Source: Fibrobacter sp. UBA4309 (GTDB lineage: Bacteria; Fibrobacterota; Fibrobacteria; Fibrobacterales; Fibrobacteraceae). From it: a stretch of 64,000 nt of DNA. Below, in pieces: positions 1 to 64,000 of the stretch; positions within the stretch are counted from its first letter, which is position 1; the number at the start of each line of letters is the position of its first letter. The translations under genes were made by a program, and so were the position numbers. Location: NCBI RefSeq assembly GCF_002395745.1, contig NZ_DGUN01000027.1:19958-83957 (forward strand), read 5' to 3'. The notes under the pieces were generated by a model. The model had not been told where the DNA came from and made no database searches. It worked only from the letters and a program-made list of their open reading frames with translations.

Positions 1-2
1 AT

Positions 3-596
3 CTGCCGAAGCCGTCGGATCCCGAATACGGCTCGGCGCTGAACGACTGCCTCATGAAGGTGCTTCCCGAGGTGGAAGAAAATACGCTCGTGCTCTTTAC
101 GAGCATCGCGCAGATGATGAAGACGCAGCTTGCGCTTGCTCCGGTCTTTGCAGAAAAGGGAAAGCTGCTCCTGTGCCAGCATGTGGACGGCGCCCTGGAC
201 GGTCTCGTGTCCATGTTCCGCTCGTCGAGAGGCGCTTGCCTTCTCGGTTGCCAGAGCCTGTGGGAAGGAGTCGATTTCCCGGGAGATGCATTGAAGCTGC
301 TCGTGATAACGAAGCTCCCGTTCCCGAATCCGTCCGATCCGCTTGTGGCTGGAGTTTCTGCGGAGATGAAGGAACGTGGCGAAAACACGTTCAAGGATTT
401 CTTTGTGCCCGAAGCATACATGGAAATGCGTCAGGGTCTTGGCAGGCTCTTGCGTAGCGAAGAAGATTCCGGCAAGGTGTTGATTCTCGATAACCGCATC
501 GTGAAGGAACCCTATGGCAAGTCGTTTGCGCGGATATGGAACTTCAAACACCGCCAGGCGAATTCCGTAGCGGACATCCTGGGCTTTGTAAAGTAG
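3..596 (+). CDS. DinG/YoaA-family helicase, C-terminal part (5' end outside window)
   Basis: Frame is open from nt 3. Motifs LVLFTS, SLWEGVDFPG, KLPFP and QGLGRLLRSEEDSG match the HELICc2 domain. Confidence 0.88.
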   Translation: MPKPSDPEYGSALNDCLMKVLPEVEENTLVLFTSIAQMMKTQLALAPVFAEKGKLLLCQHVDGALDGLVSMFRSSRGACLLGCQSLWEGVDFPGDALKLLVITKLPFPNPSDPLVAGVSAEMKERGENTFKDFFVPEAYMEMRQGLGRLLRSEEDSGKVLILDNRIVKEPYGKSFARIWNFKHRQANSVADILGFVK

Positions 597-646
597 ACGC
601 CTGCGAAAATAATTACTAAATTTGCGCCTCTAATTGAGGGTGTCTG

Positions 647-2542
647 ATGTTAGAATTGCGCGAATTTTTTGAAGGCATGTCCAAGTCGATGTTGCGCGAC
701 GTGCATGCCCACGCTTATGGTAAGAAAGGTTTGTTGAACAATGCCCTTATCCAGGCAGAAGTTCAGGAATATTTTAGTGACAGCAACCGCGTTCAGCTGA
801 TTTTTGCCCAGATGGAACCCTGGCAGCGCCGTTGCCTCAACTTGATTTATCGCAGTAGCGGCCGTGGTCTTTCGTTCAATGAACTTCGCTTGACGATTCC
901 CGTCAGCAAGAGCAACGACCTCCAGACTTTTTTGCTTTCGATGTGCCGTGAATACGTGCTGTGGCGTTCCTATGTTTCCGGTACGGCCATCTATTTCGGT
1001 TTCAGGAATTTTGTGGGATGCTTCGAGATTCCTTCGGAAGAAATCGTCGATTTGACCAAGCCTTCCGACGGCTACGGGAACAGGCTGGACTTCCATGTGT
1101 GCATGATCCTGGCTCTTGCCAAGAAGGGCGATCTCAAGATCAATGCCAACGGCACCCTGCATCGTCGCAGTCGCCAGATTTGCATGGAAGCGATAGCCTC
1201 TTCGTCTAGCGTGTCCGAAAAGTCGATGGAAAACGAGATTGTCCTGATATTCAGCTTCCTTACGCAGAACGGCTGGCTGGAACAGGACGATTCCACCCTG
1301 ATTCCTTCAGAGAAGGCTTTGGACTTCTTGCGCAAGAACGGTTTCCGCTTGCACCAGGACATTCTCAACTGGTGGATCAACGTGCGCTTCCACGGGGACT
1401 GCTCCCATTGCAAGCTGTTGCTCAAGACGCTGACAGATGGCCTTTCTGTTTCGGAGTCGGCGTTCCTTTTCTGGGTGATGGATCCTTCTTACCGCATCCT
1501 GGACCGCAACAAGCAACTCGCGTGGGAATACCTGCCGCGTCCGCTCCGTGAACTGTGGCTCCTGGGACTCGTGAATTTCCAGATGGTGGGCGAGAAAAAA
1601 CAGGAGAAGGTGGGGGCCGTGGTCCTCTCCGACATGGGCAGGGAATGGCTTGCCACCGGAGTGGTCCCGCAAGTCGAGTCCAACGTCTCCGCGCTCCCGA
1701 ACTTCGACCTGATCGCGACGACGGGAACCTCGCCGAGAGTCCTCTTTGTGCTGGCCTGCCTTGCCACCGTCAGGAACGACGACACGTATCTCTGCTTCAA
1801 CCTGAGCAAGGAATCTTACCTGGCAGGTCTCAAGAGCGGTTTCCCGGAATCCGAGATAGAGAATTTCCGTTCGTGGATCAATCCTCCGCCGAACGTCTCC
1901 GCGACCCTGGAAGAATGGAACGCGACGTTCTACGGTGCCCGCGTGCGCACGGTACGCCTGCTCAAGATAACCGACAAGAAAATCTTGAAGGAGCTTTCCC
2001 AGTTCTCGTATTTCATGGATTGCACGGAAGAGTATATCCAGGATTACGGGTTCATCCTCAAGACGGAATGCGAAAAGAGGGCGTTCGAAATCCTGGAAAG
2101 CTTCGGCTACAATCCTTACGTGTCGGAATCGTCCGAACTGCATGACCCGGCGCCTGTCGACGAATGGCGCAAGGAATTCTGCATTGCCTGGCAGAACGCC
2201 GGCTCCGTGGACTACGACCTCAAGGAAGAAGTCGACGAGACCTCTATCCAGAAGACCCTGAACGCGACCAAGTACGGCAGCATGTACCAGAAGCTCGATA
2301 CGTTCGACCTGGTGAAGGTGCTGCGTTATGTCAAGACTACCGGCACGCTCCTCTCGGCGCAGATCAAGAATCCGCTCAAGCGTGCCGAGAAGGTCCGCGA
2401 GATAACGTTCTTCGTGCATTCGCTGCACTTGAGCAGGACTCCGTTCAATGTCGAGATCCAGGAGTTCGGTTCAGAAGAAAAGTATCCGCTTTCGCTGAAT
2501 TTTATTCAGGAAGTCAAACTGCTGCACAAGAAGAGCCTCTAG
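647..2542 (+). CDS. XPB-associated Helicase_C_3-domain protein with a possible C-terminal Sm/WYL-like beta domain
   Basis: ALPNFDLIA...FNLSKESYLAGLKSG...IENF resembles PF13625. SD-like GAGGG and a TAAATTTG box (617-624) lie upstream. Confidence 0.6.
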   Translation: MLELREFFEGMSKSMLRDVHAHAYGKKGLLNNALIQAEVQEYFSDSNRVQLIFAQMEPWQRRCLNLIYRSSGRGLSFNELRLTIPVSKSNDLQTFLLSMCREYVLWRSYVSGTAIYFGFRNFVGCFEIPSEEIVDLTKPSDGYGNRLDFHVCMILALAKKGDLKINANGTLHRRSRQICMEAIASSSSVSEKSMENEIVLIFSFLTQNGWLEQDDSTLIPSEKALDFLRKNGFRLHQDILNWWINVRFHGDCSHCKLLLKTLTDGLSVSESAFLFWVMDPSYRILDRNKQLAWEYLPRPLRELWLLGLVNFQMVGEKKQEKVGAVVLSDMGREWLATGVVPQVESNVSALPNFDLIATTGTSPRVLFVLACLATVRNDDTYLCFNLSKESYLAGLKSGFPESEIENFRSWINPPPNVSATLEEWNATFYGARVRTVRLLKITDKKILKELSQFSYFMDCTEEYIQDYGFILKTECEKRAFEILESFGYNPYVSESSELHDPAPVDEWRKEFCIAWQNAGSVDYDLKEEVDETSIQKTLNATKYGSMYQKLDTFDLVKVLRYVKTTGTLLSAQIKNPLKRAEKVREITFFVHSLHLSRTPFNVEIQEFGSEEKYPLSLNFIQEVKLLHKKSL

Positions 2543-2545
2543 GGC

Positions 2546-3013
2546 TCAGGGAAGCGTCTGCGCATAGGCGGCGATGTCCCGCATTTCGTCGACGGCGATT
2601 TCGTCGATGTACGCTTCCATGTTGCGGTCTTCGTCACCGAAGTTCATTTGGTACCAGAACGTGGGCAGGTCGTCGCGCGCCTTGTTGCCGATGAATTCGG
2701 GACCCCGTCCCTGATTGAAGATGATGCGCCTTCCGTCTTCGCCGTGACAGGGTCTGCAGTTCTGGTAGAACAGCTTGGCGCCGCGCTTGATGTCGGCTCC
2801 GATAATCTTCCCGTCCTTGTCTAACAACTTGTATACCAGGTATGCCATGCGTGCGTCTTCGCGCGTGAGCGTGTCGCCGGGGGATCCCGGGGCAGGCTTT
2901 TCCTGAACGTCCTTGGATGGCGCGGCCGAAGGCCCCGCGGTGCAAATCGAGGCACCCAGGGCGAGCCCGTATAGCGTTAGGGCGATTATTGTCTTGCTGG
3001 AAGAAATCCGCAT
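2546..3013 (-). CDS. Exported mono-heme c-type cytochrome
   Basis: Signal peptide, GAKLFYQNCRPCHG (CxxCH), distal Met candidates and a C-terminal DIAAY helix. Confidence 0.75.
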   Translation of the reverse strand: MRISSSKTIIALTLYGLALGASICTAGPSAAPSKDVQEKPAPGSPGDTLTREDARMAYLVYKLLDKDGKIIGADIKRGAKLFYQNCRPCHGEDGRRIIFNQGRGPEFIGNKARDDLPTFWYQMNFGDEDRNMEAYIDEIAVDEMRDIAAYAQTLP

Positions 3014-3039
3014 GGTTCAGAATATATATATTGTGAGGC

Positions 3040-4110
3040 ATGAAGTTGGATGTGCTTGTTGCGACTGCGCTTGCTTTCGCGGTCGGTTCTTTTGCTGGAG
3101 ATACTATGAATCCTTCGGTTATGGAAAATTTGAAGTTTCTGGGACGCTGGGATCATAGGACTTCGGGGTCTTGTGCCAGTGCACCTAATGCCCTGGTCAG
3201 TTTTAATGCGGTGACAAAGTCGGTGACTTTCGATTTGGAAGGATATTCCCGTTGGCGATTCGATGCCGACGGCAAACCGCTGATGTATTTCCAGACGTCT
3301 GGCCGCACGACGAAGAAACTGGGTGCCGCAGGTGACGGCAAGGTGCATTCCTACAGGTTGATCAAGATCAGTGAAAGCAACCCCGGCGAAGTCTGTGTCC
3401 GCAATATCGCTCTGGACCCCTCGGGCAAGTTCGCCCCGAAACCCGCCCCTTCGAACCGCCGCATTGAATTTATCGGGGATTCCTTCACGGTCGGTTTCGG
3501 CGACGAAGGCACGAACATGGATCCACCGGAAATGGAATTTGACAAGACGGACGCTTCCAAGAGCTACGCGTTCTTGGTTGCCGATGGGTACAAGGCGGAT
3601 TTCCAGGTCAACGCCGTGAGCGGCCGCGGCCTTGTCCGCAACTATGCGAATATCGCTCCGGGCTGGAATCTTTCAAAACTGTACGATTATACGGTTGCCG
3701 GCTCTGCCTCTATCGAAGCGAACCCGGCCGTGTGGGATTTGAACAAATTCCATCCACAGGTCATAGTCTTGTTTATGGGGATAAACGATTTCCAGGGAGA
3801 TCCCCCCTATGCGGACAGACGAATTTTCAAGATGGCCTATGCCAAGTTTATGAATAAACTTCGTGAAGCGCATCCTGGAGTGAAATTCCTCCTGCTTTCG
3901 ACCAAAATATGGCCTAATGACGATTTGACCCCGACAATTCAGGAAATTTACGACGAAGAAATTGCCCAGGGACACAGGGATCTGGAATTTAAGGTTCTCC
4001 AGACTGAAAATGTGGGCCTTCTTGGGCACCCCGATGTGAGGGCTCAGCAAGAAATGGCCAACATAATTAGGCCCATTGTAGGCCGTCTCGCAGGGTGGCT
4101 CTCACGATAA
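3040..4110 (+). CDS. SGNH/GDSL carbohydrate esterase, CE2-like
   Basis: Signal peptide, N-terminal beta domain, and blocks FIGDSFTVG, AVSGRG, GIND, GHP. Confidence 0.8.
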   Translation: MKLDVLVATALAFAVGSFAGDTMNPSVMENLKFLGRWDHRTSGSCASAPNALVSFNAVTKSVTFDLEGYSRWRFDADGKPLMYFQTSGRTTKKLGAAGDGKVHSYRLIKISESNPGEVCVRNIALDPSGKFAPKPAPSNRRIEFIGDSFTVGFGDEGTNMDPPEMEFDKTDASKSYAFLVADGYKADFQVNAVSGRGLVRNYANIAPGWNLSKLYDYTVAGSASIEANPAVWDLNKFHPQVIVLFMGINDFQGDPPYADRRIFKMAYAKFMNKLREAHPGVKFLLLSTKIWPNDDLTPTIQEIYDEEIAQGHRDLEFKVLQTENVGLLGHPDVRAQQEMANIIRPIVGRLAGWLSR

Positions 4111-4153
4111 AGTTCCTTTTTTGTATATTTTTCTGCAAAGCTAGGATATCACC

Positions 4154-5479
4154 ATGTCTCAGATAATGGAAAAAATCTACGCCCTGTTCAGGATGAACAT
4201 CCTAATCTTTGTGTTGCTGGCCGCAACGGTTATAGCCCTTTTTGCGTACCAGAACGGTCTAGACGATATCGAGTTCCTGAACCTTTCCGATTACCCGTAC
4301 GTGATAGCCGAGTCCGATTCTGTTGACGGGGGTACTTCCGCCATTGCTCTGGAACGTACGGATTCTTCGATTATCGTGGATTACGAATTGCGCGAAGGCT
4401 ATGCTTACCCGTATGCCGGCGTCAAGATTTTCTTGGGAGATGGCAAGGTCCGCGGCAAGGACCTTTCCCATTACGACAGTATTTTTGTGTGGGTGAAGCC
4501 GAGAGGCGAGGGAACCGTCCGCCTGTACATGCGCGGTTATGATTCCTCTTTCTACCGCCAGGACGACGAAACTTCGCTGAAGTTTAACGAAGTGGAATTC
4601 TTCCCGCTCGAAGAAACCTATCCGGCAGTGTTTGTTCCGCAGGAATTCCGCGTGGCTTCCTGGTGGGTCGCCCAGAACGAGATCAACGTGCACAAGGCGC
4701 GTGTCGATCTTTCCAACATCCCGCTTATCGAAATCCAGACGGGTACGAACGCCCCGTTGGGCTATGGCACCTTGGAAATTAGGGGACTCTGCTTCAAGGG
4801 CAAGAAAATCGCGAAGGTGGACCTCGTTACGATTCTCGTCTCGGTCTGGTTCGTGACATTCCTTATCATCCTGGTCATCCGCTTCTTTGACTACAGCCGC
4901 GAACGCGTGGCCAACAAGCGCAAGCAGGAAGAACTCGAGAAGAACCTCGCCGCCCTGCAGATCGAGAAGAGCGAATACGAGAAGTCCAGCAAGGAAGACC
5001 CGCTTACCGGCTGCCTCAACCGCGCCGGCTTCAGCAGCATCCTGCTGCGCGAACAGGAAAACTTGAGCAAGAACGGTTGCCCGGTTTCGTTCGTGATGCT
5101 CGATATCGACCATTTCAAGGAAGTGAACGACACGTACGGACACAGCGTCGGCGACGAAGTCCTCGTGAACCTCACCAGGCTTATTCGTGACAAGATTCGT
5201 AACACCGATGCGCTCGTGCGCTGGGGTGGCGAAGAGTTCGTGATTCTCTGCGGCGACACGCCGATTCAGAATGCGCAGTTCCTCGCCGAAAAGCTCCGCG
5301 TGGCGATCGAGGGTGCAACGCTTATCAAGCAGCAGCAGGTGACCTGCTCCTTCGGTATAGCCGAAATGATTCCGGGCGAAGACCCGAAGAAACTGTTCGA
5401 ACGCGCAGACAAGGCCCTCTACTCCGCCAAGGAAGGTGGACGTAACCGCGTGGTCAGCGCGATGTTTAAGCGCCGTTAA
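4154..5479 (+). CDS. Membrane diguanylate cyclase with a periplasmic CBM11/CIA30-like domain
   Basis: TM, beta-sandwich (DLSHYDSIFVWVK), TM, coiled coil, DPLTG...RNTD...RWGGEEF. Confidence 0.88.
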   Translation: MSQIMEKIYALFRMNILIFVLLAATVIALFAYQNGLDDIEFLNLSDYPYVIAESDSVDGGTSAIALERTDSSIIVDYELREGYAYPYAGVKIFLGDGKVRGKDLSHYDSIFVWVKPRGEGTVRLYMRGYDSSFYRQDDETSLKFNEVEFFPLEETYPAVFVPQEFRVASWWVAQNEINVHKARVDLSNIPLIEIQTGTNAPLGYGTLEIRGLCFKGKKIAKVDLVTILVSVWFVTFLIILVIRFFDYSRERVANKRKQEELEKNLAALQIEKSEYEKSSKEDPLTGCLNRAGFSSILLREQENLSKNGCPVSFVMLDIDHFKEVNDTYGHSVGDEVLVNLTRLIRDKIRNTDALVRWGGEEFVILCGDTPIQNAQFLAEKLRVAIEGATLIKQQQVTCSFGIAEMIPGEDPKKLFERADKALYSAKEGGRNRVVSAMFKRR

Positions 5480-5484
5480 GTCCT

Positions 5485-5886
5485 ATGAATATTCGTGGCT
5501 GTGTGAAATTCCTTTGCGCGGCATTGGCTTGCTTGGCCCTTGTCTCTTGCGCGAACAAGCCCGAACCTGAACCGGAAGAATCCCTGGAACTCGATTTCCG
5601 GCCGCTCGTTTTCCGCTGGAAGGCGATGACCCCGGAAGCCGAAGAAATCCCGTTCAAGGACGCCTGTGTGATTCGAATCACGTCCCAGCTCATGCGCGAG
5701 CCGGTCCTGGTGAAGTCGAAGGGCGGCGAACTGGAATACGTGGTCAGCTACGACATAAATGGCGAAATTTTGAAATTTGACGGGTTTGCGACGGATTCTG
5801 TACTGTCCAAGAAGCCCGAATTCCGCTGGACCGCCACCTGCGGTAGGGACGAAAAAGTCGTTGTAAATTTCCACAACGGACAGTAA
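5485..5886 (+). CDS. Hypothetical lipoprotein
   Basis: Lipobox LVSC after a hydrophobic stretch. Confidence 0.65.
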   Translation: MNIRGCVKFLCAALACLALVSCANKPEPEPEESLELDFRPLVFRWKAMTPEAEEIPFKDACVIRITSQLMREPVLVKSKGGELEYVVSYDINGEILKFDGFATDSVLSKKPEFRWTATCGRDEKVVVNFHNGQ

Positions 5887-5977
5887 TCAAAAAGTTACTT
5901 TTTCGGACCGTAAGGTTCTATCTTTATAGAGGATAAGGAGATGGGCAAAACTATCTTTTGTTTTTGAGGTCTTTAAA

Positions 5978-6814
5978 GTGGAACCGATATACGAATACAC
6001 CGACTACAGAGAATGGCTTAGGGATGCGTTTGACGATTTCAAGAAACGCAAGTCCGTCATCTCGTGGCGCTATATGGCGATGAAGCTCGGGGCTGACCCG
6101 GGCAACTTGCTGCGTGTATCCCAGGGCAAGATCCACTTGACCCTTTCGCTTGTCGGCCCCATGGCCGAGTTCTTCGAGCTGAACGAGAAGGAAACCGCCT
6201 ACTGGACGGAACTCGTCTATTTTGGCCGTGCCAAGACCGATGCCGAGGCGCTGAACCACTACGAGAAGATGCAGATGCTCAAGGGAATCCCCCTGAAGCG
6301 CCTGGCCAAGAAGGAACTGGAATTCTACCGGCACTGGTATTGCAATGCCATCCGCTCCATAATCGGCATTTGCAAGTTCAAGGACGACTATGAAGGTCTT
6401 GCGGAGAGCTGTACGCCCCCTATTTCTGTAGAAGAGGCGAAGAGTGCCGTAAAACTTTTGTATGATTTAAACATGATCTCGCGGGATAGGGAAGGATTTT
6501 GGAAGGTCAATGACACCTTCGTGAGTACCGGTGGAAACTGGCGTTCCGAAGCCGTGCGCACCTTCCAGAAAGAAACTGTACGCTTGGCCGGGGAATCCCT
6601 GGAACGCCATGCTCCGCCCCTCCGCGACATCAGCACTGTGACCATGACTTTCAACATGGACGATATCGCCTTGATTAGAGAGAAAATCAAGGAATTCCGT
6701 AGCGAACTCTTGCGCATGTCGCAGGAAGGCTCCGGTGACGATACCGTGTTCCAGTTGAACGTGCAGCTGTTCCCGATCGGCTTTGCCAAGAAATTACAAG
6801 GAGGGGCGAAATGA
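5978..6814 (+). CDS. TIGR02147/DUF4423 Fibrobacter paralogous family protein (HTH-like N-terminus)
   Basis: IYEYTDYR...SWRYMAMKLG, FYRHWY...IR, RDISTVT, VFQLNVQLFP. GTG start. Confidence 0.88.
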   Translation: MEPIYEYTDYREWLRDAFDDFKKRKSVISWRYMAMKLGADPGNLLRVSQGKIHLTLSLVGPMAEFFELNEKETAYWTELVYFGRAKTDAEALNHYEKMQMLKGIPLKRLAKKELEFYRHWYCNAIRSIIGICKFKDDYEGLAESCTPPISVEEAKSAVKLLYDLNMISRDREGFWKVNDTFVSTGGNWRSEAVRTFQKETVRLAGESLERHAPPLRDISTVTMTFNMDDIALIREKIKEFRSELLRMSQEGSGDDTVFQLNVQLFPIGFAKKLQGGAK

Positions 6815-8451
6815 AGAAGCTTTCCCTCCTGCTTGGTTCGCTTGTCCTCTGGAGCTGCTCCACGGGCACGAACAACGAAGTTGCCGGCGGCCCCGGTAGC
6901 GAGACGACCAACGGCATTGTCGCCATGGTCAATGGCAGTCCGGCGTCCTTCGCCGGTGTCGCCATGCGCAAGGTGGACTTCGTTGTCGACGAGTTCTCTC
7001 CCGAAAACGCCTTGGTGCAGCCGGACGCCTATGCGAATGAAAACGGCAACTTTGTTATCGACTCCGAAACAAAGGATCCGTTCCGCCTGACTGTGGTCCA
7101 TGGCGGGTCTGCCTATACGAAGGTCATTTCTCCCGAAGAAATTGCCGATATGGATACCGTGGTCCTGCAGCCGACAGGCGCCGTTAACGGCGTCATCGAT
7201 GTCGAGAAGGGCTCGGAATTTGTATGGGTCGGCGTTGTCGGAATGGACGTGATGGTGCGCTCCGATGCAAACGGCGAATTCTCCTTGCCGCAACTCCCGT
7301 CTACCGATTCTTTGGAGCTTTATTTTGTTCAAAATGCCGAATCGAAGATTTCCAGCACGGCCGAAGTGATGCCTGTCGCCTTCCAGTCGCAGTTCATTAA
7401 CCTGACGAATCCGGATACGGCCGAGGATGTCAGGGGCTTCGTGGCCACCATAGACGGCAAGCCTGCCGTGTATGCCATGGCGGCTCTCCGCCCGGTTGAT
7501 TTCCAGGTGACAACGGCCGAAGTGGAAAATTCGGCAATTGTTCCGGATTACTATTCGGATTCGTCCGGAAGGTTCTCCTTTGACTTGCCCGATTCCGGAA
7601 AGTACCGCCTTACGGTTGTGAAAGACGGCTTCTCTTTCTCCAAGGAGTATAGCGCCCAGGAACTTGCGGATATTGATACGCTCCGCTTGAATGCTACGGC
7701 ATCGGTTTCGAGTAAAGTAACGCTCCGCTCTAGTGATTCGCTTATGTGGGTAGGCGTCTACGGACTTGACTTGTTGGTGAAAACAAATGATGTGGGAGCC
7801 TATGTACTTCCGAATGTTCCTGCGAACGATACGCTAGGCATTTATTTCGTGACGGCGGATAGCTCTCATAAGCTCTATACCGAATGGAATGCTTCCGCTA
7901 CATCCAGCAGTACGGAATTTCTAAGTCCGGTGAAGGTGTTGCAGAATTTTGAAGGCAAACTTGACGGCTGGTATGTGAATACGGATGCACTTTACAAGGG
8001 CACGACGCTTACGCCGGCAAAGAATGTGGCAGATGGCGTTGAATACGATTCCACCCGTAAATCCAAGGTATTCCACGGCAAGTACAAGCTCGCCGATGAC
8101 GATTACGCCTGGGTGCTTGTCGGGACGATGTTTGAACACGAGATGAATTTCTCCGCCATCGATTCCGTGGTGTTCTACGCCAAGGGCGACGGAAATATTC
8201 GCCTTTCGCTTGAAAACTACATTAACGATACCCAGAGCCTAAAGGCAGCTACGGAATGGTTGCCTCTCTCTAAGAACTGGAAACGCATCAGCGTGAATCC
8301 GGCGGAACTCTGTGTAGGAAATGCCAAGACGGAAACCTGCTTTACCTCTTGGAGCGGAGTGAAGAAAGTGGTCAAACAGCTCCACATTTTCTCGCAAGAC
8401 GGCTCCGAATTCTACATAGACGATATTACGCTTTACGGCGCGCTGTTCTAG
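6811..8451 (+). CDS. Lipoprotein with a tandem-duplicated beta-sandwich region and a C-terminal CBM11-like domain
   Basis: Lipobox LWSC, GGPGSETTNG motif, two ~175-aa internal repeats, NFSAIDSVVFYAKGDG...FYIDDITL. ATGA overlap with the upstream gene. Confidence 0.7.
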   Translation: MKKLSLLLGSLVLWSCSTGTNNEVAGGPGSETTNGIVAMVNGSPASFAGVAMRKVDFVVDEFSPENALVQPDAYANENGNFVIDSETKDPFRLTVVHGGSAYTKVISPEEIADMDTVVLQPTGAVNGVIDVEKGSEFVWVGVVGMDVMVRSDANGEFSLPQLPSTDSLELYFVQNAESKISSTAEVMPVAFQSQFINLTNPDTAEDVRGFVATIDGKPAVYAMAALRPVDFQVTTAEVENSAIVPDYYSDSSGRFSFDLPDSGKYRLTVVKDGFSFSKEYSAQELADIDTLRLNATASVSSKVTLRSSDSLMWVGVYGLDLLVKTNDVGAYVLPNVPANDTLGIYFVTADSSHKLYTEWNASATSSSTEFLSPVKVLQNFEGKLDGWYVNTDALYKGTTLTPAKNVADGVEYDSTRKSKVFHGKYKLADDDYAWVLVGTMFEHEMNFSAIDSVVFYAKGDGNIRLSLENYINDTQSLKAATEWLPLSKNWKRISVNPAELCVGNAKTETCFTSWSGVKKVVKQLHIFSQDGSEFYIDDITLYGALF

Positions 8452-8474
8452 GCCGCCACAATCCGTTGAATGTG

Positions 8475-8510
8475 AAAAAAAACAGGCGACCATGACTGTC
8501 GCCTGTTTTT
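8475..8510 (+). terminator. Intrinsic terminator
   Basis: A-run, CAGGCGAC / 7-nt loop / GTCGCCTG, T5. Confidence 0.75.
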
Positions 8511-8601
8511 CTTCTATCCGAGGAATAAAGCGGCTGTTCCGGCTCTTTTTCGGGATGTATCGGCTTGTTAACATAGGCGAAATTAAGTATCTTTGGTGTG
8601 T

Positions 8602-9489
8602 ATGCAGTCTATTAAAGAAGAATCAGCTTTTGCCCGGGATTATCTAGCCCAGGTCGCTAAAGAAGCGGAAGCTAAATTTGATGAACATCTTCCTCCTGTG
8701 ACGGACCGTCCGTGCCGCCTGCACGAGGCCATGCGTTATTCCATGTTTGCGGGCGGAAAGCGCCTGCGCCCCGCTCTGGTCAAGGCGACCTTTGACATGT
8801 TCGGTGGCAAGGGCGACAAGGTGTGGCTCGCGACATCTGCACTCGAGATGCTCCACACGTTCAGTCTTATCCACGACGACCTCCCTTGCATTGATAACGA
8901 CGACTACCGCCGTGGCAAGCTTACGAACCACAAGAAGTTTGGCGAGGCGACTGCGGTGATGGCGGGTGACGCCCTCTGCGTTTTGGCTTTTGAACTGATG
9001 GGCAAGACGGGTAATGCGAAGGCTATCGAAGCGCTTGCGCACCTGCTCAGTACTTACGGCCTTATCGGTGGCGAGATGACCGATATCGAGTGCGAAGGCA
9101 AGAAGGTGGACCTTGATACGGTGGATTACATCCATTACCACAAGACTGCGGCCCTGATCGAGGCCGCGCTCCAGGTGGGTGCGATGCTTGCCGGTGCCGA
9201 TGACAAGTCCATCGAGGCTATCCGCAACTACGGGCGCTCCATCGGGCTTGCGTTCCAGATTGTCGACGACATCCTGGACATTGTCTCCACGACCGAGGAA
9301 CTGGGCAAGGACGCCGGTTCCGACATCGAGAAGGGCAAGGCGACTTACCCCTCTATCGTCGGGCTCGAAAATTCACGCGCGAAGGCGAAGGAACTCTACG
9401 ACGAATCCCTGAAGGCTTTGGACAGCCTCAAGTGCGATACGTCTATCCTGCGCTCCATTGCCGCCTTTATCATTACCCGGGTTAATTAA
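8602..9489 (+). CDS. ispA: Farnesyl/geranylgeranyl diphosphate synthase
   Basis: GGKRLRP, LIHDDLPCIDNDDYRRG, FQIVDDILD. ATG 8602 is preferred to TTG 8593, which lies inside the promoter-like box. Confidence 0.93.
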   Translation: MQSIKEESAFARDYLAQVAKEAEAKFDEHLPPVTDRPCRLHEAMRYSMFAGGKRLRPALVKATFDMFGGKGDKVWLATSALEMLHTFSLIHDDLPCIDNDDYRRGKLTNHKKFGEATAVMAGDALCVLAFELMGKTGNAKAIEALAHLLSTYGLIGGEMTDIECEGKKVDLDTVDYIHYHKTAALIEAALQVGAMLAGADDKSIEAIRNYGRSIGLAFQIVDDILDIVSTTEELGKDAGSDIEKGKATYPSIVGLENSRAKAKELYDESLKALDSLKCDTSILRSIAAFIITRVN

Positions 9490-11357
9490 TGAACTTAAAA
9501 GACGTAAAGTCTCCCAAGGACATCAAGCACTGTTCTGTGCAGGAACTGAACCAGCTTGCCTCGCAGGTGCGCGAGACAATCATTGGCCAGGTTTCCAAGC
9601 ACGGTGGGCACTTGGCGTCTAGCCTCGGTGTCGTGGAACTCACGCTCGCGCTCCATTACGTGTTCAACGCTCCCGAAGACAAGATCGTGTGGGACGTTGG
9701 GCACCAGGCTTATGTGCACAAGCTTTTGACCGGACGTTACGACCGGTTTGAGACGCTCCGCCAGCAGGGCGGTATTTCCGGGTTCCTCAAGAGGAACGAA
9801 AGCGAATATGACTGCTTTGGCGCAGGCCATGCGACTACATCCATATCTGCGGCTCTCGGCTTTGCCGTGGCGCGCAACCACTTTAACCGCAAGAACAACG
9901 TGGTGGCCGTCATCGGTGACGGTTCCATGACCGGCGGTATGGCATTCGAGGCCCTGAACAACGCGGGCATCTCGAAGCAGAACATGACCATCATCCTGAA
10001 CGACAACAGGATGAGTATCGCCCCGAACGTGGGCGGGTTCAGCAAGTACCTGAACCGCGTGATTTCGGACCCGGTCTACAACAAGATGCGTTCTGACCTG
10101 GACCGCCTGATGAAACGTGTGCCCGGTATTCTCGGTCGCCGTTTCCGTGACCTCTTCTTGCAGGTGGAATCTGCCGCGAAGAACGCGGTGAAGCCCGGCG
10201 CCTTCTTCGAGGACCTGGGTATACGCTATTTTGGCCCCATCGACGGTCACGACATCAACGAGCTTATCATGATTCTCGAACGCGTGAAGTCGCAGCCCGG
10301 CCCGTGCATTGTGCACGTGCTTACCGAGAAGGGCCGCGGTCTCGATGCCGCCGAGAAGAACCCGACCAAGTTCCACGGTACGGGACCGTTCGACCCCGAG
10401 AGCGGGCTCCCGCTTGCTCCGGGCAAGCCGAACCCCTCGCTCACGAGCGTGTTTGGGAAGACCCTGCTGGAACTGGCGAAAAAAGACGACCGTATTATGG
10501 GAATCACGGCCGCCATGCCCACGGGCTGCGGTCTCGATATTGTCGCGAAGGAACTGCCCGACCGCGTGATAGACGTGGGCATCGCGGAAGAACACGCGGT
10601 GACGTTTGCCGCGGGCCTTGCCTGCGATGGCGTGGTGCCCGTGGTCGCTATTTACTCGAGCTTTATGCAGCGCGCCTACGACCAGATTATGCACGATATC
10701 GCACTCCAGAACCTGCATGTGGTGCTGGTGCTCGACCGTGCTGGCCTCGTGGGCGCCGACGGCCCTACGCACCACGGCGCGTACGACCTTTCGTTCCTGC
10801 GTACGGTGCCGGGGCTTACGCTCATGGCGCCCAGCAACGAGAACGAACTCAGGGATATGATAACCGCCTCCATCGACATGGAAGGCCCTGTCGCTATCCG
10901 CTATCCCCGCGGGACGGCTCTTGCCGAAACGCTCCTCCCGCCTGCTGGCCCCTTCGATGCGAAATTGCCGAAGGTGCTCGAACAGGGCAAGGATATCCTG
11001 CTCCTCGGGGCAGGCTTCATGACAAACGAACTCAAGAAGACTGCGAAGGTCCTTAAAGAAAACGGCTACAATCCCACGCTTGTGGACGCGCGAATCATCA
11101 AGCCGCTCGATACGGAAGCCTACCGCAGCCTGTTCGAAACCCACAAGGTCATTGTCACTCTGGAAGACAATACCCTTATCGGCGGATATGGTTCCGCCGT
11201 CATGGAACTCATGGCCGATCTCGGAATTACGGACAAGAAGTTGTTCCGCTTCGGGTTGCCTGACCGTTTTGTGGAACAGGGCGAAATTCCGAATTTGTAT
11301 AAACTCTTGAAAATAGACGGTGAATCCGTCGCCAGACAGTTGATGGAAAAACTATGA
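9489..11357 (+). CDS. dxs: 1-deoxy-D-xylulose-5-phosphate synthase
   Basis: GGHLASSLG, WDVGHQAY, GAGHATTSISAALG, GDGSMTGG, DVGIAEEHA. Confidence 0.97.
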   Translation: MNLKDVKSPKDIKHCSVQELNQLASQVRETIIGQVSKHGGHLASSLGVVELTLALHYVFNAPEDKIVWDVGHQAYVHKLLTGRYDRFETLRQQGGISGFLKRNESEYDCFGAGHATTSISAALGFAVARNHFNRKNNVVAVIGDGSMTGGMAFEALNNAGISKQNMTIILNDNRMSIAPNVGGFSKYLNRVISDPVYNKMRSDLDRLMKRVPGILGRRFRDLFLQVESAAKNAVKPGAFFEDLGIRYFGPIDGHDINELIMILERVKSQPGPCIVHVLTEKGRGLDAAEKNPTKFHGTGPFDPESGLPLAPGKPNPSLTSVFGKTLLELAKKDDRIMGITAAMPTGCGLDIVAKELPDRVIDVGIAEEHAVTFAAGLACDGVVPVVAIYSSFMQRAYDQIMHDIALQNLHVVLVLDRAGLVGADGPTHHGAYDLSFLRTVPGLTLMAPSNENELRDMITASIDMEGPVAIRYPRGTALAETLLPPAGPFDAKLPKVLEQGKDILLLGAGFMTNELKKTAKVLKENGYNPTLVDARIIKPLDTEAYRSLFETHKVIVTLEDNTLIGGYGSAVMELMADLGITDKKLFRFGLPDRFVEQGEIPNLYKLLKIDGESVARQLMEKL

Positions 11358-12571
11358 GCGAAGAAAACAAACGCACAGTGAAAATGACTTTGAACCGCAA
11401 GTTCGGAGTGAGCGAAAGAAAGGATGAACGCCGCCCCCGTCGTGATGATGGCGCTCGCGAAGAAAGGAACGCGACGGAACGTCCGTTCCGTGGGGAACGT
11501 CCCCGCGGTGCCCGTGGCCTCCGTGAAGACGGTAGCCGCCGCGAAGGCGAAGGCCGCTTTGACAGGGAACGCCGTCCGCGTCGTTTTGGCGACAAGCCTT
11601 TTGGAAGCCGTGGTGGCCGTTTTGGCCGTGACCGCCGTGACGGTGAGCGCATGTTCCGCGGTGACCGCCAGGAACAGGTCCCCGTATACCGTCAGCGCCC
11701 CGAACAGAAGGCGGAGATTGTCGACGAGAATCTCGACGAGACGACGCTCGAAGCGCGCGCCGCCCAGGTGGAACAGAGTGCCGACTCTGTAGCCAATCCG
11801 CCTTGGTTCCGCAAGCTTCTCGCCCTCACTACCGAGAAGGGCCGTGAACGCGAAGGCAAGTTCCTTGGCGAAGGCGTGCACGTTGTCGACGAACTCGTGT
11901 CGAACCATCGTGAAATCGTGATTTCTGTCTACATGGTGGAAGGCTTCGAAAACGAGACCCTCGTCGAGAAGATTAACGATGCCGAAATTACGATCCATGT
12001 CTTGACCATGGAACAGATGAAGCAGCTTTCTTCTACGGTCACGACGCAGGGCATTATCGCCTATTGCCGTATTGCAAATACCAAGCCGGTCTACGAAACC
12101 AGCCGCAGCGTCCTCACCCTTGTGGACGCCGTGCAGGACCCGGGTAATCTCGGGACGCTTTTCCGTACGAGCCTGGGATTCGGTTCCGACGGCATGGTGC
12201 TTGGTCGCGGTACGGTGAGCCCGTTCAACCCGAAGGTCGTCCGCGGTTCTTCGGGAACGTTCTTGCGTGTGCCTTTCGAATTCGACATTGACCTGGTGGA
12301 CCATATCAACTTCTTGCGCAGCAAGGGCTATACCATCATCGCCACGGATTTGCATGCCAGGCAGAGCCTGAAGGAAATCCCGAAGCACAAACTTCGCAAG
12401 ATGGCTTTCCTCGTGGGTAACGAAGGTGCCGGCACGAATCAGTACCTGATTGAGCTTGCCGACGAGACGGTGAAGATCCCGATGAGCAGCGAACTGGAAT
12501 CGCTCAACGTTTCCGTGGCGCACGGCATCCTCAGCTACGAGGCCGCCCAAATCCAGGAGGAACTGAAGTAA
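11354..12571 (+). CDS. TrmH/SpoU-family RNA 2'-O-methyltransferase with an Arg/Gly/Asp-rich N-terminal extension
   Basis: VQDPGNLGTLFR, GNEGAG, IPMSSELESLNVSVA. Confidence 0.9.
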   Translation: MSEENKRTVKMTLNRKFGVSERKDERRPRRDDGAREERNATERPFRGERPRGARGLREDGSRREGEGRFDRERRPRRFGDKPFGSRGGRFGRDRRDGERMFRGDRQEQVPVYRQRPEQKAEIVDENLDETTLEARAAQVEQSADSVANPPWFRKLLALTTEKGREREGKFLGEGVHVVDELVSNHREIVISVYMVEGFENETLVEKINDAEITIHVLTMEQMKQLSSTVTTQGIIAYCRIANTKPVYETSRSVLTLVDAVQDPGNLGTLFRTSLGFGSDGMVLGRGTVSPFNPKVVRGSSGTFLRVPFEFDIDLVDHINFLRSKGYTIIATDLHARQSLKEIPKHKLRKMAFLVGNEGAGTNQYLIELADETVKIPMSSELESLNVSVAHGILSYEAAQIQEELK

Positions 12572-13458
12572 TGGCGAATTTCCACGAACGTCTCGAACAG
12601 AGAATTGCCAAGTGCGGAAACCCGGTATGCCTCGGCATGGATCCGGTCTTGAAACTCATTCCGCTCGAAGGCAGCGCCGAAGAAAAGATCAAGCGCTTCT
12701 ACCTCGATATTCTGGAATGCGCGCTCAAGCGCAACGTGACGCCCGCCGTGGTAAAACCGAATAGCGCCTATTACGAATGCGTGAGCGTCCAGGCGATGCT
12801 CGTGTTGCAGGAACTCATTGCCGCCTACAGGAGCGCGGGCATTCCCGTGGTTCTCGATGCCAAGCGTGGCGATATCGGCAAGTCGAGTGCCGCCTATGCG
12901 ACAGCCGCCTACGACGTCTACAAGGCCGATGCGGTAACGGTCAGCCCGTGGATGGGTTCCGATTCCGTCGGCCCGTTCATCCGTGAAAATTCCGAAAATG
13001 GCGCCTACGTGCTGCTCCGTACGAGCAACAAGGGCGCCCATGATTTCCAGGACATGCAGGTGGTTCGCGGAGAAGATCCGCGTGATATCGCGAGCGCCTT
13101 CTACTCCGTGGCGGACAAAATTTTTGAATGGGACGGAACTCTTGGTTATTTGGGCGCTGTTGTCGGTGCGACGCACCCCGAAGAACTCGAACAGATTACC
13201 GCCTACACGGTGGCGAAAAAGCACGAAATCCCGTTCCTGATTCCTGGCGTTTCCATTCCGGGCGTGCCCGGCGGCCAGGGTGGCGATGCGAAGACGGTCC
13301 TTACCGCAATTGCGAACGGTGGCGGCAAGCGCAAGTTCCACGTGCTCAACAGCAGCAGCGGCCTGAATTTTGCCTGGCAGCGCAACAACACTCCGGCGAA
13401 TTTTGCGAACGACTGTATCGATGCCCTAGAACGTCTGGCCGAGGCTTGCGCGGGGTAG
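12571..13458 (+). CDS. pyrF: Orotidine-5'-phosphate decarboxylase
   Basis: CLGMDP, VKPNSAYYE, LDAKRGDIGKS, RTSN, GAVVGAT. Confidence 0.93.
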   Translation: MANFHERLEQRIAKCGNPVCLGMDPVLKLIPLEGSAEEKIKRFYLDILECALKRNVTPAVVKPNSAYYECVSVQAMLVLQELIAAYRSAGIPVVLDAKRGDIGKSSAAYATAAYDVYKADAVTVSPWMGSDSVGPFIRENSENGAYVLLRTSNKGAHDFQDMQVVRGEDPRDIASAFYSVADKIFEWDGTLGYLGAVVGATHPEELEQITAYTVAKKHEIPFLIPGVSIPGVPGGQGGDAKTVLTAIANGGGKRKFHVLNSSSGLNFAWQRNNTPANFANDCIDALERLAEACAG

Positions 13459-13469
13459 GGTAGGGCGCC

Positions 13470-14342
13470 ATGCGGTTCATTGCCTGCATAGTCCTTTCTG
13501 TCGCGGTGATTGCGCTCGCGTTCCATTTCGCGAAGCCGCTTCCCGGTACCAATTTCGACGAATCCTTCTTGCCGAAGGCTTCGTCGGTAAAGTACGTTGC
13601 CGCCGGCCACGATGCGACCGTTGCAGGCTTGTTCTGGATAAAGGGCCTTACCGAGTTGGGCGAAAGCTACCTGACCGGCAAGGAATATGCCTACCTGAGC
13701 CATGTGGCGAACCTGTGTACCGAACTCGATTCGCTGTTCTTCACTCCGTATTATTTTGTAGGCAGCATTACCCCGACAGATACGCAGGATACTACGGATT
13801 TCGTGGTGATGCGCCGGGCGGTCCGCCTGTTCCCCGAAGAGTGGAGGCTTGCAGTCGGCTTTGCCCTCCGCCTTTCGAAGGGGCCTTATCCTGACAAGCG
13901 TGCCGCAGCCGATGTCATGCGCCCGTATTTCGATTATCCCGATACGACAATCCCCGAACACATCCGCCTGATGTACCGTTCGTTTGAACTGGATGCGGAA
14001 CAGACGGAAATGGCGCTCGAGATGGTTTTGAACGACGTAATCCAGCCCAAGTTCAAGAAGTTCCGCGGCAGTTTCTACAACAAGGCTTTCCGCGTTCTCG
14101 GCTACAGGGGCGTGGGCGTGACTACGGGCAAGGATTCTACGACCTATAAAGAGGTCAAGAAGACTATCGACGCTTTTGCCGAAGGAAAGATTCCTCCGCA
14201 ATATGCATACACGCATCTGCTTTCGCTGAAGAAGGTGGAAGAAAAGAAGCCGGAAGAGCCGCCCGCCGAAGCGGTCGATGCCGCCGAGACACCGGCAGAC
14301 AGCACTGCTAGTGCCGCGAATAAGGATAACGCTGTAAATTAA
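13470..14342 (+). CDS. Membrane-anchored helical (TPR-like) hypothetical protein
   Basis: N-terminal TM, then an alpha-helical region (LFWIKG...TELDSLF..PYYFVG...FPEEWRL). Confidence 0.55.
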   Translation: MRFIACIVLSVAVIALAFHFAKPLPGTNFDESFLPKASSVKYVAAGHDATVAGLFWIKGLTELGESYLTGKEYAYLSHVANLCTELDSLFFTPYYFVGSITPTDTQDTTDFVVMRRAVRLFPEEWRLAVGFALRLSKGPYPDKRAAADVMRPYFDYPDTTIPEHIRLMYRSFELDAEQTEMALEMVLNDVIQPKFKKFRGSFYNKAFRVLGYRGVGVTTGKDSTTYKEVKKTIDAFAEGKIPPQYAYTHLLSLKKVEEKKPEEPPAEAVDAAETPADSTASAANKDNAVN

Positions 14343-14345
14343 GGC

Positions 14346-15116
14346 TTATTGCCCGCAACGCTTGGAGTTGTTCGGGAGTCCCATCAGTTCGAACGCGTTC
14401 TTGCAACGGAGTTTCAAGTCTTCCGCTTCGTCCTTGGGCGTATTCTTTAGCTGGGATCGCATGTAGAGAATTGTCGCCGTCATGTACGGCTTGTTCCCTT
14501 CGATAGACTTGGCTTCGGCAACGCGGTAAAGGGAGTCGGCTTCGCTGGCGTTGCCGGTGAGGTCGGCGATACGGGCTGCCGTATAGGCGTAGAAGCCCCC
14601 CTTCTTGCTGGAAAACTTGCCTACCATCTTGAGGGATTCTTCCGCATTGTCGCTACGGTGCGCTCCGGCATAGCTGATGGCGCATTCCGCATGGAATGTC
14701 GCTGCCGTGCTCTTGTCGGATTTCTTCACGGAGTCCGCGTCGGCCTTGCCGCAAAGCTTGGCTCCGTCGCTAAAGTTTTCGCGGGCGTTGGCCAGGGCGA
14801 CTTTCGTGAGGGTCAGGCTGGTCGTGGTTGTCCTGTCCAGGACTTCGGGACGCACGACGGAAATGAGGGAATCGGCGAAGTCGAAATCGAGGCTCTGCGT
14901 GCGGATTTGGGCCATGGCGAGCAGGACGCGCCCTTCCGACAGGAGGTCGGACTCCTTGCGGCTAGCAAGGAGAGCACGTTCGAGCTGGTTGTAGGCCTTG
15001 GCGTATTTTCCGGCGTTGATCGAACGTGCGGCGCGTGATGCGAGCACTCCGGATTCCGAAGCGCTGGAGTAGGCGAAGGCCCCGAGCAGGGCTAGCATGG
15101 CGAACTTTTTTACCAT
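14346..15116 (-). CDS. Exported TPR-like hypothetical protein
   Basis: Signal peptide and Ala-rich helices. The start overlaps the stop of the upstream MlaD-family gene. Confidence 0.6.
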   Translation of the reverse strand: MVKKFAMLALLGAFAYSSASESGVLASRAARSINAGKYAKAYNQLERALLASRKESDLLSEGRVLLAMAQIRTQSLDFDFADSLISVVRPEVLDRTTTTSLTLTKVALANARENFSDGAKLCGKADADSVKKSDKSTAATFHAECAISYAGAHRSDNAEESLKMVGKFSSKKGGFYAYTAARIADLTGNASEADSLYRVAEAKSIEGNKPYMTATILYMRSQLKNTPKDEAEDLKLRCKNAFELMGLPNNSKRCGQ

Positions 15117-16117
15117 AGCGTCTCCACCATGAAGGGCACGGAATCCTTGCTAGGCATGTTCCTGCGGACAATCCAGATGTTCGAGATGCCTTCCATCAGG
15201 TCGTCGGCGTTCTGCAACGTGCCTTCCGTCGTTTCCATGAAGTCCGAAATGTTCGAGGTCATGAGCCCCATTTTCTCGACAATGCCGTCTACGCGGCCCA
15301 TAGTCGTATCTACGGACTTCACGAGGCCGCCCACGCTACCCATGAGTTCGTCCACCTTGCCCGGGAAGGGTTTCATGTCGTTGACGATTCCGGAGAGGTC
15401 CGTGGTCATGTTGTCGATCTTGTTGACCATCGGCGGGATGTTTTCGCTAAGCGTGTCGAGCAGCTTGCTCGTCTTGACAAGCGCGTTCTTGCCGGCGTAG
15501 GTAATGTCGTCGAGGCGGTTCAGCTGGCGGTTCAGGTTGTCGTAGAGGATTCGGGAACCGAACAGGGCGCCGATGGTGGTGCCGGTATCCATGGCCATAC
15601 CGACCAGGGTGTCGGCGGCGTCAATGAGCTCGTTCACGCGTCCCAGCAGTTCGTTTGTCGTCTCGAGGACTGTTTCGATATCCTGAGCCTTGCCCGCCCG
15701 TATGAAGTCGCCTTCGTGCAGTACGTTGCCTTTGCCGCGGCGGACGTCGATATTGATGACTCGGGCCGAAATCAGGTTCTGGTCGCGGATGGCGAATACT
15801 TCGGCGCTGTCGGTAATCCAGTTCTGGAATTCCTTGCGGATGGTGAATTCCATGTACACGCCGTCATTCTGGATTTTCATCTCTGAAATCTGGCCGACAT
15901 CCACGCCGCTAATCTGTACGCGGGTTCCCGGACGGAGTCCCATCGCCTTCTCGAAGATACTATGGATTTTGTACTCTTCGACGCCAATCATGCCGCTGGT
16001 AAAAAGTTTGGTATAGAGAACCAGGCCGAAGAGGGTCACGGCAACGGTGAAGAAAATTCCGACCAGAAGGCCGGATAATTCCATCCAGTTTACCTGTTTC
16101 ATTGGCTTGAATCTCAT
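15110..16117 (-). CDS. MlaD/MCE-family protein
   Basis: TM, then AMGLRPGTRVQISGVDVGQI...INID, then a long helical tail. Start uncertain (16117 or 16102). Confidence 0.85.
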   Translation of the reverse strand: MRFKPMKQVNWMELSGLLVGIFFTVAVTLFGLVLYTKLFTSGMIGVEEYKIHSIFEKAMGLRPGTRVQISGVDVGQISEMKIQNDGVYMEFTIRKEFQNWITDSAEVFAIRDQNLISARVINIDVRRGKGNVLHEGDFIRAGKAQDIETVLETTNELLGRVNELIDAADTLVGMAMDTGTTIGALFGSRILYDNLNRQLNRLDDITYAGKNALVKTSKLLDTLSENIPPMVNKIDNMTTDLSGIVNDMKPFPGKVDELMGSVGGLVKSVDTTMGRVDGIVEKMGLMTSNISDFMETTEGTLQNADDLMEGISNIWIVRRNMPSKDSVPFMVETLW

Positions 16118-16199
16118 ATTCCGAAATATATAAATATTTGTTTTCAATGTGAAAAATTGATTCTATCTTTTTTATTTTGCAGGGAAAAGAGAGGATTTT

Positions 16200-17402
16200 A
16201 TGGAATTCCTGGAATTTTTGAATGCGTCGGTGACTCCTTACCACACTGTCGAGGGGGTGAAATCCCTCTTGGCGCAGTCCAAGATTGAAAATTTGAAGGT
16301 TTGGGAACGCGGCGGGGCTCTCGTTGCGGTTCGCATGCCGAAAAATCCATGTACGGACCCCAAGTTCAGGATTTCGCTTGCCCATACCGATTTCCCGGCG
16401 CTCAAGATTTCGCCGAACCCGGATGGCCGATCGGCGGGCGTTCAGACGCTCCATCCCGAAATCTACGGCAGCCCGATATATACGAGCTGGCTCGATCGCG
16501 ACCTGGGATACGCCGGAATCCTGGCTTACGAGGTTAACGAAAAAATCGGGACTAAACTGTTCCGTTCGGACAAGTTTGTCCGGATTCCTCAACTGGCGGT
16601 CCACCTGAATCGCGGCGTGAACCAGGACGGTTTGAAGGTGAATCCGCAGACGGACCTGAACGCATTGTGGACCTCGAGCGAGGGCGCGAGGTTTGCAGAC
16701 TCCCTGCAGAAGGAATTGCCCGAAGGGGCGAAGTTGCTCGATTTTGACGTGCAGCTTTTCGATGCGCAGCCGGCGCAGCTGGGAGGCCTTGACTGCGAAT
16801 GGATTTATTCCGGGCGTCTCGACAACCTTTCGAGTTGCCATGCGGTCGCGACGGCGATGGTGAACGCTCCCGTGCCCGAGAACGACATCCTGGTCGCCGC
16901 CTTTTTCAACAACGAGGAGGTGGGCTCCGAGACCCGCGAAGGGGCCGCCGGGAACTTCCTCAGGAGCGTCCTGGAAGAAATCGCGCAGGAATGCGGCATA
17001 CCGTCTCTGGCTTCTAGCCTTTCGTCCAGCCTTGCGCTTTCTATCGACATGGCGCATGCCTGCCATCCGAACTTCGTGCAGAAACACGACCAGAATCACG
17101 CCCCTGTCTTGGGTGAAGGAATCGTATTGAAGACAAATTCACAAAAGCGCTACGCGAGCGACGTTCTTTCGAATGCCCGGTTCAAGATGCTCTGCAAGCA
17201 GGTGGATGTTCCGTACCAGACGTTCGTGACGCGAAACGACATGCCGTGCGGCTCTACCGTGGGCCCGACCGTCTCGGCGATGCTCGGGATTCCTACCGTC
17301 GACATTGGCGAACCCATCCTGAGCATGCACAGCATACGCGAAATGATGGCGATTAAGGACCACGAAAGCATGATCCGCCTCGTTTCCGCATTCTTTTGTT
17401 AA
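16200..17402 (+). CDS. M18-family (aspartyl) aminopeptidase
   Basis: AHTDFP, GRLDNL, FNNEEVGS, SIDMAH, LSMHSIRE. Confidence 0.92.
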   Translation: MEFLEFLNASVTPYHTVEGVKSLLAQSKIENLKVWERGGALVAVRMPKNPCTDPKFRISLAHTDFPALKISPNPDGRSAGVQTLHPEIYGSPIYTSWLDRDLGYAGILAYEVNEKIGTKLFRSDKFVRIPQLAVHLNRGVNQDGLKVNPQTDLNALWTSSEGARFADSLQKELPEGAKLLDFDVQLFDAQPAQLGGLDCEWIYSGRLDNLSSCHAVATAMVNAPVPENDILVAAFFNNEEVGSETREGAAGNFLRSVLEEIAQECGIPSLASSLSSSLALSIDMAHACHPNFVQKHDQNHAPVLGEGIVLKTNSQKRYASDVLSNARFKMLCKQVDVPYQTFVTRNDMPCGSTVGPTVSAMLGIPTVDIGEPILSMHSIREMMAIKDHESMIRLVSAFFC

Positions 17403-17414
17403 ATTTATCGAAGA

Positions 17415-17861
17415 ATGTTTGCTGGCATCGTAAAGAAACTGCGCAGCCGGTTTCCCCGCAAGTCGCTGATGGGGCAGTTCCTCCGTTACATGGTGACGGG
17501 GGGTGTTGCCTTCGTGGCCGATTTCGGGCTGTTCGCGCTGTGCCTTTACGGTTTCGGTTGGCACTACCTGCTGGCGAACCTCGTGGGCCTGGTAGCAGGC
17601 CTCGTCCTCAATTACCTGATGAGCATCCTGTGGGTGTTTACCGCCTGCAAGCGCATCCTCGAGAAACGGAAACTTGCCGAGTTCACGCTCTTTGCCCTGG
17701 TGGGCATCGCGGGCGTCGGCATAAACCAGGTGCTCATGTACCTGATGGTCGATGGCCTTGGTCTCAACGAGATGCTGTCGAAGATGGTCGCCGCGGTGCT
17801 CGTGCTGATGTGGAATTTTGGGGCGCGGAAGCTGATCCTTTTTAAGAAGAGAGAAAAATAA
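17415..17861 (+). CDS. GtrA-family flippase-like membrane protein
   Basis: [17 protein letters not shown], four TM helices, WNF C-terminal motif. Confidence 0.9.
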
Positions 17862-17862
17862 G

Positions 17863-19512
17863 ATGGCTGCAGAAAAAGAATTCAAGAAGGTTGCCGTAAT
17901 CGCGGGCGCAGGCCCTGCAGGATTGACGGCGGCGCTGGAACTGTTGCGCACTACCGACGTGAAGCCGGTTATTTACGAAGCCGAGGACGTTGTCGGCGGT
18001 ATTTCCCGCACCGCGCGCTACAAGGGCAACCGCATGGACATCGGCGGCCACCGCTTCTTTAGCAAGAGCGATACCGTGATGGACTGGTGGCAGGGAATTC
18101 TCCCGCTCCAGGGTGCCGCCAGCAAGGACGACATCGCCATTGGCCGCAGCGTTCCGCTGACGGAAGGCGGCCCCGACCCGGAGAAGACGGACTACGTGAT
18201 GCTCTGTCGCAGCCGCCTCTCGCGCATCCTCTTCTTGCGCAAGCTTTTTGATTATCCGGTGAGCCTGAATGGCGACACCATCCGCAATCTCGGTCTCTGG
18301 CGCATGTTCAAGATTGGCATGAGCTACCTCAAGGTGCAGCTGTTGCCCGCCCGCAAGGAGAAGAGCCTCGAAGATTTCATGATCAACCGCTTTGGCGTGG
18401 AACTCTACCGCACGTTCTTCCGCGACTACACCGAGAAGGTGTGGGGCGTGCCGTGCAGCAAGATTAGCCCCGACTGGGGTGGCCAGCGCATCAAGGGCCT
18501 TTCCATCACCAAGACGGTAATCCATGCGCTCAAGCAGATTTTTGCAGGCAAGAAGAAGGCCGAGGCCGGTGCCGCAAGCGGTGCGGACATCCGCCAGAAA
18601 GATACCGAGACGAGCCTCATCGGCCAGTTCCTGTACCCGAAATTCGGCCCCGGCCAGCTCTGGGAAACGGTCGCCGAGAAAGTGAAGGAAATGGGCGGCG
18701 AAATAAACATGTACACGAAGGTCGTGGGCGTGAACCGCGACGCGAGCGGCAAGCGCGTCGAGAGCGTCGTCGTCGAGAGCATGGACAATACGGGCGTCTT
18801 TATGCACGAAACTATTCCGTGCGATTACTTCCTCAGCACCATGCCGGTCAAGGAACTCGTTGCCGCGATGGACGGCGAGAAGAATCCCGTGCCCGCCGAA
18901 GTCAAGCGTATCGCCGATGGCCTCGTGTACCGCGACTTCATTACCGTGGGGCTCTTGCTCGACAAACTGCTCATCAAGAATCCGGCAAAGCCGGGAACGC
19001 CCGAAAGCAAGCTCAAGTTCGTTGCCGACAACTGGATTTACGTACAGGAATCCGACGTGAAGCTCGGCCGCATCCAGATATTCAACAACTGGAGCCCCTA
19101 CCTGGTAGCCGACCCCGAGAAGGTGTGGATAGGCCTCGAATACTTTGCGACCGAGGGCGACGAGATGTGGCGCATGCCCGACAAGGACTTTATCCAGTTC
19201 GCCATCGACGAACTCGACAAGATTGACGTGGCAAGGCCCGAAGACGTGCGCGACTCCGTGGTGTTCCACATCAAGAAGGCGTACCCCGCCTACTTCGGTA
19301 CCTACGGCGAGTTCGACAAGATCCGCGAATACGTGGACCCGGTGGAGAACCTCTTCCTCATGGGCCGTAACGGCATGCACAGGTACAACAACATGGACCA
19401 CAGCATGCTCGCCGCCATGGAAGTCGTGAAGTGCATCCGCGAGAATTCTACCGACAAGACTGCTCTCTGGAACGTGAACAGCGAAGAAGAATACCACGAA
19501 GGCAAAAAGTGA
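17863..19512 (+). CDS. FAD-dependent oxidoreductase (COG1232 / UDP-galactopyranose-mutase-like)
   Basis: [35 protein letters not shown]. Confidence 0.8.
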
Positions 19513-21248
19513 TGCGCAGCATTCTGAAACGGGAAGTGCCTTTGCTCGTCGGGATGCTCCTGACGGCAATCCTTTCTTACGTGATGACGCCCAAGATAGA
19601 CAATGTCCTGTTGACGCGACAGGGGATGGAATCAAGGGCGGACATGCCGCTCAGCGTTCCCATGGGGGAAGGCGAGAACTTCTCGGTGACGATGGACGTG
19701 TTCACGGGCGGCGCCGGGGATTTCTTCTTGGATATCCATCCCGACGATTGCGTTACGGATTTAAAAGTGAACGGGGTCGAACTCCCGTTCAGGAGGTATC
19801 CGGGTTTTTGTAGCTGGAATACCGGGTTCATTTTGGGCAAGAAGGAAATCCAGAAATATGTCGGTTCGGACCTTTCGAGGATGCGTATCGACATGTCCCT
19901 GCGCAACAATGGCGGCCTGGGTGGCATCACGGCAGTGGTGAAGGGAAGCGGCTTCTTGCTGAGTGCCGTTTCCGTGCTGTTTTTCCTGTTGCTCGGCGGC
20001 CTGATTTTCTCTGTCGGATCCCGTTTCAAAATTGACTATCGTTTGTTGCTGGTGTTCTTTGTCGGTCTCCTGTTGCGCGTGGGCTACACGCAGGCTACGT
20101 TCTACGACGAACGCGGGCACGATACGGGCGGCCATGTCCACTACATCCAGATTATAGCGAAAGACCACCATATCCCCGCATCGAACGAATGCTGGACTTG
20201 TTACCACCCGCCCGTGTACTACGTCGCCAGCGCCGGTATCTGGAATCTTTTCGACTGGTTCGGCTGTTCGCCCCAGAACGCGGTCAAGTGGTTCGATTTC
20301 TTCATTTCGCTGTTGGCGCTGGCCTTTGGCCTGGCATGTATCGGCAATGTCCTCTGGGGGCAGCCGCGCTACATTGCCGCGTTGCTGTGGAGCGTGTGGC
20401 CAAGCTTTATACTGGCTTCGCCGCGGCTCGGTAACGACATCCTGTTCTATGCGATGCACGCCGTGGCGCTGTGGGGCTGTCTCCGCTACATCAAGACGAG
20501 CGCGGGCAAGTATTTCTTGACGGCCGTTTTGTCGGCTGCCGTTGCCTACTGGACAAAGTCTACCGCCGTCGTGACGTTCGGCATAGTCGGCGTTACCGTG
20601 CTTGTCCATACGCTCCCGAGAGTGTTGCGTGGCCTTGGCCGCATGGAATGGGCTTCCGTGGCTGTGCTTGTCGTGGTGGGCGCGATTGTCGTGATTCGCG
20701 TTCTCGGCGGAGACGTTGTCGCCAATGCCGGCGGTAACGACAACACTGTCCTGATCCAGAACCATCCGGGCAATTTCCTCTTCTTCGATATCCGTGCGTT
20801 CCTCGTGAATCCGTATATCGACCCGTGGCACGATGAGCTGGGCCGCCAGTTCTTCTGGAATTACCTAGCCAAGACATCCCTGTTCGGCGAATTCAAGCTC
20901 CTGGAAACGCTTGCGGGGCGCTGGCTGGCCTCTATCGTCAGCGCATGCTTCCTTGTCTTGCTTGCCTTCGGCATCCGTGGCTTCTGGAAGTCCCGTTGGA
21001 CAAAGCTGAAGGTAATCCTTGCGGCACAGGCGCTGTTCTTCTTCTCTGCCATGATTGCGCTCCGCCTCAACTATCCGTTCTCCTGCAGCAACGATTTTCG
21101 CTATATCGTCCCCGTGCTGTTGAGCTGCCTGCCTTGGGTGGCCGAAGGTATTGCCGGTGACGGATCCACGAAGGGGCTCAAGGCGATCGGATTTTCGGTG
21201 ACGGCCGTTTTCGTGGTGTGTTCGTCTATTCTAATGTTGAGCCTCTAA
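19512..21248 (+). CDS. GT-C glycosyltransferase (GT39/ArnT-like) with an extracytoplasmic N-terminal beta domain
   Basis: HDTGGH..YI, YHPPVYY, GNDIL, many TMs. ATG overlaps the upstream TGA, so 19512 is preferred to 19431. Confidence 0.75.
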   Translation: MRSILKREVPLLVGMLLTAILSYVMTPKIDNVLLTRQGMESRADMPLSVPMGEGENFSVTMDVFTGGAGDFFLDIHPDDCVTDLKVNGVELPFRRYPGFCSWNTGFILGKKEIQKYVGSDLSRMRIDMSLRNNGGLGGITAVVKGSGFLLSAVSVLFFLLLGGLIFSVGSRFKIDYRLLLVFFVGLLLRVGYTQATFYDERGHDTGGHVHYIQIIAKDHHIPASNECWTCYHPPVYYVASAGIWNLFDWFGCSPQNAVKWFDFFISLLALAFGLACIGNVLWGQPRYIAALLWSVWPSFILASPRLGNDILFYAMHAVALWGCLRYIKTSAGKYFLTAVLSAAVAYWTKSTAVVTFGIVGVTVLVHTLPRVLRGLGRMEWASVAVLVVVGAIVVIRVLGGDVVANAGGNDNTVLIQNHPGNFLFFDIRAFLVNPYIDPWHDELGRQFFWNYLAKTSLFGEFKLLETLAGRWLASIVSACFLVLLAFGIRGFWKSRWTKLKVILAAQALFFFSAMIALRLNYPFSCSNDFRYIVPVLLSCLPWVAEGIAGDGSTKGLKAIGFSVTAVFVVCSSILMLSL

Positions 21249-21249
21249 A

Positions 21250-22992
21250 ATGTTGATATTCCGGTACGAAAAAAATTTGAAGCTGTTCCTTTTCTGGGCG
21301 TTCGCCTGCATCCTGGTCAATTTCTTTTGCACTTTCGGTGAATCTTACGATGGTGACCAGAGCTTTTGGGTGGGGTGGGTGCAGCAGCTGATAGATGGCG
21401 GCTTCGGCAACTTCAAGGGCAATTACCCGCCGCTGTACGTGTTCTGGCTTTGGGTTGTCGCACAAATCCATTCCATATTCGGCATTGCCGTCGGCAAGAC
21501 GTTCTTCTTGAAGTTCATCTGCCTTTGGCCGGTCTACTTTGCGCACCTGTTCCTTGTGGATTGGCTTTGCCGTATCGTCGGGAAGTTCGGGGCCCCGCGC
21601 TGGAAACAGCATTTGATGATTGGCTTTGTGGCGCTGAATCCGGCGATACTCTTGAACGGCCCTATATGGGGCCAGGTGGACTTGGTCCCGGTAGTCTTGG
21701 CGATGCTTTCGATTTACTGCATCTCTCGCCAGGGGCTCATCAAGTGGGCGTCCATGTTCTTTGTCCTGTCGGTGTTGACCAAGTTCCAGATGATTATGTT
21801 CTTGCCCGTGTTTGGCGGGCTGTTCCTCCGTCACTGGCGCGTTTCGTGGAAAGGGCTTCCCTTTGCCGCCCTGTCCGTCGTGATTGTCCTGCTTCCGTTC
21901 TTTATCGGCGGCAATCTTGTCGAGATGCTTGGCAGGGCGTATGTGCAGACTTCTAGCCAGTATCCCTATGCCACGTTCAATGCGGCGAACTTGTGGATGC
22001 TGCTTGCCGGGAACGTGGCTCCGGACAACGTCCCCATCTGGGGAATCAAGGAGGCCGGCCTGGGATTCCTGCTGAAACCGAGTGTCCTTGGCCGCGTACT
22101 GTTTGTCGCCGTCTCGATTTTTGTTCTGGTCAAGAGCCTGCTATGCAAGAATATCCGTACGGCATATGCCCTATGCACCTTGAACGCGGTCGCGTTTTTT
22201 GTCGTGTTGCCCGGCATGCATGAACGTTACCTGATGTATGCGATTCCGGCAGCGCTATGCTGGAGCATCTGGGATATGAAACGTGGCGGTGTCGCATGCG
22301 TTTTTGTTTCCCTGGTGGCGTCGCTGAACGTGAATATCATCAATACCTACAAGGGGTACGATGTCTGGATGATAACCTCGGCGCTGGGCGCCGTCGTGCT
22401 GGTTGCGATCCTGTTGGTTGTCGCGTTCCCCGGGTTGCCGAAAAAAACAGTCGGCGTTGTATCCAGGTTGTCCTTGCCATCGTTTGTCCCGTATGTCGTC
22501 TTGTCGGTAATCTTGCTGGTGGAATGCTCGGTACTCATGTTCCAGTTGCGCCCGGTAGTTGTCCCTGCGAACGAAAAGAACGTGCTGGTGACGGACTTGC
22601 CGGTATTGCGCGCGGATCAGAGTTACAAGAAACCCATGGTGAACGAATCCGTGGAAGGACGTTTCTTGACATCGGGTGATCGCCTGTACAAGAACGGTCT
22701 CGGCACGCATGCGCCTTCGCACATGACATATGAACTTCCCGAAAATGCCGATTCGCTGTTTATCGGTGCGGGTATTGACGACGAGGTCTATGACCACGGC
22801 AGTGCCGTCTTCATGATCCACCTGGACGGCGTAAATGTGTGGACAAGCCGAGTCCTGCAAGGCCGTGACAGGCCGACCTTTGTGGCGATTCCTGTAAACG
22901 GGGCGAGAAAACTGGAACTCATTACCGACCCGGATGGCGACAACAATAGCGACCATACGGACTGGCTGAATGCCTATGTAAGGGTGCGTTAG
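21250..22992 (+). CDS. GT-C (GT87/PIG-M-like) glycosyltransferase with a C-terminal NPCBM/NEW2 domain
   Basis: NYPPLY, LNPAILL..PIWGQVD, MHERY. C-terminal KNGLGTHA...GIDDE...DHTDW. Confidence 0.8.
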   Translation: MLIFRYEKNLKLFLFWAFACILVNFFCTFGESYDGDQSFWVGWVQQLIDGGFGNFKGNYPPLYVFWLWVVAQIHSIFGIAVGKTFFLKFICLWPVYFAHLFLVDWLCRIVGKFGAPRWKQHLMIGFVALNPAILLNGPIWGQVDLVPVVLAMLSIYCISRQGLIKWASMFFVLSVLTKFQMIMFLPVFGGLFLRHWRVSWKGLPFAALSVVIVLLPFFIGGNLVEMLGRAYVQTSSQYPYATFNAANLWMLLAGNVAPDNVPIWGIKEAGLGFLLKPSVLGRVLFVAVSIFVLVKSLLCKNIRTAYALCTLNAVAFFVVLPGMHERYLMYAIPAALCWSIWDMKRGGVACVFVSLVASLNVNIINTYKGYDVWMITSALGAVVLVAILLVVAFPGLPKKTVGVVSRLSLPSFVPYVVLSVILLVECSVLMFQLRPVVVPANEKNVLVTDLPVLRADQSYKKPMVNESVEGRFLTSGDRLYKNGLGTHAPSHMTYELPENADSLFIGAGIDDEVYDHGSAVFMIHLDGVNVWTSRVLQGRDRPTFVAIPVNGARKLELITDPDGDNNSDHTDWLNAYVRVR

Positions 22993-23086
22993 GGGCATTA
23001 GTTTTTCCGTTTCGTTTTTTGTATATTCTTGCCATGTAAGGATTGAAAGGAGTGCCCGAAATCCTGTTCAGAGGTTAGTGATTAAA

Positions 23087-23824
23087 ATGCGATTGTTTGT
23101 TTTACTTGTATGCTTGCTGTCGGTGGCGCTTTTTGCGCGGCCCATAAACGACGGCAACAAGCTGTTCAAGAACGGCGACTATGCCGGAGCCTTGGAAAAG
23201 TACATGAAGGCCCGCGAGACCGAACCCGCGAACCCGCTCCTGTTCTACAACATCGGTACGTGCCAGTACAGGCTTGGCAACTACGAAGAGGCCAAGAAGG
23301 AACTCGAGAGTGCCGTGCGCATGCCGGACAAGAAGATGGCTGCGAAGGCGGCGTACAACCTCGCGAACACGCATTTCCGCATGGGTGAGAAGGCCGCCGA
23401 GGGCAGCGAACGCATTGCCGCCTGGCGCGAATCCGTTGCTTACCTCAAGAAGGCGATTGACCTCGATAACAATTTCGAGAACGCGAAGAAGAACGTGGAA
23501 ATTGTCCAGCGCAAGCTGAAGGAAGAACTCGACAAGCAGAAAGAGAACAAGGACCAGAATCAGGACCAGAACAACGACCAGAAACAGCCGCCGCTTTCCG
23601 ACAAGGCGAAGGAAGTCCTGGCGCGCGCACTCCAGCTCTGCAAAGACGGCAAGTACGCCGAGGCGAAGGAAATGCTCGAGAACCTGATTGCCGAGGACGA
23701 GACTGCGGGCCAGCTGAGCGGCCACGTGCAGCGCATCGACGATGTCATCGAAATCAAGGCGGGCCGCAAGCCCAAGGCGAAGATTGACGCGAGCAACACC
23801 GACAACGACCTGGAGGTGATCTGA
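23087..23824 (+). CDS. BatC-like TPR protein
   Basis: Signal peptide, GNKLFKNGDYAGA, YNIGTCQYR, YNLANTHF, DAKKNVEIV-like TPR cap. Confidence 0.75.
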   Translation: MRLFVLLVCLLSVALFARPINDGNKLFKNGDYAGALEKYMKARETEPANPLLFYNIGTCQYRLGNYEEAKKELESAVRMPDKKMAAKAAYNLANTHFRMGEKAAEGSERIAAWRESVAYLKKAIDLDNNFENAKKNVEIVQRKLKEELDKQKENKDQNQDQNNDQKQPPLSDKAKEVLARALQLCKDGKYAEAKEMLENLIAEDETAGQLSGHVQRIDDVIEIKAGRKPKAKIDASNTDNDLEVI

Positions 23825-24582
23825 TGCGTTTGAGAGTTAATAGTTCTGAGTTACTAGTTACTAGAGATAACACTGGTTGTCATTGCGAGGCGACGCCGAA
23901 GCAATCTCTTTCGTCTTTCGTCTTTCGTCTTTCGTCTATAGTTTTGCTGTTGTCCGCAGCGGCCTTTGCCGCCCCGAAGTCGGCGAGCGCCTACTACAGC
24001 GATGCGGCCTTCCAGTACATCGAAAACCGCCTGCCTTCTGCCGAAATCACCTGCAACGAGGGCCTGCAATACTATCCGAACGACCAGAAGTTGCAAATGC
24101 TCCTTGACCGCATCAAGGAAGCCAAGGACGAGCAGAAGAACGAGAACAAGAAGAACGACAAGAACCAGGATAACAACCAGGACCAGAATCAGGATCAGAA
24201 CCAAGATCAGAATCAGGACCAGAATAAGGACCAGCAGAACCAGGACCAGAACGGCGATGGCAATTCCAGCGGGTCCGAGAGTTCTTCGAGCCAGGGCGAT
24301 GACCAAAACCAGAATCAGAATGGCGGTGGCCAGTCCAGCAGCAGCCAGGGCAGTGAAAGTTCCGACAGCAATGGCGGGCAGCAGCCCGAGCCGCAACCCG
24401 AACAACCGCAGGAAAATTCCAGCGACAGCCAGGGCGAGGATCCCCAGGAACAGCCCGCGCAAATGGGCGAGATGACTCCTGAGGAAGCCGCGCAGCTCCT
24501 GAAGGATTTCGACGAGCAGAACGGCGAACGCAAGCCCTGGAAACCTATCCGCGGGCAGGCTAGGCCGGCCAAAGACTGGTAA
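23824..24582 (+). CDS. BatC-like exported protein with a Q/N/D-rich linker; N-terminus partly encoded by repeat DNA
   Basis: TGATG coupling, (QDQN)n tract at about 24160-24250, C-terminal MTPEEAAQLL...KDW typical of BatB/C tails. Confidence 0.7.
   Translation: MRLRVNSSELLVTRDNTGCHCEATPKQSLSSFVFRLSSIVLLLSAAAFAAPKSASAYYSDAAFQYIENRLPSAEITCNEGLQYYPNDQKLQMLLDRIKEAKDEQKNENKKNDKNQDNNQDQNQDQNQDQNQDQNKDQQNQDQNGDGNSSGSESSSSQGDDQNQNQNGGGQSSSSQGSESSDSNGGQQPEPQPEQPQENSSDSQGEDPQEQPAQMGEMTPEEAAQLLKDFDEQNGERKPWKPIRGQARPAKDW
23834..23936 (+). repeat. Intragenic composite: AGTT heptamers, REP-like GTCATTGCGAG..GAAGCAATC, and (TTTCGTC)4
   Basis: Read directly: heptamers 23834-23866, hairpin element 23879-23908, four perfect TTTCGTC at 23909-23936. 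Confidence 0.8.
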
Positions 24583-24797
24583 GGCGAGCGCCGCAGAAAA
24601 ATGCTTGCATTTTTCTATGGCTGAGCCGCTAAGTCTTGCGCGAAGCGCAACGACTGGTAAGGGTATCAAGCGGGAGTCCACTGGTGGGCTCACATTTGAT
24701 GCCCGCAAGGTCTTGCGCTCGAAGAGCGCAATGATTGGTAAGCCGAGCGTCGCGCGAAATCGACCTCAGTATGTCATCCCCGACCTGGTCGGGGATC
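24574..24797. repeat. Composite multi-hairpin intergenic element
   Basis: Three GAYTGGTAAG copies, two TTGCGC(TC)-GAA-(GA)GCGCAA hairpins, AGAAAAATGC-TT-GCATTTTTCT, and GTCATCCCCGACCTGGTCGGGGATC. Confidence 0.8.
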
Positions 24798-24815
24798 TTT
24801 TTTATATTGTATTAC

Positions 24816-25901
24816 ATGAGACTTCATGTACTTGTTTTTTTATGTGCGCTTTTGACTGCTGCTCTCGTCGCCTGCGGTGGCGATTCCAGTTCCGGTACGG
24901 ATGCCTCAGTTACGGAAAGTTCTTCGGAGCAGGCTCTGTCGAGTTCCGCGCAGTCGCCTGAACGTTCGTCTTCGAGTGTCGCGCCGGTATCGAGTTCAGC
25001 CGAAGAAAAATTGAGTTCGAGTTCCGCCGAGGTCGAGTCGTCGAGTTCGGAGACGCCGGCTTCTTCGGCAACCCCCGGCTCGTCCGAAAACATCGTAAGC
25101 TCTTCCAGCAGCGAAACGGTGCCCGCCTCCAGCAGTAGTGAATCCGTTCCGGCATCCTCCGACGACGGCGATGATGGCAAGTGCACCGACTGCGATAGCT
25201 ATACGGCAGCCGACCCGGAACTCACCGAGAAGGGCGGCAAGGGTTCCGTGACTACCTACGGGAGCATCACCGCTAAAGAGACTAGCTTGGGTGGCGCCTG
25301 CAACTATGGACAAACTAACATCCAGTATTACGCGGCGATTCACGTGAATGTTTCTCCGGGTGATGACAAAGGCCCGTGGGATGGCGGCGCGGCCTGCGGC
25401 GGCTGCGTGCATGTGAGGGCAAGGACGCCCGAAGGCTGGAAAGAGGTGACGGTTCGCATTACCGACCGCTGCCCCGACGCCAACTGTGGTGTGGACCTGG
25501 GCGGTGCGCCTGCGGCCGACATCATGGGCAATCGTGTGGGCCGTTATTCGGGCGAATGGGAATTCGTGAGCTGCGAGGGCGTAGACGGCGTGTGGGGCGA
25601 TTCCACGTCGATCTGGGTCAAAGAAGGCGCGAGTACTTTCTGGAGTATTATCCAGGTGCGTAACCCGAAGGACATGGTCAAGACCATCACGATTCTTGGC
25701 GAGGGTGACGAGTCCCATGAGCTCGAGATGGTCGTGGGCACCGAGAACTTCTGGACGGTCCCGCCCGAAATATTGCAGAGCGATAACCGTTACCGCGTCG
25801 TGGTAAAATACCGCACCGGCACCGATGACGTGTGGAAAATAAAGGGCTCGGACCTTGCCGTGCCCGAGGCGAACCTGTACCTGCACGAACATAGGGAATA
25901 G
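24816..25901 (+). CDS. Expansin-like lipoprotein (Ser-rich linker, DPBB domain, CBM63-like domain)
   Basis: Lipobox LVAC, TTYG...GGACNYG, YYAA, GGAACGGC, VRITDRCP, VDLG, WEFVSC, then KEGASTFW..IQVRN. Confidence 0.82.
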   Translation: MRLHVLVFLCALLTAALVACGGDSSSGTDASVTESSSEQALSSSAQSPERSSSSVAPVSSSAEEKLSSSSAEVESSSSETPASSATPGSSENIVSSSSSETVPASSSSESVPASSDDGDDGKCTDCDSYTAADPELTEKGGKGSVTTYGSITAKETSLGGACNYGQTNIQYYAAIHVNVSPGDDKGPWDGGAACGGCVHVRARTPEGWKEVTVRITDRCPDANCGVDLGGAPAADIMGNRVGRYSGEWEFVSCEGVDGVWGDSTSIWVKEGASTFWSIIQVRNPKDMVKTITILGEGDESHELEMVVGTENFWTVPPEILQSDNRYRVVVKYRTGTDDVWKIKGSDLAVPEANLYLHEHRE

Positions 25902-25915
25902 TTATATTTTCGTTT

Positions 25916-27304
25916 GTGTCCTCTCGCACCTACGCTGCCATAGATCTCAAGTCGTTCTTCGCTTCGGTGGAATGTATCCTCCGGGGTATTGACCCGCTCA
26001 AGGCTAAGCTCGTGGTGGCCGACGAGAGCCGCACCGAGAAGACGATTTGCCTTGCGGTGACGCCTGCGCTCAAGGCCTACGGAATTCCGGGGCGTGCCCG
26101 CCTTTTCGAGGTGAACCAGAAGGTGCGCGAGGTGAAACAGAGGACGGGTGAGACCATCGAGTTCATTATCGCGAAACCGCAGATGGCCAAATACGTGGAG
26201 TATTCCACGAAGGTCTACAATGTTTACCTCAAATACGTGAGCGCCGAAGATATTCACGCCTATTCCATCGACGAATGCTTCTTGGATTTGACACGTTACC
26301 TTAAGTTGTACAAAAAAACGGCAAAGGAACTGGTGAAGACGATTATCCAGGACGTTTTCACGACAACAGGGATTACGGCCACGGGCGGCATCGGCACGAA
26401 CCTGTACCTTTGCAAGATTGCGATGGATATCATGGCGAAGCACGTGGATGCTGATGCAGATGGCGTGCGCATCGCGGAACTTGACGAGATGAGCTACCGC
26501 AGGCAACTGTGGTCGCACCAGCCGATAACGAGCTTTTGGCAGGTGGGGCGCGGGATTGCGGCGCGCCTGGAAAAGTGCTACCTGAATGCTGGTCGAGGAA
26601 TCCGCACGATGGGAGACCTTGCGCGCGCAAGCGTCAAGAATCCCGATGCGCTGTACAAGATGTTCGGCGTGAATGCGGAAATCCTGATTGACCATGCCTG
26701 GGGTTACGAGCCCTGCACGATTGCCGACATCAAGAAGGCGAAACCGCGAAGCCGCAGTACCGGCGAGGGCCAGGTGTTGCAGGATCCGTACAGTTTCGAG
26801 AAGGCGCGGCTCGTGGTACGCGAGATGGTCGATACTGTCTCGATGTCGCTGGTCGAGCATAATTTGGTCGCGAAGGGCATGGTGCTTACGGTGGGTTACG
26901 ACCGCGAGAACGTGGACAAGGGCATTTACCATGGCGAAACCGTTGTGGATTTTTACGGGCGCACGATTCCGAAGCCTGCCCACGGTACGGCTACCCTCGG
27001 GCATTATTCCAGTTCGCAGTCTGCATTTGCCGATGTGGTGATGAAGCTCTTTGACCGCATCGTGAACCCGGAACTGACGGTGCGCCGTTTGAACCTGGTG
27101 GCAATCGACGTGGTAGACGAAGGCAACGAAGGTTTTGACCTGTTCACCGACGTGAAGAAGCAGGAACGCGAGAAAAAGCGCCTGAAGGCGGAACTCATGA
27201 TAAAGAAGCGGTTCGGCAAGAACGCCATCGTGAAGGGCATGGACTTGCAGGAAGGCGCTACGACCGTGGAACGCAATGGCCAAATCGGCGGGCACAGAGC
27301 CTAA
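25916..27304 (+). CDS. Y-family translesion DNA polymerase (UmuC/ImpB/DinB-like)
   Basis: AIDLKSFFASVEC, YSIDECFLDL, GIGTNLYLCK, FWQVGRG. GTG start. Confidence 0.92.
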   Translation: MSSRTYAAIDLKSFFASVECILRGIDPLKAKLVVADESRTEKTICLAVTPALKAYGIPGRARLFEVNQKVREVKQRTGETIEFIIAKPQMAKYVEYSTKVYNVYLKYVSAEDIHAYSIDECFLDLTRYLKLYKKTAKELVKTIIQDVFTTTGITATGGIGTNLYLCKIAMDIMAKHVDADADGVRIAELDEMSYRRQLWSHQPITSFWQVGRGIAARLEKCYLNAGRGIRTMGDLARASVKNPDALYKMFGVNAEILIDHAWGYEPCTIADIKKAKPRSRSTGEGQVLQDPYSFEKARLVVREMVDTVSMSLVEHNLVAKGMVLTVGYDRENVDKGIYHGETVVDFYGRTIPKPAHGTATLGHYSSSQSAFADVVMKLFDRIVNPELTVRRLNLVAIDVVDEGNEGFDLFTDVKKQEREKKRLKAELMIKKRFGKNAIVKGMDLQEGATTVERNGQIGGHRA

Positions 27305-27336
27305 TTGATAATTGATAATGGATAATGGATGATTGA
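27302..27336 (+). repeat. Heptamer tandem repeat (TAATTGA/TAATGGA x5)
   Basis: TAATTGA TAATTGA TAATGGA TAATGGA TGATTGA spans the polymerase stop and the next start. Confidence 0.85.
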
Positions 27337-27550
27337 CGACTATAAAGACATAATCGATTTGCCGTACCCGCGGAACGACTGGAACTTCCTCATGAAGCAC
27401 CCGCGCATGAGCGTGACGGACCGTGCGAAGATTTTCCACCCGTTCGCGGCTCTCCGCGGGCATTCCGAGGCGCTGGACGCTACGGCGGAACGCAAGCAGG
27501 ATGCGGTGGAAAATGAATTTACGCTGGACGACCAGGACTTTGGAGCATGA
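27329..27550 (+). CDS. YolD-like polymerase accessory protein (short form)
   Basis: YKDIIDLP...HPRMSVTDRAKIFHPFAALRG, directly after the Y-family polymerase. Confidence 0.75.
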   Translation: MIDDYKDIIDLPYPRNDWNFLMKHPRMSVTDRAKIFHPFAALRGHSEALDATAERKQDAVENEFTLDDQDFGA

Positions 27551-27690
27551 TTTTATGAATAGTGGAAATGTTTCTTGTTATAGCCTAAATCTATAACTTA
27601 GTATAAGAAAGTAGTATTGTTGCGGACCTTGTAATGCGGGGGCCGCATTTCTATTTTTGCGCCGTCTTTTGAGCCTTGCGGAGGTGTATC

Positions 27691-28887
27691 ATGGAAAAAC
27701 GTACAGGTCTGTTTTCGAATGGAATTATCTGGTTCGGTGTCGCCATCTCGGTTTCCGAAATCGAGGCGGGTATCGAAATCGGCGCTGCGTCGGCGCCAGG
27801 TTCTCTTTGGCTCCCGCTAATCCTCGGGCATGTGCTGGGCGGCATCCTGCTCTTTTTCGTGGGCCTTATCGGTGCCCGCGTGCGCCTGAACGCGATGGAG
27901 ACTACGGCTTCTTCGTTTGGCAAGTACGGCTCCAAGTTCTTTGCCGCCTTGAACGTTTTCCAGTTGCTCGCCTGGGTGGCGGTGCTGAATGCGCAGGGCG
28001 CGTCTGCCTTGGCGGGCCTCAACTTGCCCATTTCTTTCCCGCTCACTTGCGTTATCCTTGCGGTGCTTATTGCCATCTGGGTTTTCGTGGGCCTCAAGCG
28101 TTCTGCGAACGTGACGACGGTCGTGATGGCGGCGCTTGCCATTCTGCTCGCTGTGCTGACGGTTAAGTTGTTCGGTGTCGGTGCATCTGGCGCGCTTACT
28201 GCAGGGGCTGCAACTTCTGCCGCATTGCTCGGCTTCTGGAACATCTTCGAGATTTCGATTGCGATGCCTATCTCCTGGCTCCCTGTGATTTCGGACTACA
28301 CGAAGGACGTTGAATATCCGGTGAAGGCGACTGCGGTTTCTGCGGCGGCCTACACGTTCGCGAGCCTCTGGATGTACATTCTCGGTATCGAGATTGCTGG
28401 CATCGGCGCCGGCAACAACATCGCGCAGGCCATCCTCCTTGCAGGCCTCGGGATTCCGGGCATTATCATCGTGGTGCTCTCTACGGTCACGACGAATTTC
28501 CTTGCGGCAAATTCTGCAGGCGAATCCTCGAAGGCGATTTACGGCAAAATCAACCCGAAGGTTGCTGGCGTCGTCGTAGCCCTTTTGAGTGCGGCGCTTG
28601 CCATTTCGGGAATTATGGAACACTACATCAGTTTCCTGTACTTGATTGCCTCGGTGTTCGCGCCCATGGCTGCCGTACTGCTCGTCTCGTTCTACTTCGG
28701 GAAGGGTGATGCGGATACACGCGGCGGATCTCTCGGATTCTGGCTCTGGAACCTTTTCGCATGGCTTGCAGGTTTCATTGTCTACCAGGTCGCCGCGCAC
28801 CAGGAATCCGTTTTCTTCGGGCCCACGCTCCTTGCCGTTATCGTTTCGGCTGCTCTTGCTTACGCCCGCGTACTTGTGAAGCGGTAG
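27691..28887 (+). CDS. NCS1/CytX-like nucleobase or vitamin permease
   Basis: FSNGIIWFG, SWLPVISDY, about 12 TMs. SD GGAGGTG precedes ATG 27691. Confidence 0.85.
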   Translation: MEKRTGLFSNGIIWFGVAISVSEIEAGIEIGAASAPGSLWLPLILGHVLGGILLFFVGLIGARVRLNAMETTASSFGKYGSKFFAALNVFQLLAWVAVLNAQGASALAGLNLPISFPLTCVILAVLIAIWVFVGLKRSANVTTVVMAALAILLAVLTVKLFGVGASGALTAGAATSAALLGFWNIFEISIAMPISWLPVISDYTKDVEYPVKATAVSAAAYTFASLWMYILGIEIAGIGAGNNIAQAILLAGLGIPGIIIVVLSTVTTNFLAANSAGESSKAIYGKINPKVAGVVVALLSAALAISGIMEHYISFLYLIASVFAPMAAVLLVSFYFGKGDADTRGGSLGFWLWNLFAWLAGFIVYQVAAHQESVFFGPTLLAVIVSAALAYARVLVKR

Positions 28888-28895
28888 ATTCTATC

Positions 28896-28915
28896 CCCCG
28901 GCTCGTAGGCCGGGG
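28896..28915. repeat. Small GC-rich hairpin (terminator- or REP-like)
   Basis: CCCCGGC-TCGTAG-GCCGGGG, with no clear U-tract. Confidence 0.5.
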
Positions 28916-28956
28916 CTAAAGGCTACATCATTTAAATTTCTAAATTATAACTCGCT

Positions 28957-29787
28957 ATGCCACAGAAGAAGATTGCGCTTATCAACGACATTACCGGATT
29001 CGGCCGCTGCTCGGTCGCCGTCATGGCGCCCGTCATTTCGGCCATGAAAATCCAGGCGGTCGCGGTACCTACGGCAATACTTTCTACGCATACGCAGTTC
29101 CCCAAGTATTTCTTTGACGATTATACCTCCAAGATGCGCGACTACATCCAGACGTACAAGGATCTGGATATGAGCTTCGACGCCATCGCGACGGGGTTCC
29201 TCGGCTCCGAGGAACAGGTGGATATCGTCATCGACTTCATCAGGACTTTCAAGAAAAATGGCGTGTTCACGCTGGTCGACCCGGTGATGGGCGACTACGG
29301 CCGGCTTTATACCACCTATACGCCGGAACTTTGCGAAAAGATGCGCGCGCTCGTGCATTACGCTGACCTCTTGACGCCGAACCTCACCGAACTCTGCTCG
29401 CTCACAGGTTGCGACTACCGCGACGGGAACCTCACCCTCTCCGAAATCGAGAACATGTGCAAGACGCTTGCCGAACAGGGGCCCAAGCACATTGTGGTTA
29501 CGGGAATCCATTACAGCAGCAAGCAGATTATGAACTACGTGTACAGCAAGGGCGAAGAGGCTAAAATCGTGATGGCCGACCGTATCGGCGGCGACCGCAG
29601 CGGAACGGGCGACGTGATAAGCGCGGTAATCGCCGGCATGTACCTGAACGGCCACGACTTCTACGAGTCGGTAAAGAAGGCCGCCGAATTCGCATCCAAG
29701 TGCATCCGCTACTGCGAAGACAACAACGTTCCCGATCACTGGGGCCTGAGCGTCGAAATGTACCTTCGCGACCTCATCGAAGACTAA
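28957..29787 (+). CDS. pdxK: Pyridoxal/pyridoxine kinase (PfkB family)
   Basis: NDITGFGRCS, LSTHT, ATGFLGS, VDPVMGD, LTPNLTE, GTGD. Confidence 0.85.
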   Translation: MPQKKIALINDITGFGRCSVAVMAPVISAMKIQAVAVPTAILSTHTQFPKYFFDDYTSKMRDYIQTYKDLDMSFDAIATGFLGSEEQVDIVIDFIRTFKKNGVFTLVDPVMGDYGRLYTTYTPELCEKMRALVHYADLLTPNLTELCSLTGCDYRDGNLTLSEIENMCKTLAEQGPKHIVVTGIHYSSKQIMNYVYSKGEEAKIVMADRIGGDRSGTGDVISAVIAGMYLNGHDFYESVKKAAEFASKCIRYCEDNNVPDHWGLSVEMYLRDLIED

Positions 29788-29796
29788 GGGGGCCTA

Positions 29797-30456
29797 ATGA
29801 TAGTTTATACTGTAACTGGGACCGTCGGGCAGGCGGGCTATTTGGATATCGCCAACAGTGGCGACATTACCGGCAAGAACATCTACGTGAACATGACGAA
29901 CCGTTGCCCGTGCAGCTGCGTGTTCTGCCTGCGTCAAACGAAGAAGATGATGGAAGGCAATACGCTCTGGCTCAAGGAAGGTGAACCGAGCGTTGAACGC
30001 GTGATGGAAATTTTCGATGCGTACGACCTTAACGTTATCAACGAACTGATTTTCTGCGGATACGGTGAACCGCTCGAACGCCTTTACGATGTTTGCAAGG
30101 TGATTGACAAACTCAAGGCGAAGTATCCGAACTTGAAGGTGCGCCTCAACACGAACGGCCTTGCGAACTTGATTCACGGCAAGGACATCACGCCCGAACT
30201 CGAGGGGCGCTTCGACACCGTCTCGATTTCGCTGAACGCCCCGGATGCCGAGGAATTCCTGGCGCTCACGCGTTCCAAGTTCGGCATCAAGTCTTATGAC
30301 GCCCTCAAGGAATTCGCCGTGCTCGCGAAGGCCCACGTGAAGAACGTGGTCATGACGGTTGTCGAGAAGGTGATGCCCGAAGAAAAAATCGAAATCTGTC
30401 GCAAGCTGTGCGAAGAACTCGGAGTCACGCTCCGTGTAAGGCCGTTTGAAAGTTAA
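29797..30456 (+). CDS. Radical SAM protein, TatD-associated type
   Basis: YVNMTNRCPCSCVFCLR (CxxxCxxC), LWLKEGEP, FCGYGEP, RLNTNG, SISLNA. Confidence 0.85.
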   Translation: MIVYTVTGTVGQAGYLDIANSGDITGKNIYVNMTNRCPCSCVFCLRQTKKMMEGNTLWLKEGEPSVERVMEIFDAYDLNVINELIFCGYGEPLERLYDVCKVIDKLKAKYPNLKVRLNTNGLANLIHGKDITPELEGRFDTVSISLNAPDAEEFLALTRSKFGIKSYDALKEFAVLAKAHVKNVVMTVVEKVMPEEKIEICRKLCEELGVTLRVRPFES

Positions 30457-30469
30457 GGTGGTCGGAAAG

Positions 30470-31129
30470 ATGTTGCGTCGGTTTGTCGTTCTCGCCTTGA
30501 TGGTCGCGCTTGCCTCTTCCGGCGCGTTCGCCGCGAAAGCCAAGTCCGGCGCAAAATCTAAAGCTGCAAAAACTAAACCGGCAAAATCCAAGAGCTTTGA
30601 GTTCAAGGATTCACGCGATGGGCAAAAGTACCGTCTCGTAAAAATTGCGGACAGGGAATGGTTCGGCGACAATCTGAATTTCAAGTCCGAAGGCGGCTAC
30701 TGCCTGGACGACGATGACAACAACTGCATGGCCTACGGCCGCCTGTATACATGGGATGCAGCGCAGAAGGCTTGCCCTGCGGGCTTCCGCCTGCCTGCCC
30801 AGGCCGATTTCGAGAGCCTTTGGACCGCTGCCGGTGCCGACTTTAACGCAGGCTACCTGATCAAGGCGGATTACGGCTGGAAGGGCGAGACGAACGGGAA
30901 CGATTCGCTCAAGTTCTCCGCGATGCCTGCGGGCAACCGCTTTGACGATGCGACTTACGGCAACCTCGCCAAGTTCGCTTTTTTCTGGAGTGCAGACGAT
31001 TCCCTGGAAGGAATTGAACCGGGCAATGCCCGTGTATGGTACCTGACGAACAAGTCGATGGCTTTCGGCTATACCTCGAAGGCGAAAAAATTCGGATTCT
31101 CGGTGCGTTGCGTGCGGAACGCCAAGTAA
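30470..31129 (+). CDS. FISUMP (Fibrobacter major paralogous) domain protein
   Basis: DSRDGQKYRLVKI, WFGDNLN, YGRLYTW, CPAGFRLP, FSVRCVR. Confidence 0.92.
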   Translation: MLRRFVVLALMVALASSGAFAAKAKSGAKSKAAKTKPAKSKSFEFKDSRDGQKYRLVKIADREWFGDNLNFKSEGGYCLDDDDNNCMAYGRLYTWDAAQKACPAGFRLPAQADFESLWTAAGADFNAGYLIKADYGWKGETNGNDSLKFSAMPAGNRFDDATYGNLAKFAFFWSADDSLEGIEPGNARVWYLTNKSMAFGYTSKAKKFGFSVRCVRNAK

Positions 31130-31190
31130 TGCGGCTTCTCCGGTTCGCCGGCTTTTGCTAAATTAAAACGGAAGGTCCCTTTTTCCCGAG

Positions 31191-31544
31191 GTGATTATGA
31201 ATCTTGATGAAGAACGTATCCGTGAACTCCAGCGCAAGGACAAGGAACACGATGCCCGCCTGGATATGCAGAAGGAAAAGGACTACGAACACGATGTCCG
31301 CATAGACGCCCTTTATTCCAAGGGCCGTGAACAGGATTTCAAGATCAAGGCGCAGGCCGCCAAGGATGCGGAACACGACTTCCGCTTGAATTCCGTGGAC
31401 TCCGTAAACGAACTGCAGGACGACGAACTGCACCGCCAGTCCGAAAAGGACCGTGAACATGACGCTCGCCTTGCGAAGCTGGAACAGCTATGTGCCGACC
31501 TGGCTGCCCGCGTAGAAGCCCTGGAATCTCAATTGAAGAAGTAG
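31191..31544 (+). CDS. Small coiled-coil protein with six 14-aa repeats
   Basis: Periodic KDxEHDxR[LI] units. Start is GTG 31191 or ATG 31197. Confidence 0.7.
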   Translation: MIMNLDEERIRELQRKDKEHDARLDMQKEKDYEHDVRIDALYSKGREQDFKIKAQAAKDAEHDFRLNSVDSVNELQDDELHRQSEKDREHDARLAKLEQLCADLAARVEALESQLKK

Positions 31545-31549
31545 GCGCG

Positions 31550-33526
31550 ATGTCGCAGGCTATTCGCAACATAGCGATTCTCGCACACGTTGATGCCGGA
31601 AAGACGACTCTTTCCGAACGCATATTGTTTGCGGCAGGCGAAGTGCGTAGGCCGGGCAAGGTTGAAGAAGGCCTTGCCACCATGGACTACATGCCCGAAG
31701 AAAAGGAACGCGGCATTACGATCGAAAGTGGTGTTGCCCATTTTGAATGGAAGGACACGTGGTTCAATTTTATCGATACGCCGGGGCATGTGGACTTTGG
31801 TGCCGAGGTGGATATGGCGCTCACGGCCGTGGAAGGAGCCGTTCTCGTGGTGAGTGCCGCGAGTGGCGTGGAAACCCAGACGGTCGCCGCGTTCCGCAAG
31901 TTGCGCGAAGCGGGAGTTCCTACGATCCTGTTCGTGAACAAGCTTGACAATCCAGATTACGTTCTCGACGATACGCTCATCAATATCGAGGAACAGCTCG
32001 GCGTGCGCCCGGTGCTCATGACGCTCCCGCAGTTCGAGGGCGGCAAGATGTCGGCGGTGCTCGACGTATTGAGCCAGAGCCGTCTTGTCCATTCCGAATC
32101 GGGCGAGGAAACCGTTGACGAAGACTGGAATGTTGAAGACGGTTGGGACGGTTCCCGTGAACTCAAGAAGCACTATGCCGAGGCGTGCGAATTTGCCAGC
32201 AACTTTGACGACGAAATCTTGAAAAACGCGATGGACGGAAAACCGGTCGCGCCCAAGATTCTGCTGCGCGGATTAAGGAAGCTCGTGAAGAGCGACGAGT
32301 ACGCGCTTTGCTATGCGGGTTCCGCGCTCGAAGGGTTCGGCGTGCGCAGCCTCATCACCGCGCTTTCGTTCTTCTTGCCCGAGGTTCCCAGGTTCGGCAT
32401 CAACGAGCTTGGCCAGGTGATTCGCTTGCGGCACTTCAAGGGCGTTGGCGAGATTTCCCTTTTCCGCAGCCATACCGACATGGAACGCAAGGAATGGCCC
32501 GCGGGTTTCGAGTTCTCGCGACTCAAGGCAAACCTGCTTTTGCCGGTAGACGAGATTCGCGCTGGTGATATTTACGCGATGCGCACTCCGTTCGAGACAG
32601 AACTTGGACAGATTATTTATTTAGATGGACGGTGTCATCCTGAGCGAAGCGTAGCGGAGTCGAAGGATCCAGACCCGCTGCACCCTGACACCTCCATCCG
32701 AGACAACTACCATCCTCTTCTCCAGACGCGTGTGGAATGCCTTGGTTCCGACGACTACCACCATGTCGAAAAGAGCCTCGCGACGCTTAGCCGTATGGAC
32801 CCGAGTTTCCGCGTGCAGAAGGACGATGGCGGTTTCTGGTACTTGCATACCGTGGGCGAGGTTCAGCTAGAAGTCCTGCTTGCCCGCTTAAAGCGCGAAT
32901 TCGGTTGCGAAGTGAAGGCCGGCAGTCCGGAAGTGCGCTGGCAGGAACGCCTCTGCCGCAATGTGGGCCCGGTCGAAAATACATTCCAGCTCGGGCCGCA
33001 CAAGATTTCGATAAAGCTTTCGGCGATGCCGCTCGAAGGTGACGCGCATGACATCCGCTTGTCCGCGGAATTTCTGGAAACCGCTCCCCGCGAGATTCTG
33101 GCAGGCGTGCGTTCGGCTCTCCTGGAATCAACCGAAGTGGGAATTTTGGGTAAGGGCCCGCTTGTGGGTGTGTGCTTTGAAGTCCGCGAGTTCACATGGA
33201 CCGAAGGCGCTCTGCCGCCGATGATCAAGAAGGCGTGCGCCGATGCCGTGACCAAGCTGATTAAGCCCGCCGATGTACAACTCTACGAGCCCATCATGGA
33301 ACTTTCTCTGGAATGTCCGGTGAATTTTGCAGGGCTCGTGACTGGCGACATTCAGGCCCGCGACGGCAAGGTGAAGGAAATTGGCGGTGACGGCAAGACG
33401 CACTTTTTGAAGGCAGACATCCCGCTCCGCAAAATTTTTGGTTACGCCACAGGCGTGCGTAGCATCAGCAAAGGCACTGCGCTTTATAGTATGAAGCTGC
33501 TCGGCTACCGCCACGCGACAGTTTGA
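31550..33526 (+). CDS. Divergent EF-G-like translational GTPase (EF-G II / RPP-like paralog)
   Basis: AHVDAGKTT, EKERGITI, DTPGH, NKLD, domain III DPSF, domain V YEPIM...GY. Domains II and IV are reduced. Confidence 0.85.
   Translation: MSQAIRNIAILAHVDAGKTTLSERILFAAGEVRRPGKVEEGLATMDYMPEEKERGITIESGVAHFEWKDTWFNFIDTPGHVDFGAEVDMALTAVEGAVLVVSAASGVETQTVAAFRKLREAGVPTILFVNKLDNPDYVLDDTLINIEEQLGVRPVLMTLPQFEGGKMSAVLDVLSQSRLVHSESGEETVDEDWNVEDGWDGSRELKKHYAEACEFASNFDDEILKNAMDGKPVAPKILLRGLRKLVKSDEYALCYAGSALEGFGVRSLITALSFFLPEVPRFGINELGQVIRLRHFKGVGEISLFRSHTDMERKEWPAGFEFSRLKANLLLPVDEIRAGDIYAMRTPFETELGQIIYLDGRCHPERSVAESKDPDPLHPDTSIRDNYHPLLQTRVECLGSDDYHHVEKSLATLSRMDPSFRVQKDDGGFWYLHTVGEVQLEVLLARLKREFGCEVKAGSPEVRWQERLCRNVGPVENTFQLGPHKISIKLSAMPLEGDAHDIRLSAEFLETAPREILAGVRSALLESTEVGILGKGPLVGVCFEVREFTWTEGALPPMIKKACADAVTKLIKPADVQLYEPIMELSLECPVNFAGLVTGDIQARDGKVKEIGGDGKTHFLKADIPLRKIFGYATGVRSISKGTALYSMKLLGYRHATV
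32634..32670 (+). repeat. REP-like hairpin element in frame within the GTPase gene
   Basis: GTCATCCTGAGCGAAGCGTAGCGGAGTCGAAGGATCC, read in frame as CHPERSVAESKDP. Confidence 0.8.
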
Positions 33527-33540
33527 TATATATTTAAACC

Positions 33541-34188
33541 ATGAACGGAAAAATCCCTAATCCAAATACAGTCCACCCGATTGCAGGCTACGACAAGGAA
33601 ATCTACGTCAAGCCGACTATCAAGAATCCGAACATCATCGTCGGGGATTTTACCTACATCGCTGACTCGGAATTCGAAAGCCATGTGACGCACCATTACG
33701 ACTTTATCGGCGACAAGCTCATCATCGGGAAGTTCTGCCAAATTGCAGCTGGCGTGGAATTTGTGATGAATGGCGCGAACCACCAGATGAATGCCGTTTC
33801 GACTTTCCCGTTCTATACGCTTGAAGGCTGGGACATGAAGCCACCTGCTGCAAGCGATATGCCGTTCAAGGGCGATACCGTTATCGGGAACGATGTGTGG
33901 ATTGGGCAGAATGCGACAATCTTGTCTGGCGTGCATATTGGTGACGGCGCGATTATCGGCGCGAACAGCGTTGTCGCTAGCGACGTGGAACCTTATTCGA
34001 TTGTCGTCGGGAACCCGGTCAAGTTGATCCGCTACCGCTTTGACGAGGAACTGACTTCGCTGCTGCTGAAGTTTAAGTGGTGGGACAAGCCCGTCGAAGA
34101 AATTAACGCGCTAATTCCCGTGCTCACGAATAGCGATTTGGAATTCGTAAAAAACAAAATTCGAGAATTAACAGAAAAGGTGGTTTAA
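33541..34188 (+). CDS. Vat/CatB-family xenobiotic acetyltransferase (hexapeptide repeat)
   Basis: [61 protein letters not shown]. Confidence 0.9.
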
Positions 34189-34199
34189 AACCACCTTTT
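34175..34199. terminator. Bidirectional terminator between convergent genes
   Basis: AAAAGGTGGTTT-A-AAACCACCTTTT, overlapping the vat-like stop codon. Confidence 0.75.
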
Positions 34200-34220
34200 T
34201 AATTTGCAATCTTTGGCGCG

Positions 34221-35111
34221 TTACATTCTTGCGGCGCGGGCTCTTCGCCTAAAGTGCTCGATAAGCGGAGCGACCGTTTCCTTGAAGTCGTCGTGCGTCT
34301 CGATGCGTACGAAGTCGATGGACATGCGCTGGAACAGCTCCTTGGTCGCCTTGCCCTGACGCTTTGCCTCGCGGGCGAACGCTTCGCGGAAGGCCGCATC
34401 GCCTGTATCGATCAGGAGCGTCTCGCCGGTTTCGGGGTCTTCAAGTTCCACGAGGCCTGCGGGCGGGAGTTCCATTTCTCGCGGGTCCACCACGGAGACC
34501 GCAAGCACGTCGTGGCGCTTGCGGAGAATCTTGAAGGCGTTTTCGAAACCTTCGTCCAAGAAGTCGCTCATCACCACGACGACGGCACGACGATTCAGAA
34601 TCTTGCCGGCGTACTCGAGCGCCACCTGCGTGTTCGTGCCGTGGTGCTGCGGCTTGAAGTAAAGGATTTCGCGGATAAGCCGCAGCACGTGCTTGCGGCC
34701 TTTTTCGGGCGGTATGAACAGCTCGACCTGGTCGGTGTAGATGAGCAGGCCCACCTTGTCGTTGTTCTTGATGGCGGCGAAGGCGAGCAGCGCGGTAAGC
34801 GTCGCCATGACCTCTCCCTTCATCTGCTTGCCGGAACCGAATTCCGAACTGCTGGACGCGTCGACCATCAAGAGCATGGTCATCTCGCGTTCTTCGATAA
34901 ACTTCTTCACATACGGCGTGCCCGTTCGTGCGGTCACGTTCCAGTCGATGGTACGCACGTCGTCGCCCGGCATGTACTCGCGGACTTCGCTGAATTCCAT
35001 ACCGTTCCCCTTGAAGGAACTGTGGTAGGCGCCGGTCATCACGGTATCGAGCGTGCCGCGAACGCTGAGTTCGATGCGGCTGACGGTCTTTAGAACTTCT
35101 TTATCAAGCAT
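34221..35111 (-). CDS. DUF58 protein (MoxR/RavA-associated, vWA-like)
   Basis: GNGMEFSEVREYMPGDDVRTIDWNVTAR, VDASSS, DKVGL, SDF. ATG 35111 preferred. Confidence 0.93.
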   Translation of the reverse strand: MLDKEVLKTVSRIELSVRGTLDTVMTGAYHSSFKGNGMEFSEVREYMPGDDVRTIDWNVTARTGTPYVKKFIEEREMTMLLMVDASSSSEFGSGKQMKGEVMATLTALLAFAAIKNNDKVGLLIYTDQVELFIPPEKGRKHVLRLIREILYFKPQHHGTNTQVALEYAGKILNRRAVVVVMSDFLDEGFENAFKILRKRHDVLAVSVVDPREMELPPAGLVELEDPETGETLLIDTGDAAFREAFAREAKRQGKATKELFQRMSIDFVRIETHDDFKETVAPLIEHFRRRARAARM

Positions 35112-35227
35112 CTTGGTATCTCTTTTCACCGAGAATATACAAAATTCGCGATGGAAAATCCAAGAGAATGCTAGATGGCGGCTCATGGGCCGCCATGACG
35201 ATTGTCCTTGTGGGCCGCCATGACGAT

Positions 35228-35257
35228 AAAAAAAGAACTCCCGGCGTAAACCGGGAG
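35228..35257 (-). terminator. Intrinsic terminator of the hsp20 gene
   Basis: CTCCCGG/CCGGGAG stem with a T-tract on the minus strand. Confidence 0.7.
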
Positions 35258-35303
35258 CCCTCTAAGGAGAACGATGATTGGAGTAACACTTAAGTCTTGC
35301 GGG

Positions 35304-35684
35304 TTAGCCGATGGTCAGCTTGCGTGCTGCGGCCTGGGCCTTCTTCGACAAGTCGAATTTCAAGATGCCGTTTTCAAGCGATACCTTGATGTTCTCGGTG
35401 TCGATGTCGTCGGCCAGGCGGAAGCTGCGCTCGAAGGTGAACTTTTCGTCTTTGCTGCGGACACGCGTCGCCTTGACGGTGATGATGTTCTTTTCGACCT
35501 GGATGTTCATGTCTTCTTTCTTCACGCCCGGGAGTTCGACTTCAAGTGCAAAACCGTTTTCGGTCTCGTAGTAGTCGGCCTTCGGCGTGTAGGTGCATTC
35601 GCCCTTGGCGGCTTCGGCGTTCAAGTTGTCAAGGAAGTTCTGGATACCATAGAATGCAGTCGGGAGAATCTGTGCGTTGATCAT
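35304..35684 (-). CDS. Small heat-shock protein (Hsp20/alpha-crystallin)
   Basis: ADYYE...VELPGVKKEDMNI...FERSFRL...ENGIL. SD GAGGT precedes ATG 35684. Confidence 0.92.
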   Translation of the reverse strand: MINAQILPTAFYGIQNFLDNLNAEAAKGECTYTPKADYYETENGFALEVELPGVKKEDMNIQVEKNIITVKATRVRSKDEKFTFERSFRLADDIDTENIKVSLENGILKFDLSKKAQAAARKLTIG

Positions 35685-35753
35685 AATTTTACCTCTTTTG
35701 GTTGCGGGTTCGGCCTTCGCCGCCGCCCATTGTTTCTTGTTCACTCCCCTATA

Positions 35754-35770
35754 AGCGAACGCCGTGCCAA
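35754..35770 (-). promoter_or_regulatory. Putative sigma-54 (-24/-12) promoter of hsp20
   Basis: Minus strand reads TTGGCACGGCGTTCGCT, with exact GG-N10-GC spacing. Confidence 0.65.
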
Positions 35771-35959
35771 ATGGCAAGAAAACGGTTTTTTTTGCGAAAA
35801 AAGCCGTTTTTTGATAAAAAAAGCCGAAAGTATTTCAAAAAGGAACGGACGCTGTTTCGCAGGGGAAACAACGGCGTTTTCAATCTGAAAAGCGGGGACA
35901 AATGGAAACGGCCCCTGTGGGGACAGGGACCGTTCTTGGGTTGGTTATGGAGGAATTCT

Positions 35960-37465
35960 TTAGAACTGTTCGAAGAACTTGTGAACTTCTTCAGGAACCC
36001 AGGTGTTCTGCCAGTTGCCGTTGTCGAATGCGGTCCACTGGTGCTGACCGTTCCAGCTACAGAACTTGACCGGGAAGCGTTCGTCAACCGTCGTGAAATC
36101 ATAGCAGAGGTGTCCGCTGCCGCCGACTTCCTGCGGCTTTTCAGCGCTGGCATCGGTGAAGTTGCCATCTGCGTCGGCCTTACCGTTGTTCTTGAGGATG
36201 CGCTTGAGTGCGCTGTCACGAGCGCGGCTGTAGTTGCAGGTGCCGTCGTTCTTGCCGTGCACGGCCATCCAGGCGATAGGCAAGCCCTTGTTCTTCGGCA
36301 AGTAGATGTTGTAGTCGGCGGTTGCATAGACTGCGACTGCACGGAGGCGGTCCTGCATATCCTGGGCCATGGAGTTCGTGACCATGGCGCCGAAGCTGAA
36401 GCCCGTCATGAACACGCGGCTGGTGTCAATGCAGTAGTTTTCTTCGAGAGTCGTAAGCAACTGGTTGATGAACTTGTGGTCCTTGTCGCTGCTCGTGCTC
36501 CACGGCATGCCGTCGGTATCGCCACGCGGAGAAACGAAGATGTAGTCGCCATTCTTGTCCAGCTTCTGCTGGCCGTAGTACGGAGACGGATGGTCCTGGT
36601 CCGGATTGTGGTGGACGAAGTCTTCGGCGTTAGAGCCCATGCAGTGCATGGCGAAGAGCAACTTGTAAGGTTTCTTGTTGTCGTAGTTCTTCGGCAAGGT
36701 GATGAAGTATTCGCGGTTGTCGCTGCCCACTCTCATTTCGAAGCGGTCGCCATTTTCGACACTCTTGGTCTTTTGCAGCTTGGAAGTCGTGCCGCAGCCC
36801 TTACTCGGGGTCGGCTCGTTCTTCAAAGCGTAACCGAATTTGAATGTCGGTTCCGGGGGCGCGGTCTTCGTGAGCTTCACGTTGACGGTCGTATCGAGCG
36901 TGCCGAGGGGGATGGAGAGAGTGTCATACCCGTCGGCTACGATACGAAGCTTTTCACCCGGGGTTACGTCCTTTGCGAGGGCGTTACGGGAGGCGAAACT
37001 GGTGCCGGCCTTTCCGGAGGCGGTGAAACGAACCGTCTGTACGGCGCTGCCGACGGAAACCTTGGCCACGTAGTTGCCCTGGGCCCTGATGTTCTGACGC
37101 AAGTCGGCCTTGCCGGATCCGTAAAGGGTGGAAGAATACACCTGGTTTCCTACCATGTCAAAAATTTTGACGGAAACCGGAGAAGAGCTGCTCTGCTTGT
37201 ACGAGAGCACTCCGTTATTGATGTTGACGTATCCAGGAATGGTCTGGCCGTGCAGGGCGTCAATAGACTCTTCTTCGTGAATGGAGAAATCACCGTTTGC
37301 ATCGGTTTTTGTGTTCTTGTTTTCGTTGACGAGGGTGACGTCGGCGCCGTTGATGGCTGTACCCTGATCGTCGGTGACTTTTCCGCTAATCGTGTATGCG
37401 GATGCGGTTGTTCCCACGGTGGCAACCAGTGCCAATGCGAACAACGAAAGATTGGATTCTTTCAT
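35960..37465 (-). CDS. Secreted alpha/beta-hydrolase esterase (CE1/feruloyl-esterase-like) with N-terminal accessory beta domains
   Basis: Signal peptide, GFSFG nucleophile elbow, HGKNDGTC, QHQW. Confidence 0.8.
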   Translation of the reverse strand: MKESNLSLFALALVATVGTTASAYTISGKVTDDQGTAINGADVTLVNENKNTKTDANGDFSIHEEESIDALHGQTIPGYVNINNGVLSYKQSSSSPVSVKIFDMVGNQVYSSTLYGSGKADLRQNIRAQGNYVAKVSVGSAVQTVRFTASGKAGTSFASRNALAKDVTPGEKLRIVADGYDTLSIPLGTLDTTVNVKLTKTAPPEPTFKFGYALKNEPTPSKGCGTTSKLQKTKSVENGDRFEMRVGSDNREYFITLPKNYDNKKPYKLLFAMHCMGSNAEDFVHHNPDQDHPSPYYGQQKLDKNGDYIFVSPRGDTDGMPWSTSSDKDHKFINQLLTTLEENYCIDTSRVFMTGFSFGAMVTNSMAQDMQDRLRAVAVYATADYNIYLPKNKGLPIAWMAVHGKNDGTCNYSRARDSALKRILKNNGKADADGNFTDASAEKPQEVGGSGHLCYDFTTVDERFPVKFCSWNGQHQWTAFDNGNWQNTWVPEEVHKFFEQF

Positions 37466-37652
37466 ATAGGTTTGCTCCTTTTTTTTTCAACCCAAAGTTC
37501 ATCCAAACAATCCTGTACCAGGTATACAATATAAAATGGAAGTCTTTTTATTGGGCGTAAAATAAAAATGCCATCATGGATAAATTGTCCATGACAGATG
37601 CAAAAAATGGCGAATTTAGCTCAAAAAAGGCGTTTTGTCGTGGATAAATCCG

Positions 37653-38948
37653 CTAGTCCAGCAGTCCCTGGTACAGGTCTAGGATCTTCCTGGCGAGGAG
37701 GCTCGTGTACTTCGCGTTGACCAGGGTAATCTTGGCCGTTTCGAGGTTGTTTTTCTGTGTCAGGAAGTCGGTATAGGTGAGCGAACCGGCGTTTCTTTGT
37801 TCTTCGGCGACCTGGAGGGCTTCCTGCTCGGCTTGCACCTGCAAGATGGCGGCTTTCCATTGCATGTCCGCGCTCAAGGCGTTCAGGTACAGCTTTTCGA
37901 TGCTGTTTTCGAGTGCCTTGGCGGTTTCTTGCATGCTGACCTGCGTCTCGGCCTCGCTTACCTGGGCCTGCAGCACCTTGTTCGTGGTGGAACCGCCATC
38001 GATGATGGGGATGTTGATGCCGAGCGATATGGAATTCTGCCATCCGTACTTGAGCTGGTTCTTGTAGGCTTTAGATTCCCATGCCTGCAGGCCGGTGGAG
38101 GAATTCGCCCCCAGCGTTACCGTGATAGAGCTGCCCTTGCCGGCGACTTCGGTGCTCTTCTTGGCCGCGCGGACAGAAACGCTGTCGGACTTGAGTCCGG
38201 GGTGCGCTTCCTTGACGTTTTTCTGCAGTTCGTCGAGTGACGGCAGCGGTGGCAGGGAATCCGGATGTTCCATGTCCGTCTCGGGTGCCGAAATCTGGAA
38301 ATCGCTGCTGTCGTCCAGTTCCAGCAGCTGGCGGAGTGTCGTCTTCGACGTACTCACGTTCAGTTGTGCGGAAAGTTGCGCCGTCTGTTTCTGCAATACG
38401 TTGGACTGGCTTTGGGTGAGGTCTTTCTTGGTGATGGATCCGGCCTCGTAGAGCTTGCCGTAGTGCTCGAATTCCGCCTGGGCGAGCTCGACGGAAGCGT
38501 CTGCGGTGTGCAGTTTCTCGTTGGCGGCGAGCAGGTTCATGAAGGCGTTCAGCACGTTCTCCTGGACGGTGCGTTCCGTCTGCCGCGTGGCGAGCTGGGT
38601 CGCTTCTTTCGAAAGCTGGGTCGCCTCGACGTTCAGGCTGGTGGCGCCGCCATCCCAGATGGTGTACGATCCGGAAATGCCCAGGTTTAGGCGGTAGTGG
38701 TCTTCCTGGTCAATGAACGGATGGTCGAAAAGGGTGTTCTGGATGCTCGCGTTCACGCTCGGATAGTTGCCGGACTTTGCCTGCTTGATGCCGATGTCCG
38801 CTTTTTGCTCGCGGAGTTTGGCCGATTCCAGCGAAAGACTTTTCTGCTTGGCCTGCTTGAGGCAGGCTTCCAGAGTCCATGCGGATTCCGCGTGCAGCAG
38901 GGCTGCCGCCGCCAGGATGCCGATTAGAAAAGTTTTGGTCTTGTCCAT
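37653..38948 (-). CDS. TolC-family outer-membrane efflux protein
   Basis: WTLEACL, YPSVNAS, YTIWDGG, IPIIDGG, YEAGSIT repeats. Confidence 0.9.
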   Translation of the reverse strand: MDKTKTFLIGILAAAALLHAESAWTLEACLKQAKQKSLSLESAKLREQKADIGIKQAKSGNYPSVNASIQNTLFDHPFIDQEDHYRLNLGISGSYTIWDGGATSLNVEATQLSKEATQLATRQTERTVQENVLNAFMNLLAANEKLHTADASVELAQAEFEHYGKLYEAGSITKKDLTQSQSNVLQKQTAQLSAQLNVSTSKTTLRQLLELDDSSDFQISAPETDMEHPDSLPPLPSLDELQKNVKEAHPGLKSDSVSVRAAKKSTEVAGKGSSITVTLGANSSTGLQAWESKAYKNQLKYGWQNSISLGINIPIIDGGSTTNKVLQAQVSEAETQVSMQETAKALENSIEKLYLNALSADMQWKAAILQVQAEQEALQVAEEQRNAGSLTYTDFLTQKNNLETAKITLVNAKYTSLLARKILDLYQGLLD

Positions 38949-39000
38949 GCCTTTTAGATGCCTGTCCGGGCTGTTACGTTGCCCGTTTTTGCGAAAATAG

Positions 39001-39024
39001 AAAAAAAGTCCGGTTGAACCGGAC
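39001..39024 (-). terminator. Terminator downstream of the tRNA
   Basis: GTCCGGTT-G-AACCGGAC plus a T7 tract on the minus strand. Confidence 0.75.
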
Positions 39025-39033
39025 CTTCGAGAG

Positions 39034-39108
39034 TGGACGGTACTGGATTTGAACCAGTGACCTCTGCCGTGTGAAAGCAGCGCTCTAAACCAACTGAGCT
39101 AACCGTCC
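39034..39108 (-). tRNA. tRNA-Val (anticodon CAC); CCA not encoded
   Basis: GGACGGTTAGCTCAGTTGG..CTGCT-TTCACAC-GGCAG..GGTTCAAATCC..CCGTCCA folds as a cloverleaf. Confidence 0.95.
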
Positions 39109-39118
39109 AATGCGAGTG

Positions 39119-39149
39119 CAAATATATAAAAGGTGTTGCGGGTTGTCAA
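39119..39149 (-). promoter_or_regulatory. Housekeeping promoter of the tRNA
   Basis: TTGACA-17 nt-TATATTTG on the minus strand, ending 10 nt before the tRNA. Confidence 0.75.
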
Positions 39150-39157
39150 GGGGGGGG

Positions 39158-39318
39158 GCCGCTGCGCGGCAGTTACGAGTTCTAAGTTCTGAGTTTCTAG
39201 GGCCACTTCGTGGCAGCTCTAAGTTACTAGAATTTCCATTTCCAAGAAGCTTCTTGGAAATGGAAATTCTAGTAACTCGTAACTATTAACTATCAACTAG
39301 TAACTGCGGCTATGCCGC
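39158..39318. repeat. Composite element: mini-hairpins, heptamer arrays and a perfect 56-bp palindrome
   Basis: Palindrome 39222-39277, AGTT/AACT heptamers on both sides, 5-bp triloop hairpins at 39158, 39202 and 39306. Confidence 0.88.
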
Positions 39319-39783
39319 CTACAAGTACTTGTCTTCGGCGGCGCGGAGAGTCGTGATGAACTCGGCCGGAGTTTTCGCGGCGATGAGGTCCTTGCGGACG
39401 TTTCCGTCGGCTAGGAGGCGGCTGACAGAAGAAAGGGCCTTGAGGTGCGGACCGACGGTGTTGCCCGGGCTCACGATGAGGATGAGCAGGTAGACCGGTT
39501 CGCCATCGAAAGACTGGAAGTCCAGGCCTTTCTCGACAGTGGCGGCGACCATGCACATGCGGTCAACATAGTCAATCTTGGCGTGTGGCACGGCGAGTCC
39601 GCAACCGATACCCGTGGAACGGCTCTGTTCGCGGTTCCATACGGCTTCAAAAATTTCGTCCCTGTGTTCCAGTTTGTAGGCGCTGCAAAGGGTGTCGACC
39701 AGCTCGTTCAGGATAGCTTCCTTGGTTTCGCTGGCAGAGTTGATAAGAATGCAATTATCCACAAATCTTTCAGAAAGACGCAT
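39319..39783 (-). CDS. PTS EIIA protein (fructose/nitrogen, PtsN-like)
   Basis: REQSRSTGIGCGLAVPHAK, FDGEPVYLL, HLKAL. Confidence 0.9.
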   Translation of the reverse strand: MRLSERFVDNCILINSASETKEAILNELVDTLCSAYKLEHRDEIFEAVWNREQSRSTGIGCGLAVPHAKIDYVDRMCMVAATVEKGLDFQSFDGEPVYLLILIVSPGNTVGPHLKALSSVSRLLADGNVRKDLIAAKTPAEFITTLRAAEDKYL

Positions 39784-39827
39784 AATGATTCCTTTTCTTT
39801 TGGCAACTAAATATTGTAGAAAAAAAT

Positions 39828-39855
39828 AAGCCTTTTTGGGAGTCCAAAAAGGCTT
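39828..39855. terminator. Terminator-like hairpin downstream of aroD
   Basis: AAGCCTTTTTGG-GAGT-CCAAAAAGGCTT. Confidence 0.65.
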
Positions 39856-39872
39856 TTGTAATATGAAAATAT

Positions 39873-40646
39873 TTAAAATTGACGATATTTCGTTAAAAAA
39901 TCACACAAATCTGCTTGTGAATAGATGATTTCGAACTTGTCCAGGGCCTTTCTGGATGTCATGACATCGATTTGTCCGGGAGCCTGGACGGAGTCGATGG
40001 CGGCATAGGTGAGGTTCGCTCCTTCCTTGAGGGACCAGAGCCTGCTTATCCTGCCCGTTTCTCCCATTCCGAACGCCCCGAAAAGTTCGAAGTACTTGGA
40101 GTACTTCTTTATAAACTTGTACAGGCGGTCGCAGTCTGTAGCGCTGTTGCTCATGGCGGCGATTTTCAAGCCGTCGGCCTTGACGCGGCGCAAGTCGTCG
40201 ACAAGCGTCTTGAGCTCCATATCGTTCGGGATACGAACAAAGTTGTGCTCGGAAACGAGGATGCGGGTACCCCTTGCTGCAGCGAGTTTCTTGAGTTCCG
40301 CGAACTGGGCGAGGCAATCGCGTTCCAGGTCAAGCCATTCCGGGATTTCGGCGACGTCGAGGATTTCTTTCCACAGGGCGGGCCTGGCGACGGCCTGGGC
40401 GTCGGGAAACTGGCCCCCGTCCCGCTTGAGGCGGATGGTCCCGATCTGCATGGCGTGTGGTGCCACCTTGCGTACGCGCGAAGAAAGCTCCGGCCATTCG
40501 GAAGGCTTGAAGAAGTCGTAGCGGATCTCGATGGCGTTGCAGGCCTGCAAATCCATGAATACCGGATTCAGGGAATCCGCTTCGATGGCCTCGAGGACAG
40601 TCTTGTCCACCAGTCCGACCAGAAATTTCTCGTTGCTCTTTGGCAT
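39873..40646 (-). CDS. aroD: Type I 3-dehydroquinate dehydratase
   Basis: IEIRYD, TIR..RDGG, SEHNF, LKIAAM, FGMGETGRISR, APGQI. Confidence 0.9.
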   Translation of the reverse strand: MPKSNEKFLVGLVDKTVLEAIEADSLNPVFMDLQACNAIEIRYDFFKPSEWPELSSRVRKVAPHAMQIGTIRLKRDGGQFPDAQAVARPALWKEILDVAEIPEWLDLERDCLAQFAELKKLAAARGTRILVSEHNFVRIPNDMELKTLVDDLRRVKADGLKIAAMSNSATDCDRLYKFIKKYSKYFELFGAFGMGETGRISRLWSLKEGANLTYAAIDSVQAPGQIDVMTSRKALDKFEIIYSQADLCDFLTKYRQF

Positions 40647-40725
40647 GGCCGAAATATAGCAACTGAGGATGACCGCCCGTCCAAGATTTTTCTAAATTAG
40701 GGAACAAAACAGAAGGAAGCTTTTT

Positions 40726-41307
40726 ATGGCCGATTGCGAAGATAAGAACGAAAAACAGTCTCCCGAACTGATGAAGAAAGCCGAGGATTTTCTTGCCTCG
40801 AAGCGCCGCATTTTCTTGTGGGGCGGTGTTGACGACGAAAGCGCCGAACGAATCGTGAAGCAGTTGCTGTACCTGGATTCCCTGAATCACGAAGACATCG
40901 TTTTCTTTATCAATAGCCCGGGCGGAGTCATTTCGAGCGGCCTCGCTATTTACGACTGCATGAACGCCATCCAGAGCGACGTGGTCACGGTGTGTTGTGG
41001 CCAGGCGGCTTCTATGGGTGCCGTCTTGCTGACCGCCGGTGCAAAGGGCAAGCGTGTGGCATGGCCCAACGCCCGCATCATGATTCACCAGCCGCTTATT
41101 CACGGCGAGATTGTCGCTCCGGCGAGCGACATCCAGATCCAGGCCGAAGAAATGCTGCGCATCCGCGGCATCACGGGAAAGATTCTGGCCGAAACGAGCG
41201 GACACACGATTGAAGAAATCGACCGCGATACTGAACGCGACAACTTCATGAGTGCCGAAGAAGCCAAGGCGTACGGCCTTGTGGACAAAGTCGAGAGCCT
41301 TGTCTAA
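40726..41307 (+). CDS. clpP: ATP-dependent Clp protease proteolytic subunit
   Basis: INSPGG, QAASMG, MIHQP, DTERDNFM. Confidence 0.96.
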   Translation: MADCEDKNEKQSPELMKKAEDFLASKRRIFLWGGVDDESAERIVKQLLYLDSLNHEDIVFFINSPGGVISSGLAIYDCMNAIQSDVVTVCCGQAASMGAVLLTAGAKGKRVAWPNARIMIHQPLIHGEIVAPASDIQIQAEEMLRIRGITGKILAETSGHTIEEIDRDTERDNFMSAEEAKAYGLVDKVESLV

Positions 41308-42224
41308 TGGGTCTGTTATCTACAATTAAGCAGGGTCTTGCCAAGACGCGTGACGCCCTCGTGGGCGAACTGAAGGGCATTGTCGGTGTCGGGAAAATTA
41401 CGGACGACACCCTCGAAGAACTCGAAGAACACCTGATCAAGGCCGACGTGGGCGTCGAGGCCGCCTTCCTATTGACGGACGCCCTGCGCGAGCAGGCTTT
41501 GGGGAAATCCCTCACGACAGAGCAGGTCCTCGATATCATGAGGGGCGAGGCGGAACGCCTGCTGAAAGACCCGCCGCCGTTCGAACTCAAGGGCAAACCT
41601 CACGTGGTGCTCGTCATCGGCGTGAACGGGGCGGGCAAGACTACCACCATCGGTAAGCTCGCCGCGCGCTTGATTGGCGAAGGCAAGAAGGTGATGATTG
41701 CCGCTTGCGATACTTTCCGCGCGGCGGCGATTGACCAGCTCGAAACCTGGGCGCAGCGCAGCGGAGCCGAATTCGTGAAGCACCAGGAAGGTTCCGATCC
41801 GGCTGCGGTAGCCTTTGACGCCTGCAATGCCGCTGTCGCCCGAGGCTGCGATGTCGTCCTGGTCGATACGGCCGGACGTCTCCACAACAAGGATTACCTG
41901 CTCGAAGAACTCAAGAAGATTGTCCGCGTCATCAAGAAGGTGAATCCGGAAATGCCGCAGGACATGTGGCTCGTGATTGACGGCAATACAGGACAGAATA
42001 CCATTAACCAGACGAAACTGTTCAACCAGAGTTTCCCGCTCACGGGAATCGTGGTCACGAAGCTTGACGGAACCGCGCGTGGCGGAGCCGTACTTTCTAT
42101 CGCGAGCTCGCTGCAGATTCCCATACGTTGGGTCGGCATGGGCGAACGCATCGACCAGCTGGTGCCTTTCAGCAAGGCCGAGTATGTAGAAGGGCTTTTC
42201 GAAAACGCCCTGGAAGAATCGTAA
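41307..42224 (+). CDS. ftsY: SRP receptor GTPase
   Basis: [37 protein letters not shown]. Confidence 0.97.
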
Positions 42225-42234
42225 CGGGGCTAGA

Positions 42235-42627
42235 ATGGGTTGCAGAACGCTCGCTTTCGCATGGATGTCCGGCTTGCTGTTGACGCTTGCCGCCTGCGGA
42301 GGTGACGCCCCGTCTGTCGACGAGAATTTTGTTGAGACGTTCGTGGAATTGCGCGTTGCCGAACAGATGTACGGGACGGAATCGCCCATGGCGCGCCTTG
42401 CCCGCAGCAAGACTCTTGAAAAGCACGGCTATACCCGTGAAACCTTTTTGGCCGTGTCGGACAATATCTTGAACGATCCGCATTACTGGATGCCGTTCCA
42501 GAAACGCGTCACGGACAGGATAGATTCCGTTCTCAATCCGGAAGCCTACAAAAAAATGAAGGAAGAAGAAGCGGCGAAGGCCGCCGCCAAGAAGCTCAAG
42601 AAGCCAAGGGGAGAGAAAATACAATGA
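42235..42627 (+). CDS. Helical lipoprotein (DUF4296-like)
   Basis: Lipobox LAAC, short helical domain, Lys-rich tail. Confidence 0.6.
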   Translation: MGCRTLAFAWMSGLLLTLAACGGDAPSVDENFVETFVELRVAEQMYGTESPMARLARSKTLEKHGYTRETFLAVSDNILNDPHYWMPFQKRVTDRIDSVLNPEAYKKMKEEEAAKAAAKKLKKPRGEKIQ

Positions 42628-43100
42628 TGTCCCGTCTTTCCACGTTGCTGTGCTGCGTCCTTCTGGCTGTGACTACGGGACTTGCCGCCCCTGCAAAGCC
42701 CAAGCTGGTTCACTGGATGGGCTATTCCGAGGCGCTTGAGAAGGCGAAGAACTCTGCCAAGCTGGTTTTTGTCGACCTCTATGCGGACTGGTGCGTCCCT
42801 TGCCGCGTGATGGATGCGAACGTCTACTCCGACCCGACCGTGGCCTCGATTCTGAATACCAGGTTCTATCCCGTAAAGCTGAACACGGATTCCCAGGACA
42901 CGATTATGTGCGACGGCCAGAAGAAAACGGTGCAGGAATGTTATTTCCAGGTGTGGGAACTGCATGCGTTGCCCGCCTTCGTGTTGATTGCCCCGAAAGG
43001 TCTTTCTATATTGACAGTAACGGATTCCATGAGCCCCCAGGAGCTGCAGATGCTGTTGCTGCAGTTCCTTGACAAAGAGAAGGAGTGGATAGAACGATGA
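42624..43100 (+). CDS. Exported thioredoxin-family protein
   Basis: Signal peptide, VDLYADWCVPC, LPAFVLI. Confidence 0.85.
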   Translation: MMSRLSTLLCCVLLAVTTGLAAPAKPKLVHWMGYSEALEKAKNSAKLVFVDLYADWCVPCRVMDANVYSDPTVASILNTRFYPVKLNTDSQDTIMCDGQKKTVQECYFQVWELHALPAFVLIAPKGLSILTVTDSMSPQELQMLLLQFLDKEKEWIER

Positions 43101-44725
43101 ACGACCAGGTTTTACTCTACTTGCAGATTGCGTTCTGGGTGCTCGTCTTTTTGTTGGTCCTCTGTTATTGCCTTTTTCCGCTGTCATTGCCTTTCGTGAG
43201 CGAACTTTTCAAGCGCCGCCACCGCCATATCGACAAGAATTTTGAATTGCCGATGGTGACGCTCCTGATTTCTGCCTATAACGAAGAGGCGGTTATCGAA
43301 CGCAAGATAAAGAACATCCAGGAAATCGATTACCCCAAGGAAAAGCTGGAAGTCTTGATTGGCGACGACGGTTCCGCCGATGCGACTGCCGAAATCGTGG
43401 CGCGGTATGCCGATCAGGGAATCACCTTGGTCAAGGCCCCGAAAAACGCCGGCAAGGCGGCGATGCTCAACCGTCTGCAGAAACTGGCTCATGGCGAAAT
43501 CCTCGTGTTCTGCGATGCGAATACGATGTTCTTCCCGAATGTGATCCGCAAGCTGGTCGCCCCGTTCTGCGATACAAAAATCGGTTGCGTCTGCGGACAC
43601 CTGATTCTTTCGGACAAGAGCGGTAGCGTCCTTGGCCGCGGCGAAAGTTCGTATTGGGATCTGGAATCCGAGATAAAGAAGTTCGAAGGTGTCCTGGACC
43701 GCCTGATAGGCGGCAATGGCGCCCTGTACGCTATCCGCAGGGAACTCTATACGGAACTGCCCGTGAAAAAGAGCGTCATGGACGACTTCTTCATTACGAC
43801 CAAGATTTTGCAGAAAGGTTATTTCTGTACGTTCGTCCCGAGCGCAATCGGTACGGAACAGACCTCGAAAGAAGGCGGTGGCGAATACCGCCGCAAGGTG
43901 CGTATCGGCCGCGCGAATTTCAATTACCTGTTCTCTTACCTGCCGCTGCTGAATCCGTTCAGGCCCCTGCTCGCCTATCTGTTCCTTTCGCACAAGCTTC
44001 TGCGCTGGTTCTCCCCGCATATCCTGATTCTGCTCTTTATTATCAATGCCCTGCTCTTGACGGAAGGGACCGTCTACTGCGTGACCTTTGCCATGATGGT
44101 CCTTACTGCGCTTGTCTGCGTGACGAAGATTGTGCCGAGCGCCTTTTATTTCGTTTCTATGAACATGGCGCTGCTCAAGGGATTCTTCCTGGCTTTCCGT
44201 AGGGAAAAGAGTGGCGGCTGGTCTCGCGAGGCCAGAAGCGATGACGACGAAAGTGCCGCCGTGGCTGTCAAGGCGCTCCCGCTGGTATTTGCCTGTGCTG
44301 TCGCCATGAGCTCCGCTCCTGCGAACGCGTTTACGATGGATGTCCAGGGTGGCGTCGTCAACCACGTGAGCGAAATAACGGACTTCAACCTGAGCATTTA
44401 TGGCCATTGGTGGTATCCTATCGACCAGATGGTCTTTGTTGGCATCGGTGGCGGTTATCAGGAAATCGACAATGTCGGTCTCGTGCCGCTGAGTGCCAGT
44501 GCCTGGATTCGTCTGCCGATGGGCGGACAGACTCTCCCTGTCGTTACAGGGGATCTCGGCTACCTGATCGGCAGTGACCATCAGCTATTCTGGAGGACCG
44601 GCGGTGGCTTGGATATCAAGAATGGCGACTATTCTTCTATCATGCTCATGGGCGGATACGAATTCCTGGAGCACGACGGCAAGGGATTCATTTATCTGCA
44701 GGCCGGCATCTTGATCGAACTTTAG
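43097..44725 (+). CDS. GT2 (CESA-like) glycosyltransferase fused to an internal signal peptide and a small outer-membrane beta-barrel
   Basis: ISAYNEE, DDGS, GKAA, CDAN, DDF, RKVR. After the TMs and W..EAR come KALPLVFACAVAMSSAPANA and eight alternating strands ending YLQAGILIEL. Confidence 0.8.
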   Translation: MNDQVLLYLQIAFWVLVFLLVLCYCLFPLSLPFVSELFKRRHRHIDKNFELPMVTLLISAYNEEAVIERKIKNIQEIDYPKEKLEVLIGDDGSADATAEIVARYADQGITLVKAPKNAGKAAMLNRLQKLAHGEILVFCDANTMFFPNVIRKLVAPFCDTKIGCVCGHLILSDKSGSVLGRGESSYWDLESEIKKFEGVLDRLIGGNGALYAIRRELYTELPVKKSVMDDFFITTKILQKGYFCTFVPSAIGTEQTSKEGGGEYRRKVRIGRANFNYLFSYLPLLNPFRPLLAYLFLSHKLLRWFSPHILILLFIINALLLTEGTVYCVTFAMMVLTALVCVTKIVPSAFYFVSMNMALLKGFFLAFRREKSGGWSREARSDDDESAAVAVKALPLVFACAVAMSSAPANAFTMDVQGGVVNHVSEITDFNLSIYGHWWYPIDQMVFVGIGGGYQEIDNVGLVPLSASAWIRLPMGGQTLPVVTGDLGYLIGSDHQLFWRTGGGLDIKNGDYSSIMLMGGYEFLEHDGKGFIYLQAGILIEL

Positions 44726-44732
44726 CCAACTT

Positions 44733-44855
44733 TCTACCGCCTACTGTCTACTAACCACTGTTTACTTAACCACTTTAACAAGAGTGATGGATCCTCGGCC
44801 TTTGGCCAAGGATGACACTGCCAATTAAACACACTTCACATTGCGACGGAGTCGC
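44733..44855. repeat. Heptamer run, REP-like element and GGA-triloop mini-hairpin between convergent genes
   Basis: YYACT heptamers 44733-44774, minus-strand GTCATCCTTGGCCAAAGGCCGAGGATCC at 44789-44816, GCGAC-GGA-GTCGC at 44843-44855. Confidence 0.8.
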
Positions 44856-45929
44856 TTACCCCTTCGCGAGCATTTCCATGAGTTCGGAATCCAGACGTTC
44901 GGGGTTGTCGTATTGGGCGAGTCCGTTATGTAGCGATTCGCCTTTGGACACGATGCCGAAATCCAGGTTCTTGTAGTTCCAGTAGCTGTAGCCCACGTCT
45001 GCTTCTCTCAGGATGTCGAGGAAATCGCGTGTCCAGGCAAGCTGGTATTCTCGGGGCACCTGTACGTATACGCCGAACTCGTTGCAGGCTACCGGCAAGT
45101 CGTACTTGGCCCTGAAATCGAGGGCGTTCTGGATGCTTGCCTGAAGGCGGGCTTTGTCCCATACGCCGTATTCGACGTCGAGACGCGTCGTGCCTCCGTT
45201 TTCGGGCGGGGCGTAGTCGCCAGGCCAGGGACGCTTGATCTTGAAGAACGGGTCGTTGATCCAGGCTGCGCCCTGGTGGGTGAAAGTCACCGGGGTGTAG
45301 GTGTGGAAACTGTAGATGGCGTTGTCGTCGTCCAGCGGAGTCAGCACGTTGAATTCTCGGGCGCTGTTCCACTTGTTGCTGCCTACCACGATGGTGTTTT
45401 TCGGGGCGTGCTTGCGGATTGCCCAGAAAAGTTCGTCTTTTACCTTGTCCCAGACCTTGGAATCGGTGCCGGCAGGTTCGTTCAGCAGTTCCATCATGAC
45501 GCGGGTCTGCCCGCTATAGCGTTCGGCCATGTAGGCCCAGACCTTGCAGGCGCCTTCGCGGGCCTTGGGGTCGACAAAGAAGGGCTGTTCCTGGTACGAT
45601 CCCAGGTGGAAGTCGTGGCCGGGACACTTGTGCAGATCCAGGATGACGTCCAGGTCGGCTTCCTGGATTTCCCGGAGCGCCTTGTCCAGCAGCGCGAAAA
45701 CGGCGTCGTTGGGCTTGAGCTCGTCACCTTCGAACAAGTTAAAATAGTCTACGGGTAACCTTACGTGGTTGAACCCCGCCTCCCGGATGCGCCTGAAATC
45801 CGAGACACCGAGAAAACTCTCGATATGGGGCAACAGCCCCGGAAATCCTACGGGATCTTTTTCCTGGATGCAGTCTACTTGACTGAACCAGCCACCCAAA
45901 TTCACTCCCCGTAGTCTTTCTTTTTTCAT
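44856..45929 (-). CDS. GH5 cellodextrinase (CedA/CelC-like), no signal peptide
   Basis: GVNLGGWFSQ, FNHVRLP, LDLHK, ELLNEP (acid/base), YSFHTY, CNEFG (nucleophile). Confidence 0.92.
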   Translation of the reverse strand: MKKERLRGVNLGGWFSQVDCIQEKDPVGFPGLLPHIESFLGVSDFRRIREAGFNHVRLPVDYFNLFEGDELKPNDAVFALLDKALREIQEADLDVILDLHKCPGHDFHLGSYQEQPFFVDPKAREGACKVWAYMAERYSGQTRVMMELLNEPAGTDSKVWDKVKDELFWAIRKHAPKNTIVVGSNKWNSAREFNVLTPLDDDNAIYSFHTYTPVTFTHQGAAWINDPFFKIKRPWPGDYAPPENGGTTRLDVEYGVWDKARLQASIQNALDFRAKYDLPVACNEFGVYVQVPREYQLAWTRDFLDILREADVGYSYWNYKNLDFGIVSKGESLHNGLAQYDNPERLDSELMEMLAKG

Positions 45930-45953
45930 GTTTTATTCCGCCTTAAACAGAAG

Positions 45954-46244
45954 TTATTCGTTGGTAATGTTCAAACTTTCGTTGGCGATGTTCAGTTCCA
46001 GGATGACCTCCATGTCTTCCGGATAATCGTTGAATGCAATGACGAGTCCGACTTTCTTTTCTTCGTCCTTCTGCTTTTCGAACTGGACAACGTCGTTGAT
46101 TTTCATTTTAATGACCGCTTCCTGCGTGACAGGAATTTCAATGGTCATTCCCTTGCTGATGGGTCCTTCTTCGATTTTTCCCTTGAACACCAGACTTTTT
46201 TGATCTTCGCCTAGCGAAGTCTTCTTGACATGAAATCTAGCCAT
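45954..46244 (-). CDS. Small acidic protein with a possible EF-Tu domain-II-like beta-barrel
   Basis: LVFKGKIEEGPISKGMTIEIP pattern. SD-like GCGGAA upstream. Confidence 0.5.
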   Translation of the reverse strand: MARFHVKKTSLGEDQKSLVFKGKIEEGPISKGMTIEIPVTQEAVIKMKINDVVQFEKQKDEEKKVGLVIAFNDYPEDMEVILELNIANESLNITNE

Positions 46245-46329
46245 TATTCTCTAGTCGTTATCTTTTATTTTGTGGTTCAATTTTTTTTGTGACCTGTTGA
46301 ATGCCACGTATAAAAATTAACTTTTTTAT

Positions 46330-47148
46330 ATGACCCTCCGTGTTGGACGAATTCCGTTTTTAGTCTGTGCGCCGTTTTTCCATGACTTTTTGGAACGTGA
46401 AAAAGAATTCCCCGATATTGAATTCGTGGACGGTCCGCCGAGTGCCCACTGCGCTGGATTGAAAGACGGCTCGATACATTTGTCCCCGGCATCGTCTATC
46501 ACTTTTGCGCAAAAGCCGGGCGCGTTCGTGCTGTCGCCGAAACTTTGTACGTCGTGCTCGTTCGAGGTGCGTTCCGTGAAGCTTTTTTCCAGGTTCCCGA
46601 TAGAAGAGCTGTCTGGCCGCAAGGTGCGCATGACTAGCCAGAGCATGACTTCGGTCGCGCTTTTGCGGATTTTGCTGGAACTGCGCCATGGACTCAAGCC
46701 CGTGTACGTTTCGGGGCTTGCCGCGGAAGATTCCGATGACGCCTGCCTCCTGATTGGCGATATGGCTCTCGAAGAAAACGAGCGCCACCGCTTTGAATTT
46801 GACTATGATCTCGGTTCGCTTTGGCAGGACTGGCAGGGGTTGCCGTTTGTGTTCGGTACCTGGATTATTGCGAAGGAAGCTCTCGCTCCTGAAGTTCGTC
46901 CCGTGCTTGACAGGTATCTGGAAATGACAGAAAGGAGTATCGAACGGTTCCGTAACGACATATCCGGCTCGCTGGACCGGTGGCTTGCCAAATATCCGGT
47001 AAAGTTGCCCCGTCTTCTGGTGGAGGACTATTATCGGGTTCTGGATTACCGTTTTACCGAGGAACGCAAGGAATCCCTAGTGAAATTTTATAGATTTGCG
47101 GCGCAGTTGGGGCTGCTAGGGGTTGCCCCGAGACTAGAATTCATATAG
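46330..47148 (+). CDS. mqnA: MqnA/MqnD-family menaquinone (futalosine pathway) protein, probably chorismate dehydratase
   Basis: RVGRIPFLVCAP, VRSVKLFS, SMTSVALLRILL, CLLIGDMAL, DLGSLW..WQGLPFVFG.W. Confidence 0.82.
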   Translation: MTLRVGRIPFLVCAPFFHDFLEREKEFPDIEFVDGPPSAHCAGLKDGSIHLSPASSITFAQKPGAFVLSPKLCTSCSFEVRSVKLFSRFPIEELSGRKVRMTSQSMTSVALLRILLELRHGLKPVYVSGLAAEDSDDACLLIGDMALEENERHRFEFDYDLGSLWQDWQGLPFVFGTWIIAKEALAPEVRPVLDRYLEMTERSIERFRNDISGSLDRWLAKYPVKLPRLLVEDYYRVLDYRFTEERKESLVKFYRFAAQLGLLGVAPRLEFI

Positions 47149-47177
47149 TTTTATTGTTGTGACGGGGAGATCAGGGA

Positions 47178-48041
47178 ATGGTCGAAGAAAAGATTCTCAT
47201 CGTAGATGACAGCGCGGAAGTGCTGGAGAAAACTCAGAACATGCTGACGCAGGTGGGGTATAGCGTTGTACCCTGCCATTCTGGCGAGCAGGCTCTGGAA
47301 ATCTTGAACAAGGAACGCTTTGACCTGGTGCTCCTGGATATCAATATGCCGAGCCTGAACGGCTACGAAGTCTGCCTGCGCATTCGGCAGATTTTTGCCC
47401 TGGACGACCTGCCGATCATATTCCTCACGAGCCGTGAAGATTCTGACAGCGTGACCAAGGGATTCCATGCCGGCGCTTCGGATTTCGTTTCGAAGAGCGC
47501 CCTTTCCGACGTGCTGTTGGCCCGTGTGAATGTCCACATTCGTTTGTCCAGAACGCTCCGGTTCTTGCGGGATATCTCGTTGACCGACGACTTGACCGGC
47601 TGTTACAACCGTCGCCATGGCGTGTATACCCTACGTGAATGGTTTGCCCGCAGCAAGCGCTACGGTACTCCGTTCTCGATGATTTATTTTGATTTGAACG
47701 GCCTCAAGAATGTGAACGACAGCTATGGCCACCAGGCCGGCGACCTTTTGCTCCGTTCAGTAGTCAACGCCTGCAAAAAACTTCTCCGCGAATCGGATTT
47801 GCTGTTCCGCATGGGCGGCGACGAATTCATGGTGCTTTGCCCGGATACCGACAAGCGCGGCGCATTCATTTGTGCGGAACGCATGCTCGAATCCGTCAAG
47901 GCGGTCACTATCGTAGACCAGTCGGTGACGTTCGCATACGGAATCGCCCATTCCAATGAAGACTACAAGGATGTGGACGAAATGCTCCACAGCGCAGATT
48001 CTTCGATGTACGAATGCAAGAAGAAAATGCGCGGGAAATAA
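47178..48041 (+). CDS. Response-regulator diguanylate cyclase (REC-GGDEF)
   Basis: LIVDD, LLDINMP, IFLT, DDLTG, RESD..RMGGDEF. Confidence 0.93.
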   Translation: MVEEKILIVDDSAEVLEKTQNMLTQVGYSVVPCHSGEQALEILNKERFDLVLLDINMPSLNGYEVCLRIRQIFALDDLPIIFLTSREDSDSVTKGFHAGASDFVSKSALSDVLLARVNVHIRLSRTLRFLRDISLTDDLTGCYNRRHGVYTLREWFARSKRYGTPFSMIYFDLNGLKNVNDSYGHQAGDLLLRSVVNACKKLLRESDLLFRMGGDEFMVLCPDTDKRGAFICAERMLESVKAVTIVDQSVTFAYGIAHSNEDYKDVDEMLHSADSSMYECKKKMRGK

Positions 48042-48047
48042 AATCCT

Positions 48048-48686
48048 TTAAATCCCGGTTTTGATGGCGGCGAGCAACTTCTTCAAGTTGATCGCGATGT
48101 CGTCCCATTTTCCGTCGGTCATCAACTTGACGTTGAAGATGCTTGCCCCGAACGAAAGCAGGTTCGCACCGGCCTTCAGGTAGGTGCTGGCGTTTTCTGC
48201 GTTTACGCCTCCACATGCCATGAGCGGAATATCGCGGAACGGGCCGCGCAGCGCCTTGATGTATTCGGGACCGCCGACGCAGTTTACGGGAAATATCTTG
48301 ACTGCCGTCGCGCCGAGGTCGAAGGCCTTCTGGACTTCGGTCGGGGTGAGGGCTCCCGGGATAATGGGGATGCCGGCAGTGCAAGAAAGCCGGATTATCT
48401 CGTTGCGCGTGTTCGGGGTGACAATGAATTCCGCCCCGGCGGCAAGTGCCTTTTCCAGGTCGTGGCCGTGACGGACGGTGCCTGCACCTACGGTGATGCC
48501 ATGGGGCTTGGCGGCGGCCTTGAGCGCAGCTATGATCTGTTCGGCGTCAGCCGTGTTCATGGTGACTTCGATGGCCTTGAGGCCGCAGGCTGCTGCGGTC
48601 GTGGCGCAAAGTTCTTCGGCTCCTCGCGGAATGTCGCGCAGGATTCCGATAACGGGAGTGTCTTTCAAAAATTCAAGAAGGTTCAT
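48048..48686 (-). CDS. eda: KDPG/KHG aldolase
   Basis: IEVT, VGAGTV, FIVTP, PGALTPTE, VKIFP, ACGGV. Confidence 0.9.
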   Translation of the reverse strand: MNLLEFLKDTPVIGILRDIPRGAEELCATTAAACGLKAIEVTMNTADAEQIIAALKAAAKPHGITVGAGTVRHGHDLEKALAAGAEFIVTPNTRNEIIRLSCTAGIPIIPGALTPTEVQKAFDLGATAVKIFPVNCVGGPEYIKALRGPFRDIPLMACGGVNAENASTYLKAGANLLSFGASIFNVKLMTDGKWDDIAINLKKLLAAIKTGI

Positions 48687-48737
48687 GGTTATAGTATAGA
48701 ATTTTACGGTCCTGTTTTTTCTAAATTTGGCGTCAAC

Positions 48738-50156
48738 ATGTTATTTTCAGAACTTCCCCTGGTCAATCCCCTCCAGCGAGCAGTCCGTGCCGTTGGTTAC
48801 GAACAGCCCACCCCCATTCAGGAACAGTCCATCCCGAGCCTTTTGGAAGGCAAGGACCTTCTGGGCATCGCCCAGACGGGTACGGGGAAGACGGCGGCGT
48901 TCGCGCTCCCGATTCTGCAACGGCTGCTTGATTCCGGGAAGTTCCGCGCACCCAAGACATGCCGTGCGCTGATTCTTTTGCCGACGCGCGAGCTCGCTAT
49001 CCAGGTGGAAGAATGCTTCAAGCAGTACGCCCAGTTTACCGCGATTTCGACTACCTGCATTTTTGGAGGCGTGAGCGACGCTTCGCAAAAGCGCAACCTG
49101 ATTCGAGGTGTCGACGTCCTGGTCGCGACTCCCGGGCGCCTGCTCGACCTGATCGGCCAGAAGGCTGTTTCGCTGAAGGCATTGGAATTCTTTGTGCTCG
49201 ACGAAGCCGACCGCATGCTCGACATGGGATTCATCCACGATATCCGCAAGGTGGTGGCGCTGCTCCCGCAGGTGCGACAGAACTTGTTCTTCAGCGCGAC
49301 GATGCCCGATGATATCACGAAGCTTGCCGCGACGATCCTGCGCCCGAATCCGGTTCGAGTGGAAGTGGCTCCGCAGAGCACGCCGATTGAACGCATCCGC
49401 CAGGAACTCTACCGCATCGACAAGCGCCGCAAGGGCGCCTTGCTCAAGGAACTTTTGCTTGCGCATCCCGAAATGAAAAAGGTGCTGGTGTTCAGCCGCA
49501 CCAAGCACGGAGCCGACAAGATTACGCGCGTGCTCGAGAAGGCGGGAATCAAGTGCTCCGCGATTCACGGCAACAAGAGCCAGAACAGGCGCCAGGAAGC
49601 CCTCGGGAATTTCAAGAAGGAATCGATCCGCGTGCTGGTGGCTACCGATATTGCCGCCCGCGGCATAGACGTGGACGATGTCTCGCATGTGTTCAACTAC
49701 GACTTGCCCGATGTGCCCGAGACGTTCGTGCACCGCATTGGACGTACCGCCCGTGCAGGCAAGGACGGCATCGCGATTTCGTTCTGCGCTCCTGATGAAG
49801 AACAGGACTTGCGCGCTATTGAAAAGCTCACGCGCATCCGCATTCCGGAAGGCGACAAGGCGATTTACGAGAAGCTGCCGCCGCAGCAGAAGGAAACGCC
49901 CGAAAGCGAGATGAGGAATGCCCGCGGAAGGTTGCCGCGCCGCGAAAATCCGGCGCACGGGAAGCCCGCTCAGCCCAAGACTGCACAAAAAAATGCGCAG
50001 CCTAAGCCCGCGCAAAAACCGGCACAGCCCGCTCGTGGGGAACATCCCGCGCCGTCGAATAACGCTCCCGCTCAGGGGAATGCCCCGCGCCACCGTCGCC
50101 GCAACCGCCCAGGTTCAAGGGCCCGCCGCCGCATGCGCGAAGCTGCGTCTAACTAA
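48738..50156 (+). CDS. rhlE: DEAD-box RNA helicase (RhlE-like)
   Basis: PTPIQ, AQTGTGKT, PTRELA, LDEADRMLDMGF, SAT, HRIGRTARAG. ATG 48738 follows TAAATTTG. Confidence 0.93.
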   Translation: MLFSELPLVNPLQRAVRAVGYEQPTPIQEQSIPSLLEGKDLLGIAQTGTGKTAAFALPILQRLLDSGKFRAPKTCRALILLPTRELAIQVEECFKQYAQFTAISTTCIFGGVSDASQKRNLIRGVDVLVATPGRLLDLIGQKAVSLKALEFFVLDEADRMLDMGFIHDIRKVVALLPQVRQNLFFSATMPDDITKLAATILRPNPVRVEVAPQSTPIERIRQELYRIDKRRKGALLKELLLAHPEMKKVLVFSRTKHGADKITRVLEKAGIKCSAIHGNKSQNRRQEALGNFKKESIRVLVATDIAARGIDVDDVSHVFNYDLPDVPETFVHRIGRTARAGKDGIAISFCAPDEEQDLRAIEKLTRIRIPEGDKAIYEKLPPQQKETPESEMRNARGRLPRRENPAHGKPAQPKTAQKNAQPKPAQKPAQPARGEHPAPSNNAPAQGNAPRHRRRNRPGSRARRRMREAASN

Positions 50157-50163
50157 CCGTAGA

Positions 50164-51174
50164 TTATTCTACCAGACTGTAGCGCTGGCTCCTGCCGCCC
50201 TTGGGATTCGCCTTCACAATGCCTTTCTTGATGAGACTCTGTATTTCGCGGAGCGCGGTGTCGTGGCTTGTTCCAAAAACCCTGGCGACGTCCTTCGCTG
50301 TAAATTCTCGCGGAATTTCTCCAGCGAGGGCTGCTTCCAGAAGAACCTGTTCTCGCTCGCCGGTGGGCGTGCCTGTGAGTTTGTTCATAAAGGTGGCGTG
50401 ACGGATTCCTGCCTGGAGTTCTTTTTTGCGGTTTTCTATTGCCGAGTCGATTTGCGAAAGGAACCACAGAATCCAATCGGTAAGGTCTCCGTTGCCGCAC
50501 TGGGCCTTGTTCAGCGTGCGAAAATATCTGTCGCGGTTTTCCAGGATTTGCCTGTTGAGCGAAAACGGCAGATGGTTCGTCTTTTGTGCACGGCAGAGTT
50601 GCAATGCCGTGATGGTACGGATGAGCCTGCCGTTCCCTTCGCGGAACGGGCTTATCGTGAGGAACCAGAAATGCGCAATCGCGGCCTTGATGGTGCCGTC
50701 CATCGGGGACTTTTCGAACCAGTCAAAAAAATGTCCCATTTCGGTCTGGAGCCTTTCGGGGCCGGGGCCTGCAAAGCGCATGTTTTCGGAGACGACTTCG
50801 TAGGAGGTCTCACGGTAGCCGGGAGTCTTGTGGCCGGTCAGTGCAGAATGCCAGCCGAACAGGCGCTCCGGAGTGAGCGGGTTTGCACTGTTCTCGATAG
50901 CGCCGAGGTAGTTGCGGATATGTACGGAGTGGGCCTGGGAACGGAGTGCGAGATCTTTTGCTACATCGTCGAGATCCAGAGCGTACCCGTCAATAGCGAA
51001 GTTGGCGACGATGTCGTCGGTGATGACTCCCGTTTCGAGATCCTTGGAGTTGACAAAGGTCAGGAGACCTGCCAGTCGCCCTTCCTCGAAGCACGTTTTG
51101 CCCAGGGCGTCGAGCACGCGCTTGTTGTCGAATCGGAAATGGGTCCAGTCCGGGAATTGGTGGATAAAAAGCAT
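50164..51174 (-). CDS. Fic-family protein (DUF4172-Fic-wHTH) with a non-canonical active site
   Basis: FIHQFPDWTHF N-terminus, TISPFREGNGRLIR, C-terminal HTH with GGRSQRY. True start is probably 51174. Confidence 0.85.
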   Translation of the reverse strand: MLFIHQFPDWTHFRFDNKRVLDALGKTCFEEGRLAGLLTFVNSKDLETGVITDDIVANFAIDGYALDLDDVAKDLALRSQAHSVHIRNYLGAIENSANPLTPERLFGWHSALTGHKTPGYRETSYEVVSENMRFAGPGPERLQTEMGHFFDWFEKSPMDGTIKAAIAHFWFLTISPFREGNGRLIRTITALQLCRAQKTNHLPFSLNRQILENRDRYFRTLNKAQCGNGDLTDWILWFLSQIDSAIENRKKELQAGIRHATFMNKLTGTPTGEREQVLLEAALAGEIPREFTAKDVARVFGTSHDTALREIQSLIKKGIVKANPKGGRSQRYSLVE

Positions 51175-51237
51175 ACGGATAATATAAATCTTTTTAACGC
51201 AAGCGGTGCGTAGAAAAAAGATGCTATATTTTGAAAA

Positions 51238-51398
51238 AGTTTCCTGTGCCCTGAAAAGCCTTGAGAGAACCCCGTGAAAGCCGGGGACGGTCGCGCCGCT
51301 GTAAGGGAGGACGAAACCGGCAAGAACCAATGTCCGGAAACGGATGTGAAGGAGCCGGGAGTAGGGCGATCCCCGAGTCAGAAGAACTGTGGGAAACT
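51238..51398 (+). ncRNA. Cobalamin (AdoCbl-type) riboswitch
   Basis: GAGAA-CCCCG-TGAAAG-CCGGGG, GCCGCTGTAA, GAAG, AGTCAGAAGAAC B12 box. P1 AGTTTCC/GGAAACT. Lies upstream of a TonB receptor. Confidence 0.88.
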
Positions 51399-51413
51399 GT
51401 TGAACGAGGAAAG

Positions 51414-53414
51414 ATGCGAACGACGTCCTTCTGCAGGACCGCAGTGTACGCGGTCTTTTTGTACTGTGCCTGCTCATGGGCACAGGAGGTACAAGACCTT
51501 GGCACGACCGAGGTCTCGGCTCCCGTTTCTGCGGGCGTTGCAGCTGCCGGTGCGGGCTATACCGAAATTCTTCCTGCGGCGTGGGAAGGGAAATCCCTGA
51601 CAGCGGCAGACCTGCTTTCGGCCCTTCCCGGGGTACAGGCGTACAAGCAGGGCGGCCTCGGGAGTTTCCAGTCGGTATCCATCCGCGGCATTGCCGCAAG
51701 AAACATCTTGATTTGTGTGGACGGCGTGCCGTTGAACGATGCGAGCGGCGGTGCCGTGAACCTTTCGTCCATCGATTTGAACCAGATGGAAAAGGTGGAA
51801 GTCTACAAGGGAAACGTGCCGGCGAAGTTCGGCGTGTCGGGCCTTGGCGGTGCCGTGAATTTTGTCACCAGGAATGCCGTAAAGAGGGGCGGGCGAGTCC
51901 TTGCCGCCTATGGGACGCACAATACGTGGGAAGGCGCCTTCCAGGTAAGTTCCCCGGTAACGGACAGCGTCATGTTCGCTTCTTCGTTTGCCACGCGGCA
52001 TTCCGACAACGACTACGAGTATACGAACAGGAACGGGACGCAGTATAACGATGACGACGACTACACGGCGATTCGCGAAAACGCCCAATATACGGATGTG
52101 TCCGGTAACGTACAGTTCCGCATGCTGCACGGCAACGGCTATTTTTCGACTTTGTCCGTAACGGCATCGCGTTTTGAGGGAGGGAACCCCGGCAAGGAAG
52201 AACAGCAGACCAAGGTGGCCAAGTTCGTGGGCGAGTCGGCGCTTTTGCGCTATGGTCTGGAATCGGCGGGTTACCTGGACGACAGGCTCTTTTTGGCTGG
52301 CGGAGTGTCGGGCCGTTTCGACAAGAATCTCTCTAGCACTTATTACCCGTTGGACCATGTGGGTTATGGCAATTCCCGGTTCCTGCAATATGGGGCGGCC
52401 ACGTACAAGCTTGTTCCCGAGATTTCGGCGGAGTTCTCTCCCGTAAATCGCCTGAAAACGGAAGCGCGTGTCGCGGGAGAATGGGAACGTGCCGAGGCGC
52501 GCGGCGATTCCAAGGACTGGGCGCTAGACCGTTGGACTTTGCTTGGTTCCGGCGATTTGTATTTACAGGTTTTCACGTATGCAGGCGTGGGCAGCGAAGG
52601 CTCCGTCCAGTTCTTGAAAGACCGCCTGGACGACGGTGTTTTTGTACAACCGTCCGGTTCGCGGATTCTGGAAGATGCCGGCGAGCGCGACGCGACGTTG
52701 TCCGGACGTATCTATTCCCGTTTCGGCACATCGGAATCGCCGCTGAGCGGGGAAGTTTCCATAGGACGTTTTTACCAGCAACCTGCCTTGATGGAACTCT
52801 ATGGCACGTTCCCCGGGGCACTCTCGAATCCGGACCTCAAGCGCGAAAAGGCGACCCGCTTCGAGGCCTCAGGGCAGTTTATGTTTCCGGGACGCCGGAC
52901 ATCGTTGCGGGCGGCGTATTTCGAGTCGCATATCGAAGACGGAATATGCTGGGTAATCTCGGTAGAACTCTTGCGTGCCGAGAATATCGCACGGTCGCTT
53001 GTCCGTGGCGCGGAATTCGAACTGAACAGCAGCCCCTCCAGGTTCATGGATATCGTGCTCCGCGCGACGTTCCAGAAGACGGAGGACCGCTCGCATTCCA
53101 ACAGTTACAACGGGAACATGCTCCCCGGCGAGCCGGCACGGGCGTATTATGCCGGCGCGACCTTGCATCTGCCGCTGCACCTTGATTTGGCATGGGTGTC
53201 GGAATGGCGCAGCGTCATCTACAGCGACCGCGCAAACCGTATGGATCAACCCGCCGTGGCTACACACCGTGCCGACCTCGCATATAACCCGTTCGAAAAG
53301 ACTCGGCTTGCGTTCGCAGTGGCGAATATCACCGACGAGACGTACCGGAATTTCTACACGCCCTTTCCCATGCCGGGCAGGGAATACAAGTTCACAATCA
53401 TACAGGGGTTCTAG
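51414..53414 (+). CDS. btuB: TonB-dependent vitamin B12 receptor (BtuB-like)
   Basis: LPGV, SIRG, VDGVPLN, EKVEVYKG plug motifs, NPDLKRE, PGREYKF..GF end. Follows the riboswitch. Confidence 0.85.
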   Translation: MRTTSFCRTAVYAVFLYCACSWAQEVQDLGTTEVSAPVSAGVAAAGAGYTEILPAAWEGKSLTAADLLSALPGVQAYKQGGLGSFQSVSIRGIAARNILICVDGVPLNDASGGAVNLSSIDLNQMEKVEVYKGNVPAKFGVSGLGGAVNFVTRNAVKRGGRVLAAYGTHNTWEGAFQVSSPVTDSVMFASSFATRHSDNDYEYTNRNGTQYNDDDDYTAIRENAQYTDVSGNVQFRMLHGNGYFSTLSVTASRFEGGNPGKEEQQTKVAKFVGESALLRYGLESAGYLDDRLFLAGGVSGRFDKNLSSTYYPLDHVGYGNSRFLQYGAATYKLVPEISAEFSPVNRLKTEARVAGEWERAEARGDSKDWALDRWTLLGSGDLYLQVFTYAGVGSEGSVQFLKDRLDDGVFVQPSGSRILEDAGERDATLSGRIYSRFGTSESPLSGEVSIGRFYQQPALMELYGTFPGALSNPDLKREKATRFEASGQFMFPGRRTSLRAAYFESHIEDGICWVISVELLRAENIARSLVRGAEFELNSSPSRFMDIVLRATFQKTEDRSHSNSYNGNMLPGEPARAYYAGATLHLPLHLDLAWVSEWRSVIYSDRANRMDQPAVATHRADLAYNPFEKTRLAFAVANITDETYRNFYTPFPMPGREYKFTIIQGF

Positions 53415-53454
53415 CCCCCGCGCGTCATAGCGTAAAGCCAGAAAAGGAAACACA

Positions 53455-54603
53455 ATGAAAAACAATCTCTCAAAAACGAAAGGTTCCATCGTGAAGGGTC
53501 TCGCCCTTGCCTTCGGCCTTTCTTCTTTCGTCATGTTCACTGCTTGCGGTGACGACTCCTCCAGTTCTTCTTCTCCCGAAGGAAACGAAGGCGAAGAACT
53601 CTCCCTGACGGGTGCCGTTTTCGGTTCCGACTACAAGACCGGTGAACTACGCTGGATTGACAAGGACGGAAAGATTTCGGAAAAGAGTCTTTCGTTCCAT
53701 CAGGATTCCAAGGTGCTTGTTGACGGTGCCGACCTGTACGTGCTGGAACGCATGGGTGCCGACAACATCTCGCTGGTCGCCCCCGAAAAGCTGGATTCCG
53801 ATGGTGAAAAGGCGGTGGTGTGGCAGGTTTCCCTGGACGACGGCGCCAACCCGGTGGACATGGAATTCGACGGTGAGAACGCCTGGGTCGCGCTGCAGAA
53901 CGCCGATTCCCTGGTCAAGATTTCTACGGCTGACGGCAAGGTGGTCAAGTCCATCAAGACGGGCAAGTTCGCTTACGAAGGCGAAAAGTCTCCTTATGTC
54001 GCCGACATCGAACTGAACGACGGAAAGCTTTATGTGCTGATGCAGCGCTACACGATGGATGCCGAGACCTGGGTGACGACTTATCCCAAGGGACTCCTTG
54101 CCATTTACGACGCCTCCACGGGTGACCTGAAGGATACCGTGCAGTTGCTTAACCAGAACCCGACTGCCATGGCTTTCTTTGACGGTGCCGTTTATGTGGC
54201 AAGCCAGGGTGAATACAACGCTTCTTACGGAACCGATGCCGATGACAAACGCGGTATCGAGAAGGTGAACCTCAAGGATAAGAAATCCGAATTGGTTATT
54301 TCTGGTGAAAAGCTCGGTGGCGGCGTCTATGCGTTCGTTGCAGACAAGGGAACCGCCTATGCCGCAGTCTATAAGGGCTATGGCGATGTCCCTCTGGCCA
54401 AGATTGACCTTGCCGCGAAAAAGGTCGAAACGGTTAAGGGTGTTGCCGATGCAGAAGGCTCCCTCTCCGCGAAGGATGGCAAGGTCCTGATCGGTGATCG
54501 CAGTTCTGGTGCCGAGGCGGTGCTGATGTACGACGGTTCCAAGGTGTCCAAAATCGAGAGCCCGAAGGGCGCTCTTCCGGCATACAGCGTTGTGCTGTTC
54601 TAA
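53455..54603 (+). CDS. Beta-propeller lipoprotein, BtuG-like B12-binding candidate
   Basis: Lipobox FTAC-GDD with a Ser linker, repeated blades (LYVL, NPVDM, KLYVL, NPTAM, VYV). Co-oriented with btuB. Confidence 0.72.
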   Translation: MKNNLSKTKGSIVKGLALAFGLSSFVMFTACGDDSSSSSSPEGNEGEELSLTGAVFGSDYKTGELRWIDKDGKISEKSLSFHQDSKVLVDGADLYVLERMGADNISLVAPEKLDSDGEKAVVWQVSLDDGANPVDMEFDGENAWVALQNADSLVKISTADGKVVKSIKTGKFAYEGEKSPYVADIELNDGKLYVLMQRYTMDAETWVTTYPKGLLAIYDASTGDLKDTVQLLNQNPTAMAFFDGAVYVASQGEYNASYGTDADDKRGIEKVNLKDKKSELVISGEKLGGGVYAFVADKGTAYAAVYKGYGDVPLAKIDLAAKKVETVKGVADAEGSLSAKDGKVLIGDRSSGAEAVLMYDGSKVSKIESPKGALPAYSVVLF

Positions 54604-54633
54604 TCCTTGGCATAGTTATTTATCCTGAAACAG

Positions 54634-54667
54634 AAAGACGTGTCGGTTCTCCGGTGCGTCTTTTTTT
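54634..54667 (+). terminator. Intrinsic terminator of the btu unit
   Basis: AAAGACGTGTCGG/CCGGTGCGTC stem plus T7. Confidence 0.7.
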
Positions 54668-54697
54668 GTGGGCGTGCGTATTTATTAAATTTTTGAT

Positions 54698-55543
54698 ATG
54701 CAGAAAATTGATACATGGTACAAGGCGGAGGGCTATTGCCCTATAGAGGAATTTGAACTCGCGAGCTACCTGCTTTTTGAGGCAGGCGTGGCGACGCTCG
54801 AGGAACTGGACCCCAAGGCGGAAGGCCGCACGGACTTCTGCTTTTATACGGGCGACAAGGCCGAACGCGACCGCATCGTGGCCGAGTTCCCGCAGTACCA
54901 TTTTACGCTGAGCGACGAACCCGCGAAGGATTGGGACAAGTGGTGGCGCGACCGCGCGCAGCCCGTGTCTGTGTCCCCGCATTTGTGGGTGCGCCCGCCC
55001 TGGGTGGAATTTACGCCCGACGACCCGAAGGCCGTGGTGCTTGAACTTGAGGCGAAAACGGCTTTTGGTACCGGCGAGCACGACACGACAAGCAGTTGTG
55101 CGACTCTCATGGAAAATATCGATTTCAACGGCAAGACGGTGCTCGACATCGGTACGGGAACGGGTATTTTGGCGATGTACGCACGCCGCTTGGGCGCAAA
55201 GCTTGCGGTAGGCACCGAAATCGACCCGCTTACCATTCCCTGCATTGCCGAAAACTTCGAACGCAACGGTTTCGACAAGAGCGACTGCATTCTCGGATTT
55301 TTGGATGCCTTCAAGGACGGCGCCAAATTTGACGTCATCCTCTGCAACATGATCCGCAGCGAACTGTGGCCGCTTCGCGACGATATCGAAGACTTGCTTG
55401 CCGCTGGCGGCGAACTCATCATTTCGGGTCAGCTCCTGACCGAGAAGGATTATATCCTCAAGTGGTTCGAAGAAGCCGGCTTCAAGGTGAAGCAAGAAAG
55501 AATCAGTACGGAGTGGTGGAGTGTGCTCGCGGTTAATGCCTAG
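54698..55543 (+). CDS. prmA: Ribosomal protein L11 methyltransferase
   Basis: DWDKWW, AFGTGEHDTT, VLDIGTGTGIL, EIDP, ISG. Confidence 0.9.
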   Translation: MQKIDTWYKAEGYCPIEEFELASYLLFEAGVATLEELDPKAEGRTDFCFYTGDKAERDRIVAEFPQYHFTLSDEPAKDWDKWWRDRAQPVSVSPHLWVRPPWVEFTPDDPKAVVLELEAKTAFGTGEHDTTSSCATLMENIDFNGKTVLDIGTGTGILAMYARRLGAKLAVGTEIDPLTIPCIAENFERNGFDKSDCILGFLDAFKDGAKFDVILCNMIRSELWPLRDDIEDLLAAGGELIISGQLLTEKDYILKWFEEAGFKVKQERISTEWWSVLAVNA

Positions 55544-55575
55544 TCATTATTGCGAGACGATAAAACAATCCGCTT

Positions 55576-57741
55576 TTATTTCCCGCGTCGCCTGGAACTG
55601 AACTGTACCGGGGGAGTATTCCTGTTCTTGCCGCCAAAGTCGCGGCGGCTATCGTTTCCGCGATTCTTGTTGAAATCGCGATTGTCGCGGTTGGCATGGA
55701 ATTCGCGACGTCCTTCGCGCTGGTTGTTGCTGGATGCGTCGCCGAACTGCGCGGCACGGCGTTCCCTGCGGGCGGAATTTTCCCAGCGGCCCTTCTCGCC
55801 GACTTTCTTGGGCACGATGGTGACGGAGCGCTGTTCGCGTTTCTGCTGTTCGCGCTCGCGGTACTCGGCGTTGGCTTCGCGTTCCTTGCTCGGGAAAAAT
55901 TCCTTGCCTTCGGCCTTGGCGCTGCGGCTTAATAGCAGGCGCCCAATTTTGCCGAGCTTCAGGCGTTCTAAAGTCGCGCGGATTTGCGGGCGGTTCTCGG
56001 GTATGTACCAGAAGAAGAATTGCCGCTGGCTCTTCTTTTGCTCCGGAGTCTTCGCCACGTAAAGTGGCTTTCCGTCGGGCGTGAGCTCGGAATAGAACAT
56101 CTCGGTGGCAATCGTCATCGGCGTGGGGGTAAAATCCTGCACCTGCTCCAGTTGGAACCCGAGCTGCTTTGTCTCGAGTGCAAGTTCCGCCATATCGGCC
56201 TCGGTGCATCCCGGGTGGCTACTGATAAAGTAAGGGATAATCTGCTGGCGCTTGCCGATGCGCTTGCATTCGTCGTCGAAGAATTCCTTGAACTTGTGGA
56301 ACAGCGTAAAACTCGGCTTGCGCATGAGTTTCAGCACTTCGTCGCTCGTGTGTTCCGGCGCCACCTTCAGGCGTCCGCTCACATGATAGTCGATGAGTTC
56401 GCGGGCGTATTCCTCGTGGTCGCGGCGCAGTTCCTCGTCGTTCGTCTCTTGCAGCAGCATGTCGTAGCGGACTCCGCTCCCGATAAACAGGTGCTTTACC
56501 TTCGGATGGTTGCGCACTTCGCGGTAGAGTTCCAAGAGCTCCTTGTGGTGCGTGTCCATGTTGTCGCAAATCTTGGGCGTGAGGCAACTGGCCCTCGCGC
56601 ATTTCTGGCATCGGCCGGGGTCCTTGCCGCGCATGTTGTACATGTTGGCGCTCGGGCCGCCCAAATCGGTGATGGTACCGGCAAAACCGTCCATCTTGGT
56701 AATCAAATCGACTTCGCGCAAAATGCTTTCGCGGCTACGGCTCGCGATGAACTTGCCCTGGTGCGCGTTGATGGCGCAAAAACTGCAACCGCCGAAACAA
56801 CCGCGGTGCGTGTTGATGCTGAACTTGATCATGTCGAACGCGGGCACGTTGCCACGCTTCTTGTAACGCGGATGCGGTTCACGCGCGTACGGGTATTCAA
56901 AGCTCTCGTCGAGTTCGCCGTATTCGAGCGGCGGGTACGCGGGGTTTATCACGACGGTCTGTTCCGCGACATCCTGCAATATGCGGCGCTGGAACCACTT
57001 GTTGCATTCGATGTCCACCTTGCGGCAGTTTTCCATTTGCGTGCGCTTGCTCGCGAGGCATTCCTCGTGGCTTGCGAGCCGCATGTCTTCCCAGTGGTTG
57101 TTCTTCGGGACGTTCCCCTTGGGCGCGAGGTATGCTGTTTGCGGAATAGAATTCAAACTTGAGAACGGCACTCCCTTCTTTAGGAGCCTCACCATCTCTT
57201 TCAGGGGCTTTTCGCCCATGCCGTAAACGAGGAGGTCGGCCTGCGTGTCGAACAAAATACTCGGTTTTAACTTGTCGCTCCAGTAATCGTAATGCGTCAC
57301 GCGGCGCAAACTCGATTCTAGCCCGCCGATCATCAGCGGAACATCGGGGTAGAGCTTCTTTAAAATCTTCGCGTAGGTGTACGTGGCATAGTCGGGGCGG
57401 AACCCTGCCTTGTTGCCGGGAGTGAACGCGTCGTCGCTACGCAGGCGCTTGGCGGCGGTGTAGTGGTTCACCATGCTGTCCATGCCGCTGCTGATTGCGA
57501 AGAACATGCGTGGCTTGCCCAACTTCTTGAAATCGCGCAGGTCGTCGCGCCAGTTGGGCTGCGGCAGAATCGCGACCCGCAAACCTTCGTGTTCAAAGAG
57601 GCGCCCGACCACGGCATGCCCGAAGCACGGATGGTCCACGTAGGCGTCGGCACTCACGATAATCACGTCCACGTAATCCCAGCCGAGTTCGTCCAGGTCT
57701 TCCTTGCAGATGGGTAAAAATCGCGGGTCGTAGGTGGCCAT
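55576..57741 (-). CDS. ygiQ: YgiQ/UPF0313-family radical SAM protein
   Basis: DAYVDHP.FG, DAFTPG, RRVTHYDYW, HRGCFGGCSFC, GSGVRYD, KVAPEH, QVQDFTPTP. Confidence 0.93.
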   Translation of the reverse strand: MATYDPRFLPICKEDLDELGWDYVDVIIVSADAYVDHPCFGHAVVGRLFEHEGLRVAILPQPNWRDDLRDFKKLGKPRMFFAISSGMDSMVNHYTAAKRLRSDDAFTPGNKAGFRPDYATYTYAKILKKLYPDVPLMIGGLESSLRRVTHYDYWSDKLKPSILFDTQADLLVYGMGEKPLKEMVRLLKKGVPFSSLNSIPQTAYLAPKGNVPKNNHWEDMRLASHEECLASKRTQMENCRKVDIECNKWFQRRILQDVAEQTVVINPAYPPLEYGELDESFEYPYAREPHPRYKKRGNVPAFDMIKFSINTHRGCFGGCSFCAINAHQGKFIASRSRESILREVDLITKMDGFAGTITDLGGPSANMYNMRGKDPGRCQKCARASCLTPKICDNMDTHHKELLELYREVRNHPKVKHLFIGSGVRYDMLLQETNDEELRRDHEEYARELIDYHVSGRLKVAPEHTSDEVLKLMRKPSFTLFHKFKEFFDDECKRIGKRQQIIPYFISSHPGCTEADMAELALETKQLGFQLEQVQDFTPTPMTIATEMFYSELTPDGKPLYVAKTPEQKKSQRQFFFWYIPENRPQIRATLERLKLGKIGRLLLSRSAKAEGKEFFPSKEREANAEYREREQQKREQRSVTIVPKKVGEKGRWENSARRERRAAQFGDASSNNQREGRREFHANRDNRDFNKNRGNDSRRDFGGKNRNTPPVQFSSRRRGK

Positions 57742-57838
57742 ATCGCAAAATGTAGAAAAAAGGCTGTTTTTTTATGGACGGCTATTGGAATTACGCGTCT
57801 TTTAGTGTATTTTTCAAAGAGAAATAGAGGAGAATGAG

Positions 57839-58252
57839 ATGCATTTGTTCAAAATATTTCCTATAGCCCTGTGCTGTGCCGCCGTGTCGTTCTGGGCTTG
57901 TGGCGACGATTCCAGTTCCGGTCCTTCAAATGAAGAAGCACCGGCCTCTTCCGATGATGGCCAGCTGTTCCATTTGTCGAGTTCCCCTACCCTGAGCAGT
58001 TCCTCCGTTGACGAACCCACTTCGTCGGAACCGCGCGGGCAGATTATTCCGGAATCTTCTTCGGCACCGGCCCATCCTGGGCAGAATTGCGCTTCGGACG
58101 TGTTTCCGAATGTTACCGTCAAGAATATCGAAACGGTGAGTATAAGTTGCAGTTCAGGAACCGAAGGCTGGCTCGTCCTGTTGGCCGACCAGAACAAGCT
58201 CCTTACCTGTAAGGACGGCAACTGGGAAGAATCCCTGCTGGACGATTGCTAG
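57839..58252 (+). CDS. Ser-rich lipoprotein
   Basis: Lipobox FWAC-GDDSSS, C-terminal C...C.DGNW module. Confidence 0.7.
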   Translation: MHLFKIFPIALCCAAVSFWACGDDSSSGPSNEEAPASSDDGQLFHLSSSPTLSSSSVDEPTSSEPRGQIIPESSSAPAHPGQNCASDVFPNVTVKNIETVSISCSSGTEGWLVLLADQNKLLTCKDGNWEESLLDDC

Positions 58253-58899
58253 TCCTCGCCGCTTGCTGAACAGTTTGCTTCGGCATCGCGTCTGGAGTAG
58301 ACGCAACCGCAATAATTTTGTCTGTAAAGGTTGTATTCGGCGGATAGCTGGATCGACCTCTTGTATCCACCCTTTTTCTTGAAATCGCTCGGAAGCCTGC
58401 GTACGCCGTAGGCTTCGCTTTGTTCCTGAACCACCTCGTTCAACACCTTGGCGTCTTTTTTGGGGCTTATGGTGAGGGTGGTAGTAAAGTAATCGGCGTT
58501 CAGCTTCTTGGCGAGCCGTGCCGATTCCGCGAGGCGCAATTCAAAGCACTTGCGACAACGCTTGCCACCTTCGGGTTCGTTTTCGAACCCGCGTACGGCA
58601 TCGTAGAATTTTTTCGGGTCGTATTCGCCCTCGATGAGTGTTACGGGATTCTTCGTCTTGAATTCCGCGACAAACCGCTTGATTTCGTTGACCCTGTGCT
58701 GGTATTCTTCGGCAGGGGCGATATTCGGGTTGTAGTAGAACAACGTAATCCTGAAATACTGCGACAGGTATTCGATAGTGTAGCTGCTGCAGGGGGCACA
58801 GCATGCGTGCAATAGCAAGTGCGGCACTTCTCCGGTGCGTTCCAGGCGCCGGATGATATAGTTCAGGTCGCGTTGGTAATTGTGGTAGGCTTCGGGCAT
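58249..58899 (-). CDS. queH: Epoxyqueuosine reductase QueH (DUF208)
   Basis: LLHACCAPCS, YYNPNI, RC..CF.LRL, LYRQNYCGC. ATG 58899. Confidence 0.93.
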   Translation of the reverse strand: MPEAYHNYQRDLNYIIRRLERTGEVPHLLLHACCAPCSSYTIEYLSQYFRITLFYYNPNIAPAEEYQHRVNEIKRFVAEFKTKNPVTLIEGEYDPKKFYDAVRGFENEPEGGKRCRKCFELRLAESARLAKKLNADYFTTTLTISPKKDAKVLNEVVQEQSEAYGVRRLPSDFKKKGGYKRSIQLSAEYNLYRQNYCGCVYSRRDAEANCSASGED

Positions 58900-58901
58900 C
58901 T

Positions 58902-59294
58902 TTATTCCCAGGGAAGGGTCCCGAAGGCGGTTATCCAGTAGCCGATTGTCGTGACTATGGCGAAAGCGCCCATGCGCGTGCGTTCCTTGTAGCTGGTGCT
59001 GAACAGGACCGTCGCCGTGTAGAAGGTCATGTAGAGGGCAAAGAAAAAGGCGAGGATGCGGAGAATTTCGACGGGCAAGAAACAGGGGATGACGGTCCCG
59101 GCGGTGAGCAGTACCGTAAGGGCGATGAACTGCATGATAATCGGCATTACGAATGCCTTGCGGACTTCTTTCGGGACGACGGTGTGTCGTCCGTTCATGG
59201 CATAAGCTCCGAGGGGAGCGCCACAGGCGAGGGCGATGTTCAAAATGATGGAAGGCATAAAACTGATTGCCGCTATGATGGAGACGATAAGCAT
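58902..59294 (-). CDS. Small integral membrane protein
   Basis: Four hydrophobic segments, GAPLGAYAMNG. Confidence 0.6.
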   Translation of the reverse strand: MLIVSIIAAISFMPSIILNIALACGAPLGAYAMNGRHTVVPKEVRKAFVMPIIMQFIALTVLLTAGTVIPCFLPVEILRILAFFFALYMTFYTATVLFSTSYKERTRMGAFAIVTTIGYWITAFGTLPWE

Positions 59295-59495
59295 GGCTGT
59301 AAAGATACAAAAAGCCCCTTCGGGTAAAGGAGGTAACCGGAAGGGGCTAGGGAGTGTTTGGGTATGCCATTAAGATACAAACTTGTCTTGACAAAAGTCC
59401 ATGTGCTGGTGTAATTCCTGTATACTCGGGTATACAGCGGTAACCACCGGGAAAAAGAAAAAGCATCAAAAAGCGCAAATTTCCGCAATCGGTTG

Positions 59496-60869
59496 CTAAA
59501 AGAGCCATTTCACGGCTATGCTTCCGCGTGTCGGGCGTAACGATTTGTTTACGTTTTTCTGAAAAGTCGTCGTGACGGAAAGGTTCAGGAACCCCGCGGC
59601 GAAGTGGGCTTCGTTCTGTAACTGCATCCGTTTCGACGGCCTTGCGTCCGGCGCGACGAGGATGAGCTTCGCGTAGTTCCTTGGCGAGTCCCTGTAGCGC
59701 AGGAACGTCTCGATACGCGGCGGCCCGGGGCCGTCCCTTCTTGAATACCTCTCTCTCGCGGATGTCCCTGCCGTCCAGTTGTCGGAAAAGCTGGATTGAA
59801 CGCTTCCCTTCCAGTCGCTTTTTTCACAGTCGTCCCGCAGTTCGATACATGTCGCTGAAAAGCCTCCCCGGAATATTTCCGGTCCGCTTTGTAGTGTGGC
59901 CTTGAGGCGGGTGGAAACGCTGTCGCCATGGATCGGGTTGATGATTCTCGTGTTGAATTCGAATTTTGTGTTGTATATTTCGTGTGCCGTGAACCCGACA
60001 GTCTGCGCACCCCACAGGCGGCTTTGGCGGATGGTGGAACTCAGCCGGGCCATCGCTGGTATGGAGTCTCCGTGAATGTAGGCGGTTGTGCTCCAGGCGA
60101 ATGCGATAGGCTCGTTTTTTGATTGTCGTTTTCGGTGTCGCAGTTCTATCTTGGCGAGCGGGGCGTCCTGATCTTTCTGGTACCACACGCTGGCTTTGCC
60201 AAAACCGAAATCGGCCTGTAATGAGGCGGAGCGGAATTCGTCATGGCGTTCCCTGCGGGCGTCCCAGTAGGTGGCGGTTATGGAAGCCTGTTTGCCGAAC
60301 ACGTATCCGAGCCCGGCGCGGGCGATGGTGGACGTATCCAGTGAAGCCGAAATTCGGAAGTTGCCGATGGGATAGAGCAGGGTCGTACCCCAAAGCGTGT
60401 CGAGCGGAATATGGCTATGGAGTTCGTTTGTAGAAAAATCCCCGAAGTGCGCTTCGCTATCGCCGTTCTTGTACGAAAGAGTCCTTTGCGAACCGAGCCT
60501 AAGAGTGTAGCGGTAGAACGATAGGTGCAGTTCTTCCCTGTGGCTTTCCAGGTTGCCGGAAGAATCGAGCCTGGCCTTGACGAGCAGGTATCCTGTGGGT
60601 TTCAGGGAAGGCCGTTTCGGTTCTTTCTGTTTTGGGGACTTGACTTTTTTCGGCGGGGCGTCTTCGCAGGGCTCCTGTGCGTAGACTTCTGCCAGCAGGC
60701 ACGCTTCGCCGGTGTTGCCTTCGTCCAGTAGCAGCAGGATCTCGTCCGCTTCTTCGGGCGTGATGATGCCTGCATCCCACCAGTCGAATACCTGGGCGTC
60801 GGTCACGGCCGCCTGCGATATCCCCAGGAACAGCCCGAGTATGGAAATCTTGAAAAAAATCCGGTCCAT
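59496..60869 (-). CDS. Hypothetical outer-membrane beta-barrel protein with a short N-terminal helical domain
   Basis: Signal peptide, alternating beta pattern, C-terminal IAVKWLF beta-signal. Confidence 0.55.
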   Translation of the reverse strand: MDRIFFKISILGLFLGISQAAVTDAQVFDWWDAGIITPEEADEILLLLDEGNTGEACLLAEVYAQEPCEDAPPKKVKSPKQKEPKRPSLKPTGYLLVKARLDSSGNLESHREELHLSFYRYTLRLGSQRTLSYKNGDSEAHFGDFSTNELHSHIPLDTLWGTTLLYPIGNFRISASLDTSTIARAGLGYVFGKQASITATYWDARRERHDEFRSASLQADFGFGKASVWYQKDQDAPLAKIELRHRKRQSKNEPIAFAWSTTAYIHGDSIPAMARLSSTIRQSRLWGAQTVGFTAHEIYNTKFEFNTRIINPIHGDSVSTRLKATLQSGPEIFRGGFSATCIELRDDCEKSDWKGSVQSSFSDNWTAGTSARERYSRRDGPGPPRIETFLRYRDSPRNYAKLILVAPDARPSKRMQLQNEAHFAAGFLNLSVTTTFQKNVNKSLRPTRGSIAVKWLF

Positions 60870-60931
60870 ACCTTATAGACGGAATTTTTCGGGAAGACGT
60901 GCCGTACGACAACTTTTTTATCTTTGGGTAC

Positions 60932-61705
60932 ATGAATCCGAACTGGTCGAAAAAAGCGCCAAGTCGACAGCCATCTCGCGGAGCCAATGCCGTGGGCAGG
61001 GACTTTGTGCCGCATCTCAAGGCTCCCCGTACCGAATTTCCGCTGTTCGGCGGAAAACGTGTTACGCCTTCTCTTGCCGGTCTAGACAAGCTGCTGCACT
61101 ATTACGGCGTGGAACTCCAGGAAAAGACGCTCAAGCAGATTTGGGAATTCCACCAGCTTCTGCGCGCGAATAACGACGACCAGGACCTTACGCGCCTGAA
61201 TGCTTTCGAGACGATGGTGGAGCGCCACTACGCCGACTGTACGCTTATCAATGCCTACGTCCCACAGTGGCCCGCCCGCATGATAGACGTTGGGAGCGGC
61301 GCCGGGTTCCCGGGAATCCCGCTCAAGCTCGTGAATCCGCAGATTCGCCTTACTTTGTGCGAACCGCGCCCGAACCGCATCAATTTCTTGAACATGGTTA
61401 TCGAGAAGATGGGCCTGAAGGGTATAGATGTCTTTGGTCACAAGGTCACGAGCAGGAGCATGACGATTCCTGTAGACGGCGTCATCAGCCGCGCCTTCGA
61501 ACTCATGGAAAAGACGTTGCCGCGCCTGGCCAATTCGCTCAAGGTGGGCGGCCGAGTGTTCTTCATGAAGGGTCCTGCCGTTGCCGACGAACTAAAGACC
61601 TTCCATCCCGAAGATTTCGGGTACAAGTTCGCGGGCAAGCATTTCTACACCATCCCGAACAGCACGCAGGAACGCGCGCTGATTATTTTGGAAAGAGTGG
61701 AATAG
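60932..61705 (+). CDS. rsmG: 16S rRNA m7G527 methyltransferase
   Basis: NLTRL-like DLTRL, RHYADC, DVGSGAGFPGIPL, SRAF, MKG. ATG lies 5 nt after TATCTTTG. Confidence 0.92.
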   Translation: MNPNWSKKAPSRQPSRGANAVGRDFVPHLKAPRTEFPLFGGKRVTPSLAGLDKLLHYYGVELQEKTLKQIWEFHQLLRANNDDQDLTRLNAFETMVERHYADCTLINAYVPQWPARMIDVGSGAGFPGIPLKLVNPQIRLTLCEPRPNRINFLNMVIEKMGLKGIDVFGHKVTSRSMTIPVDGVISRAFELMEKTLPRLANSLKVGGRVFFMKGPAVADELKTFHPEDFGYKFAGKHFYTIPNSTQERALIILERVE

Positions 61706-61716
61706 GGATGTGGGAT

Positions 61717-61783
61717 GTCATCCTTGGCCTGTCATCCTCCTCGCTTCACTCGGAGGATGACTCGGTAATCGCGGCGTAGCCGC
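61717..61783. repeat. REP-like elements and a GTA-triloop mini-hairpin between convergent genes
   Basis: GTCATCCTTGGCC at 61717, GTCATCCTCC/GGAGGATGAC at 61731-61761, GCGGC-GTA-GCCGC at 61771-61783. Confidence 0.8.
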
Positions 61784-63969
61784 TAGAACTTGAACAGCAT
61801 GCCGAAGCGCATCTGGCCGTCACGTACGCCGTCGTGATCACCCACGTCCTTGATGGTCGCGAAGTCGAACTGCAGCACGTCGCTGAGCATAAAACCGAAA
61901 CCGAAGTCCACTTCGTTACGCTTGCCGGTATCGTCGTAGAGGTAGCCGAGGCGAAGTGCGATGGTGTTCGAATAGATGAATTCCGTACCGACATTGAACA
62001 CGCCCTGCATCAGGGAGTTCTTTGCCGCGGTCAGTCCGTCACCTTCGCGTTCCGGATTCACGATGGATTTCCAGCATGCGATGTAGAACGGTTCAGGGTC
62101 GCCCTTGTCGTCGTCGTAAACGACTTCTCGGTTGTAGTCGGCGGCGATAATCCACTTGTAGTCGGCGAGGCTCAGCAGCTCGTAAGAAAGGCCGAGACGC
62201 CAGGTCAATGGAATCGGGTCTTCGATCGTCTTGTCCACATAGTAGACGCTCGGACCGATGTTCGCGAGAACGAGTGCGAGGTTCAGCTTGTCGACGATGA
62301 GGTTCTTCTTGAGTACGCCGATGTCGAACGCGTAGCCGAATGTTGTCGCTTCTTCTTCGCCGGTTGAGGCTCCGGAACTCAGGTCGGAATAGAAGAACTT
62401 GATAGAAAGGCCCAGACCCCAGTCGTTCGGGAACCTTGTGCCGTAGCTGATGCCGCCGACGATTTCGGAACTGTTGTAGGCAACCAGGTCATCGGCGTCC
62501 ACATCGCCCGAAACGACGGTAGAACCGAAGCTGACGAAGTTCACGGAGAATCCGATGGTGCCCCAGTCGTTCAGCGGAATGGTAAGGCCGCCGTACAGGT
62601 GGTAGAGATCGGGAATGTTCAGGATGGGCAGGAGCTTTTCGTAGAATGCCGTAAGCTGGTAGTCGGCGTCCTTGTACTGTTCCATGCCCTTGGAGGTGCT
62701 GAACCAGACGTCGTTGCCTTGCGGGAGGACTGCCCAGACCTTGTTGCTACTGAGTCCGTTTCCCGAATGGAAATGCGTCCACTCGTCATCTTTTTTGACG
62801 GAACCTTCTTCTTCGGCTGCGCCGCGTTCAAGTTCTGCCTTGCGTCCGCTGGCGGTCGCATAGTCGGGGAGGTGCTTCCACACGCCCTTGTCCGTAGCGA
62901 TCCAGATGCTGCCGCGCTGGTCGACAGAAATGGAATTGACGGTGTTGTCGGCGAACTGGACCTGTTCCCACTTGCGGAGGGTGAAGTGGCTGAGGCCGCC
63001 CTTGTGTGCCGCCCAGATGTGTCCGGAACTGTCTACGGCGAGATCGGTCGCATGCAAGTCCATGATGCCGTCTTCTTCGTTGAACAGGCTCCAGCGGTCC
63101 TTGTCGTTTACGCTCTTTTTCGGGACGAGACGCGCGATGCCGGCGCCGTCGGCGGCCACATAGAGCTCCTTGCGGTTTTCGGACCATACAAGCGCGTTGA
63201 TTTTCTGGCTCGGGAGGACCTTGCCCTTCTGTTCGAACTGGCCGTTGCGGTAGAGGAACAGGCCGTTCTCCGTTCCGATCCACAGGGAAGCGCCCTGGCT
63301 TGCGAGCGCGGAGATGCGGTGCACGCCGAGTTCGGATTCGTAACTTTTCCAGCCCTTGCCGTCAAAGCGGAAAAGGCCCTTCGGGGTGCCGACCCAGAGT
63401 TTTTCTGTGCGGTCGTCGTACAGGACTGCGGTGACGGTGTCGTTGACCACCAGGTTCCAGGGCATCTTGACTTCGACCACGTGCGATTCGTCATCGGCGT
63501 TCTTGATGTCGTTGAATTTTTTCACCTGGCGGGAGTATTCGTCCAGTCCGCGTTCGGTCCCTACATAGACTTTTACGGCGTCGCGCACCTTGGCATTGCC
63601 CTGGAGCGTGACGGAGTGGTAGTCCACCCACTGCTCGCCGTCGAATTTCAATATGCCTTCTGCCGTACCTGCCCAGAGTTCGCTCTTGGCGAAGAATCCG
63701 TTCTTGGAACGACTGGTCATGCTGGTAAAGAAGGGCGCTTCCTTGGTTTCCTTGGTATAGGATACGCGCCATTCGTCGGCCAGGGGGCCGAAAGCGAGCC
63801 CCGCCGGGTTGTAGTACATCGCGGTAGCGTCGTCTGCCAGTGCAGCACCGGCTTCGCCCATGCCCAACTGGCGGGCGCCGACAGGCATTTCCAGGGTGAT
63901 GATCGCCGAACCGGCTGCAAAAGAAATAGCAGGTGCCAAAAGAAGGGCTGATAATAGGGATTTACGCAA
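61783..63969 (-). CDS. PorV/PorQ-family (T9SS) outer-membrane barrel with an inserted beta-propeller
   Basis: GARQLGMGEA..DDATAMYYNPAGLAF, propeller blades (LWVGT.KGL, IWIATDKGV), then PorV-like strands ending RFGMLFKF. TTG start. Confidence 0.82.
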   Translation of the reverse strand: MRKSLLSALLLAPAISFAAGSAIITLEMPVGARQLGMGEAGAALADDATAMYYNPAGLAFGPLADEWRVSYTKETKEAPFFTSMTSRSKNGFFAKSELWAGTAEGILKFDGEQWVDYHSVTLQGNAKVRDAVKVYVGTERGLDEYSRQVKKFNDIKNADDESHVVEVKMPWNLVVNDTVTAVLYDDRTEKLWVGTPKGLFRFDGKGWKSYESELGVHRISALASQGASLWIGTENGLFLYRNGQFEQKGKVLPSQKINALVWSENRKELYVAADGAGIARLVPKKSVNDKDRWSLFNEEDGIMDLHATDLAVDSSGHIWAAHKGGLSHFTLRKWEQVQFADNTVNSISVDQRGSIWIATDKGVWKHLPDYATASGRKAELERGAAEEEGSVKKDDEWTHFHSGNGLSSNKVWAVLPQGNDVWFSTSKGMEQYKDADYQLTAFYEKLLPILNIPDLYHLYGGLTIPLNDWGTIGFSVNFVSFGSTVVSGDVDADDLVAYNSSEIVGGISYGTRFPNDWGLGLSIKFFYSDLSSGASTGEEEATTFGYAFDIGVLKKNLIVDKLNLALVLANIGPSVYYVDKTIEDPIPLTWRLGLSYELLSLADYKWIIAADYNREVVYDDDKGDPEPFYIACWKSIVNPEREGDGLTAAKNSLMQGVFNVGTEFIYSNTIALRLGYLYDDTGKRNEVDFGFGFMLSDVLQFDFATIKDVGDHDGVRDGQMRFGMLFKF

Positions 63970-64000
63970 GTTGCCTCCAATCGGGGACGTCGTAGGTGTT

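Follow-up and report, generated by a model that had tools for sequence, protein, structure and literature searches.

The window analysed here, a stretch of 64,000 nucleotides from Fibrobacter sp. UBA4309, carries at positions 17415-22992 four packed genes on the + strand, which encode a GtrA-family protein, a flavoprotein and two polytopic membrane proteins (Table 1). The first gene starts 12 nt past the end of an M18 peptidase gene and stops 1 nt ahead of the flavoprotein gene, whose own stop overlaps the start of the third gene by 4 nt (ATGA); a 1-nt gap separates the third gene from the fourth. The tight packing described in the original prediction is thus seen in the reading frames themselves, and the cluster (17415-22992) contains no glycosyltransferase of family GT2, again as predicted; nor was one found among the flanking genes that were scanned. 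The third gene probably starts with the ATG at 19509, which was preferred over the GTG at 19431 because related proteins measure 576-583 aa. A scan for promoters and terminators returned sites no more numerous than in shuffled sequence.

Table 1. Genes and domains of the cassette and of its borders (positions counted from the first nucleotide of the window).
Feature	Coordinates	Strand	Description
M18 aminopeptidase gene, conserved left border of variable island	16200..17402	+	PF02127, E 7e-100
Gene 1, GtrA-family small membrane protein	17415..17861	+	148 aa, ~4 TM helices, PF04138
Gene 2, long-form UGM-like flavoprotein	17863..19512	+	549 aa, cytoplasmic, NF005546
Gene 3, GT-C-type membrane glycosyltransferase 1 (GT-C 1)	19509..21248	+	579 aa; near-threshold PMT_2/GT39 relative
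Gene 4, GT-C-type membrane glycosyltransferase 2 (GT-C 2), whole ORF	21250..22992	+	580 aa
GT-C 2 membrane domain, ALG6-like GT-C fold	21250..22581	+	predicted-structure fold matches
GT-C 2 C-terminal NPCBM/CBM51 module	22582..22992	+	PF08305 + fold
TPR-repeat protein gene, conserved right border of island	23078..23824	+	TPR families

The flavoprotein belongs to NCBIfam NF005546 (PRK07208.1-2, 'hypothetical protein'), with 866.9 bits over residues 8-549 for a cut-off of 418, and Pfam places it in NAD_binding_8/Amino_oxidase, with a Rossmann-type fold. The family numbers thousands of proteins, counted as 8043 representative clusters (E 0.001 or better), and spans most of the bacterial phyla; in the literature searched, we found no characterisation of any member of PRK07208. 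The motif DIGGHRFF and a second motif of 14 residues, in which a likeness to eukaryote-type UDP-galactopyranose mutases (UGMs) had been seen, are both present in the translation, and the likeness extends to the whole protein. As a single query, its best match among PDB sequences was the Trypanosoma cruzi UGM (E 2e-18). The family profile matched the Aspergillus fumigatus UGM best (E 8e-39), followed by bacterial UGMs (2e-16) and protoporphyrinogen oxidase (PPO; 4e-10). The AF2 model (pLDDT 91) superimposed on the T. cruzi enzyme (4DSH) with Z 32.5 and an rmsd of 3.1 A over 447 residues (VIA), and Foldseek returned only UGMs at ranks 1-34 (E 5e-30). UGM, PPO, renalase, desaturase and related Rossmann-type flavoproteins are the fold matches listed, with PPOs close behind (Z 27.0 vs 32.5 for UGM, VIA). 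Because PPO and UGM fold scores lie so near each other, the assignment of the flavoprotein as a UGM relative rests on its residues.

Residues were mapped by aligning the family profile to the A. fumigatus UGM, with roles as described in PMC3322874, and conservation was counted in 41 diverse family members. The histidine loop over the flavin, G61-G62-H63, is present in the flavoprotein within D59-I-G61-G62-H63; D59, G61 and H63 occur in 41/41 members and G62 is a glycine in 31/41. The two essential arginines of the fungal enzyme, R182 and R327, correspond to R209 (39/41) and R403 (41/41). The tyrosines that bind the diphosphate, Y162, Y317, Y419 and Y453, correspond to Y189 (39/41), Y393 (41/41), Y474 (39/41) and Y508 (38/41), and the tyrosine stacking on uracil, Y104, to Y131 (39/41). 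R447 and N457 have equivalents in R502 and N510, each kept in 38-41 of 41 members. The position of Q107, which hydrogen-bonds uracil in the fungal enzyme (PMC3322874), is variable in the family (K 13, S 12, R 5, Q 3 of 41), and the flavoprotein shows no clear counterpart to N207, the flap residue specific for the sugar. The nucleotide motif YTEKxWG is identical to that of the canonical bacterial UGM (Glf) of the same genome. On the strength of these residues, we consider the flavoprotein a candidate NDP-sugar pyranose/furanose mutase. It was rejected as a bacterial short-form Glf: with an E-value limit of 0.01, PF03275 did not match, and TIGR00031 gave 27.8 bits, below its cut-off of 303.75 bits. 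The canonical Glf encoded in this genome reaches 250.9 bits. A DprE1-type oxidase was also rejected, the Pfam placement not being the VAO-type FAD_binding_4.

The first gene matches GtrA_DPMS_TM (PF04138) with an E value of 1.2e-21 and 77.5 bits (cut-off 26.1). Its 148 aa contain four to five hydrophobic segments, and the protein is presumed to be a flippase or a carrier-handling subunit for a polyprenyl-phosphate sugar. The genome encodes a second GtrA protein (contig C50), with an SDR epimerase gene beside it; an upstream ORF of 506 aa, whose frame is uncertain, matched nothing in Pfam and did not resemble GT-C 1.

GT-C 1 begins with a TM helix, which is followed by some 120 aa of extracytoplasmic domain and then by a membrane domain resembling PMT_2/GT39. 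It scores 25.2-25.3 bits against PMT_2 (PF13231), just under the cut-off of 26.1. PF13231 matches are precomputed for about half of its relatives, NCBI gives some of the relatives the name 'glycosyltransferase family 39', and its atlas clusters are PMT_2/PMT/DUF2142. An aspartate in the first loop (D205, in HDxxGH) is invariant. The family profile found no match among PDB sequences.

The membrane domain of GT-C 2 had no Pfam match. Its AF2 model (pLDDT 87) aligned with yeast ALG6 over 375 residues (Z 28.3, rmsd 3.2 A), with further matches to GPI mannosyltransferase I (Z 23.2), ALG3 (Z 22.2), PimE (Z 17.0) and ArnT (Z 14.8) (all VIA). The predicted fold thus confirms GT-C 2 as a GT-C transferase. 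D36, the conserved acidic residue of its first extracytoplasmic loop, D144 and the motif H324-E-R-Y are invariant in 29 relatives. JGI labels relatives 'Gpi18-like mannosyltransferase'. By analogy with their fold families, both GT-Cs would use a polyprenyl-phosphate-linked sugar donor. The tail of GT-C 2 matches NPCBM (PF08305; E 1.6e-31, 109.6 bits, cut-off 23.9) and aligns with the galactose-binding CBM51 module of Clostridium perfringens GH95 (TMt 0.88); against CBM51 structures it gave Z 23.5-24 and an rmsd of 1.2 A over 136-138 residues (VIA). A sugar-binding-like extracytoplasmic domain had been attributed to both transferases. This is borne out for GT-C 2 and only weakly supported for GT-C 1: residues ~28-150 are unmatched in Pfam, and their atlas leads to jelly-roll domains of galactose-binding-like type (0.79-0.82) lie under the threshold.

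We extended the analysis to the neighbourhoods of the flavoprotein family. Since jackhmmer searches of the neighbouring ORFs gave 0 matches for GT-C 2 and only 8 for GT-C 1, neighbours were classed by TM count and Pfam tally. The Pfam tally of same-strand neighbours, 108 in all and drawn from 47 loci in many phyla, was led by GtrA (13), PMT_2 (9), PMT (5) and GT2 (5). Polytopic proteins are encoded by 39/187 genes adjoining family members vs 17/309 background genes (p 3e-7). Fusions join the flavoprotein to GtrA (P0125, P0239), to a polytopic membrane domain or to a GT4, and once to a GT2 and a PMT_2 domain in a single chain (P0219). In Butyrivibrio and Lachnospiraceae loci, GtrB-shaped GT2 genes lie directly 3' of the flavoprotein gene. 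The enrichment in GtrA and polytopic or GT-C proteins and the fusions to GtrA, to GT-C and to GT2 plus GT-C support the original prediction of a lipid-linked donor that is flipped.

Within the Fibrobacteraceae, the flavoprotein cassette is accessory (33/46 genomes). It occupies an island between the M18 peptidase gene and the TPR gene, both of which flank the island in three further genomes as well (G005, G068 and G028; TPR gene 78-95% identical). Between island variants the flavoprotein is 83-93% identical and GtrA 52-65%; GT-C 1 follows the flavoprotein in both related genomes inspected, with an identity of only 36-56%. Relatives of GT-C 2 are present without the flavoprotein (G028, G064) and the reverse is also seen, so that the co-occurrence survey reveals no coupling between the two. 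Because the NPCBM-bearing GT-C is not strictly coupled in related genomes, only GT-C 1 can be called the dedicated partner of the flavoprotein. Canonical Glf and the flavoprotein occur together in 10 of the 46 genomes, the flavoprotein alone in 23, Glf alone in 5 and neither in 8. As these distributions are independent, a role of the flavoprotein as helper of Glf or as its substitute was rejected.

A GtrB-like GT2 is encoded outside the cassette (C79:103742-104725), next to the gene of a further NPCBM-bearing GT-C. It is 41% identical to one of the Butyrivibrio/Lachnospiraceae GT2 proteins that follow a flavoprotein gene, and is a candidate to serve the cassette. It is core to the Fibrobacteraceae (46/46 genomes, with or without the flavoprotein), so the GT2 co-occurrence test could not discriminate.

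We propose, as the probable reading of this locus, an accessory Gtr-like cassette for extracytoplasmic glycosylation in which sugar activation includes a ring contraction. Judging from its conserved residues, the flavoprotein would most likely convert a nucleotide sugar, probably a UDP-sugar and whether of Gal, Ara or another sugar, from pyranose to furanose by the UGM mechanism, in which N5 of the reduced flavin attacks C1. A polyprenyl-phosphate GT2 encoded outside the cassette, possibly the C79 protein, would load the furanose onto undecaprenyl phosphate, and GtrA would handle or flip the lipid-linked sugar. The translationally coupled, fast-diverging GT-C 1 would then move the sugar, beyond the cytoplasmic membrane, to a glycan or protein of the envelope. 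GT-C 2, which bears the CBM51, is a second, separately mobile transferase of the island and may use the same or a different lipid-linked donor. The literature searched documents no furanose for the Fibrobacter envelope, and a search on galactofuranose in Fibrobacter returned nothing on how the envelope is composed.

Other activities of the flavoprotein have to be weighed against this pathway. Some databases label close relatives 'protoporphyrinogen oxidase' and the superfamily fold is common to both, which would make the enzyme a HemY placed among glycosylation genes by coincidence. We find this scarcely credible: the HemY models fall far below their cut-offs (TIGR00562, 23.9 bits vs 97.85, residues 10-183; NF008841, 28.9 bits vs 517, residues 11-74 only), UGMs rank above PPOs in sequence (E 8e-39 vs 4e-10), and across phyla the family repeatedly neighbours GtrA, GT2 and GT-C or is fused to them. 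A true redox enzyme of the amine-oxidase/phytoene-desaturase superfamily is also unlikely. Such an oxidase or dehydrogenase would act on a hydroxyl of a nucleotide- or lipid-linked sugar, either for the opening half of a DprE1/DprE2-like epimerisation or for a keto-sugar modification. The Pfam placement, redox-enzyme fold scores not far below those of UGMs and SDR epimerase genes, adjoining some family loci and the second GtrA gene of this genome, are consistent with it. However, SDR partners are scarce in the neighbourhood tally (2/108), the matches to PPO, phytoene desaturase and amine oxidase are limited to the N-terminal dinucleotide-binding region, and the family-invariant residues are those that serve UGMs in a non-redox mechanism and in UDP binding.

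The flavoenzyme might instead act directly on the lipid carrier, at the membrane, isomerising a polyprenyl-phosphate pyranose to a furanose, or resolving the flavin-sugar adduct with polyprenyl phosphate rather than UDP and so taking over the role of GtrB. It does stand where GtrB would in the order GtrA-X-GT-C, and is repeatedly fused to GtrA or polytopic membrane domains. The Fibrobacter cassette and most surveyed loci lack a GT2 (5/108 neighbours), GtrB-shaped neighbours occur at only 5/49 and 5/31 loci, and the sole strong GtrB-like GT2 of this genome is core and uncoupled from the flavoprotein. Nevertheless, the UGM residues that contact the ribose, stack on uracil and bind the diphosphate are kept, which points to a nucleotide-sugar substrate, and the GT4 and flavoprotein-GT2-GT-C fusions imply a nucleotide-sugar product destined for a transferase. 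We therefore regard action on the carrier as distinctly unlikely. We know of no precedent for flavin-dependent glycosyl transfer to a lipid phosphate, and hold it quite improbable that in GT2-less cassettes the flavoenzyme passes its ring-contracted sugar to GtrA-held undecaprenyl phosphate, as a mutase-transferase replacing GtrB. Were it so, the product would be a lipid-linked hexofuranose donor, of which none has been described to our knowledge.

Mammals have no furanose sugars. Few routes by which furanoses reach bacterial surfaces are known to us, namely UDP-Galf with Leloir transferases and lipid-linked pentofuranoses derived from PRPP. If the flavoprotein family acts as a mutase that supplies furanoses to GtrA/GT-C machinery, it would provide a third, widespread route of extracytoplasmic furanosylation, involving a lipid-linked hexofuranose donor, and would do so through a widespread family that databases leave unnamed. 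Because the Fibrobacter cassette sits in a variable island, it may underlie strain-level surface variation, with possible effects on phage resistance, fibre adhesion and host recognition.

Structural comparison places UGM closest to the flavoprotein, with PPO behind; DprE1 has a different flavoprotein fold. The eukaryote-type UGMs (T. cruzi 4DSG/4DSH; A. fumigatus 3UKA, 3UTE, 3UKH) have the fold of the flavoprotein (Z 30-32.5, ~22% identity, ~447 residues). They share with it the GGH loop, the pair of catalytic arginines, four tyrosines that bind the diphosphate and one that stacks on uracil, as well as a C-terminal motif, GR-G-x-x-Y...N-x-DHS. Unlike them, the flavoprotein is bacterial, has an insertion of about 30 residues (~80-112), belongs to a family that does not keep Gln107 and the Asn207 flap residue, and contacts the ribose through a threonine, as in bacterial UGMs. 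Known UGMs supply Leloir galactofuranosyltransferases, whereas genes of this family are embedded in or fused to GtrA/GT-C machinery. Bacterial Glf (PF03275, TIGR00031; here C6:2198-2818) is of the same superfamily and has the YTEKxWG motif; the flavoprotein is about 150 residues longer and is distributed independently in the Fibrobacteraceae.

GtrA/GtrB/GtrC of Shigella and Salmonella phages, CsbB/GtcA/YfhO and ArnC/ArnEF/ArnT likewise combine a GtrA-family protein and a variable GT-C in a compact accessory cassette. The strain-variable transferase of Gtr systems has its parallel in GT-C 1, which diverges much faster than the enzyme upstream of it. In contrast to these systems, the cassette has a UGM-like flavoprotein at the position where GtrB would stand, and the polyprenyl-phosphate GT2 is encoded elsewhere in this genome, being fused or adjacent in other lineages. 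A literature search joining UGM, GtrA, GT-C, undecaprenyl phosphate and furanose retrieved only reviews and the work on the pentofuranose system of Citrobacter youngae O1/O2 (PPPRS ORF15, a MATE flippase and GT136 ORF12; Kelly et al. PNAS 2024, PMC11127046). There, as in mycobacterial DPA/Emb, the furanose arises from PRPP on the lipid, with DprE1/DprE2-type remodelling and no mutase, and C. youngae uses its MATE flippase where GtrA is found here. The loose analogy drawn earlier with DprE1/GtrA/Emb is accordingly kept in function and dropped for fold and chemistry. Both systems supply a lipid-linked furanose donor to a GT-C outside the membrane, as we propose for this cassette, and in both, as in GT-C 2 here, the GT-C carries an extra extracytoplasmic domain that is beta-rich or carbohydrate-binding.

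The original prediction described four closely packed genes (17415-22992), and this layout was confirmed, with all four open reading frames on the plus strand. The genome is of Fibrobacter type, and relatives of these genes carry the name Fibrobacter in their source records. The cassette encodes a GtrA-family protein, a flavoprotein and two GT-C glycosyltransferases (transferases 1 and 2), and is flanked by an M18 aminopeptidase gene on one side and a TPR gene on the other. Since transferase 1 relatives have lengths of 576-583 aa, the probable start codon of this gene is the ATG at 19509, which overlaps the flavoprotein stop codon (ATGA). As predicted, no GT2 gene was found by a Pfam scan of the cassette and the adjoining genes.

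Genes of the cassette and related genes on other contigs (C79, C50) of the same genome; L086 and L084 are the corresponding fetched loci
Feature	Position	Strand	Match
GtrA-family gene	17415-17861	+	PF04138, E 1e-21
Flavoprotein gene	17863-19512	+	NCBIfam NF005546 (PRK07208.1-2), 866.9 bits (cut-off 418)
Transferase 1 (GT-C 1) gene	19509-21248	+	PMT_2, 25.2 bits (cut-off 26.1)
Transferase 2 (GT-C 2) gene	21250-22992	+	C-terminal NPCBM domain, E 2e-31
Third GT-C and GtrB-like GT2 pair	C79:101095-104725 (L086:5096-8729)		
GtrB-like GT2 gene	C79:103742-104725		
Region with the second GtrA gene	C50:76063-77520 (L084:6063-7520)		PF04138, E 1.5e-21

The NCBIfam family matched by the flavoprotein is described as 'hypothetical protein', and close relatives are automatically named 'NAD(P)/FAD-dependent oxidoreductase' or 'protoporphyrinogen oxidase'. 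By sequence, the solved structure closest to the single flavoprotein is the UDP-galactopyranose mutase (UGM) of T. cruzi (E 2e-18). For a profile built from 41 family members, the best match was A. fumigatus UGM (E 8e-39); bacterial UGMs followed at E 2e-16, and protoporphyrinogen oxidase reached no better than 4e-10. With the AlphaFold model (pLDDT 91), Foldseek ranks 1 to 34 were all UGMs. The structural comparison with UGM and HemY-type enzymes suggested in the original prediction (VIA) placed T. cruzi UGM (Z 32.5, rmsd 3.1 A, 447 residues) ahead of bacterial UGMs (up to Z 27.6) and protoporphyrinogen oxidase (27.0). The latter identity, which the original prediction had set against its own reading, fell under the curated cut-off, as did that of a bacterial short-form UGM (Glf). 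A DprE1-type identity was also rejected, the fold being of Rossmann type and that of DprE1 of VAO type. In these model comparisons, UGM and protoporphyrinogen oxidase are told apart only modestly by fold alone; since the scores are close, the active-site residues settle the class.

Residues were mapped by profile alignment to A. fumigatus UGM, whose active-site residue roles have been described (PMC3322874), and conservation was counted in 41 diverse family members. The flavoprotein has equivalents of the histidine loop (G61-G62-H63 in both proteins), the essential arginines R182 and R327 (R209 and R403), the diphosphate-binding tyrosines Y162, Y317, Y419 and Y453 (Y189, Y393, Y474 and Y508), the uracil-stacking Y104 (Y131) and a conserved C-terminal motif with R447 and N457 (R502 and N510), N457 being a ligand of galactose hydroxyls (PMC3322874). 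The ribose contact N163 is replaced by T190, and the canonical Glf of the same genome also has Thr there. The mapped positions are retained in 35-41 of the 41 members, and the YTEKxWG motif is that of the genome's own Glf. Across the same 41 members, the uracil-hydrogen-bonding Q107 is not conserved and no clear equivalent of the C4-OH-sensing N207 was found. From the retained residues and the shared YTEKxWG motif, we conclude that the flavoprotein is a candidate mutase of UGM type, a probable binder of a nucleotide-diphospho-sugar that appears built for non-redox ring contraction; its sugar may be other than galactose. The UGM likeness of the original prediction, whose motifs were recovered in the translated sequence, is thereby borne out by sequence, fold and active-site residues.

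Transferase 1 is a probable PMT_2/GT39-type relative, judging from its near-threshold Pfam score, the annotation of its relatives and atlas clusters; an Asp is invariant within its HDxxGH first loop. The membrane part of transferase 2 gave no Pfam match. Its predicted model (pLDDT 87) resembled yeast ALG6 (Z 28.3, rmsd 3.2 A, 375 residues), GPI mannosyltransferase I (Z 23.2), ALG3 (Z 22.2), PimE (Z 17.0) and ArnT (Z 14.8), all GT-C enzymes, several of whose structures contain a polyprenyl- or dolichyl-phosphate ligand. D36 of the first loop, D144 and a HERY motif are invariant among its relatives. Sugar-binding-like domains had been predicted on both enzymes. This holds for transferase 2, which ends in a CBM51 module (Z about 24, rmsd 1.2 A) whose nearest structures include a galactose-binding one, that of C. 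perfringens GH95, but the N-terminal extracytoplasmic domain of transferase 1 (~120 aa) could not be assigned to a fold and gave weak leads to galactose-binding-like jelly rolls.

The genome encodes its canonical Glf on another contig (C6; PF03275, 250.9 bits). C79 encodes a GtrB-like GT2 that shares 41% identity, along its whole length, with a GT2 found next to the flavoprotein elsewhere. The gene directly upstream encodes a third GT-C of 867 aa, which matches PMT_2 weakly and carries a C-terminal NPCBM domain 32% identical to that of transferase 2; the two genes appear to form a core pair for lipid-linked glycosylation. A second GtrA gene (C50; 138 aa) adjoins a divergent SDR epimerase/dehydratase gene, and a 506-aa open reading frame upstream of it, of uncertain frame, had no Pfam match.

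In our phylum sample, the C79-type GT2 is present in all 46 Fibrobacteraceae genomes, whereas the flavoprotein is present in 33 (19 of the 30 genomes of the same genus). This makes the cassette an accessory one and shows that the GT2 does not belong to it alone. Canonical Glf occurs independently of the flavoprotein in this family (both in 10 genomes, flavoprotein only in 23, Glf only in 5, neither in 8). Three genomes (G008, G076 and G080) carry two flavoprotein copies on separate contigs, 85-93% and 79-91% identical to that of the window, which suggests two cassettes per genome.

Comparison with three other loci (L088, L089 and L090, from contigs G028:C6, G005:C14 and G068:C41) showed that the stretch between the M18 peptidase and TPR genes is a variable glycan-modification island of Fibrobacter, with a gene content that differs between species. 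G068 has the same four genes as the window and G005 only GtrA, the flavoprotein and GT-C 1; G028 lacks GtrA and the flavoprotein and carries an Acyl_transf_3 acyltransferase, a transferase 2 relative and another PMT_2 GT-C. Identity across these variants is 83-93% for the flavoprotein, 52-65% for GtrA, 36-56% for GT-C 1 and 44-60% for GT-C 2. Transferase 2 relatives also occur in genomes without a detected flavoprotein (e.g. G064, 60% identity). The flavoprotein therefore has GtrA and GT-C 1, which is translationally coupled to it, as its dedicated partners, and the NPCBM transferase moves separately as another module of this hotspot.

When 1.84 billion representative proteins were searched for the family, 8043 members were recovered with an E value of 0.001 or lower, 1155 of them with 1e-30 or lower. 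The flavoprotein is fused to GtrA (P0125, P0239 and others), to polytopic membrane domains (P0127, P0138, P0243), to GT4 (P0136) or to a methyltransferase (P0128). One chain of 1409 aa (P0219) combines it with a GT2 (residues 491-770) and a PMT_2 GT-C (983-1134), and by its predicted domains amounts to the whole proposed pathway. Many long soluble relatives (1000-2168 aa; P0131, P0149, P0175, P0190, P0242, P0246, P0238 and others) have the flavoprotein N-terminal; in the first four, which were scanned, several hundred to >1000 residues beyond it contained no Pfam domain.

We then considered the neighbours of the flavoprotein gene at 80 loci from many phyla. Among same-strand neighbours at the 47 loci of 44% identity or more, the commonest Pfam families were GtrA (13), PMT_2 (9), PMT (5), GT2 (5) and GT87 (2), and a GtrB-shaped GT2 gene lies directly 3' of the flavoprotein gene in Butyrivibrio and Lachnospiraceae loci. 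Both polytopic proteins (39/187 adjacent genes vs 17/309 genes >4 kb away, p 3e-7) and GtrA-sized membrane proteins (15/187 vs 4/309, p 3e-4) are enriched beside the flavoprotein. The link with GtrA and polytopic membrane genes, for which the original prediction had proposed a co-occurrence survey, is thus real and general. At five loci (L050, L054, L056, L058, L060), a distant flavoprotein subfamily (36-41% identity, ~600-630 aa) has 2-3 C-terminal TM helices and is followed by a 105-113-aa open reading frame with 2-3 TM helices. These TM parts, which matched no Pfam family at the three loci tested (L050, L054, L060), might form a split or divergent GtrA-like unit.

The GT4 fusion, the GT2-GT-C fusion and the conserved nucleotide-binding residues favour a pathway via a nucleotide-furanose. 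A nucleotide-pyranose would be converted to a nucleotide-furanose, from which a GT2 would form a polyprenyl-phosphate-furanose; GtrA would flip this lipid, and a GT-C would then transfer the flipped sugar. The locus is best explained as a Gtr-like accessory cassette for furanosylation, centred on an uncharacterised candidate mutase of the long UGM-like form, an explanation that we hold to be somewhat probable. The UGM-like enzyme and the GtrA/GT-C link support the furanose glycosylation originally proposed, but GT-C 2 is not tied to the flavoprotein. Our literature search, whose coverage leaves out most subscription journals, found no published work on this flavoprotein family. Pentofuranose three-component systems and mycobacterial arabinan synthesis follow a similar logic, with a lipid-linked furanose derived from PRPP and, in none of them, a UGM-like mutase (PMC11127046, PMC11194591). 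The analogy with mycobacterial DprE1/GtrA/Emb therefore holds for the logic but not for the origin of the furanose or the fold of DprE1. A similar logic is also seen in Gtr-type three-component systems, where a conserved activating enzyme is combined with a variable GT-C.

Follow-up and report, generated by a model that had tools for sequence, protein, structure and literature searches.

Fibrobacter degrades crystalline cellulose rapidly, and does so with neither a cellulosome nor known processive enzymes. A gene in the window analysed here (a stretch of 64,000 nucleotides from Fibrobacter sp. UBA4309) raises the question whether a lipid-anchored expansin, related to the wall-loosening proteins of plants, may contribute to this degradation. 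In a preliminary description, made from the sequence alone, the gene product was read as a surface-anchored, expansin-like lipoprotein acting as a tethered fibril-disrupting factor, possibly carried on outer-membrane vesicles (OMVs). Fold, key residues, family context and independent annotation all give good support for identifying the product as a lipoprotein-anchored, expansin-like protein. Its proposed functions, namely display on the surface, loosening of fibrils and carriage on OMVs, make up a reasonable, putative account. The following features were delineated at the locus:

24776..24796, + strand: G+C-rich hairpin followed by a T-run, 20 nt 5' of the ATG (terminator-like site)
24816..25901, + strand: complete coding sequence (stop-free open reading frame) of 361 amino acids plus stop codon, expansin-like lipoprotein precursor
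24816..24875, + strand: type II (lipoprotein) signal peptide, MRLHVLVFLCALLTAALVA followed by Cys, with lipobox LVAC (read from the sequence)
24876..25175, + strand: Ser-rich low-complexity linker, residues 21-120 (from composition)
25176..25577, + strand: expansin domain D1, double-psi beta-barrel (DPBB), residues ~121-254 (weak Pfam matches, NCBIfam EXLX1, AlphaFold2, Foldseek, hhalign)
25578..25898, + strand: expansin domain D2, CBM63-like beta-sandwich, residues ~255-361 (Foldseek, hhalign, phmmer)

An identical 361-aa product is recorded at NCBI, starting from the same ATG, and in UniRef. A first search retrieved 665 homologs, and the closest named ones all belong to Fibrobacter. The N-terminus (MRLHVLVFLCALLTAALVA followed by CGGDSS) displays the attributes of a signal peptidase II substrate, i.e. 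a basic n-region, a hydrophobic h-region and a lipobox (MRLH-VLVFLCALLTAA-LVAC), the latter being defined by the pattern [LVI][ASTVI][GAS]C at most ~35 residues from the start. The lipobox noted in the preliminary description was confirmed, LVAC being present and the putatively acylated Cys20 (codon at 24873-24875) being unchanged in 16 of 16 aligned homologs. Lipoboxes were also recognized, by pattern or by eye, in ~40 orthologous loci of other Fibrobacter genomes. Judged from the sequence, the precursor is predicted to be cleaved and lipidated at Cys20.

The segment between anchor and domains is indeed Ser-rich (42 Ser, 11 Glu and 10 Ala per 100 residues), but measures ~100 aa (residues 21-120) rather than the ~120 aa first estimated. 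Linkers of the orthologs are hypervariable in length and sequence, such that the distance from the start to the domain ranges from 27 to 149 aa. The linker presumably forms a disordered tether and is possibly glycosylated. A module of lipobox and Ser-linker is also present on ~30 other proteins encoded in the same genome; the expansin module is mounted on the standard Fibrobacter tether. Many of these ~30 proteins end in ...SVRCVKD, a motif which we take to be the Fibrobacter 'major paralogous domain'. The D1-D2 module that follows the linker comprises 241 aa (residues 121-361), is highly conserved and acidic (domain pI 4.8).

The genome encodes ~208 predicted lipoproteins, with Asp occupying position +3 in 36% and position +4 in 33% of them (background of Asp plus Glu, 15%). 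Asp at +3/+4 after the Cys presumably resembles the surface-export signal of Bacteroidota; as a genome-wide habit it is non-specific and proves nothing on orientation. Lipoproteins of diderm bacteria face the periplasm by default, and we know of no surface-export route in Fibrobacter. The C-terminus of the protein (EANLYLHEHRE) directly follows D2, and neither a type 9 secretion C-terminal sorting domain nor any Pfam or NCBIfam match was detected beyond D2. Surface exposure, loading into OMVs and wall-loosening activity are putative properties of the protein.

The ortholog of F. succinogenes S85, FSU_3017, is missing from the listed proteins of one study of the S85 cell-envelope proteome (PMC6851124, Raut 2019), where the listed accessions pass from D9S7L9 (FSU_2996) to D9S7N9 (FSU_3019) and from C9RLM3 (FSU_3016) to C9RLP5. 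Its neighbours FSU_3016 and FSU_3019 are both listed (PMC6851124). The absence is weak negative evidence, and argues against the protein being abundant in the envelope under the conditions of that study. The supplements of PMC8092306 contain no mention of the gene, and a search of full-text literature for the S85 locus tags returned no match.

Upstream of the gene, TPR proteins, low-complexity proteins and a GT-C-like protein with an NPCBM domain are encoded, and downstream a Y-family DNA polymerase, a permease and an HMP kinase. No CAZyme genes neighbour the gene at the window locus. The S85 ortholog is placed between guaB and gatA, and, since these differ from the neighbours in the window, synteny is not conserved. 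An operon or CAZyme-cluster context was rejected on account of the functions of the neighbours and the different surroundings in S85. The hairpin in front of the gene has near-identical copies on contigs C13 and C69 and belongs to a dispersed REP-like family; it probably ends upstream transcription. No sigma-70-like promoter was found upstream of the gene. A riboswitch or leader function of the hairpin was rejected on account of the absence of an Rfam match at 24400-24900, its membership in a dispersed REP-like repeat, and ortholog upstream regions that are not collinear.

Pfam searches with the window protein yielded DPBB_1, EXPB1_D1 and Barwin, all below their gathering scores. The NCBIfam model NF041144 (expansin_EXLX1) matched with an E-value of 2.9e-16 and 59.3 bits, which is below the curated cut-off of 100, and the PDB sequence search returned the expansins 9MS5 (E 3.5e-9), 9MS4, 4JCW and 2BH0. 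The expansin signal in the protein is far above chance. Residues 121-361 were modelled with AlphaFold2 from a 29-sequence alignment (Fibrobacterota, Myxococcota and one betaproteobacterium), resulting in a mean pLDDT of 87.7 and a pTM of 0.84. Upon comparison of this model with the PDB by Foldseek, the top 11 matches were all two-domain expansins (E 1e-11 to 3e-9), including those of a fungus (7WVR), Streptomyces (9MS5), Clavibacter (4JCW/4JS7) and Xanthomonas (9MS4), as well as maize EXPB1 (2HCZ) and Phl p 1 (1N10). Bacillus subtilis BsEXLX1 (2BH0/3D30), the comparison proposed at the outset, is likewise among these 11. Since the alignments span 213-258 columns on targets of ~200 aa with TM(target) values of 0.66-0.78, both domains are matched; Phl p 2, a homolog of D2 only, was also retrieved (rank 49). 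When the family profile was compared by hhalign with one of canonical EXLX1 proteins led by BsEXLX1, a probability of 99.8% and an E-value of 6e-30 over 178 columns were obtained, taking in BsEXLX1 residues 4-185. According to the model, the protein has a genuine two-domain expansin fold (DPBB D1 and CBM63-like D2) and is not a plain RlpA.

For the comparison of individual residues, the BsEXLX1 sequence used was checked against the stretch shown by the PDB search, and the numbering is taken to be that of the literature. By hhalign, T12, D71 and D82 of BsEXLX1 correspond to T146, D217 and D227 of the window protein, Y73 to C219, and E75 to D221; D82 is the Asp of the plant HFD motif. T146, D217, C219, D221 and D227 do not vary across the family in two alignments. 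The Y73 position is occupied by Cys in most canonical expansins as well. Every DPBB motif named in the preliminary description is present in the open reading frame, namely TTYG (146-149), GGACNYG (159-165), GGAACGGC (190-197), DRCPD (217-221) and VDLG (226-229). D1 carries the plant-like motifs GGACxYG and CGxC, the family has eight conserved Cys residues (123, 126, 162, 194, 197, 219, 224 and 253), and a family-specific, invariant Asp183 resides within a PGDxxGxW loop. By analogy with plant expansins, the predicted disulfides would be C162-C194, C197-C253 and C219-C224.

The claim of a CBM63-like domain with aromatic residues holds for the D2 fold and for two of the three platform aromatics (W125, W126 and Y157 of BsEXLX1), but not for the third. 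The counterpart of W125 is F275, at a position held by F, Y or W across the family, and that of W126 is W276, which is invariant, whereas Tyr157 is replaced by an invariant Glu310, as concordantly indicated by three independent alignments (hhalign, phmmer against 4JCW, and an alignment to 7WVR). Glu310 is followed by N311, F312 and W313, the family pattern being E-N-F-[FWY] versus the canonical Y-N-Y-F. The CBM63 fold is, thus, present with its defining three-aromatic strip incompletely conserved, and, due to the replacement of Tyr157, affinity or specificity may differ from those of CBM63.

The distribution across Fibrobacterota, which had been suggested as a check, was determined in species-representative genomes. 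Of 296 such genomes from Fibrobacterota, 123 carry the gene; within Fibrobacter, 75 of 100 do, almost always in a single copy. It was not found in the other 25 Fibrobacter species, four of which are represented by genomes that are ~99% complete, and is, therefore, not indispensable. An exhaustive search of 1.84 billion representative proteins revealed 44 clusters matching end-to-end at E < 1e-30 with 37-57% identity, below which a gap extends down to ~1e-9, where canonical expansins start. Named loci are from rumen and horse-faeces Fibrobacter MAGs, Chitinispirillaceae, 'Deltaproteobacteria'/Polyangia MAGs and Uliginosibacterium gangwonense. With the NCBIfam EXLX1 model, Fibrobacter-type proteins score 55-59 bits versus 86-180 bits for those of the second tier, which defines the Fibrobacter-type family as a divergent sister group of canonical EXLX1. 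The D1-D2 domain is under strong purifying selection (dN/dS 0.04-0.12).

Among 28 distant representatives, ~17-20 likewise start with a lipobox and continue into a low-complexity linker (Ser-rich, or rich in Asp/Thr or in Gly/Ala), and the tethered layout is, therefore, a trait of the subfamily and not peculiar to the window gene. Some distant members are fused to further modules: P0148 to a GH5 cellulase with CBM_X2, CBM64 and Big_2, P0153 to CBM64 alone, and P0154 to an F5/8-type C domain. The GH5 and CBM64 fusions lend indirect support to a putative binding of crystalline cellulose by the window protein. Open frames of up to 1724 aa near some orthologs in high-GC genomes contain no extra Pfam domains, and were dismissed as probable non-coding read-through.

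Altogether, we consider it probable that the gene encodes a lipid-anchored, putatively non-catalytic expansin, and that it belongs to a divergent type which occurs mostly in Fibrobacterota. After export via Sec, signal peptidase II would cleave the precursor and Cys20 would be acylated, whereupon the flexible Ser-rich tether (~100 aa) would hold the protein on the outer membrane with the rigid D1-D2 module at its end. D2 would dock on the polysaccharide via a flat face with Phe275 and Trp276, and the groove of D1 (Thr146, Asp217 and Asp227) would grip a glucan chain and loosen non-covalent contacts without hydrolysis. Such loosening may result in better adhesion and in better access of cell-bound cellulases to plant fibre. 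The outward orientation, the substrate, the loosening activity and the synergy with cellulases are what we infer for the protein. Any functional account has to accommodate the altered D2 face and the absence of the gene from a quarter of the Fibrobacter species.

It appears rather unlikely that the protein serves mainly as a tethered adhesin or binding module, attaching the cell or its vesicles to plant fibre, possibly to a matrix glycan rather than to crystalline cellulose, with little or no loosening. A long flexible tether combined with a CBM-like D2 is the typical layout of an adhesin, Glu310 in place of Tyr157 suggests a changed ligand, and the fusion partner of some relatives is an F5/8-type C domain and not a cellulose module. 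Moreover, bacterial expansins generally possess weak loosening activity and mostly affect colonisation. The respective colonisation phenotypes have been reviewed (PMC10501053). Mere binding would, however, not require the loosening residues of D1 (T12, D71 and D82 of BsEXLX1), which are invariant throughout the family.

A more far-reaching interpretation is that the Fibrobacterota-type proteins make up a separate subfamily of expansins in which the lipid tether is ancestral, displayed on the surface of cells or vesicles and representing the long-sought non-hydrolytic factor with which Fibrobacter opens crystalline cellulose in spite of having neither a cellulosome nor processive cellulases; we regard this as doubtful. 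The marks of such a proposed subfamily are the eight Cys, the invariant Glu instead of the third platform aromatic and the PGDxxGxW loop.

Very unlikely, by our assessment, is a periplasmic lipoprotein directed at the peptidoglycan of the cell's own wall, acting as an RlpA-like lytic transglycosylase or as a peptidoglycan-binding factor. RlpA itself is a DPBB lipoprotein, the default topology of lipoproteins is periplasmic, DPBB_1 and Barwin match weakly, and PDB and IMG labels of relatives read 'peptidoglycan-binding protein, expansin'. Yet the DPBB_1 score amounts to only 20.2 bits against a Pfam cut-off of 28.8, no SPOR domain was found by the Pfam search, and Foldseek places the two-domain expansins (E 1e-11 to 3e-9) far above the best single-barrel, RlpA-like match, PA4485 (4AVR; E 8e-3, 117 columns). 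The genome, furthermore, encodes a separate small RlpA-like lipoprotein elsewhere, scoring 83.5 bits on DPBB_1. This separate gene and the preference of Foldseek for two-domain expansins argue for the expansin assignment of the preliminary description and against a plain RlpA, and so do the fusion of relatives to GH5 and CBM64 and the lack of the gene in a quarter of the Fibrobacter species. Highly improbable is an active GH45-like endoglucanase: D1 retains the plant/GH45-like motifs GGACNYG and CGxC, the acid-equivalent Asp227 and the family-specific invariant Asp183 in the PGDxxGxW loop, but its N-terminal strand reads TTYG as in expansins and, by motif comparison, appears devoid of an Asp at what we take to be the position of the GH45 catalytic base, and the top structural matches are all expansins with no GH45 enzyme among the Foldseek top 50 in the PDB.

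As a putative non-hydrolytic expansin, the protein is a candidate for explaining part of the cellulose degradation by Fibrobacter. Its gene is conserved, single-copy and present in about three quarters of the species, and the protein would be cheap to assay, since the 241-aa module can be expressed alone. The novelty implied at the outset was overstated, as database labels (RefSeq, UniProt) and two publications (PMC12632131, PMC10501053) precede it. The S85 ortholog is labelled 'expansin-like protein' in RefSeq (WP_015732307.1) and 'Expansin-like EG45 domain-containing protein' in UniProt (D9S7N7), and its IMG copy 'expansin (peptidoglycan-binding protein)'. A survey of rumen expansin-like proteins (PMC12632131, 2025) lists Fibrobacter among the main bacterial sources, with ~1.3 genes per genome; lipoprotein signals are not discussed there and only fungal proteins were characterised. 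Among titles and abstracts of the open literature naming F. succinogenes together with expansin, no study of Fibrobacter's own cellulolytic mechanism was apparent. Fibrobacter expansin-like genes (databases and the 2025 survey) and lipoprotein expansins are, thus, already known. The altered D2 face (Glu for Tyr157) and the subfamily-wide tether of lipobox and linker go beyond existing annotation, and could bear on the engineering of non-hydrolytic proteins into cellulase mixtures or feed additives. The gain is a refinement rather than a discovery, and the gene is a sound, though not new, lead on the opening of cellulose in the rumen.

Comparison with known systems places the protein as follows. 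RlpA (rare lipoprotein A), a septal lytic transglycosylase, is also a lipoprotein; it has a DPBB domain and a catalytic Asp at the equivalent position, but consists of a single barrel with SPOR and has no D2, whereas the window protein combines D1 and D2 without SPOR. BsEXLX1 (YoaJ; 2BH0/3D30; NF041144) has the same fold of a DPBB-type D1 and a CBM63-type sandwich D2, and the equivalents of its T12, D71, D82, W125 and W126 are conserved in the window protein (as Phe in the case of W125) at an identity of 23-24%. In contrast to the window protein with its lipid anchor, 100-aa Ser linker and acidic domain (pI 4.8), BsEXLX1 is plainly secreted, and it has no Cys at the eight sites conserved in the window family. 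The best PDB matches by sequence and structure, Ss_EXLX1 of Streptomyces (9MS5) and CmEXLX of Clavibacter (4JCW), share the DRCPxC...DLG motif, but are from Gram-positive bacteria, possess no lipid tether and keep an aromatic residue at the Tyr157 position (Y in TDYGYW).

Lipoprotein expansins are also known from diderm bacteria. According to those passages of PMC10501053 that cite de Sandozequi et al. 2022, one third of diderm expansin precursors carry lipoprotein signal peptides, and in the FCB superphylum the expansins bear a C-terminal domain for type 9 secretion; the window protein is devoid of the latter and ends after D2. In the lipoprotein expansins of Burkholderiales, Xanthomonadales and Myxococcales named there (PMC10501053), the expansin module is likewise located behind a lipoprotein signal, which implies association with the cell envelope in these bacteria as well as for the window protein. 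The S85 ortholog FSU_3017 (Fisuc_2453) is built alike, with a lipobox, a Ser-rich linker and D1-D2, and is 66% identical overall; the linkers of the two proteins differ in length and sequence, whereas identity is much higher over D1-D2.

The intergenic stretch 5' of the expansin-like gene and the genes preceding it comprise the following features (window coordinates):

23078-23824, gene for a TPR protein, directly preceding the next ORF
23824-24582, ORF for a low-complexity protein with a long Asp/Asn/Gln/Ser-rich region
24570-24797, intergenic, three copies of a ~25-nt repeat unit (CAAnGAyTGGTAAG...) spaced by 78 and 81 nt
24776-24796, G+C-rich hairpin with a T-run

The stop codon of the TPR gene overlaps the start codon of the low-complexity ORF, the product of which had no match in Pfam. 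Near-identical copies of the hairpin were detected on two further contigs of the same genome (C13 and C69), and the intergenic region (24570-24797) had no match in Rfam. A second repeat, present in two copies, is located in the same intergenic stretch.

Among relatives, the ortholog of the Fibrobacteres MAG OH_CBB_122 (stretch L071, 6001-6702) carries an in-frame stop codon and may represent a pseudogene or an assembly error. Several matches to the expansin-like gene were obtained in each of the Fibrobacter genomes G177 (contamination 6 %) and G195, some of which are pieces of a split gene match on a single contig; duplication of the gene, broken copies or contamination may account for them. 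In three distant relatives the Fibrobacter-type expansin module is fused to other domains, namely to CBM64 in P0153, to an F5/8-type C domain in P0154, and to a GH5 cellulase, CBM_X2, CBM64, Big_2 and an InlB B-repeat in P0148, a metagenomic representative protein of 1022 aa.

The genome of UBA4309 also encodes a separate RlpA-like lipoprotein:

contig C63, 32634-33119 (1297-1782 of stretch L092, + strand), small RlpA-like lipoprotein of 161 aa with lipobox LGGC and a DPBB_1 match of 83.5 bits

No SPOR domain is visible in this 161-aa ORF.

About 30 proteins of the same genome (e.g., on contigs C3, C4, C14, C30, C37 and C79) share a common N-terminal module composed of a lipobox and a Ser-rich linker. 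This module appears to be a cassette used throughout the genus to tether domains that are not otherwise related to each other. Many of the ~30 proteins end in the motif ...(F/Y)SVRCVKD, which is probably characteristic of the 'major paralogous domain' known from Fibrobacter. Across ~208 predicted lipoproteins of this genome, the consensus from the lipid-modified Cys onward is C-[S/G]-D-D-S-S, with Asp occupying position +3 in 36 % and position +4 in 33 %. This Asp-rich consensus, which resembles the lipoprotein surface-export signal of Bacteroidota, may point to a sorting rule common to the FCB superphylum.

Follow-up and report, generated by a model that had tools for sequence, protein, structure and literature searches.

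A dispersed hairpin repeat is probably translated within an interdomain linker of an EF-G-like GTPase in Fibrobacter

The Rickettsia palindromic element RPE-1, reportedly described by Ogata and colleagues in 2000, is said to be a palindromic repeat found in frame within numerous functional genes that are unrelated to one another. It measures approximately 100-150 bp, contributes 30-50 amino acids and belongs to an obligate intracellular alphaproteobacterium; we know of no partner enzyme for it. Another class of short dispersed repeats, the MITEs, are marked by 15-30-bp terminal inverted repeats and a target-site duplication, and have a parent IS.

The CGTC-tagged REP superfamily includes RPE-4 and RPE-6 of Rickettsia conorii and dRS3 of Neisseria (Di Nocera, De Gregorio and Rocco, 2013; PMC3733652). 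Its members have an unpaired terminal CGTC (often TGTC), a stem of 8-9 bp, a loop of 4-5 nt and a short unpaired tail that is mostly CCA, and they are dispersed in high copy number, mostly in intergenic regions (PMC3733652). In-frame REPs outside Rickettsia have already been described in several phyla; for the CGTC repeats five phyla are listed, and Fibrobacterota is absent from that list (PMC3733652). Translation of a hairpin repeat thus has precedents in Rickettsia and in other bacteria.

The NTS and Ssn-related motifs (SRM) are the targets of Ssn proteins, GIY-YIG nucleases that cut single-strand DNA next to the motif (Chenal et al., 2025; PMC11893778). In Neisseria, cleavage by SsnA is governed by the three bases 5' of the palindrome, and for SsnA binding no base matters more than the C that follows it (PMC11893778). 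The Ssn proteins are recognized as single-domain GIY-YIG proteins of approximately 90-150 amino acids (CDD cd10448), with the gene flanked by the motif on both sides, and the SRM pattern, HGTCWY N(0-2) YYVSBRH N(0-5) WNVSBRG N(0-2) RNCYNB, was written for stems of 8-9 bp (PMC11893778). Neither translated intragenic copies nor Fibrobacter are discussed in the text of that study.

The window analyzed here is a 64-kb stretch of a draft Fibrobacter genome (82 contigs, 2.88 Mb, 96% complete). As the original prediction had it, a 37-mer, GTCATCCTGAGCGAAGCGTAGCGGAGTCGAAGGATCC, lies at positions 32634-32670 and is read in frame as CHPERSVAESKDP, amino acids 382-394 of the plus-strand ORF 31490..33526; Pfam places the start of EFG_III at amino acid 409, so that the segment sits directly before domain III. 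With an extension at the 3' end that is conserved in the family, the repeat unit covers 32633-32677 (+) and comprises a T-GTC head, stems, boxes and the tail CAGACCCG. The copy thus measures 37-46 bases, depending on the boundary taken, and adds approximately 15 amino acids to the GTPase. The unpaired GTC head (32634-32636) is preceded by a T, the TGTC variant of CGTC, at a position that varies between T and C among the copies. The 5' arm of the outer stem, ATCCT (32637-32641), pairs with 32664-32668 in the 3' arm, AGGAT, which together with the conserved C directly after the palindrome occupies 32664-32669; GAG...CGA mismatch boxes lie inside this 5-bp outer stem, the inner stem counts 2 bp and the tail is CCA. 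The frame in use is the sole stop-free sense frame, frame 3 being blocked by the invariant TGA of CCTGAG and frame 1 by a TAG in this copy.

The segment had been described as a REP-like palindrome, and this holds for the family, in which the stems covary, but not for the stability of the copy itself, which folds no better than shuffled sequences (z = -0.89 and +0.1 as RNA; -3 kcal/mol, z = +0.87 as DNA). The term palindrome therefore rests on family membership. A search of 32300-33000 against Rfam (E <= 10) gave two matches only, both at chance level, so that this stretch corresponds to no known RNA family. Interpreting CUGAG...CGAAG as a hammerhead-like motif or a K-turn was set aside by reasoning, as the core is off the hammerhead consensus.

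The family itself is well defined. Its consensus is (C/T)GTC-AYYCT-GAG...CGA-AGRRT-C-CA, with approximately 46-49 copies in the genome, and the pattern GTCA-NN-CTGAG...CGAAG-NN-T has 49 matches in 2.88 Mb where, by our own estimate, well under one is expected. The NN pairs are complementary at 46 of the 49 sites, double changes to TT/AA (6) and CC/GG (4) included, and therefore the repeat family is real. Compensatory changes occur in both stems: 11 distinct types of inner stem are present, and outer-stem variants in other copies include ATTCT/AGAAT and the less typical ACCCT/AGGGT. The base 5' of GTC is T in 34 copies and C in the other 15, the tail reads CCA in 25/49, CTA in 13/49 and CTC in 5/49, and both the GTC head and the C after the palindrome are found in the EF-G-like copy and in nearly all others. 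Beyond the palindrome, GGATC(C/T)AGACCCG is common to the copies at C37:54507, C50:38554 and C53(-):63. Sister subfamilies account for approximately 150 further copies on many contigs.

Judged by its sequence, the family fits the CGTC-tagged REP superfamily (PMC3733652) and the Ssn-related motifs (PMC11893778) in its head, its AT-first stem and its CCA tail. The CGTC/TGTC head is unpaired in both the Fibrobacter family and the CGTC superfamily, the stem opens with A-T and T-A pairs, the tail is CCA-like, and there are many subfamilies per genome, dispersed copies and no dedicated transposase; both also have copies wholly inside housekeeping ORFs, including a pseudouridine synthase. The subfamily of the EF-G-like copy departs from the superfamily in stem and loop size: in place of the 8-9-bp stem and 4-5-nt loop, its longer unit (25-55 nt) combines a 5-bp outer stem, GAG/CGA boxes that form tandem G-A mismatches, and a further, variable hairpin. 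Other subfamilies of the same genome (ATGGCGGGC, ATTCCGGGC, ATCCCCGCG) do have a stem of 8-9 bp and a loop of 4-5 nt.

Further units of the superfamily are present in the window. The GTCATCC...GGATC ends had been noted at 24773 and 44789 (minus strand), with related GTCATCC units at 61717 and 61731, and all of these are found. An ATCCCC-type unit at 24773-24797 (+) is followed by a T-run and looks like a terminator hairpin; the unit GTCATCCTTGGCCAAAGGCCGAGGATC occupies 44790-44816 (-); and a composite of a truncated GTCATCCTTGGCC head and a full hairpin GTCATCCTCCTCGCTTCACTCGGAGGATGAC, of a type found again on at least four other contigs, covers 61717-61761 (+). The listing of units also includes GTCATTGCGAGGCGACGCCGAAGCAATC, of the ATTGC type, at 23879-23906 (+) (C22 + 43835), and, at 35174-35225 (-) in intergenic space upstream of a gene, a full unit and a half of the CGTCATGGCGGCCC... 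type. Within the window alone the two-box pattern occurs three times where 0.43 is expected, an excess that is suggestive only, as one of 100 shuffles also reached three.

The likeness to the Ssn systems extends to a candidate enzyme. The genome has two single-domain GIY-YIG genes, one of 94 amino acids on C81 and one of approximately 100-130 amino acids on C13 (Pfam GIY-YIG, 8e-17 and 5e-12), whose nearest PDB matches are UPF0213 proteins. On C81, 10 nt separate the end of a plus copy of the repeat from the ATG, and an inverted copy begins at the stop; this inverted pair is of exactly the subfamily of the EF-G-like copy. Eight further Fibrobacter contigs show this bracketed layout elsewhere on the chromosome, and a Bacteroidales homolog (62% identical) is flanked by short GTCATTCTGAG...CGAAGAATC units. 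A homolog in a cultured Fibrobacter succinogenes strain is 78% identical to the C81 protein. Genomic context thus points to the 94-aa Ssn-like protein, a putative nuclease, as the likely partner enzyme of the repeat family. As in NTS and SRM, the Fibrobacter repeats are oriented hairpins whose palindrome comes right after a conserved GTC and directly precedes a C, and they form hundreds of related units (e.g. TGTCATCCCCGCGAAGGCGGGGATC in Fibrobacter, CGTCATTCCCGCGMAVGCGGGAATC for NTS). The strict SRM pattern matches neither the EF-G-like element nor its subfamily; genome-wide it has 34 matches versus 16-17 in simulated genomes, an approximately 2-fold enrichment.

The arrangement also recalls the GTAG REPs and REPINs, in which short extragenic palindromes begin with an unpaired tetranucleotide and a small nuclease gene is flanked by its own repeats. 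In contrast to the GTAG REP/RAYT systems, the head is (C/T)GTC rather than GTAG and the flanked gene encodes a GIY-YIG and not an HUH protein; no Y1_Tnp (PF01797) or RAYT transposase was found in the 96%-complete genome, while control genomes gave matches. The inverted pair around the GIY-YIG gene is IS-like in look; the Fibrobacter unit is shorter than a typical MITE.

Translation of the repeat is not confined to the EF-G-like gene. Translated family copies occur in about a dozen other genes of the genome, with Pfam domains on either side, and the functional genes that contain an in-frame copy number ten in all. In total approximately 14 of 46 copies are in frame in real genes, and some 70% lie outside ORFs; most copies are intergenic, and both orientations and different frames are represented. 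In-frame calls were made with a codon score over a longer window, and C20:82911 and C34:17814 were left out as resembling antisense ORFs. The host genes include hemA, hemC, cobA/hemD (four copies), a topoisomerase and RNase HII, the haem-synthesis cluster holding six in-frame copies. Peptides predicted for translated copies include CHPERSVAESK and VILSGERSSESK. The intragenic share of this subfamily (approximately 30%) is high compared to the CGTC families. As in RPE-1, a palindromic repeat is read in stop-free frames at positions that the fold tolerates, although RPE-1 is much longer than the Fibrobacter unit.

The host gene (31550..33526, +) encodes, by its Pfam domains, a divergent EF-G-like translational GTPase paralog. 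The ORF is open from 31490 (678 amino acids), but its likely start is M21 at 31550, and orthologs align from about residue 20. Pfam assigns GTP_EFTU to residues 24-297, EFG_III to 409-478 and EFG_C to 598-675; all matches to NCBIfam EF-G models are below the cut-off, and a second, canonical-looking EF-G elsewhere in the genome is 27% identical to this protein. Ortholog alignments define a hypervariable linker between domains II and III, R-CHPERSVAESKDP-DPLHPDT (amino acids 381-401; 32630-32692, +), flanked by the conserved ...GQIIYLDG and SIRDNY.... In the AlphaFold model of the protein, model residues 362-382 lack secondary structure and residues 366-379 have a pLDDT below 50; the prediction for the insert is a disordered, surface-exposed and structurally unconstrained loop between the two domains. 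Like the RPEs, the insert is thus in frame, absent from orthologs and located in a loop.

An indel had been expected at this site. The alignments show little or nothing there in Fibrobacterales outside the F. succinogenes-like group, in F. intestinalis, in Hallerella and in cyanobacteria (short linkers in the outgroups L086, L089, L090, L092, L094-96 and L024-30), whereas within the F. succinogenes-like group the linker ranges from 8 to approximately 70 amino acids and is built from differing repeats. Conservation of the segment in distant orthologs that lack the repeat family, which would have spoken against its origin from a repeat, was not seen in these alignments. At least eight different repeat-derived kinds of linker content occur across species, and several species instead have arrays of heptamers or a plain, short linker there; the domain II-III linker is a hot spot. 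In the sister genome L093 (93-95% identical; SH-aLRT 99) the element is absent, and a decayed ATTGC-type unit is present instead. As the linker differs wholesale between relatives, even in this sister genome, the close relatives yielded neither a clean empty site nor a target duplication. The independent assembly RUG14062 (L019/L088) has the same insert with the same junctions; its GAGCGAAG box has changed to GAGAGGAG, a synonymous change (CGA/AGG) that keeps the Arg codon and leaves the peptide identical, which indicates that the DNA motif is not strictly kept inside the gene.

We consider it probable, at roughly 85%, that the EF-G-like segment is a translated copy of a dispersed, oriented hairpin repeat of the CGTC-tagged REP/Ssn-related-motif class, located in an unconstrained linker. 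How it arrived there is a separate matter, since the main rival touches only the route and leaves the nature of the segment unchanged: the whole linker allele, repeat included, may have come by homologous recombination from another Fibrobacter lineage, with the primary insertion elsewhere. L087 (RUG14497) shares its 5' junction, GATGGNCRGT|GTCATCCTGAGC, and its inner GTAGCGGAGTCGAAGG with the gene of the window, yet is not sister to that gene, a joint clade being rejected (delta lnL 151, p-AU 2.5e-5); the ILKVTPEG... linker allele is likewise scattered over the tree (p-AU 3e-4), and gene-segment trees conflict throughout the gene. L001 and L087 do not share their 3' junction, however, so that parallel insertion at one favored spot could give the same picture, and the groups for these tests were named with a tree already in view. 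Acquisition by transfer is, on balance, a possible but doubtful route. The linker as a special recombination breakpoint was rejected, since conflict is found everywhere and the incongruence of segment trees compared across the linker, at 1.16 and 0.80 delta lnL per nt, does not exceed that of trees compared inside the C-terminal half, at 0.87 and 1.03; these values are comparative only, as the segments are short and each tree was fitted to its own data.

That incongruence also bears on the idea that the hairpin is kept for a function of its own at the domain boundary, as a ribosome-slowing mRNA structure or a DNA site for recombination breakpoints. Many species do have some hairpin-forming unit at this interdomain position, and NTS sites in Neisseria shorten the homology of incoming DNA (PMC11893778), but the EF-G-like copy folds like its shuffles, the outgroups are without any insert and the species with heptamer arrays or plain short linkers have no hairpin, which makes this very improbable. 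An old functional part of the protein, with the DNA copies elsewhere as chance likenesses or derivatives of the gene, would explain why the peptide is identical in two assemblies that differ by one synonymous codon; the same peptide is missing from the sister genome and all outgroups and is predicted to be disordered, while the 46-49 mostly intergenic copies, in both orientations and different frames, belong to a family that brackets a nuclease gene, and we regard this reading as scarcely credible. Misjoining of a repeat into the gene during assembly, to which repeats in a draft metagenome-assembled genome are prone, has a negligible chance given the independent assembly with identical junctions and a frame open over 678 codons. 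The CHPERSVAESKDP peptide itself is most likely without function.

In a mechanism compatible with the translated-repeat reading, the repeat would be the recognition hairpin of the small Ssn-like GIY-YIG single-strand DNA nuclease, a role that we infer from the inverted pair of exactly the same subfamily around the gene, here and in other Fibrobacter. Copies may spread via single-stranded DNA or recombination, with mobility and cleavage both putative, and would persist within coding sequence only if they leave the frame open and the protein can accommodate a loop; the linker allele of the EF-G-like gene may itself have come by homologous exchange rather than fresh insertion. An improbable extension is that the translated hairpins at domain boundaries serve the cognate single-strand nuclease as working sites for trimming DNA that is incoming or being replicated, such that genes are exchanged and rebuilt domain by domain; if true, this would account for the at least eight re-colonizations of the linker.

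The proposal that a repeat creates new peptide sequence here as the Rickettsia RPEs do, in a different phylum, stands as far as the translated insert is concerned, and the likeness is closer than analogy because RPE-4 and RPE-6 sit in the same CGTC-tagged superfamily; with in-frame REPs already described in several phyla (PMC3733652), it is an extension rather than a first case, and the mobility of the repeat is putative. Translated REP-type repeats would thereby extend to the Fibrobacterota, at an unusually high rate, with approximately one third of one subfamily in frame in core genes. For annotation, peptides such as CHPER..., VILSE... and DPST...AQDD are better read as repeat-derived loops than as conserved motifs. 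The family also joins the coding palindromes (RPE/CGTC REPs) to the Ssn motifs, two literatures between which we found no cross-citation, and for Ssn enzymology the Fibrobacter pair may offer a longer, composite candidate recognition hairpin.

The 37-mer GTCATCCTGAGCGAAGCGTAGCGGAGTCGAAGGATCC lies at window positions 32634-32670, where the original prediction had placed an in-frame repeat, and is translated as CHPERSVAESKDP, residues 382-394 of the plus-strand ORF 31490..33526. By sequence, this ORF encodes a divergent EF-G-like GTPase, with Pfam matches to GTP_EFTU (aa 24-297), EFG_III (aa 409-478) and EFG_C (aa 598-675); every NCBIfam EF-G-type match to it falls far under the cut-off. The genome has another, canonical-looking EF-G in a separate place (27% identity). 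The related units that had been named at 24773-24797 (plus strand), 44790-44816 (minus strand), 61717 and 61731 were all found. Overall, the observation is confirmed, and its interpretation as a translated palindromic repeat insert is supported.

The CTGAG...CGAAG repeats, to which the focal copy belongs, are a real family. The 2.88-Mb draft genome contains 49 sites with the two boxes GTCA-NN-CTGAG ... CGAAG-NN-T, and the NN dinucleotides are complementary in 46 of them (TC/GA 36, TT/AA 6, CC/GG 4). The base preceding GTC is T in 34 copies and C in 15, and the tail is CCA in 25, CTA in 13 and CTC in 5 of the 49. The long form is GAGCGRAG-[hairpin]-CGRAGTCGAAG, and its inner hairpin occurs with 11 distinct stem sequences that keep their pairing; an extension GGATC(C/T)AGACCCG is common to several copies, including the focal one. 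Sister subfamilies (CGTCATGGCGGGCTTGACCCGCCATCCTA, CGTCATTCCGGGCTTGACCCGGAATCCTA, TGTCATCCCCGCGAAGGCGGGGATCCTC and others) add some 150 copies with the same head and tail and an AT-first stem. The focal copy itself forms a weak hairpin (outer stem 5 bp, inner stem 2 bp), not more stable than shuffled sequences in RNA or DNA folding. At window positions 35174-35225, on the minus strand, there are one and a half CGTCATGGCGGCCC units immediately upstream of the probable ATG start (35111) of a DUF58-like gene (34221..35186); the long ORF called from 35186 probably runs across the repeat.

CGTC-tagged REPs have an unpaired CGTC (often TGTC) head, a complementary A-T stem start and a CCA tail, and lack a dedicated transposase; Rickettsia RPE-4/6 and Neisseria dRS3 are placed among them, and intragenic copies have been reported from several phyla (Di Nocera et al., 2013, PMC3733652). 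Fibrobacter is absent from the text of that study and from the supplements covered here. The Fibrobacter family matches this class in head, stem start and tail, but not in stem and loop sizes. The draft genome has no Y1/RAYT gene.

The 101 orthologues gathered for the EF-G-like gene are labelled Fibrobacter spp., mostly rumen MAGs. In the outgroup orthologues (other Fibrobacterales families, F. intestinalis, Hallerella and cyanobacteria) the domain II-III linker is only a few residues long between ...DG and the conserved S-I-R-D...PLLQTRVE. The F. succinogenes-like group has 8 to ~70 residues of unrelated sequence at this site, and at the DNA level these inserts are repeat units. The focal subfamily occurs with other inner hairpins and in another frame (VILSGMPQGMESKDL) in L099 and L057, and at a different junction in L064. 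Other linkers hold short CTGAG...CGAAGG units (L081/L100; L015/L080/L101/L102), GTCATTGCGAGCCGAAGGCGAAGCAATC units, either intact (L040, L016/21/22/23) or decayed (L093/L032/L039), three to five copies of GTCATCCTGGA units (L020/62/66/74), a PFDKLR-type composite (L017), or arrays of (GAGAGAC)n (L007, L038, L003, L031) or (GAATTCG)n (L006, L009, L011). These heptanucleotide arrays are translated as ERREARDERRE... or NSEFGVRNSE, and their unit number varies among close relatives (L035 vs L038). One orthologue, from an Alistipes onderdonkii record (L094, CAVKGV010000029.1), is nearly identical to that of Hallerella (L095) and groups with Fibrobacterales in the tree, a sign that the record was wrongly binned or labelled.

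When the linker columns are left out of the gene tree, L093 comes out as sister to the window's gene (95% identity, SH-aLRT 99); L093 does not have the focal element. By these orthologue comparisons the focal segment is an insert. An assembly error is unlikely to account for it, since the insert is also present, with identical junctions, in the independent assembly RUG14062 (L019/L088). Within the element, at window positions 32645-32650, the window has CGA where RUG14062 has AGG, Arg in both; the difference disrupts the conserved GAGCGAAG box with the peptide unchanged and, as one codon, is too little for calling selection. The window lineage's unit may have come from a fresh insertion or from allele exchange. 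The window's unit is also found in RUG14497 (L087), at the identical 5' junction and with a 52-nt unit nested inside, yet the two genes are not sisters in the tree, and grouping them as a clade is rejected (p-AU 2.5e-5). A further linker allele is likewise scattered on the tree (p-AU 3e-4). The linker was considered as a special recombination breakpoint, but segment trees conflict throughout the gene (inside each of the N and C halves as well as across the linker), not specifically there. Together with the scattered alleles, this means that exchange among Fibrobacter lineages is pervasive and that the linker is no special breakpoint.

Nesting is also seen at C45:20749 and C80:52003, contigs of the draft genome. 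As well as the ~52-nt hairpin element, placed after GAGC of a CTGAG...CGAAG unit, a CTGGAG...CGATAG unit occurs within another, and units seem to land preferentially in the hairpin interior.

An AlphaFold2 model from a 24-sequence alignment (mean pLDDT 82, pTM 0.70) has confident domains; its pLDDT drops below 50 over model residues 366-379, and residues 362-382 show no secondary structure. The insert (model residues 362-374) is, from these two features, predicted to be a disordered loop at the domain II/III junction.

By codon-usage score, ~14 of 46 copies are in frame in genes, and these use only stop-free frames. One sense frame of the family is always shut by the TGA in CCTGAG and one antisense frame by that in GGATGAC; in the focal copy sense frame 1 is also closed by TAG, so that the used frame is the sole open sense frame. 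Stop-free frames through family copies were searched for Pfam domains on either side, and both sides matched in a DNA topoisomerase (C37, ~54507; a copy one indel from the focal one, sharing its 3' extension), glutamyl-tRNA reductase, porphobilinogen deaminase, a CobA/HemD fusion (four copies), a pseudouridine synthase, RsmB, an ABC ATPase, RNase HII and a TonB-dependent receptor, in which the copy is in the N-terminal region. A haem-synthesis cluster on the minus strand of C20 (~37.2-40.3 kb, reverse-strand coordinates) holds six in-frame copies, each with Pfam domains on both sides: CHSERSAKHEVEES in hemA-like, RHPEECSDEGS in hemC-like, and CHPESKAKDP, CHPESKTKDP and two of VILSGERSSESKDL in cobA/hemD-like. 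The topoisomerase copy lies between duplicated peptides, ETKDDRRKTK(E/G)G ... KETKDDRRKTKGK, bracketing ~40 aa of repeat-derived sequence; this could be a long insertion-made duplication or a heptamer-type array.

SsnA, a 94-aa GIY-YIG protein, binds NTS hairpins (CGTCATTCCCGCGMAVGCGGGAATCYRG) solely as single-stranded DNA and cleaves a few bases upstream; the three bases before the palindrome control cutting and the C after it controls binding, and ssn genes are usually flanked by their own motifs (Chenal et al., 2025, PMC11893778). The draft genome has two small, Ssn-like GIY-YIG genes. One, on C13 (~3810-4260), has short NTS-like units on both sides (GTCATGCCCGCC..., GTCTTCCCCGACTTGGTCGGGGAC). 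The other (C81:16613-16990, 94 aa) lies between two inverted copies of the long CTGAG...CGAAG subfamily: a plus copy of exactly the focal subfamily ends 10 nt before the ATG, and an inverted copy starts at the stop. A 78%-identical homologue, 'GIY-YIG nuclease family protein [Fibrobacter sp.]', is bracketed likewise in eight contigs, elsewhere in the chromosome, between RNase R-like and RgpF-like genes; a 62%-identical Bacteroidales homologue has short GTCATTCTGAG...CGAAGAATC units on either side. From this shared bracketing, the CTGAG...CGAAG signature travels with the C81-type nuclease clade. Nuclease activity of the Fibrobacter Ssn-like protein and mobility of the repeat are what we infer, as would be any role of the inserted peptide.

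Translated in-frame REP-type repeats are a kind already in print. New here are the phylum, the long composite form of the subfamily, how very large a share of its copies is translated, a linker re-colonised again and again, and the direct pairing of the focal subfamily with an Ssn-like gene.

Follow-up and report, generated by a model that had tools for sequence, protein, structure and literature searches.

A single gene of Fibrobacter sp. UBA4309, located within the 64,000-nucleotide stretch of DNA analyzed here (the window), encodes in one uninterrupted frame a GT2 glycosyltransferase of the inner membrane, an internal signal peptide, and a predicted outer-membrane β-barrel. Comparison with the related genes of Fibrobacteraceae suggested that the product is a natural polyprotein, and we consider it probable that its GT2 and barrel parts are separated by signal peptidase I (SPase I) and sent to both membranes. 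Both the cleavage and a 1:1 stoichiometry of the two products are inferred.

An earlier note on this DNA had proposed a single open reading frame (ORF) that combined all these elements, and each of the elements quoted there was present in the ORF listing and in the translation. The frame is open from GTG 43085 or ATG 43097 to the stop codon at positions 44723 to 44725 and yields 542 amino acids when counted from the ATG, which overlaps the stop codon of the upstream thioredoxin-like gene (ATGA). A 542-amino-acid fusion with 99% identity was found again on an independent public contig, and therefore the open frame does not represent an assembly error here. The gene belongs to the conserved string clpP-ftsY-lipoprotein-thioredoxin-GT2. 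The presence of ftsY in the operon had been taken as support for cotranslational insertion; however, ftsY is a housekeeping gene and the same string is found in relatives in which the GT2 and barrel genes are split, and we gave this argument no weight. The individual parts of the ORF are listed in Table 1.

Table 1. Parts of the fused ORF (positions within the window; residues numbered from ATG 43097)
Feature	Position	Strand	Residues	Details
Whole fused ORF: GT2, linker, internal signal peptide, barrel	43097..44725	+		542 codons plus stop
N-terminal TM helix followed by the positive cluster KRRHRH (cytoplasmic side)	43109..43180	+	5-28	Hydropathy 2.74; helix 3-39 in the full-length model
GT-A catalytic domain, family GT2	43250..43903	+	52-269	PF00535, 3e-23; PF13641, 5e-16; nearest solved structure PcManGT 6YV7, E 9e-21
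GT2 C-terminal helices	43967..44197	+	291-367	Hydropathy, full-length model
Conserved basic tail RREKSGGWSREAR	44198..44236	+	368-380	Invariant E370, G373, G374, W375, R377, E378, R380
Acidic, poorly conserved linker SDDDESAAVAV	44237..44269	+	381-391	Contains GTG 44261-44263
Internal signal peptide (predicted)	44270..44329	+	392-411	K392, h-region ALPLVFACAVAM, c-region SSAPANA; hydropathy 1.99
Predicted 8-stranded outer-membrane β-barrel, 131 amino acids	44330..44722	+		AF2 pLDDT 94.1, pTM 0.83; dN/dS 0.066
C-terminal β-signal-like motif QAGILIEL (G-x-x-hydrophobic-x-hydrophobic)	44699..44722	+		Motif definition, PMC13067283

The N-terminal part is a member of GT2 with a GT-A fold, as the Pfam model PF00535 matched residues 56 to 185 with 82.9 bits against a cutoff of 23.3. 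Its nearest solved sequence relative is PcManGT (PDB 6YV7-9; aligned over residues 51 to 304), a membrane mannosyltransferase with a minimal cellulose-synthase-like fold and three antiparallel TM helices (PMC10569066). In contrast to the Fibrobacter GT2, PcManGT comes from an archaeon, works with a known donor and acceptor, and lacks a barrel partner. The model for PgaC/IcaA poly-β-1,6-GlcNAc synthase (TIGR03937) gave 82 bits, far below its curated cutoff of 422.3, and a profile search revealed no PilZ domain in the ORF. In processive cellulose-synthase-like GT2 enzymes (BcsA, NodC, HAS, PgaC), the interfacial helix that follows the catalytic domain carries a Q(Q/R)xRW motif. At the aligned position, this motif is absent from the Fibrobacter protein, which instead contains R-K-V-R-I (residues 266 to 270), invariant in 23 fused homologues.

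Downstream of the catalytic domain, two clear TM helices (residues 309 to 327 and 328 to 346) are located between two amphipathic helices (residues 291 to 304 and 347 to 367) that are probably interfacial. The GT2 terminus, YFVSMNMALLKGFFLAFRREKSGGWSREAR (residues 351 to 380), contains positions that are invariant among the 23 fused homologues, and Y351, F352, M355, N356, K361, and G362 are conserved in the same set. The basic tail that ends it is the usual GT2 C terminus in split-gene relatives, where the stop codon comes 3 to 5 codons later. The tail would lie in the cytoplasm; its five Lys/Arg residues count for this location, since the sole alternative topology would place them in the periplasm. 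As one component of the polyprotein reading, and with the confidence that we attach to that reading as a whole, the N-terminal part is probably a three-TM, PcManGT/PgaC-like inner-membrane GT2.

The C-terminal domain was modeled by AlphaFold with eight strands and high confidence (Table 1), and these strands match the eight amphipathic segments that had been picked out from the letters alone. When the model was compared with the PDB by Foldseek, the top 12 matches were all outer-membrane or designed transmembrane barrels, the best being NspA (TM-score of 0.74), OprF, OmpA, and PagL. On the basis of this model, the domain is predicted to be an eight-stranded outer-membrane β-barrel, in line with the earlier proposal, and its mature product would be located in the outer membrane. 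The predicted fold resembles NspA, the N-terminal domain of OmpA/OprF, OmpX/Ail, PagL, and OmpW (TM-scores of 0.62 to 0.74); in its free forms the Fibrobacter domain has an N-terminal signal peptide, and its C terminus resembles a β-signal. However, sequence identity between these proteins and the Fibrobacter barrel is only 10 to 16%. Searches of Pfam and NCBIfam with the C-terminal part returned nothing at an E value of ≤1, and this includes the profiles of the named small outer-membrane protein families (OmpA-like barrel, OmpX/Ail, OmpW, PagL, PagP, and YaiO). Judged by these sequence comparisons, the barrel is a hypothetical, uncharacterized family confined to Fibrobacterota.

In comparison with NspA, OmpA, OprF, OmpX/Ail, PagL, and OmpW, the Fibrobacter barrel has very short outer loops of 2 to 8 residues, and its conserved residues cluster in the periplasmic turns. 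Conservation reaches 0.68 to 0.78 in these turns and 0.17 to 0.36 in the variable outer loops, i.e., the conserved face of the barrel is its periplasmic end. The domain is glycine rich and poor in Lys and Arg. The β-signal motif is defined as G-x-x-Φ-x-Φ (PMC13067283). In the C-terminal G-I-L-I-E-L of the present barrel, both Φ positions are aliphatic, and the terminal residue is Leu in contrast to the aromatic residue typical of Escherichia coli β-signals; distant homologues end with RGGVLLEF, and the only aromatic residue of their G-V-L-L-E-F is the terminal Phe. Over its full length, the barrel is homologous to free, signal-peptide-bearing proteins of relatives, and the fused copy is the sole barrel gene of the genome (96% completeness). 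Among the nine fused Fibrobacter genomes, dN/dS was 0.062 for the GT2, nearly the same for the barrel (Table 1), and as high as 0.27 for the linker and signal peptide taken together. By this measure, the barrel is under strong purifying selection.

The two domains are connected by the acidic linker and KALPLVFACAVAMSSAPANA (residues 392 to 411), in which the A-N-A site ends at nucleotide 44329; the predicted SPase I site is therefore placed between nucleotides 44329 and 44330 (residues 411/412). The signal peptide was called from motif features, namely, a basic n-region, a short hydrophobic core, and small residues at positions −3 and −1. All features of a Sec-type (SPase I) signal peptide were found, with K392 in the n-region, an h-region of 12 residues, and SSAPANA as the c-region. 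The description of this segment as a signal peptide held true beyond this genome, as the type I features are kept in all 31 fused species examined, with Ala at −1 and Ala, Ser, or Val at −3 throughout despite diverged h-regions. The sequence K-x-L-P-F is common to the fused signal peptides of four genera, and the length of the linker varies from 3 to 15 residues among the 31 species, always in frame. The n-region is weak, consisting of a single Lys that follows an acidic linker whose net charge is −1 to −4. In one fused genus, three of five species have no basic residue in the n-region and the other two have only a Lys located four residues after REAR. In relatives with a separate barrel gene, the signal peptide at the N terminus of the barrel can be aligned to the internal segment, and its cleavage site matches the internal A-N-A. 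Furthermore, strand 1 of the barrel begins at the residue right after the A-x-A site, and thus the chain, if left uncut, would be unable to bridge the periplasm, and cleavage would be the only route to the outer membrane. Genes encoding SPase I and BamA are present in the genome. The full-length AlphaFold model, built from 23 fused sequences, had a pLDDT of 65.8, with values below 50 over residues 365 to 410; it was uninformative on the junction and was set aside as evidence for topology or fold.

According to the mechanism that we propose, the hydrophobic segment would be the former N-terminal signal peptide of the neighboring gene. Once fused, it would insert as a start-transfer helix (N-in, C-out), SecYEG would thread the following 131 residues into the periplasm, and SPase I would cut after A-N-A, so that an additional TM helix stays at the C terminus of the GT2. 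BAM would then fold the released barrel precursor (FTMDVQ...) into the outer membrane via the C-terminal β-signal of the precursor. Any such cut would be made by the signal peptidase I of the cell and not by the protein, and the term "self-processing" used in the earlier note does not apply. The two products may be functionally coupled.

The barrel could also be produced mainly from GTG 44261 as an ordinary secreted precursor (M-A-V-K-A-L-P...), in which case the GT2 and the barrel would be overlapping genes and the read-through product a tolerated by-product. This codon precedes the Lys by three codons in the window and in three other fused Fibrobacter genomes (L002, L003, and L018), and in L002 a GGAGG sequence is found 7 nt upstream of it. 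With GTG present in 3/3 species, an internal start initially seemed to be conserved, but in the wider set of the genus the codon was found in only 4/9 genomes, and the codon is GTT, GTC, or ATC in the remaining five. We scanned 31 fused species for ATG, GTG, and TTG between the GT2 tail and the fourth residue of the h-region, and in 15 of them no such codon occurs before the hydrophobic core. Internal initiation thus cannot be the general route, and the barrel of these 15 species is made only within the fusion. Initiation at GTG 44261, suggested as an alternative in the earlier note, may supply part of the barrel in this strain, whose barrel gene is single copy but has the GTG, whereas alternative production of the barrel is excluded in almost half of the fused species. 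In addition, GTG 44261 is not preceded by a clear Shine-Dalgarno motif, a scan for sigma-70 promoters found none at the junction, and the fused junction lacks the TTATATTTnG box that resembles a promoter in split relatives. All indels in the linker are in frame, and ribosomes translating the GT2 meet no stop codon, so that the fusion is made anyway. We therefore regard overlapping genes as an unlikely explanation.

It is also improbable, in our judgment, that the fusion stays uncleaved, with the hydrophobic segment as a permanent fourth TM helix that tethers the C-terminal domain at the periplasmic face of the inner membrane. Internal signal-like segments do sometimes remain uncut, and the weak, acidic n-region would be consistent with such an outcome. 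However, the uncharged stretch of 14 to 23 residues includes the c-region, and the hydrophobic core itself is short (12 residues here). A Pro-containing c-region with Ala at −1, seen in 31/31 species, would not be expected to be maintained in a permanent anchor. The whole-length homology of the C-terminal domain to free, signal-peptide-bearing proteins argues in the same direction, as do its fold, composition, and β-signal-like end, which are those of outer-membrane barrels. No such barrel is known to fold at the inner membrane. Release of the barrel by SPase I remains the reading that we prefer.

Of 130 species genomes of Fibrobacteraceae in which the gene is present, 39 have the stop-free fusion; they are distributed over seven genera and include both isolates and MAGs. 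In six sister genera, every genome is fused (19/19, 5/5, and 3/3 in three of them), whereas only nine of the 99 Fibrobacter species genomes with a match have the stop-free fusion and most have two genes. In a public protein collection, the fused proteins formed 24 clusters at 90% identity, among them that of the isolate Fibrobacter sp. UWP2. Relatives with two separate genes had been named in advance as an observation that would speak against the fusion; this is what most Fibrobacter genomes display, but it does not extend to the uniformly fused sister genera. The split GT2 and barrel pair, present in most Fibrobacter and in other families of Fibrobacteria, is orthologous to the fused parts (72 to 88% and 61 to 87% identity, respectively, within the genus), lies in the same gene neighborhood, and encodes a barrel with an N-terminal signal peptide. 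Unlike the fusion, which has neither stop nor ATG at the junction here, the split pair has a stop codon, an ATG start (MKK...), and a spacing between an overlap of 14 nt and a gap of about 260 nt, with ATGA overlaps in some genomes and promoter-like boxes in some.

The split layout can be a single mutation away from the fusion, owing to an ATGA overlap or to a single in-frame TAG (e.g., in L019), and the closest GT2 relatives (88% identity; G018, G093, and G102) are split. Based on these closest relatives, the fusion seemed to be a derived event inside Fibrobacter, a view that was reversed by the family-wide search and by a rooted tree. On this tree, the genera in which all genomes are fused diverge outside the Fibrobacter clade or next to it, and the outgroup families have the split arrangement. 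Fused species are saturated for synonymous divergence, and the frame is still kept. The phylogenetic data suggest that the fusion is an old arrangement, probably ancestral in the family, and that the two separate genes of most Fibrobacter represent a derived state. Although two genes are the rule in Fibrobacter and some pairs are one mutation from fusion, the occurrence of the fusion on independent contigs and across so many genera, together with its age, refutes the recent loss of a stop codon considered in the earlier note and makes an artefact, be it an assembly error or strain-specific read-through, extremely improbable.

One may go further and view the fusion as an ancestral arrangement, kept by selection, through which Fibrobacteraceae produce the barrel. 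The barrel would be exported cotranslationally from the C terminus of an SRP-targeted polytopic enzyme, signal peptidase would release it right where the GT2 is located, and the two would form a 1:1, spatially coupled trans-envelope pair acting on a glycolipid or glycan. We offer this extension tentatively, as a possibility that we would not at present favor. If it were true, the repeated switching between split and fused forms in Fibrobacter would constitute a natural experiment on the targeting of outer-membrane proteins. Should the cleavage be real, the closely related forms, from the ATGA overlap through one in-frame stop to the full fusion, would represent a ready comparative series that could test whether the benefit of fusion lies in stoichiometry, in colocalization, or in nothing at all. 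The Fibrobacterota-specific barrel and its GT2 partner likely constitute an envelope-biogenesis module in major fiber-degrading gut bacteria.

Outer-membrane proteins are usually seen as free precursors with an N-terminal signal peptide, and yet, in dozens of species, the sole precursor of the barrel described here appears to be the C-terminal part of a polytopic inner-membrane enzyme. If the cleavage is real, the fusion would represent a clear natural example of a single gene that provides proteins for both membranes of a diderm cell. It could then also be used to study how an outer-membrane protein emerging from an SRP-targeted chain is handled by SecYEG, SPase I, and BAM. The cytochrome b-c1 polyprotein FbcH, a membrane polyprotein of Bradyrhizobium japonicum, contains an internal signal peptide at which signal peptidase cuts the product of one gene into two mature proteins, both of which stay at the inner membrane in one complex, whereas the second product of the Fibrobacter fusion is predicted for the other membrane. 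A literature search on internal signal peptides in bacterial polyproteins returned nothing usable. The cellulose synthase AcsAB of Gluconacetobacter/Komagataeibacter, a BcsA-BcsB fusion, is a polypeptide that is proteolytically processed into two proteins and resembles the present case in joining an inner-membrane GT2 to an exported partner that is encoded separately in other bacteria (PMC4877109). The GT2 of AcsAB has both QxxRW and PilZ and is a true processive cellulose synthase, unlike the Fibrobacter GT2 with its RKVRI and no PilZ. The partners differ as well, BcsB being periplasmic and anchored in the inner membrane, whereas the Fibrobacter partner is a predicted outer-membrane barrel.

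Translation of the window and the listing of its open reading frames showed that the glycosyltransferase (GT2) and the barrel domain are encoded in one stop-free frame, whose ATG overlaps the stop codon of a thioredoxin-like gene at the end of a tightly packed string of clpP, ftsY, a small lipoprotein gene and the thioredoxin-like gene itself. The earlier note had read this frame as a candidate polyprotein of a GT2 and an outer-membrane barrel; the GT2 terminus, the linker, the signal-peptide-like segment and the eight strands that it described were each found where it had placed them, and the single fused frame is confirmed. The source genome, G000, is 96% complete and has no barrel gene besides the fused copy.

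Features of the fused gene and related elements (residues are those of the fused protein)
Feature	Position	Remark
Alternative start of fused ORF	window 43085	GTG
Fused ORF	window 43097-44725 (+)	ATG 43097, stop 44723-44725; 542 codons
N-terminal TM helix		hydropathy; followed by KRRHRH
Family GT2 GT-A domain	residues 52-269	PF00535, 3e-23
Strong TM helix	residues 309-327	hydropathy; C-terminal to catalytic domain
Strong TM helix	residues 328-346	hydropathy; C-terminal to catalytic domain
Amphipathic helix	residues 347-367	weaker; highly conserved; contains Asn and Lys
GT2 tail		RREKSGGWSREAR; five basic residues
Possible internal start	window 44261	GTG
Predicted signal peptidase I site	between residues 411 and 412	directly after A-N-A
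Barrel domain	residues 412-542	131 residues
REP-like element	window 44789-44816	just downstream of fused ORF
Signal peptidase I gene	G000:C22:14693-15913	about 5 kb upstream of window start; 466-codon open frame

AlphaFold2, run on the barrel domain with an alignment of 130 sequences, gave a model in which short connections join eight antiparallel strands (mean pLDDT 94.1, pTM 0.83). The top Foldseek matches in the PDB were exclusively outer-membrane barrels, namely NspA (TM 0.74), the barrel domains of OprF and OmpA, PagL, Ail, OmpX and OmpW, plus designed transmembrane barrels. The domain is rich in Gly (22/131) and poor in Lys/Arg (4); conservation peaks in the three turns predicted to be periplasmic (0.68 to 0.78) and reaches its minimum in the outer loops, of which there are four, all very short (0.17 to 0.36). 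The window's protein ends in QAGILIEL and more distant homologues in RGGVLLEF, a sequence resembling the beta-signal G-x-x-Phi-x-Phi (PMC13067283). The part from GTG 44261 onward had no match in Pfam or NCBIfam, so the barrel does not belong to the YaiO family. Its own family is small: a collection of 1.84 billion proteins, clustered at 50% identity, yielded 49 representatives, all from Fibrobacterota, and the named members are all annotated as hypothetical.

The curated families nearest to the GT2 part (PgaC/IcaA, MftF and NodC) each scored well under their cut-offs, and the nearest solved structure was PcManGT, an archaeal membrane mannosyltransferase (6YV7, E value of 9e-21). A three-TM, N-out/C-in layout satisfies the positive-inside rule and matches the three antiparallel TM helices of PcManGT (PMC10569066). 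The sole layout with a periplasmic tail leaves all five of its basic residues outside. With the tail in the cytoplasm, the signal-peptide segment would insert N-in/C-out, the orientation needed by signal peptidase I. A model of the full-length protein was of too low quality to be used. The GT2 part alone (30 to 40% identity, residues ~1-381) is widespread without a barrel, for example in Ignavibacteria, Planctomycetota and, within Bacteroidota, Pedobacter and Dyadobacter (loci L107-L170), which suggests that the barrel partner was added only in Fibrobacterota.

All 31 fused species retain a short hydrophobic core, Ala at −1 and A/S/V at −3, usually with a proline in the c-region, even as the h-regions have diverged and the linker varies from 3 to 15 residues, the frame never being broken. 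Among the nine fused Fibrobacter species, in which synonymous sites are saturated, dN/dS came to 0.062 in the GT2, to 0.066 in the barrel and to 0.27 across linker and signal peptide. Strand 1 begins at the residue directly after A-N-A, so that an uncut chain would be unable to bridge the periplasm, and the predicted cleavage would be the only way for the barrel domain to reach its membrane. Collectively, the comparative evidence supports the fused polyprotein reading well, and we regard it as probable. G000 encodes both BamA and signal peptidase I; in the gene of the latter, the two halves of the family profile (positions 5-98 and 117-161) lie ~640 nt apart, a distance that points to a large insertion in the enzyme.

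Internal initiation at GTG 44261, which the earlier note had offered as an alternative source of the barrel, is possible in the window, although no clear Shine-Dalgarno motif or promoter was found ahead of this codon. Such a start is not general, however: ATG, GTG and TTG are all missing from the GT2 tail to four residues into the hydrophobic core in 15 of the 31 fused species, and three of the five species of one genus lack any basic residue between tail and core; in these, judging from the sequence, the barrel can only be translated within the fusion. Moreover, internal initiation would still leave the fusion being made. If the segment were instead a permanent uncleaved anchor, neither the universally kept A-x-A site nor the outer-membrane-type fold and C-terminus would be explained.

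The GT2 adjoins the barrel nearly everywhere in the 101 species genomes of Fibrobacter, but without an intervening stop in only nine. Family-wide, 39 of the 130 species genomes having the gene carry the fusion, and six other genera are fused throughout (19/19, 5/5, 3/3, 1/1, 1/1 and 1/1 genomes); other families of the class have the two-gene form. At one extreme the split genes overlap in ATGA; elsewhere a lone in-frame TAG and one further codon separate them, and the longest spacers, filled with REP-like repeats, run to ~260 nt. Split and fused forms are therefore one mutation apart. Some deeper Fibrobacteria carry the barrel gene away from the GT2 orthologue and others have a barrel but no close GT2 orthologue (genomes G027 and G030 of family f4; G032, G038 and G040 of family f6), so the pairing is not obligatory across the class. 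One genome, G135, holds two fused copies (C69:4467-6092 and C159:2748-4373; 99% and 89% identical to protein P0020), probably because the bin mixes strains; a duplication is less likely. A Fibrobacteraceae-type fused gene (64 to 65% identity) also occurs in two public records, one named 'Sodaliphilus sp.' (L093, CAVKYI010000008.1) and one 'Alistipes onderdonkii' (L094, CAVKGV010000002.1), whose organism labels are probably wrong.

On a tree of the concatenated GT2 and mature barrel, computed without the junction and rooted on other families of the class, the all-fused genera were placed outside or beside the Fibrobacter clade, and the fused/split label has to change at least six times, with four of the changes required by branches that are well supported. 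In the simplest history, the genes fused once, long ago, and split several times inside Fibrobacter. One fission followed by re-fusions takes an equal number of steps; in favour of retention of the ancient fusion, a K-x-L-P-F start is common to the fused signal peptides of Fibrobacter and of three other genera, whereas MK(K/R)ILTAILFA is shared by the split forms. By domain sequence, the relatives nearest to the window (G018, G093 and G102) have a split-type junction, and thus the junction was probably swapped by recombination or altered more than once. An artefact or recent read-through, including the recent stop-codon loss considered in the earlier note, is excluded by the family-wide distribution, by the rooted tree and by an independent public contig that carries the same 542-residue fusion at 99% identity.

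The fusion would represent a putative signal-peptidase-processed membrane polyprotein, a kind already known. The cytochrome b-c1 polyprotein of B. japonicum is a second analogue beside AcsAB, and in neither is the second half sent to the outer membrane, whereas that of the Fibrobacter fusion is a predicted outer-membrane barrel. The closest documented analogue is AcsAB of Gluconacetobacter, a processed polypeptide that unites the cellulose synthase, a GT2, with BcsB, the partner that is exported (PMC4877109). Full-text literature searches found no description of a polyprotein of an inner-membrane enzyme and an outer-membrane barrel.

In three species with the ATGA overlap (loci L040, L043 and L048 of genomes G088, G113 and G041), the E-A-R-S codons of the GT2 tail are GAA GCA AGG AGC, which puts an AAGGAG Shine-Dalgarno motif 8 nt ahead of the barrel start; the window has GAG GCC AGA AGC, and the motif is absent. 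In many split-type species (L006-L009, L028, L029, L031, L034, L037 and L052), the GT2-barrel spacer has a box that is conserved ~20 nt 5′ of the barrel ATG; it reads TTATATTT(A/T/G)G, and ..GAG.. comes after it. The similarity of the box to the Bacteroidota −7 promoter element TAnnTTTG suggests that the split barrel gene may have its own promoter; fused junctions are without the box. The spacers of 222 to 259 nt in L010, L011 and L012 (genomes G006, G023 and G002) are filled with GTCATCC...GGATC-type REP-like repeats, and the element downstream of the window's fused ORF belongs to the same repeat family.
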